From UHGV virus genome UHGV-0195027: a stretch of 17,600 bases of DNA. The stretch is one strand, 5' to 3'. Each line of letters opens with the position of its first letter. Position 1 is the first letter of the stretch. A program made the translations under genes and the position numbers. Below, one piece after another: positions 1-17,600 of this stretch. The DNA comes from a virus. The notes beneath the pieces are model-generated. The model had not been told where the DNA came from. It searched no databases and saw only the letters and a list, made by a program, of their open reading frames with translations.

Positions 1-7975: not shown

Positions 7976-8466
7976 TTTACTGATTCCTCGTGATACAGGC
8001 TTATACCTGCCCATTAGTTATATGGCTCCCGTGCTGCTTCGTAAACGTTCAATAATCAAACAATTGACACTGATCATAAAACCAGTTGGAGGATTTGACT
8101 CTAGCTTGGATATATGATGATGCCACCCTCTTTATATTGTTGTCGGTAACTCACAGACATTGAACTCATGCTGGTGAGTGAAAGGCTACATAAACGCCCA
8201 ACATTTAAACTGCCCTCAGCAGCGTTTGCGGAGCAATATACAGGCTTCGTATTCAATCCTTGCCCTACGAGAAACCCTAGCCGTTGCCTCGTTTTCAAGT
8301 GTCAGGAAGTTCTTTGTCAGACCTCATACAGTCTTGGGCTGGGTGAGGTGCATGGGGGAAGTAGAAGCCTTAACTGTTGAGGTAAATCGAACCATAAGTG
8401 TGCAATTTTTCAAGCCCGGCGCTATTTTAGTATTGAAAACAATTAGTACGCCCCCAAGGACAACTC

Positions 8467-9159
8467 ATGATCGAATTTATCGCAGAGCATATAAACACAG
8501 TAAGTACACTTATCTCCGCTTTGGCAGCATTGCTAACAGCAGTTGCTACATTTTTCTTGTGGAGAGTAACAAGGCTATTAGCAGACGAGACAAAAAGGAT
8601 GGTTGACGCATCAGTTCAACCTCATGTCGTTGTGACTCTTGAACCAAATTCTTGGGCTGCTTTTTATTTTGATATCAATATTGCTAATACCGGAAATGCC
8701 CCAGCCTATGATATTGAAGTCGGATTTAATCCCCCACTGGTTAATGCAGAACATAGAAAAAATAAAGGTATACCATTTAGCAAGGTTAGCGTATTGAAAA
8801 ACGGCCATTCCCTCAACAGCAGTCTTTGTAAGTATGACCAGATTAAAGATCAAGTTTATTCTGTTAGTATTAGCTGGTCTAAACAGCCGGGCTCAACTGA
8901 AAGAGAGCGGAATGAGTATTCTTATGATATGGCTTCTTTCGAGGGGGTTAGCTACTTAGGTGCAAGGAGTCCAATGACACAGATAGCTGAGCAGATGAAA
9001 AAGATTAGAGAAGACTGGAGGCCGATTTCCCAGGGAAGCAAAAAAATTAAAACAGACAACTATAATTCAAGTGACAGAGCAGAGGAACAACGAGCACGTG
9101 AAGAGTGGTATCAGGCCACTGTAAAGAAATGGGATAAAGAAAGGCAAAAAGATAACTAA
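8467..9159 (+). CDS. membrane-anchored hypothetical protein (single N-terminal TM helix plus about 190-aa soluble domain)
   Basis: ATG with AAGGA 8 nt upstream. Residues about 12-33 hydrophobic (VSTLISALAALLTAVATFFLW) followed by basic RVTRLL, suggesting a cytoplasmic C-terminal domain. Charged K/E/R-rich C-terminal tail. AT-rich. Transcribed divergently from the 7465-7975 gene pair. Confidence 0.6.
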   Translation: MIEFIAEHINTVSTLISALAALLTAVATFFLWRVTRLLADETKRMVDASVQPHVVVTLEPNSWAAFYFDINIANTGNAPAYDIEVGFNPPLVNAEHRKNKGIPFSKVSVLKNGHSLNSSLCKYDQIKDQVYSVSISWSKQPGSTERERNEYSYDMASFEGVSYLGARSPMTQIAEQMKKIREDWRPISQGSKKIKTDNYNSSDRAEEQRAREEWYQATVKKWDKERQKDN

Positions 9160-9294
9160 TACAATTGACCTGCTCCCCATAAATTAGCATACCACAATCT
9201 CAGGTTCCTCTTCGCTCAAAACAGGCAGTCAGATTTGATAGCGTTTTGGCTATGTAAATTGTCAGTCGGAAAATGAGTGTGTACAAATCAGGAC

Positions 9295-9322
9295 AGGCGG
9301 GCAGATTGCCCGCCTTTTCTTT
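9295..9322 (+). terminator. intrinsic terminator downstream of the membrane-protein gene
   Basis: AGGCGGGCA-GAT-TGCCCGCCT stem-loop followed by TTTTCTTT on the plus strand. Confidence 0.55.
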
Positions 9323-9325
9323 ATC

Positions 9326-9346
9326 TGTTGTTTCATCCACTGACCA
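9326..9346 (+). promoter_or_regulatory. candidate Ogr-dependent late promoter element upstream of FI (imperfect TGT-N12-ACA dyad)
   Basis: TGT at 9329-9331 and CCA at 9344-9346 separated by 12 nt, about 75-90 bp upstream of the FI start. One mismatch to the P2 late-promoter dyad as recalled. Confidence 0.25.
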
Positions 9347-9418
9347 GCCAGGTCAAATAGCGTCTCATGTACTACCCAACGGAAAATAGTTGCACCCATT
9401 AACCACGGAGTTAAACGG

Positions 9419-10609
9419 ATGAGTGACTATCATCACGGCGTGCAGGTGCTGGAGATTAACGACGGCACCCGCGTCATTTCCACCGTATCCACGGCCATTG
9501 TCGGCTTGGTCTGCACGGCCAGCGATGCGGATGCGGAAATCTTCCCCCTCAATAAACCGGTGCTGATTACCAATGTGCAGAGCGCAATTGCAAAGGCCGG
9601 TAAAAAAGGCACGCTGGCGGCGTCGTTACAGGCCATCGCTGACCAGTCAAAACCGGTCACCGTTGTTGTGCGCGTGGAAGACGGCACCGGTGAAGACGAA
9701 GAAACGAAACTTGCGCAGACCGTTTCCAATATTATCGGCACCACCGACGAAAACGGTCAGTACACCGGACTGAAAGCCCTGATGGGGGCTGAGTCGGTTA
9801 CCGGCGTTAAACCGCGCATTCTCGGCGTACCGGGACTGGACACCAAAGAGGTGGCGGTTGCACTGGCATCGGTATGCCAGGAACTGAATGCATTCGGGTA
9901 TATCAGCGCATGGGGCTGTAAAACCATTTCCGAGGCAAAAGCCTACCGTCAGAATTTCAGTCAGCGTGAGCTGATGGTCATCTGGCCGGATTTCCTTGCA
10001 TGGGATACGGTCACCAGTACCACCGCCACCGCGTATGCCACTGCCCGTGCGCTGGGGCTGCGTGCCAAAATCGACCAGGAGCAGGGCTGGCATAAAACGC
10101 TGTCCAACGTCGGGGTAAACGGTGTTACCGGCATCAGCGCATCTGTATTCTGGGATTTGCAGAAGTCTGGCACTGATGCTGACCTGCTGAACGAGGCAGG
10201 CGTCACAACGCTGATTCGCCGTGATGGTTTCCGCTTCTGGGGTAACCGTACCTGCTCCGATGACCCACTGTTCCTCTTTGAAAGCTACACACGCACCGCG
10301 CAGGTACTGGCTGACACGATGGCTGAGGCGCACATGTGGGCTATTGATAAGCCCATCACCGCAACGCTGATTCGCGACATCGTTGATGGCATCAATGCCA
10401 AATTCCGAGAGCTGAAAACAAACGGCTATATCGTGGATGCGACCTGCTGGTTCAGCGAAGAATCCAACGATGCGGAAACCCTCAAGGCCGGAAAACTGTA
10501 TATCGACTACGACTATACACCGGTGCCTCCTCTCGAAAACCTGACCCTGCGCCAGCGTATTACCGATAAATACCTGGCAAATCTGGTCACCTCGGTTAAC
10601 AGCAATTAA
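9419..10609 (+). CDS. FI: phage tail sheath protein (P2 gpFI-like)
   Basis: 396 aa; recognised as P2-type contractile tail sheath; GGAG ribosome-binding site; first gene of the FI-FII-E-T-U-D cluster. Confidence 0.95.
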   Translation: MSDYHHGVQVLEINDGTRVISTVSTAIVGLVCTASDADAEIFPLNKPVLITNVQSAIAKAGKKGTLAASLQAIADQSKPVTVVVRVEDGTGEDEETKLAQTVSNIIGTTDENGQYTGLKALMGAESVTGVKPRILGVPGLDTKEVAVALASVCQELNAFGYISAWGCKTISEAKAYRQNFSQRELMVIWPDFLAWDTVTSTTATAYATARALGLRAKIDQEQGWHKTLSNVGVNGVTGISASVFWDLQKSGTDADLLNEAGVTTLIRRDGFRFWGNRTCSDDPLFLFESYTRTAQVLADTMAEAHMWAIDKPITATLIRDIVDGINAKFRELKTNGYIVDATCWFSEESNDAETLKAGKLYIDYDYTPVPPLENLTLRQRITDKYLANLVTSVNSN

Positions 10610-10621
10610 GGAGCCTGACCG

Positions 10622-11140
10622 ATGGCAATGCCGCGCAAACTCAAGTTAATGAACGTCTTTCTGAACGGCTACAGCTATCAGGGCGTTGCAAAGTCCGTCA
10701 CGCTGCCAAAACTGACCCGTAAGCTCGAAAACTATCGCGGTGCGGGAATGAACGGCAGCGCACCGGTAGACCTCGGCCTTGATGACGATGCGCTGTCAAT
10801 GGAGTGGTCGCTCGGGGGCTTCCCGGATTCGGTTATCTGGGAGCTTTACGCCGCAACCGGTGTGGATGCTGTGCCGATTCGTTTTGCAGGCTCTTACCAG
10901 CGTGACGATACCGGCGAAACGGTGGCCGTCGAGGTGGTCATGCGTGGACGTCAGAAAGAAATCGACACCGGCGAGGGTAAACAGGGAGAAGACACCGAGT
11001 CGAAAATCTCCGTGGTCTGCACCTATTTCCGGCTGACGATGGACGGTAAGGAGCTGGTCGAAATCGACACCATCAACATGATTGAGAAGGTGAACGGCGT
11101 CGACCGGCTGGAGCAACACCGCCGCAATATCGGCCTGTGA
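10622..11140 (+). CDS. FII: phage tail tube protein (P2 gpFII-like)
   Basis: 172 aa; begins 12 nt after the FI stop with AAGGAG ribosome-binding site; P2 FII-like sequence and position. Confidence 0.95.
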   Translation: MAMPRKLKLMNVFLNGYSYQGVAKSVTLPKLTRKLENYRGAGMNGSAPVDLGLDDDALSMEWSLGGFPDSVIWELYAATGVDAVPIRFAGSYQRDDTGETVAVEVVMRGRQKEIDTGEGKQGEDTESKISVVCTYFRLTMDGKELVEIDTINMIEKVNGVDRLEQHRRNIGL

Positions 11141-11196
11141 TTTTCATCCGGTCAGCCTGGCTGACCGGTTAACCCCGATTCATAAGTGAGAAAATC

Positions 11197-11472
11197 ATGA
11201 ACAAAGAAAATGTGATTACCCTGGACAATCCGGTCAAACGTGGTGAGCAGGTTATCGAACAGGTCACGCTGATGAAACCCAGTGCCGGGACGCTGCGCGG
11301 TGTCAGTCTGGCAGCGGTCGCAAACTCCGAAGTCGATGCACTGATTAAGGTGTTGCCGCGCATGACGGCACCGATGCTGACCGAGCAGGAAGTCGCCGCA
11401 CTGGAACTGCCTGACCTTGTGGCGCTGGCCGGTAAGGTGGTCGGTTTTTTGTCGCCGAACTCGGTGCAGTGA
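11197..11472 (+). CDS. E: tail assembly chaperone gpE (zero-frame product)
   Basis: 91 aa between tube and tape-measure genes, the canonical chaperone position; contains the slippery site near its 3' end. Confidence 0.85.
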   Translation: MNKENVITLDNPVKRGEQVIEQVTLMKPSAGTLRGVSLAAVANSEVDALIKVLPRMTAPMLTEQEVAALELPDLVALAGKVVGFLSPNSVQ

Positions 11473-11624
11473 CGTTTCCGAAAAATCTCTCGGTCGATGA
11501 CCTGATGGCGGATGTGGCAGTGATATTTCACTGGCCGCCATCAGAACTGTATCCCATGAGCCTGACCGAACTCATCACATGGCGCGAAAAGGCGCTCCGG
11601 CGAAGCGGAAACACGAATGAGTAA
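11197..11624 (+). CDS. E': gpE+E' fusion produced by programmed -1 ribosomal frameshift
   Basis: After a -1 slip at T_TTT_TTG (11445-11451) the -1 frame is open to TAA 11622-11624, giving ...FFVAELGAVTFPKNLSVDDLMADVAVIFHWPPSELYPMSLTELITWREKALRRSGNTNE*, ending 5 nt into gene T, as in P2 E/E'. Confidence 0.7.
11445..11451 (+). other. -1 frameshift slippery heptamer T_TTT_TTG
   Basis: Zero-frame codons GGT TTT TTG; heptamer fits X_XXY_YYZ. Confidence 0.7.
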
Positions 11625-14064
11625 CAATGTAAAATTACAGGTATTGCTCAGGGCTGTTGACCAGGCATCCCGTCCGTTTAAATCCATCCGCACAGCGAGC
11701 AAATCGCTGTCGGGGGATATCCGGGAAACACAAAAATCACTGCGCGAGCTGAACGGTCAGGCATCCCGTATTGAGGGATTTCGCAAGACCAGTGCACAGC
11801 TCGCCGTGACTGGTCATGCACTTGAAAAGGCACGGCAGGAGGCCGAAGCCCTTGCCACACAGTTTAAAAACACCGAACGTCCGACACGTGCTCAGGCGAA
11901 AGTGCTGGAATCCGCGAAGCGTGCGGCGGAGGACTTGCAGGCGAAATATAACCGCCTGACGGATTCCGTTAAACGCCAGCAGCGGGAACTGGCCGTTGTG
12001 GGAATTAATACCCGCAATCTTGCACATGATGAGCAGGGACTGAAAAACCGTATCAGTGAAACCACCGCACAGCTTAACCGTCAGCGTGATGCGCTGGCGC
12101 GTGTCAGTGCGCAACAGGCAAAACTTAACGCAGTAAAACAGCGTTATCAGGCCGGAAAGGAACTGGCCGGAAATATGGCCTCAGTGGGCGCTGCCGGTGT
12201 GGGGATTGCGGCGGCGGGAACGATGGCCGGAGTTAAATTGCTGATGCCCGGTTATGAGTTTGCGCAGAAAAACTCAGAATTGCAGGCCGTGCTCGGAGTG
12301 GCAAAAGACTCCGCCGAAATGACCGCACTCCGCAAGCAGGCGCGCCAGCTCGGCGACAATACCGCAGCCTCGGCAGATGATGCAGCCGGTGCACAGATAA
12401 TCATTGCGAAAGCGGGTGGAGATGCTGCGGCTATTCAGGCAGCAACGCCGGTCACACTGAATATGGCACTGGCAAACCAGCGGTCGATGGAAGAAAACGC
12501 GCAATTGTTGCTGGGGACTAAGGCATCCTTTCAACTGTCAAATGATGATGTCAGCCATGTGGGCGACGTGTTGTCGGCAACGATGAATAAGTCGGCGGCT
12601 GATTTTCAGGGACTCAGTGATGCACTGACTTACCTCGGCCCGGTTGCGAGGACGGCAGGTGTAAGTCTTGAGCAGGCAGCGGCCATGACCGGTGTGCTGC
12701 ATGACAATAACATCAGGGGGTCAATGGCGGGTACGGGTAGCAGTGCCGTTGTCACCCGATTACAGGCACCGACTGGAAAAGCATGGGATGCACTCAAAGA
12801 GCTTGGCGTTAAAACCTCGGACAAAAAGGGAAATATGCGTCCGTTGTTCACCATTCTGAAAGAGATTCAGGCCAGCTTTGATAAGCATAAGCTGGGAACG
12901 TCTCAGAAGGGGGAATACCTTAAAACCATTTTTGGTGAGGAAGCCCTGAAATCAGCGAACGTTTTACTGGCAGCGGCAGCAAGCGGAAAACTGGATACGC
13001 TGACCGCCACGCTGAAAGCCTCGGACGGTAAAACGGAAGAGCTGGTTAAAATCATGCAGGATAACCTCGGCGGTGACTTTAAGGAGTTTCAGTCCGCTTA
13101 TGAGGCGGTGGGGACTGACCTGTTTGACCAGCAGGAAGGCGCACTGCGTAAGCTCACTCAGACGGCCACAAAGTATGTGTTAAAACTCGACGGCTGGATC
13201 CAGAAAAACAAATCACTGGCGTCAACCATCGGCCTCATTGTCGGTGGCGCGCTGGCGCTTATTGGCATCATCGGTGCCATTGGTCTTGTAGCCTGGCCGG
13301 TTATCACCGGCATCAATGCCATTATCGCGGCAGCAGGCGCAATGGGGACAATCTTCACGACGGTTGGCAGTGCTGTTATGACGGCCATCGGGGCGATTAG
13401 CTGGCCGGTTGTGGCCGTGGTGGCCGCCATTGTCGCCGGGGCGTTGCTTATCCGTAAATACTGGGAGCCTGTCAGCGCATTCTTTGGCGGTGTGGTGGAA
13501 GGGCTGAAAGCGGCATTTGCGCCGGTGGGGGAACTGTTCACGCCACTGAAGCCGGTGTTTGACTGGCTGGGTGAAAAGTTACAGGCCGTGTGGCAGTGGT
13601 TTAAAAACCTGATTGCCCCGGTCAAAGCCACCCAGGACACCCTGAACCGTTGCCGTGACACGGGCGTCATGTTCGGGCAGGCACTGGCTGACGCGCTGAT
13701 GCTGCCGCTTAATGCGTTCAACAAACTGCGCAGCGGTATTGACTGGGTACTGGAAAAACTCGGTGTTATCAACAAAGAGTCAGACACACTTGACCAGACC
13801 GCCGCAAGGACTCATGCCGCCACGTATGGCACCGGTGGTTATATTCCGGCGACCAGCTCTTATGCTGGCTATCAGGCTTATCAGCCGGTCACTGCACCGG
13901 CTGGCCGCTCTTATGTGGACCAGAGTAAAAACGAATATCACATCAGCCTGACGGGCGGTACTGCGCCGGGGACACAGCTCGACCGCCAGTTACAGGATGC
14001 GCTCGAAAAATACGAGCGGGATAAACGTGCGCGCGCCCGTGCCAGCATGATGCATGACGGTTAA
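11617..14064 (+). CDS. T: tail tape measure protein (P2 gpT-like)
   Basis: 815 aa; N-terminal coiled-coil-rich region, central Gly/Ala-rich hydrophobic segment; position after E/E'. Confidence 0.9.
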   Translation: MSNNVKLQVLLRAVDQASRPFKSIRTASKSLSGDIRETQKSLRELNGQASRIEGFRKTSAQLAVTGHALEKARQEAEALATQFKNTERPTRAQAKVLESAKRAAEDLQAKYNRLTDSVKRQQRELAVVGINTRNLAHDEQGLKNRISETTAQLNRQRDALARVSAQQAKLNAVKQRYQAGKELAGNMASVGAAGVGIAAAGTMAGVKLLMPGYEFAQKNSELQAVLGVAKDSAEMTALRKQARQLGDNTAASADDAAGAQIIIAKAGGDAAAIQAATPVTLNMALANQRSMEENAQLLLGTKASFQLSNDDVSHVGDVLSATMNKSAADFQGLSDALTYLGPVARTAGVSLEQAAAMTGVLHDNNIRGSMAGTGSSAVVTRLQAPTGKAWDALKELGVKTSDKKGNMRPLFTILKEIQASFDKHKLGTSQKGEYLKTIFGEEALKSANVLLAAAASGKLDTLTATLKASDGKTEELVKIMQDNLGGDFKEFQSAYEAVGTDLFDQQEGALRKLTQTATKYVLKLDGWIQKNKSLASTIGLIVGGALALIGIIGAIGLVAWPVITGINAIIAAAGAMGTIFTTVGSAVMTAIGAISWPVVAVVAAIVAGALLIRKYWEPVSAFFGGVVEGLKAAFAPVGELFTPLKPVFDWLGEKLQAVWQWFKNLIAPVKATQDTLNRCRDTGVMFGQALADALMLPLNAFNKLRSGIDWVLEKLGVINKESDTLDQTAARTHAATYGTGGYIPATSSYAGYQAYQPVTAPAGRSYVDQSKNEYHISLTGGTAPGTQLDRQLQDALEKYERDKRARARASMMHDG

Positions 14065-14078
14065 GGAGGTGACGAAAA

Positions 14079-14558
14079 ATGATGCTCGCGTTAGGTATGT
14101 TTGTTTTTATGCGCCAGACGCTGCCACACCAGACCATGCAGCGTGAATCAGATTATCGCTGGCCGTCAAATTCCCGTATCGGTAAACGGGATGCCTTTCA
14201 GTTTCTCGGTGTGGGTGAGGAAAACATCACGCTTGCCGGTGTGCTTTATCCCGAGCTGACCGGCGGCAAGCTGACGATGACCACGCTCAGGCTGATGGCA
14301 GAGGAAGGCCGGGCGTGGCCGTTGCTGGATGGCACCGGCATGATTTACGGCATGTATGTCATCAGCAGGGTGAATGAAACAGGGAGTATTTTCTTTGCAG
14401 ACGGCACACCCCGGAAAATTGATTTTACGCTGTCGCTCACCCGCGTTGATGAATCACTGGCCGCGCTTTATGGCGATATCGGTAAACAGGCGGAATCGCT
14501 CATCGGTAAGGCTGGCAGTATGGCGACCAGATTCACGGGTATGACGGGGGCGGGATAA
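14079..14558 (+). CDS. U: tail protein gpU
   Basis: 159 aa; recognised as P2 gpU-like by sequence and position; stop overlaps the D start (TAATG). Confidence 0.9.
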   Translation: MMLALGMFVFMRQTLPHQTMQRESDYRWPSNSRIGKRDAFQFLGVGEENITLAGVLYPELTGGKLTMTTLRLMAEEGRAWPLLDGTGMIYGMYVISRVNETGSIFFADGTPRKIDFTLSLTRVDESLAALYGDIGKQAESLIGKAGSMATRFTGMTGAG

Positions 14559-15721
14559 TGCTGGATGCGCTGACATTTGATGCAGGCAGTACGCTGACGC
14601 CGGATTACATGCTGATGCTCGACAGCAGGGATATTACCGGCAATATCAGTGACCGTCTGATGAGCATGACCCTGACGGATAACCGGGGCTTTGAGGCTGA
14701 CCAGCTTGATATTGAACTGAACGATGCCGACGGGCAGGTCGGGCTGCCGGTTCGTGGCGCTGTCCTGACGGTGTATATCGGCTGGGAAGGTTTTGCCCTG
14801 GTATGCAAAGGGAAATTCACCGTTGATGAGGTTGAACACCGGGGCGCGCCGGATGTGGTCACCATCCGCGCCCGGAGTGCAGATTTTCGCGGGACGCTCA
14901 ATTCCCGCCGTGAAGGCTCCTGGCATGATACCACGCTCGGTGCGATTGTTGAGGCGATAGCCTCCCGTAACAGGCTGGAAGCCAGTGTCGCGCCGTCACT
15001 GGCAGGAATTAAAATCCCGCACATCGACCAGTCGCAGGAGTCTGATGCGAAATTCCTGACCCGTCTTGCTGAACGCAACGGCGGTGAGGTGTCGGTAAAA
15101 ATGGGAAAACTGTTGTTTCTCAAAGCGGGGCAGGGGGTGACGGCCAGCGGTAAAAAAATCCCGCAGATTACCATCACCCGCAGCGACGGCGACCGTCATC
15201 ATTTTGCGATTGCTGACCGTGGAGCCTATACCGGCGTAACGGCAAAGTGGTTACACACCAAAGACCCGAAGCCGCAAAAGCAGAAGGTAAAACTGAAACG
15301 CAAAAAGAAAGAAAAACACCTGCGCGCACTGGAGCACCCGAAAGCGAAACCGGTCAGGCAGAAGAAAGCGCCAAAAGTACCGGAAGCGCGCGAAGGTGAA
15401 TATATGGCCGGTGAGGCTGACAATGTTTTTGCCCTGACCACGGTATATGCCACGAAAGCGCAGGCCATGCGCGCCGCTCAGGCGAAGTGGGATAAACTGC
15501 AACGGGGCGTTGCGGAGTTCTCCATCAGCCTGGCTACCGGTCGGGCAGATATTTACACGGAAACACCGGTTAAAGTGTCAGGCTTTAAGCGCGTCATAGA
15601 CGAGCAGGACTGGACAATCACTAAGGTGACACATTTTCTGAATAATAGCGGCTTCACGACGTCCTTAGAGCTTGAGGTCAGGCTTTCTGATGTGGAGTAC
15701 GAAACAGAAGGTGATGAGTAA
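14558..15721 (+). CDS. D: tail/late control protein gpD
   Basis: 387 aa; P2 gpD-like throughout (MLDALTFDAGSTLTPDYMLMLDSRDITGN...), including the lysine-rich KPQKQKVKLKRKKKEKH segment. Confidence 0.9.
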   Translation: MLDALTFDAGSTLTPDYMLMLDSRDITGNISDRLMSMTLTDNRGFEADQLDIELNDADGQVGLPVRGAVLTVYIGWEGFALVCKGKFTVDEVEHRGAPDVVTIRARSADFRGTLNSRREGSWHDTTLGAIVEAIASRNRLEASVAPSLAGIKIPHIDQSQESDAKFLTRLAERNGGEVSVKMGKLLFLKAGQGVTASGKKIPQITITRSDGDRHHFAIADRGAYTGVTAKWLHTKDPKPQKQKVKLKRKKKEKHLRALEHPKAKPVRQKKAPKVPEAREGEYMAGEADNVFALTTVYATKAQAMRAAQAKWDKLQRGVAEFSISLATGRADIYTETPVKVSGFKRVIDEQDWTITKVTHFLNNSGFTTSLELEVRLSDVEYETEGDE

Positions 15722-15802
15722 TGTTTTGTTTTTATCTGTTTGTTTTATAAGGATAAATTAACTAAAATGGCACCATCAACAAAACTGGAAGAGGTGCTCG
15801 CG

Positions 15803-16021
15803 ATGTTTCATTGTCCTTTATGCCAGCATGCCGCACATGCGCGTACAAGCCGCTATATCACTGACACGACAAAAGAGCGTTATCACCAGTGCCAGAACGT
15901 GAATTGCAGCGCCACGTTCATCACTTATGAGTCGGTACAGAGATACATCGTGAAGCCGGGAGAAGTCCACGCCGTGAGGCCGCACCCGTTGCCGTCAGGG
16001 CAGCAAATTATGTGGATGTGA
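15803..16021 (+). CDS. ogr: late-gene transcriptional activator Ogr (zinc-finger)
   Basis: 72-aa product MFHCPLCQHAAHARTSRYITDTTKERYHQCQNVNCSATF... with a Cys4 zinc-binding motif, matching P2 Ogr as recalled. The listed ORF start 15740 is an upstream in-frame Met and is rejected. Confidence 0.9.
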   Translation: MFHCPLCQHAAHARTSRYITDTTKERYHQCQNVNCSATFITYESVQRYIVKPGEVHAVRPHPLPSGQQIMWM

Positions 16022-16032
16022 TCACAAAAATA

Positions 16033-16057
16033 GCCCCTCAGTTGAGGGGCTTATTTA
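16033..16057 (+). terminator. intrinsic terminator after ogr; prophage right-end region
   Basis: GCCCCTCA-GT-TGAGGGGC stem-loop followed by TTATTTA, 12 nt after the ogr stop. Confidence 0.6.
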
Positions 16058-16120
16058 TGGTCGATGTGGACGCTATGTGGACAGTGGTTGATATAAATCC
16101 ATTTATATCATCAGGTTAGG

Positions 16121-16175
16121 TGCTTTTTTGTGACACCATCCCTGTCTTCCCCCACATGATGTGGGGGTTTTTTTT
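16121..16175 (+). ncRNA. cpxP 3'UTR / CpxQ-like sRNA remnant with its terminator
   Basis: GACACCATCCCTGTCTTCCCCCACATG-ATGTGGGGG-T8 (hairpin 16149-16167 plus U-run to 16175). Resembles, from memory, the 3' part of the cpxP-derived sRNA CpxQ, located upstream of fieF as in E. coli K-12. No cpxP coding sequence is present in any frame just upstream. Confidence 0.4.
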
Positions 16176-16256
16176 ATCCTCAATTTGCCTGCTGCTTAAT
16201 GCATTGCAGATGATTTGCTTCCGTTATACTAGCGTCAGTTGATAGCGGGAGTATTT

Positions 16257-17159
16257 ATGAATCAATCTTATGGACGGCTGGTCAGTCGGGCGGCGATTGC
16301 TGCGACGGCGATGGCTTCGTTGCTATTGCTGATTAAAATTTTTGCATGGTGGTATACCGGGTCGGTGAGTATTCTCGCCGCGCTGGTGGATTCGCTGGTG
16401 GATATCGGCGCGTCGTTGACGAATTTACTGGTGGTGCGATATTCCCTGCAACCTGCCGACGATAATCACTCGTTTGGTCACGGTAAAGCAGAGTCCCTCG
16501 CGGCGCTGGCGCAAAGTATGTTTATCTCCGGTTCGGCACTATTCCTGTTTTTGACGGGTATTCAACATCTGATATCTCCAACACCGATGACAGATCCAGG
16601 CGTCGGGGTTATCGTGACAATTGTGGCGCTAATTTGTACGATTATCCTTGTCTCGTTTCAGCGTTGGGTGGTGCGCCGGACGCAAAGCCAGGCGGTGCGG
16701 GCTGATATGCTACATTACCAGTCTGATGTTATGATGAACGGCGCAATTCTGCTGGCGCTGGGGTTGTCCTGGTACGGCTGGCATCGCGCCGATGCTCTGT
16801 TTGCATTGGGAATCGGCATCTATATTTTATATAGCGCGTTACGCATGGGATATGAGGCGGTACAGTCATTACTGGATCGCGCATTGCCTGATGAGGAACG
16901 GCAAGAAATTATTGATATCGTGACTTCCTGGCCGGGTGTTAGCGGCGCTCACGATCTTCGCACGCGGCAGTCAGGGCCGACCCGCTTTATTCAGATTCAT
17001 TTGGAAATGGAAGACTCTCTGCCTTTGGTTCAGGCACATATGGTGGCGGATCAGGTAGAGCAGGCTATTTTACGGCGTTTTCCGGGATCGGATGTAATTA
17101 TCCATCAGGACCCCTGTTCCGTCGTACCCAGGGAGGGTAAACGGTCTATGCTTTCATAA
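16257..17159 (+). CDS. fieF: ferrous-iron/zinc efflux pump FieF (YiiP), cation diffusion facilitator family
   Basis: 300-aa product starting [38 protein letters not shown]..., recognised as E. coli FieF. The listed ORF start 16239 adds six residues and is rejected. Confidence 0.95.
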
Positions 17160-17339
17160 TCAGTATAAAAGAGAGCCAGACCCGCATTTTGTGTATAAAA
17201 TACCGCCATTTGGCCTGACCTGAATCAATTCAGCAGGAAGTGATTGTTATACTATTTGCACATTCGTTGGATCACTTCGATGTGCAAGAAGACTTCCGGC
17301 AACAGATTTTATTTTGCATTCCAAAGTTCAGAGGTAGTC

Positions 17340-17600
17340 ATGATTAAGAAAATCGGTGTGTTGACAAGCGGCGGTGATGCGCCAGGCATGAACGCCGCAA
17401 TTCGCGGGGTTGTTCGTTCTGCGCTGACAGAAGGTCTGGAAGTAATGGGCATTTATGACGGCTATCTGGGTCTGTATGAAGACCGTATGGTACAGCTAGA
17501 CCGTTACAGCGTTTCTGACATGATCAACCGTGGTGGTACGTTCCTCGGTTCTGCGCGTTTCCCGGAATTCCGCGACGAGAACATCCGCGCCGTGGCTATC
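17340..17600 (+). CDS. pfkA: 6-phosphofructokinase I, N-terminal 87 codons (3' end outside window)
   Basis: [87 protein letters not shown]...; GAGG ribosome-binding site; canonical fieF-pfkA order. Confidence 0.95.

Follow-up and report, generated by a model that had tools for sequence, protein, structure and literature searches.

Several phages and prophages encode small, non-enzymatic inner-membrane proteins that bring about superinfection exclusion from a single gene, among them T4 Imm, P22 SieA and HK97 gp15, and the distribution of these proteins is narrow. SNIPE (PD-lambda-1) is a single-gene protein that defends where phage DNA enters the cell. It is constitutively anchored in the membrane and oriented N-out/C-in, with a periplasmic N-terminus, one transmembrane (TM) helix and the remainder in the cytoplasm, as determined from PhoA-LacZ-alpha fusions; its N-terminal/TM region shows poor conservation and serves as an anchor or adapter that can be exchanged (PMC13190303). 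In P2, the Z/fun slot is the second defence hotspot and holds fun together with three validated systems (Vassallo et al. 2022, PMC9519451). The slot is a proven source of new anti-phage genes, but most genes in it still carry the label 'hypothetical'.

We analysed a stretch of viral DNA of 17,600 nucleotides (UHGV virus genome UHGV-0195027; hereafter the window) that encodes a 230-residue protein at 8467-9159 on the plus strand, from an ATG start to a stop codon at 9157-9159. The gene occupies the Z/fun cargo slot of a P2-type prophage remnant that IS21 has truncated. It lies between the tail-fibre-assembly gene G (Caudo_TAP, 6717-7244) and the sheath gene FI (Phage_sheath, 9419-10609), in a variable insert that is flanked by terminator-like sites at 7441-7462 and 9295-9315 and has an atypical GC content (0.40, against 0.55 for FI). 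Among 73 P2-type phage records with a match, the insert is present in only three, in which the alignment spans 80% or more of the query; in the remaining records listed, the alignment is confined to ~210 nt at the FI end. The same slot holds P2 fun (Z) and three PD systems (PMC9519451), likewise independently transcribed and low in GC between two late tail operons, but these have no sequence relationship to the 230-residue protein. We infer, with a probability of roughly 40%, that this protein is a stand-alone, membrane-tethered anti-phage factor of the superinfection-exclusion type, expressed from the prophage.

The open reading frame (ORF) is a genuine gene rather than a chance ORF, as judged from purifying selection (dN/dS 0.126 against an 84%-identical copy in E. 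coli E2348/69), from 234 homologues in a word search and from 616 clusters (50% identity) at E<=1e-3 in an exhaustive search. Relatives keep a constant architecture of ~215-240 residues. The ORF has already been deposited and is not new as such: it is the same gene as AJ512682/CAD54906.1, entered as 'P2-EC53 Z-region ORF1, putative lysogenic conversion protein', and corresponds to RefSeq WP_001572865.1-type proteins. The window is 99.5% identical to P2-EC53 over 2121 nt (98.7% for the protein), and amino acid identity to P2-EC53 ORF1 and to the phage R18C hypothetical protein QDP43518.1 is 98.7-99.1%. Both share the G-FI slot and the flanking cassette with the window gene and differ from it in nothing substantive; function, topology, fold and family are not described in their records. 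The protein also matches PHROG 11802 over its full length (E 1.2e-146, all 230 residues aligned to the 230 positions of the profile), for which no function is recorded. The original prediction of a protein of unknown family thus stands as regards function, while the family itself was already on record as PHROG 11802 and AJ512682 ORF1.

Profile and sequence searches with the 230-residue protein revealed no Pfam, NCBIfam, PADLOC or PDB relative. At E<=0.1, the Pfam scan returned only a chance match to Phe_tRNA-synt_N; this model, ESAT6_2 and SecE were rejected as identities because their scores in Pfam, NCBIfam, PADLOC and PHROGs were at chance level. None of the 5027 defence protein models of PADLOC-DB 2.0.0 matched at E<=1, and 128 relatives gave just seven scattered single PADLOC matches (E 0.008-0.024) with nothing consistent among them; the PD-T4, PD-lambda and PD-T7 models matched neither the protein nor these relatives. 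Across the same 128 relatives, Pfam yielded just sub-threshold CARDB/DUF7507 matches. A family-profile search of the PDB raised the HMG-box protein TFAM (E 0.09-0.4 on residues 160-209), which we judged compositional and rejected since all matches were to one protein and all were above threshold. Pfam provided no link to superinfection-exclusion models (SieB- or Imm-type), PHROGs returned only families of unknown function, and literature searches based on accessions and names turned up no report on the protein and no phenotype tied to it. Neither homology nor structure comparison identified it as a known structural, lysis or exclusion protein, any of which would have spoken against the idea of a new effector.

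The protein is strongly predicted, from its sequence and those of its relatives, to span the inner membrane once (bitopic) and to expose only a very short N-terminus to the periplasm, as originally proposed. A short acidic N-terminal tail (residues 1-11, 8467-8499, plus strand, as for all parts of the protein below), predicted to be periplasmic and the least conserved part of the protein, contains two acidic and no basic residues. It is followed by a single hydrophobic segment (residues 12-32, 8500-8562; Kyte-Doolittle 19-mer mean 2.05), which lies within an AlphaFold2 (AF2) helix spanning residues 2-49, and by four K/R residues after the helix. This positive-inside bias extends to the family: in 160 of 164 relatives, the 15 residues that follow the helix contain more K/R than the 15 that precede it (mean 3.1 versus 0.24). 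Four long variants carry an extra N-terminal hydrophobic segment and an acidic ~80-residue linker, which would again place the conserved domain in the cytoplasm. The single-gene, single-pass N-out/C-in anchor of SNIPE is shared by the 230-residue protein, in the latter by prediction. SNIPE needs DUF4041 and a GIY-YIG nuclease, whereas the 230-residue protein has neither (no Pfam and no PADLOC PD-Lambda-1 match), and in contrast to the exchangeable SNIPE anchor, its TM/juxtamembrane helix is the best conserved part of the protein.

This helix has the lowest entropy of all regions and outranks the soluble domain in conservation. The C-terminal half of the TM helix (TAVATFFLW) is highly conserved, with T24, A25, A27, T28 and L31 conserved at 82-99% in 128 diverse members, and is extended by a basic juxtamembrane helix (residues 33-49, 8563-8613) that includes T35, L38, A39 and T42. 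Conservation across residues 20-49 has a period of 3.57 residues (permutation p = 5e-5), and a conserved stripe of T24, T28, L31, T35, L38 and T42 runs along one helix face. Thr alternates with Leu/Ala in a heptad-like a/d pattern, suggesting a coiled-coil-like packed core rather than a water-filled pore.

The cytoplasmic part has a confident predicted fold (pLDDT 94), a generic Ig-like beta-sandwich with two helices. On the basis of the model, which shows no catalytic motif, this part is likely to be non-enzymatic; structure comparison revealed no specific relative. The seven-stranded, CARDB-like sandwich (residues 50-158, 8614-8940), predicted to be cytoplasmic, contains an invariant N74 and G76 (NTGNA motif) and conserved A80, P89, L110, W137 and Y151. 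Residues 159-200 (8941-9066) comprise a conserved linker (L164, G165, P169), an amphipathic helix at 169-188 (hydrophobic moment 1.34) and a turn containing G190. A long K/E/R-rich C-terminal helix (residues 201-230, 9067-9156) starts at the near-invariant D203-R204 and differs among relatives in sequence and length. The expected soluble domain with a highly charged tail was thus borne out in the beta-rich domain and the K/E/R-rich C-terminus (16 K/R and 12 D/E in the last 71 residues), but the tail region is modeled as two confidently predicted helices rather than as disordered. Matches to CARDB (PF07705; PDB 3idu) are all below Pfam gathering scores, and CARDB domains are usually extracytoplasmic, unlike the sandwich predicted here. 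The sandwich also resembles the cytoplasmic Ig-like domain of KirBac3.1 (1xl4), but Kir channels have two TM helices and a pore loop whereas the 230-residue protein lacks a pore loop and has a single TM helix. An inward-rectifier-type architecture (two TM helices, pore loop and selectivity filter) was accordingly rejected, and the Kir match scores no better than those to dozens of unrelated Ig-like domains.

We located 67 genomic loci of the family, all in Proteobacteria and spanning the alpha, beta and gamma classes. The E. coli protein is ~45% identical to its Xanthomonas or sphingomonad relatives. T4 Imm, P22 SieA and HK97 gp15 resemble it in being small, membrane-anchored, non-enzymatic and encoded by single genes, but the present family is spread over three proteobacterial classes and its functional domain is predicted to be cytoplasmic. 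The family is rare in sequenced phages and plasmids: a tblastn search of 50,697 phage records (P2 included) found only R18C, P2-EC53 and two distant Bacillus phage ORFs, and a close homologue is present in only three of the records. Relatives lie at the edge of the cargo carried by a leuX integrative island, an ICE, integrase islets and a Mob_Pre/Prim-Pol element, and some copies lie among core genes, between ribBA and rodA in a sphingomonad and beside queA in Pseudomonas. A small serine recombinase, a type of gene described as a defence marker (PMC13552941), is the most recurrent neighbour. Within 5 kb at 61 species-level loci, we found Gabija GajA+GajB, type IIG RM, TIR-NLR, an RT+MzaA-like pair, ThsB (Thoeris), AbiD, CapP, PD-T4-2, PD-lambda-4 and type I/III RM, in a tally of the family's own loci that counts proteins rather than loci, apart from ten ORFs scanned singly. 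Some PADLOC matches are paralogue noise: DpdA is probably tgt, and some GajB calls are probably UvrD-like proteins. For comparison, the published frequency of a known system within 10 genes is 2% for E. coli genes overall and 17% for known defence genes (PMC13092281). Mobile elements concentrate defence genes in their cargo regions, whatever the function of a particular gene there.

If the 230-residue protein is an exclusion-type factor, the Thr/Leu/Ala stripe, running from the inner leaflet into the cytoplasm, may zip copies together or dock a conserved inner-membrane partner. The stripe would thereby hold the beta-sandwich/helix module against the cytoplasmic side of the membrane, the place at which incoming phage genomes and ejection proteins appear. 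By binding a phage or host component there, the module would stop infection at an early step; the cell would not be killed, and no enzymatic effector would be involved. We counted for an anti-phage role the defence-hotspot slot, the defence neighbours, the serine recombinase neighbour and the SNIPE-like topology. Against it we counted the copies between core genes, the rarity in phage records (3/50,697) and the ~45% identity that the E. coli protein keeps with those of Xanthomonas or sphingomonads, which would be unusually high for an exclusion protein tracking fast-evolving phage parts. A selection based on the ECOR collection, with T4, lambda-vir and T7, recovered 21 systems (PMC9519451), and the absence of the 230-residue protein from these also counts against an anti-phage role. 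Should the protein be protective, it would represent a new defence family missed by PADLOC and probably also by DefenseFinder, a second case, next to SNIPE, in which immunity is organised on the cytoplasmic side of the inner membrane, and a small, tractable model of a non-enzymatic membrane protein that stops infection. As it stands, this is a sizeable family with a confident predicted structure and no enzymatic domain that is in no curated defence or domain model.

The same observations may be read, somewhat doubtfully in our view, as those of a lysogenic-conversion or accessory membrane protein without an anti-phage role, acting for example in envelope homeostasis, modulation of a conserved inner-membrane machine, stability of the mobile element or entry exclusion directed at related elements. 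Its presence in cargo slots would then reflect the tolerance of these slots for insertions. The label chosen by the original depositors agrees with such a role, as do the singleton copies among core genes, the rarity in phages and plasmids, the lack of a PADLOC match and the failure of the ECOR functional screen (PMC9519451) to recover the gene; conservation in three proteobacterial classes, together with the conserved helix face, suggests a conserved host partner. However, the distribution is patchy, with 105 of 5426 complete E. coli genomes carrying the ORF, in every case as a single copy, and relatives occupy the margins of mobile-element cargo, in many cases next to bona fide defence systems. 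One copy is disrupted by IS3, indicating that the gene is dispensable, and no link to a metabolic or envelope operon was seen among the neighbour families of 63 loci. Even if not protective, this would be a widely exchanged cargo gene with a helix face pointing to a conserved membrane partner.

We regard as unlikely that the protein is an abortive-infection effector, whose beta-sandwich would sense a phage cue while its TM/juxtamembrane helices bundle and leak ions or disrupt the inner membrane, halting growth of the infected cell ahead of phage release. TM proteins in defence systems are viewed as suicide effectors (PMC9122126), and since the 230-residue protein has no enzymatic domain, any effector activity would have to come from the membrane segment. 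The greater conservation of the TM helix than of the soluble domain and the polar Thr residues on one face are consistent with this, and conservation across classes is easier to reconcile with self-assembly or a general trigger than with the recognition of a phage part that varies; the defence-island context is the same as for an exclusion protein. On the other hand, the heptad-like a/d face of Thr/Leu/Ala appears to resemble a coiled-coil core and not a pore, a pore built from one TM helix per subunit requires many subunits, and the Kir match is equalled by dozens of unrelated Ig-like domains. More speculative still, and improbable, is an enzyme-free, single-protein immune device unlike described systems, in the form of either a one-TM bundle gated by a cytoplasmic Ig-like ring or a passive plug. 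In the bundle, the Thr/Leu stripe would hold together a minimal assembly analogous to Kir that opens or rearranges upon binding of a phage component to the Ig-like/helical module. The plug would occupy a conserved inner-membrane machine needed for entry of the phage genome.

The expectation that the gene has its own ribosome-binding site and terminator was confirmed. A Shine-Dalgarno sequence, AAGGA, lies at 8456-8460(+), 6 nt before the ATG, and is conserved in a five-way alignment; an intrinsic-terminator-like hairpin with a T-run at 9295-9315(+), 136 nt past the stop codon, closes the cargo slot before FI. Upstream, a 138-nt leader (8329-8466, plus strand) travels with the ORF. A 2-nt indel in the alignment marks this leader as non-coding and rules out N-terminally extended gene calls of 268-275 residues (P0005 and P0278). 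The leader is well conserved in the five-way alignment, including Kosakonia and Pantoea, and is 80-85% identical between the P2 slot and leuX-island copies, compared with a divergence of 44.5% at synonymous sites of the ORF. The promoter/operator presumably lies within the leader; a simple sigma-70 consensus scan of 7200-9450 detected no promoter. A structured RNA was not indicated: there was no Rfam match, the folding energy was not unusual (z-score -0.35) and almost no covariation was found among the five sequences. The 'left/right inverted repeats' annotated in AJ512682 align poorly, and a repeat finder shows just the terminator hairpin. P2 slot and leuX-island copies have only window positions 8329-9134 in common, and no conserved partner gene was found at 63 loci. 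The leader and ORF are a self-contained, horizontally mobile cargo unit, in agreement with the proposal that the gene may act alone.

The alternative proposal of joint action with the divergent gene pair did not hold, as the pair is absent beside all relatives outside a clonal E. coli cassette. This pair, on the minus strand at 7465-7743 and 7796-8014, encodes a 92-residue Cas2-like/PHROG 1090 protein and a DUF3606 protein and is separated from the 230-residue ORF by a 452-bp intergenic region. A three-gene system is highly improbable: the intergenic region is shared and E. coli genomes carry pair and ORF about equally often (102 and 105 of 5426) in one ~2-kb cassette, nearly all at >=99% identity, but this co-occurrence is clonal inheritance of one cassette, the segment in common with the leuX-island copies covers only 8329-9134, none of the other (non-P2) contexts examined has a DUF3606 or PHROG 1090-like neighbour, and no neighbour family occurs in more than 6 of 63 loci. 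An 88-residue ORF upstream of the Klebsiella copy was considered as a relative of window ORF 8168-8380 and rejected, the similarity not being significant. The two genes of the pair are themselves split by a terminator-like site at 7790-7771.

The 230-codon ORF at 8467-9159 (+) is a genuine gene. It starts with ATG, carries an AAGGA ribosome-binding site 6 nt 5' of the start and is followed, 136 nt past its stop codon, by a terminator-like hairpin with a T-run at 9295-9315 (+), in line with the RBS and terminator first noted. Two minus-strand ORFs (7465-7743 and 7796-8014) lie upstream in a divergent layout. The E. coli E2348/69 copy is 84% identical, and comparison with it gave a pS of 0.445, a pN of 0.080 and a dN/dS of 0.126. 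A word-indexed search retrieved 234 homologs, and when 1.84 billion cluster representatives were searched exhaustively with HMMER, 616 clusters matched at E<=1e-3, of which 81 reached E<=1e-30. Pfam and NCBIfam scans yielded chance-level matches only, a PADLOC scan gave no match, and the family profile found no solved structural relative. Likewise, we detected no homology to P2 fun, PADLOC families, SNIPE or the exclusion proteins that have curated models. The protein is a full-length member of PHROG 11802, a family of unknown function. Its description as a protein of unknown family therefore holds for functional annotation, but the ORF itself is already in GenBank, as P2-EC53 ORF1 and in phage R18C.

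The gene product is strongly predicted to be a bitopic inner-membrane protein. It has a single hydrophobic segment at residues 12-32 (Kyte-Doolittle 19-mer mean 2.05), preceded by an 11-residue tail with two acidic and no basic residues, and followed by four K/R in the next 15 residues; the C-terminal 71 residues contain 16 K/R and 12 D/E. These features agree with the single N-terminal helix, acidic N-terminus, basic flank and highly charged tail first proposed. In the relatives whose N-terminus is complete (164), the mean number of K/R per 15 residues is 3.1 after the helix versus 0.24 before it, with the excess on the post-helix side in 160 and the reverse bias in none. Four long metagenomic variants (P0158, P0168, P0173 and P0204) contain an extra N-terminal hydrophobic or signal-like segment, an acidic low-complexity linker of ~80 residues ahead of the conserved helix, and a shortened juxtamembrane motif, LAxRTxxPQVVA. 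This architecture implies a periplasmic extension and would again place the conserved domain in the cytoplasm. Together, the positive-inside bias and the two-segment variants leave the N-out/C-in topology, as originally suggested, well supported as a prediction. The cytoplasmic part is strongly predicted, from modeling, to consist of an Ig-like sandwich (residues 50-158) and two helices, with no enzymatic domain.

Among 128 diverse family members, N74 and G76 are invariant, and T28, L31, T35, L38, T42, A80, P89, L110, W137, Y151, P169 and R204 are at least 90% conserved. Entropy is lowest at residues 22-49, the C-terminal half of the transmembrane (TM) helix and the juxtamembrane helix (1.6-1.9 bits), and reaches 2.25 bits in the sandwich and 3.1 bits in the C-terminal tail. 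Conservation over residues 20-49 has a period of 3.57 residues (permutation p = 5e-5). The low entropy and this period indicate strong constraint on a single face (T24, A25, A27, T28, L31, T35, L38, A39 and T42) of an uninterrupted helix, and this face is strongly predicted to span the membrane's inner leaflet and juxtamembrane region. We infer that it may be a site of specific helix-helix contact, between copies of the protein itself or with a conserved partner in the membrane.

The gene lies in a stretch (~6464-16111) that corresponds to the tail-gene half of a P2-type prophage. The genes for a Caudo_TAP tail-fiber assembly protein (6717-7244), the sheath protein FI (9419-10609), followed by tube, tape measure and D, and Ogr (15740-16021) are present, and a chromosomal cation-efflux gene (16239-17159) lies beyond Ogr. 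The P2 tail-fiber gene (6464-6715) is interrupted by an IS21-family element at 4140-6442, which encodes IstA (rve and Mu-transposase C domains) and IstB_IS21; similarity to intact P2-type phages begins only at 6671. To the left of the element is unrelated DNA with a K88-type fimbrial subunit gene (34-381) and a split AraC/GyrI-like gene (3228-3959). The IS21 cut and this unrelated DNA indicate that the prophage is a remnant which retains its tail genes and cargo slot. Positions 7300-9420 match the complete phage R18C at 99.9% identity and, at 99.5%, GenBank AJ512682 ("Bacteriophage P2-EC53 proviral Z-region, ORF1"), where the CDS is annotated as a "putative lysogenic conversion protein", and E. 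coli strain 2452 carries the same cassette inside an apparently complete P2-type prophage. In other P2-type phage records, among the matches listed, similarity is confined to the final ~210 nt beside FI. The site is the polymorphic Z/fun cargo slot, bounded by terminator-like sites after G (7441-7462) and at 9295-9315, with a GC content of 40-42% compared to 55% in FI. According to Vassallo et al. (PMC9519451), this slot is a second defense-enriched locus of P2-like phages and carries fun and three of the systems newly validated in that study. We rate the gene as single-gene, membrane-anchored cargo of a prophage defense hotspot, with a putative role in defense.

The gene was found in 105 of 5426 complete E. 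coli genomes, in every case as a single chromosomal copy. A few lower-identity copies (e.g. E2348/69 and OkiPb01685) lie outside the P2 slot, in an integrase-bearing island, at its tRNA-Leu-proximal end and beside a small serine recombinase; in OkiPb01685 an AbiJ-NTD4 gene neighbors the homolog, with the ORF split by IS3. The E2348/69 homolog (L009/L011, NC_011601 4847258-4862239) occupies the tRNA-Leu end of an element of ~14 kb that has an integrase and directly adjoins the hsdRMS/mcrBC region. Besides numerous small ORFs, the element encodes HNH endonucleases, a DEAD/DpdF-like helicase and a small serine recombinase, a content that looks satellite- or PICI-like. The P2 slot and the E. coli island have only 8329-9134 in common, namely the 138-nt leader (8329-8466) and the ORF. 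The leader is 80-85% identical between the two contexts, and is conserved to a similar degree in Kosakonia and Pantoea. Across the P2 slot, the E. coli leuX island and these two genera it is better conserved than the ORF's synonymous sites, which differ by 44.5% between the P2 slot and the leuX island; the leader is thus constrained, and a 2-nt indel in it shows that it is non-coding. Rfam gave no match to it, its folding energy is not unusual, and a simple sigma-70 consensus scan detected no site; we interpret it as promoter/operator DNA. A small CAGYC-TTSG-GGCTG hairpin is present in it.

Scanning one genome per species gave 67 loci, all in alpha-, beta- or gamma-proteobacteria and none with P2 tail genes within 10 kb. 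Singleton homologs occur at an ICE end in Pectobacterium, adjoining an integrase in Xanthomonas, in an integrase islet in Klebsiella, in a Mob_Pre/Prim-Pol element in Erythrobacter, near a resolvase in Yokenella and between ribBA and rodA in a sphingomonad. No neighbor family recurred in more than 6 of 63 loci, the commonest being the small serine recombinase, a proposed marker of defense loci (PMC13552941). Close homologs are present in only 3 of 50,697 phage records, and plasmid relatives on two Pseudomonas megaplasmids only. The most fitting description of the gene is stand-alone cargo carried by integrative elements, and it is strongly predicted to be an autonomous single-gene module on mobile elements. 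The sole relatives outside Proteobacteria, among searches reporting the organism, are 27%-identical ORFs of Bacillus subtilis phages vB_BsuS-Goe12/Goe13 (H84/H85, ~125 kb; 64411-64905, E 5e-6, residues 34-192). The sole two-copy neighborhood seen was a Rhodobacteraceae MAG contig (CATOSB010000015.1, L085/L086) with two distant copies ~14 kb apart. At the Pectobacterium ICE end (L006-L008, L066), a sigma-54-activator/AAA protein lies upstream on the opposite strand (in L066 matching PADLOC RtcR-CARF_AAA_HTH models, E 1.8e-96), and an Rhs/PAAR toxin cassette lies downstream.

At 61 of these loci, we scanned the 388 ORFs that encode 150 aa or more and lie no further than 5 kb from the gene with PADLOC, in three batches. 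The first (22 loci) revealed, directly upstream of the homolog, a complete Gabija in Cupriavidus (GajA 3.6e-202, GajB 5.1e-173), a type IIG restriction-modification enzyme in Paenacidovorax (7.5e-185) and an RT (UG29-like) and MzaA-like pair in a MAG; in the same batch, an Alcaligenaceae genome has a TIR-NLR (1.1e-229) and Kosakonia a DpdF-like helicase, and NsnA and PD-T4-2_A were each hit twice and mad2 three times. The second (E<=1e-40) added PDC-S06, ThsB, mad3, RmrT, AbiD, CapP and PDC-M34A, and the third type I RM (R, M, S), type III and type II methyltransferases and PD-lambda-4_A. Part of these matches is paralog noise: the DpdA match probably represents tgt, next to queA in Pseudomonas, and UvrD-like helicases probably account for some GajB/RTasHel matches. 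In an E. coli genome set, 2% of all genes, 17% of known and 14% of predicted defense genes lie within 10 genes of a known system (PMC13092281); read against these values, our tally, counted per protein and mostly not per locus and without matched control loci, is suggestive of a defense-like neighborhood, not decisive.

We tentatively favor, with a probability of about 0.4, an anti-phage factor whose action is direct and takes place on the cytoplasmic side of the inner membrane. The conserved helix face would oligomerize the protein or dock it on a conserved membrane machine, and the sandwich/helix module would bind a phage or host component and block an early step. The defense protein SNIPE has the same N-out/C-in topology, verified experimentally (PMC13190303), and is alike in single-gene logic; the topology of our protein is predicted, SNIPE's DUF4041 and nuclease are absent from it, and its anchor is conserved whereas the N-terminal/TM region of SNIPE is the least conserved part, an interchangeable anchor. 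Classical Sie proteins resemble it in size and enzyme-free make-up, but are far less widely distributed. A more novel reading, quite improbable but of high interest if true, is a one-TM oligomer that has no enzyme and is gated by its cytoplasmic Ig-like domains, or else a plug that sits on a conserved entry machine. A non-defense accessory membrane function is somewhat unlikely, though high cross-class conservation, copies among core genes, scarcity in phages and the failure to surface in functional screens all speak for it. We consider an abortive-infection device with the conserved TM bundle as effector unlikelier still: the lack of an enzyme and the polar Thr residues would fit, whereas the Thr/Leu a/d pattern resembles a packed core and not a pore.

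A three-gene system with the divergent pair is essentially rejected. The pair occurs in 102 E. coli genomes and beside the 230-aa gene solely in a clonal E. coli cassette; since nearly all copies are at least 99% identical, one clonal cassette explains the linkage. Of the suggestion that the protein acts alone or with the pair, only the first part stood, as the DNA shared between contexts excludes the pair. The 230-aa gene is thus independent of the pair, which may be an independent cargo unit. ORF 7465-7743 (-) encodes a 92-aa PHROG 1090 protein with a weak full-length Cas2-like match (PADLOC Cas2_II, E 0.019), and 7796-8014 (-) encodes a DUF3606 protein (Pfam E 4e-18), for which RefSeq starts at an internal Met to give 59 aa. 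A terminator-like site (7790-7771, -) lies between them.

Follow-up and report, generated by a model that had tools for sequence, protein, structure and literature searches.

The 17,600-nt stretch of DNA analysed here (the window) contains the right junction of a P2-like prophage, and comparison of its sequence with free phages, lysogens and prophage-free hosts indicates that positions 16059–16178 are very probably the attR of a Wphi-type prophage inserted at the known cpxP–fieF attB, with the small RNA CpxQ rebuilt at attL. At attL, cpxP, the full CpxQ sequence and the terminator are contiguous because the 3′ end of CpxQ is supplied in a further copy by the phage; the copy at attR most likely has no role beyond those of a recombination site and of a terminator before fieF. 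The features of the window are listed in Table 1.

Table 1. Positions of the prophage, its right attachment site and the flanking elements in the window.
Feature	Position	Strand	Evidence or content
ISEc12 (IS21 family), cutting the prophage inside gene H	3947–6527	+	istA 4140–5681, istB 5693–6442
P2-like prophage remnant	6528–16131	+	3′ end of gene H (tail fibre), tail-fibre assembly, three ORFs, sheath, tube, E/E′, tape measure, U, D, ogr
Cargo ORF	7465–7743	−	No Pfam and no PADLOC match
Cargo ORF, DUF3606	7796–8014	−	No PADLOC match
Cargo ORF, 230 aa	8467–9159	+	No Pfam and no PADLOC match
ogr, late-gene activator, last phage gene	15803–16021	+	Pfam Ogr_Delta (E 1e-21); ogrK in matching genomes, ogr in Wphi and L-413C
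ogr terminator hairpin, GC-rich	16032–16051	Terminator-like on both strands	Terminator scan; fold −18 kcal/mol, z −4.4
P arm of attR, phage DNA between ogr terminator and core	16059–16131	+	Alignment to Wphi/L-413C attP
Two direct ATGTGGAC repeats, 11 bp apart, predicted arm-type integrase sites	16064–16082 (16064–16071, 16075–16082)	+	Match to P2-type consensus
IHF-consensus-like site TATCATCAGGTTA, one mismatch, weak	16106–16118	+	Suggested by position only
47-bp att core: 3′ 44 nt of CpxQ plus 3 bp, without the 14-nt CpxQ 5′ seed	16132–16178	+	attP/attL/attR/attB alignments
Inverted repeat GACA-CCATCCC-TGTC with 7-bp spacer, candidate core-type Int sites and overlap	16132–16146	+	Stem in folds; inferred
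CpxQ-type intrinsic terminator: 8-bp stem, 3-nt loop (variable base 16159), T8	16149–16175	+	Terminator scan, fold
Native cpxP–fieF intergenic DNA, fieF upstream region, chromosome only	16179–16256	+	100% identity to prophage-free E. coli
fieF	16257–17159	+	Annotation of matching genomes

The prophage–chromosome junction

P2-type late genes are carried by the right 11 kb of the window, and attR lies to the right of these genes, after ogr and adjoining fieF, which is followed by the start of pfkA. Homology between the window and prophage-free E. coli, K-12 included, begins only at position 16132, with ogr and the P arm upstream, and this bears out the right prophage junction proposed in an earlier reading made from the letters of the window alone (the sequence-only reading). 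The segment 16132–16178, GACACCATCCCTGTCTTCCCCCACATGATGTGGGGGTTTTTTTTATC, is identical at 46 of 47 positions to the cpxP 3′ UTR of E. coli K-12 (3′ part of CpxQ, terminator and T8), the sole mismatch being a hairpin-loop base (A in the window, C in K-12). Its K-12 counterpart, which includes the cpxP terminator, extends from 23 nt past the cpxP stop codon to 79 nt short of fieF. The proposal that the junction falls within cpxP 3′ UTR/CpxQ sequence and that a CpxQ-like terminator is kept upstream of fieF was, thus, correct. To the left of 16132, the window follows the attP arm of the phage rather than the 3′ coding end of cpxP, and no CpxP C-terminus was found before this position when the window was aligned with the attP arm and the end of cpxP, in agreement with the earlier statement that no such coding sequence precedes the CpxQ-like stretch. 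The same reading held that chromosomal-type sequence resumes after the ogr terminator. A CpxQ-like stretch is indeed present there, but 16132–16178 is also phage-borne and, therefore, common to phage and chromosome; the window departs from attP and attL only after 16178, and DNA found in the chromosome alone begins at 16179.

The P arm (16059–16131) is identical to the Wphi attP arm and differs from that of L-413C at one position; 24 attR-type and four attP-type contigs from IMG/VR have this arm before the core. The ATGTGGAC repeats fit the P2-type arm-site consensus, tgTGGaCa (PMC3448106). Four matches to ATGTGGAC were found in the window, against 0.58 expected, two of them in the P arm, and a matching pair of arm sites is present in the int-side arm at attL. 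Matches to the IHF consensus were not more numerous across the window than expected by chance. The hairpin behind ogr has a weak terminator tail on the plus strand (TATTTATGG) and a stronger one on the minus strand (ATTTTTGTGA), according to the terminator scan. An extended homology of the P arm to the 5′ part of CpxQ was considered and rejected, the alignment yielding only scattered matches.

The att core in free phages, lysogens and unoccupied chromosomes

The free-phage genomes of Wphi and L-413C have exactly these 47 bp between ogr and int (47/47 identity to the window); in their attP, the core is bordered on the left by the counterpart of window 16022–16131 and on the right by the int-side arm. 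In three- and five-way alignments, attB, attL, attR and attP share a core of 47 bp; outside it, attR agrees with the P arm and attL with the int-side arm. Host DNA, core and int-side arm at attL, with ogr-side arm, core and host DNA at attR, make up the Campbell arrangement. The alignment to the cpxP–fieF interval of prophage-free E. coli suggested by the sequence-only reading, thus, located the attR core, at 16132–16178, but with cpxP and its UTR still contiguous in lysogens, contrary to what that reading expected. The matching attL copy that it proposed to look for was found in related lysogens: in FXCREC043, the right junction of which is identical to that of the window, attL consists of the cpxP stop codon, TAAACCCTGTTTTCCTTGCCATA, the 47-bp core, the int-side arm and int.

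This arrangement is widespread. The attL junction was detected in 774 of 5426 complete E. coli genomes with a 241-nt query covering the end of cpxP, the UTR, the core and the int-side arm (threshold of at least 80% coverage), and in 820 of these genomes with a 97-nt query; the attR junction was detected in 623 or 790 of the 5426, depending on the query. All 24 attL-type contigs in IMG/VR keep the 5′ part of CpxQ, and their cpxP ends are of Escherichia, Klebsiella, Enterobacter, Salmonella, Citrobacter and Kosakonia types. The 44-nt core is present without a mismatch in 108 species-representative genomes of Enterobacterales (Enterobacteriaceae and Erwiniaceae), lying 3′ of the CpxQ 5′ part in 107 of them, and the match to CpxQ beginning at 16132 is, therefore, not a chance resemblance. 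This spread fits the reported exceptional conservation of CpxQ, and the identity of the core in more than 100 species explains the use of the site by related phages in Klebsiella, Enterobacter, Citrobacter and Salmonella. The intactness of cpxP–CpxQ is known from these related lysogens, the attL of the window's own genome lying outside the view because ISEc12 cuts the prophage at 6527/6528.

Position of the crossover

Position 16159 (1528 in L001), in the terminator loop, is polymorphic: the window, every attP copy and all 108 species representatives have A, whereas many E. coli, K-12 among them, have C. The attR of at least 40 E. coli lysogens carries C (exact matches over 97 nt). No C was found at attL among the 5426 genomes, where a C-allele attL query was matched over its full length with one mismatch at best. 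Four lysogens that were read directly (M217, ECCWS199, 4/2-1 and H9Ecoli) all have C at attR and A at attL. Given this allele pattern, strand exchange takes place 5′ of the loop base, within core positions 1–27. Going by these alleles, the phage supplies the 3′ half of the CpxQ terminator that works at attL, and lysogeny could change at most one base of CpxQ, the terminator-loop base, from C to A in hosts with the K-12 allele; integration in such C-type hosts rewrites one base of the host's working CpxQ.

A GACA-N7-TGTC inverted repeat at the left end of the core forms a small stem in the RNA fold. Overlap regions of tyrosine recombinases are usually 7 bp long, and the spacer of this repeat, CCATCCC (16136–16142), being of that size, is proposed as the crossover site and is probably the overlap region. 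The phage tyrosine integrase would exchange strands at putative cut sites near the left end of the identity block, probably in this spacer, assisted by the arm-type sites of both flanking arms and probably also by IHF and Cox. After integration, attL consists of cpxP, the host-encoded CpxQ 5′ seed and the phage-supplied 3′ terminator, the sRNA gene being rebuilt intact beside int, and attR joins the phage P arm and the core to the fieF upstream region and has neither the seed nor the cpxP promoter.

The truncated prophage and its left flank

Window 1–3946 shares 99.9% identity with part of plasmid A of E. coli M10, a K88-like fimbrial region flanked by the same insertion sequence on the same side. 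The end of a K88/F4-like fimbrial cluster, with a faeI-like ORF at 34–381, lies in this part of the window, and a split AraC/GyrI-like gene is found on the minus strand at 3228–3959. A rearrangement mediated by ISEc12, or a plasmid cointegration, may have moved or deleted the left half of the prophage, leaving attR unpaired with attL and cpxP, as an orphan for which normal excision would be impossible. This is somewhat less likely than not. The phage sequence begins at 6528, inside gene H, with ISEc12 (3947–6527) and then DNA resembling plasmid A of M10 (1–3946) to its left, and no target-site duplication flanks ISEc12. However, the plasmid/ISEc12/prophage arrangement was found in no complete E. 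coli genome, in searches with the whole window and with the IS/phage junction, and the flanking plasmid gene occurs only on contigs of less than 200 kb, so that a real rearrangement is no more likely than a contig mis-join at the IS repeat. A prophage truncated at 6527/6528 cannot make infectious particles.

The cargo slot of this prophage (window 7300–9400) lies between the tail-fibre assembly and sheath genes, and other lysogens carry other cargo at this place; in strain 2023CK-01509, it holds a "lysogenic conversion protein" gene interrupted by ISEc12. Variant prophages also occupy this attachment site. Only int, a repressor fragment and ogr remain in ECCWS199 (locus L182, 2000–5097), between attL and attR sites 1.8 kb apart, and M217 (locus L168, 17797–19952) has IS150 and a 642-nt ORF between ogr and attR, together with ISEc12 in the replication gene. 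In assembly 2020N21-246-1, the core is carried by a separate 32.3-kb record, which may be a circular phage genome.

The CpxQ fragment at attR

CpxQ is an RNase E product of about 60 nt that covers almost the whole cpxP 3′ UTR (PMC9438474). It begins with U, and its U7 pairs with nhaB (PMC10250213); the seed for nhaB and cfa is formed by its 5′ end (PMC6755755). The attR fragment lacks the 14-nt CpxQ seed, UUUUCCUUGCCAUA (the 5′ end of the RNA being placed here from indirect statements, namely the initial U and the U7–nhaB pairing), and has GGTGCTTTTTTGT in its place. The copy at attR shares with this RNase E-processed, Hfq-dependent sRNA of the cpxP 3′ UTR its last 44 nt, that is, the small hairpin, the terminator and U8. 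The Rho-independent hairpin and U tract that form the Hfq-binding 3′ end of CpxQ are, thus, present at attR, in both the terminator scan and the fold. Unlike CpxQ, the attR copy has no 14-nt 5′ seed, no RNase E site context and no cpxP promoter, and it has ogr and the P arm upstream, whereas CpxQ immediately follows the stop codon of cpxP on the same mRNA. What attR carries is a fragment of the CpxQ gene rather than the gene itself.

No CpxQ family was recovered when the window, the K-12 attB and attL were scanned against Rfam. The only Rfam model at the locus is RF02628, Hrs1 (Erwinia "Hfq-regulated sRNA 1"), on the strand antisense to CpxQ; it matches the full CpxQ sequence with 41–45 bits (L001, 1472–1544; L003, 11572–11644) and the attR fragment with 31.8 bits (16109–16175, minus strand), all of these scores being below the gathering score of 56.4. 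The reverse complement of the Hrs1 model consensus resembles CpxQ; the model may describe the cpxQ locus of Erwinia from its opposite strand, or else a genuine antisense RNA.

In the unoccupied chromosome, the same hairpin ends cpxP transcription ahead of fieF. At attR, the copy would be the substrate for excision, and its terminator would be a second one backing the weak ogr terminator, keeping transcription of ogr and the late operon out of fieF.

Possible expression of the phage-borne module

In attP as well as in attR, the weak ogr terminator is followed closely by the 44-nt 3′ module, which presumably binds Hfq. Transcripts reading through the ogr terminator and ending at the CpxQ terminator might give rise to a chimeric, Hfq-binding CpxQ-like RNA with a phage 5′ end, acting as a decoy or a regulator. 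Such an RNA would be compatible with the role of the sequence as an att site and could exist in addition to it, but it appears highly improbable. The poor U tract of the ogr terminator on the plus strand and the strong terminator about 100 nt downstream are in its favour, as is the retention at attR of both CpxQ hairpins and U8 (−16.5 vs −17.4 kcal/mol in the fold). The U-rich GGTGCTTTTTTGT just upstream of the core is, in addition, fairly conserved across diverse P arms, although integrase and IHF binding would account for P-arm conservation. The known seed, the 5′ end of CpxQ, is missing, and there is no promoter-like site nearby, a sigma-70 promoter scan of 15650–16400, which is insensitive and also misses the fieF promoter, having found none.

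In lysogens, int is transcribed convergently towards cpxP and cpxQ (attL of FXCREC043, L003, 11452–11640). A scan of this attL found no terminator-like site on the int strand between the int stop codon and cpxQ, and antisense transcription across cpxQ is, therefore, possible in lysogens; in the free phage, the same int transcript would reach the bidirectional ogr terminator. If such transcription does occur, int antisense RNA could modulate CpxQ, an envelope-stress sRNA. That Wphi-type phages exploit the CpxQ scaffold in these ways, through a chimeric CpxQ-like RNA or Hfq decoy from attP or attR and through modulation of CpxQ by int antisense RNA, seems very unlikely as a whole.

The sequence-only reading had the prophage splitting the cpxP coding region from its 3′ UTR and terminator, with lysogeny uncoupling CpxQ from cpxP or changing the 5′ portion of the sRNA; neither cpxP coding sequence nor the CpxQ 5′ seed precedes the CpxQ-like stretch within the window, but this account is almost certainly wrong, because the phage carries the 47-bp core itself, as in the attP of Wphi and L-413C, and duplicates it on integration, and because attL keeps cpxP, CpxQ and the terminator contiguous in every lysogen examined and in 774–820 of the 5426 genomes, the CpxQ 5′ part being kept in 24/24 attL-type viral contigs as well.

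Relation to known attachment sites and biological meaning

The attachment of a Wphi-type prophage, with CpxQ rebuilt at attL, agrees with what has been described for this locus. The E. coli W prophage Wphi1 is listed at cpxP–fieF (PMC3032704), and Wphi and L-413C share one core, with attB at MG1655 coordinate 4104392 (PMC3448106); the cpxP–fieF interval is also occupied by an O157 prophage and by PhiESI of Salmonella Infantis. The att site is, thus, already known, and the junction is an ordinary one. The P2-like coliphage Wphi and the Yersinia phage L-413C have the same 47-bp core, P arm, paired tgTGGaCa arm sites and position after ogr as the window, from which they show essentially no difference at the junction, whereas the body of the prophage in the window has other cargo and is cut by ISEc12.

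Many phages and islands integrate at the 3′ ends of tRNA, tmRNA and sRNA genes, examples being 186 in tRNA-Ile, Fels-2 and SopEphi in ssrA, and P2-type elements at cyaR and rybB. The site at cpxP–fieF resembles these in having a block of identity that extends from the crossover slightly beyond the 3′ end of the RNA gene, and in having int beside the rebuilt gene copy, with a 3′ fragment left at the far junction. It differs from them in that the target is an sRNA processed from an mRNA 3′ UTR rather than a free-standing RNA gene, and the rebuilt element doubles as the cpxP terminator. None of the papers open to searching links CpxQ to this att site. The small addition made here is an annotation, and possibly not a new one: the published attB of Wphi coincides with the 3′ end of CpxQ, an sRNA that was described years after the att site.

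When CpxQ reads are mapped in lysogens, a second, seedless copy should be expected at attR. The prophage is very common, occurring in about 15% of complete E. coli genomes, and its carriage should not abolish the noncoding arm of the Cpx envelope-stress response.
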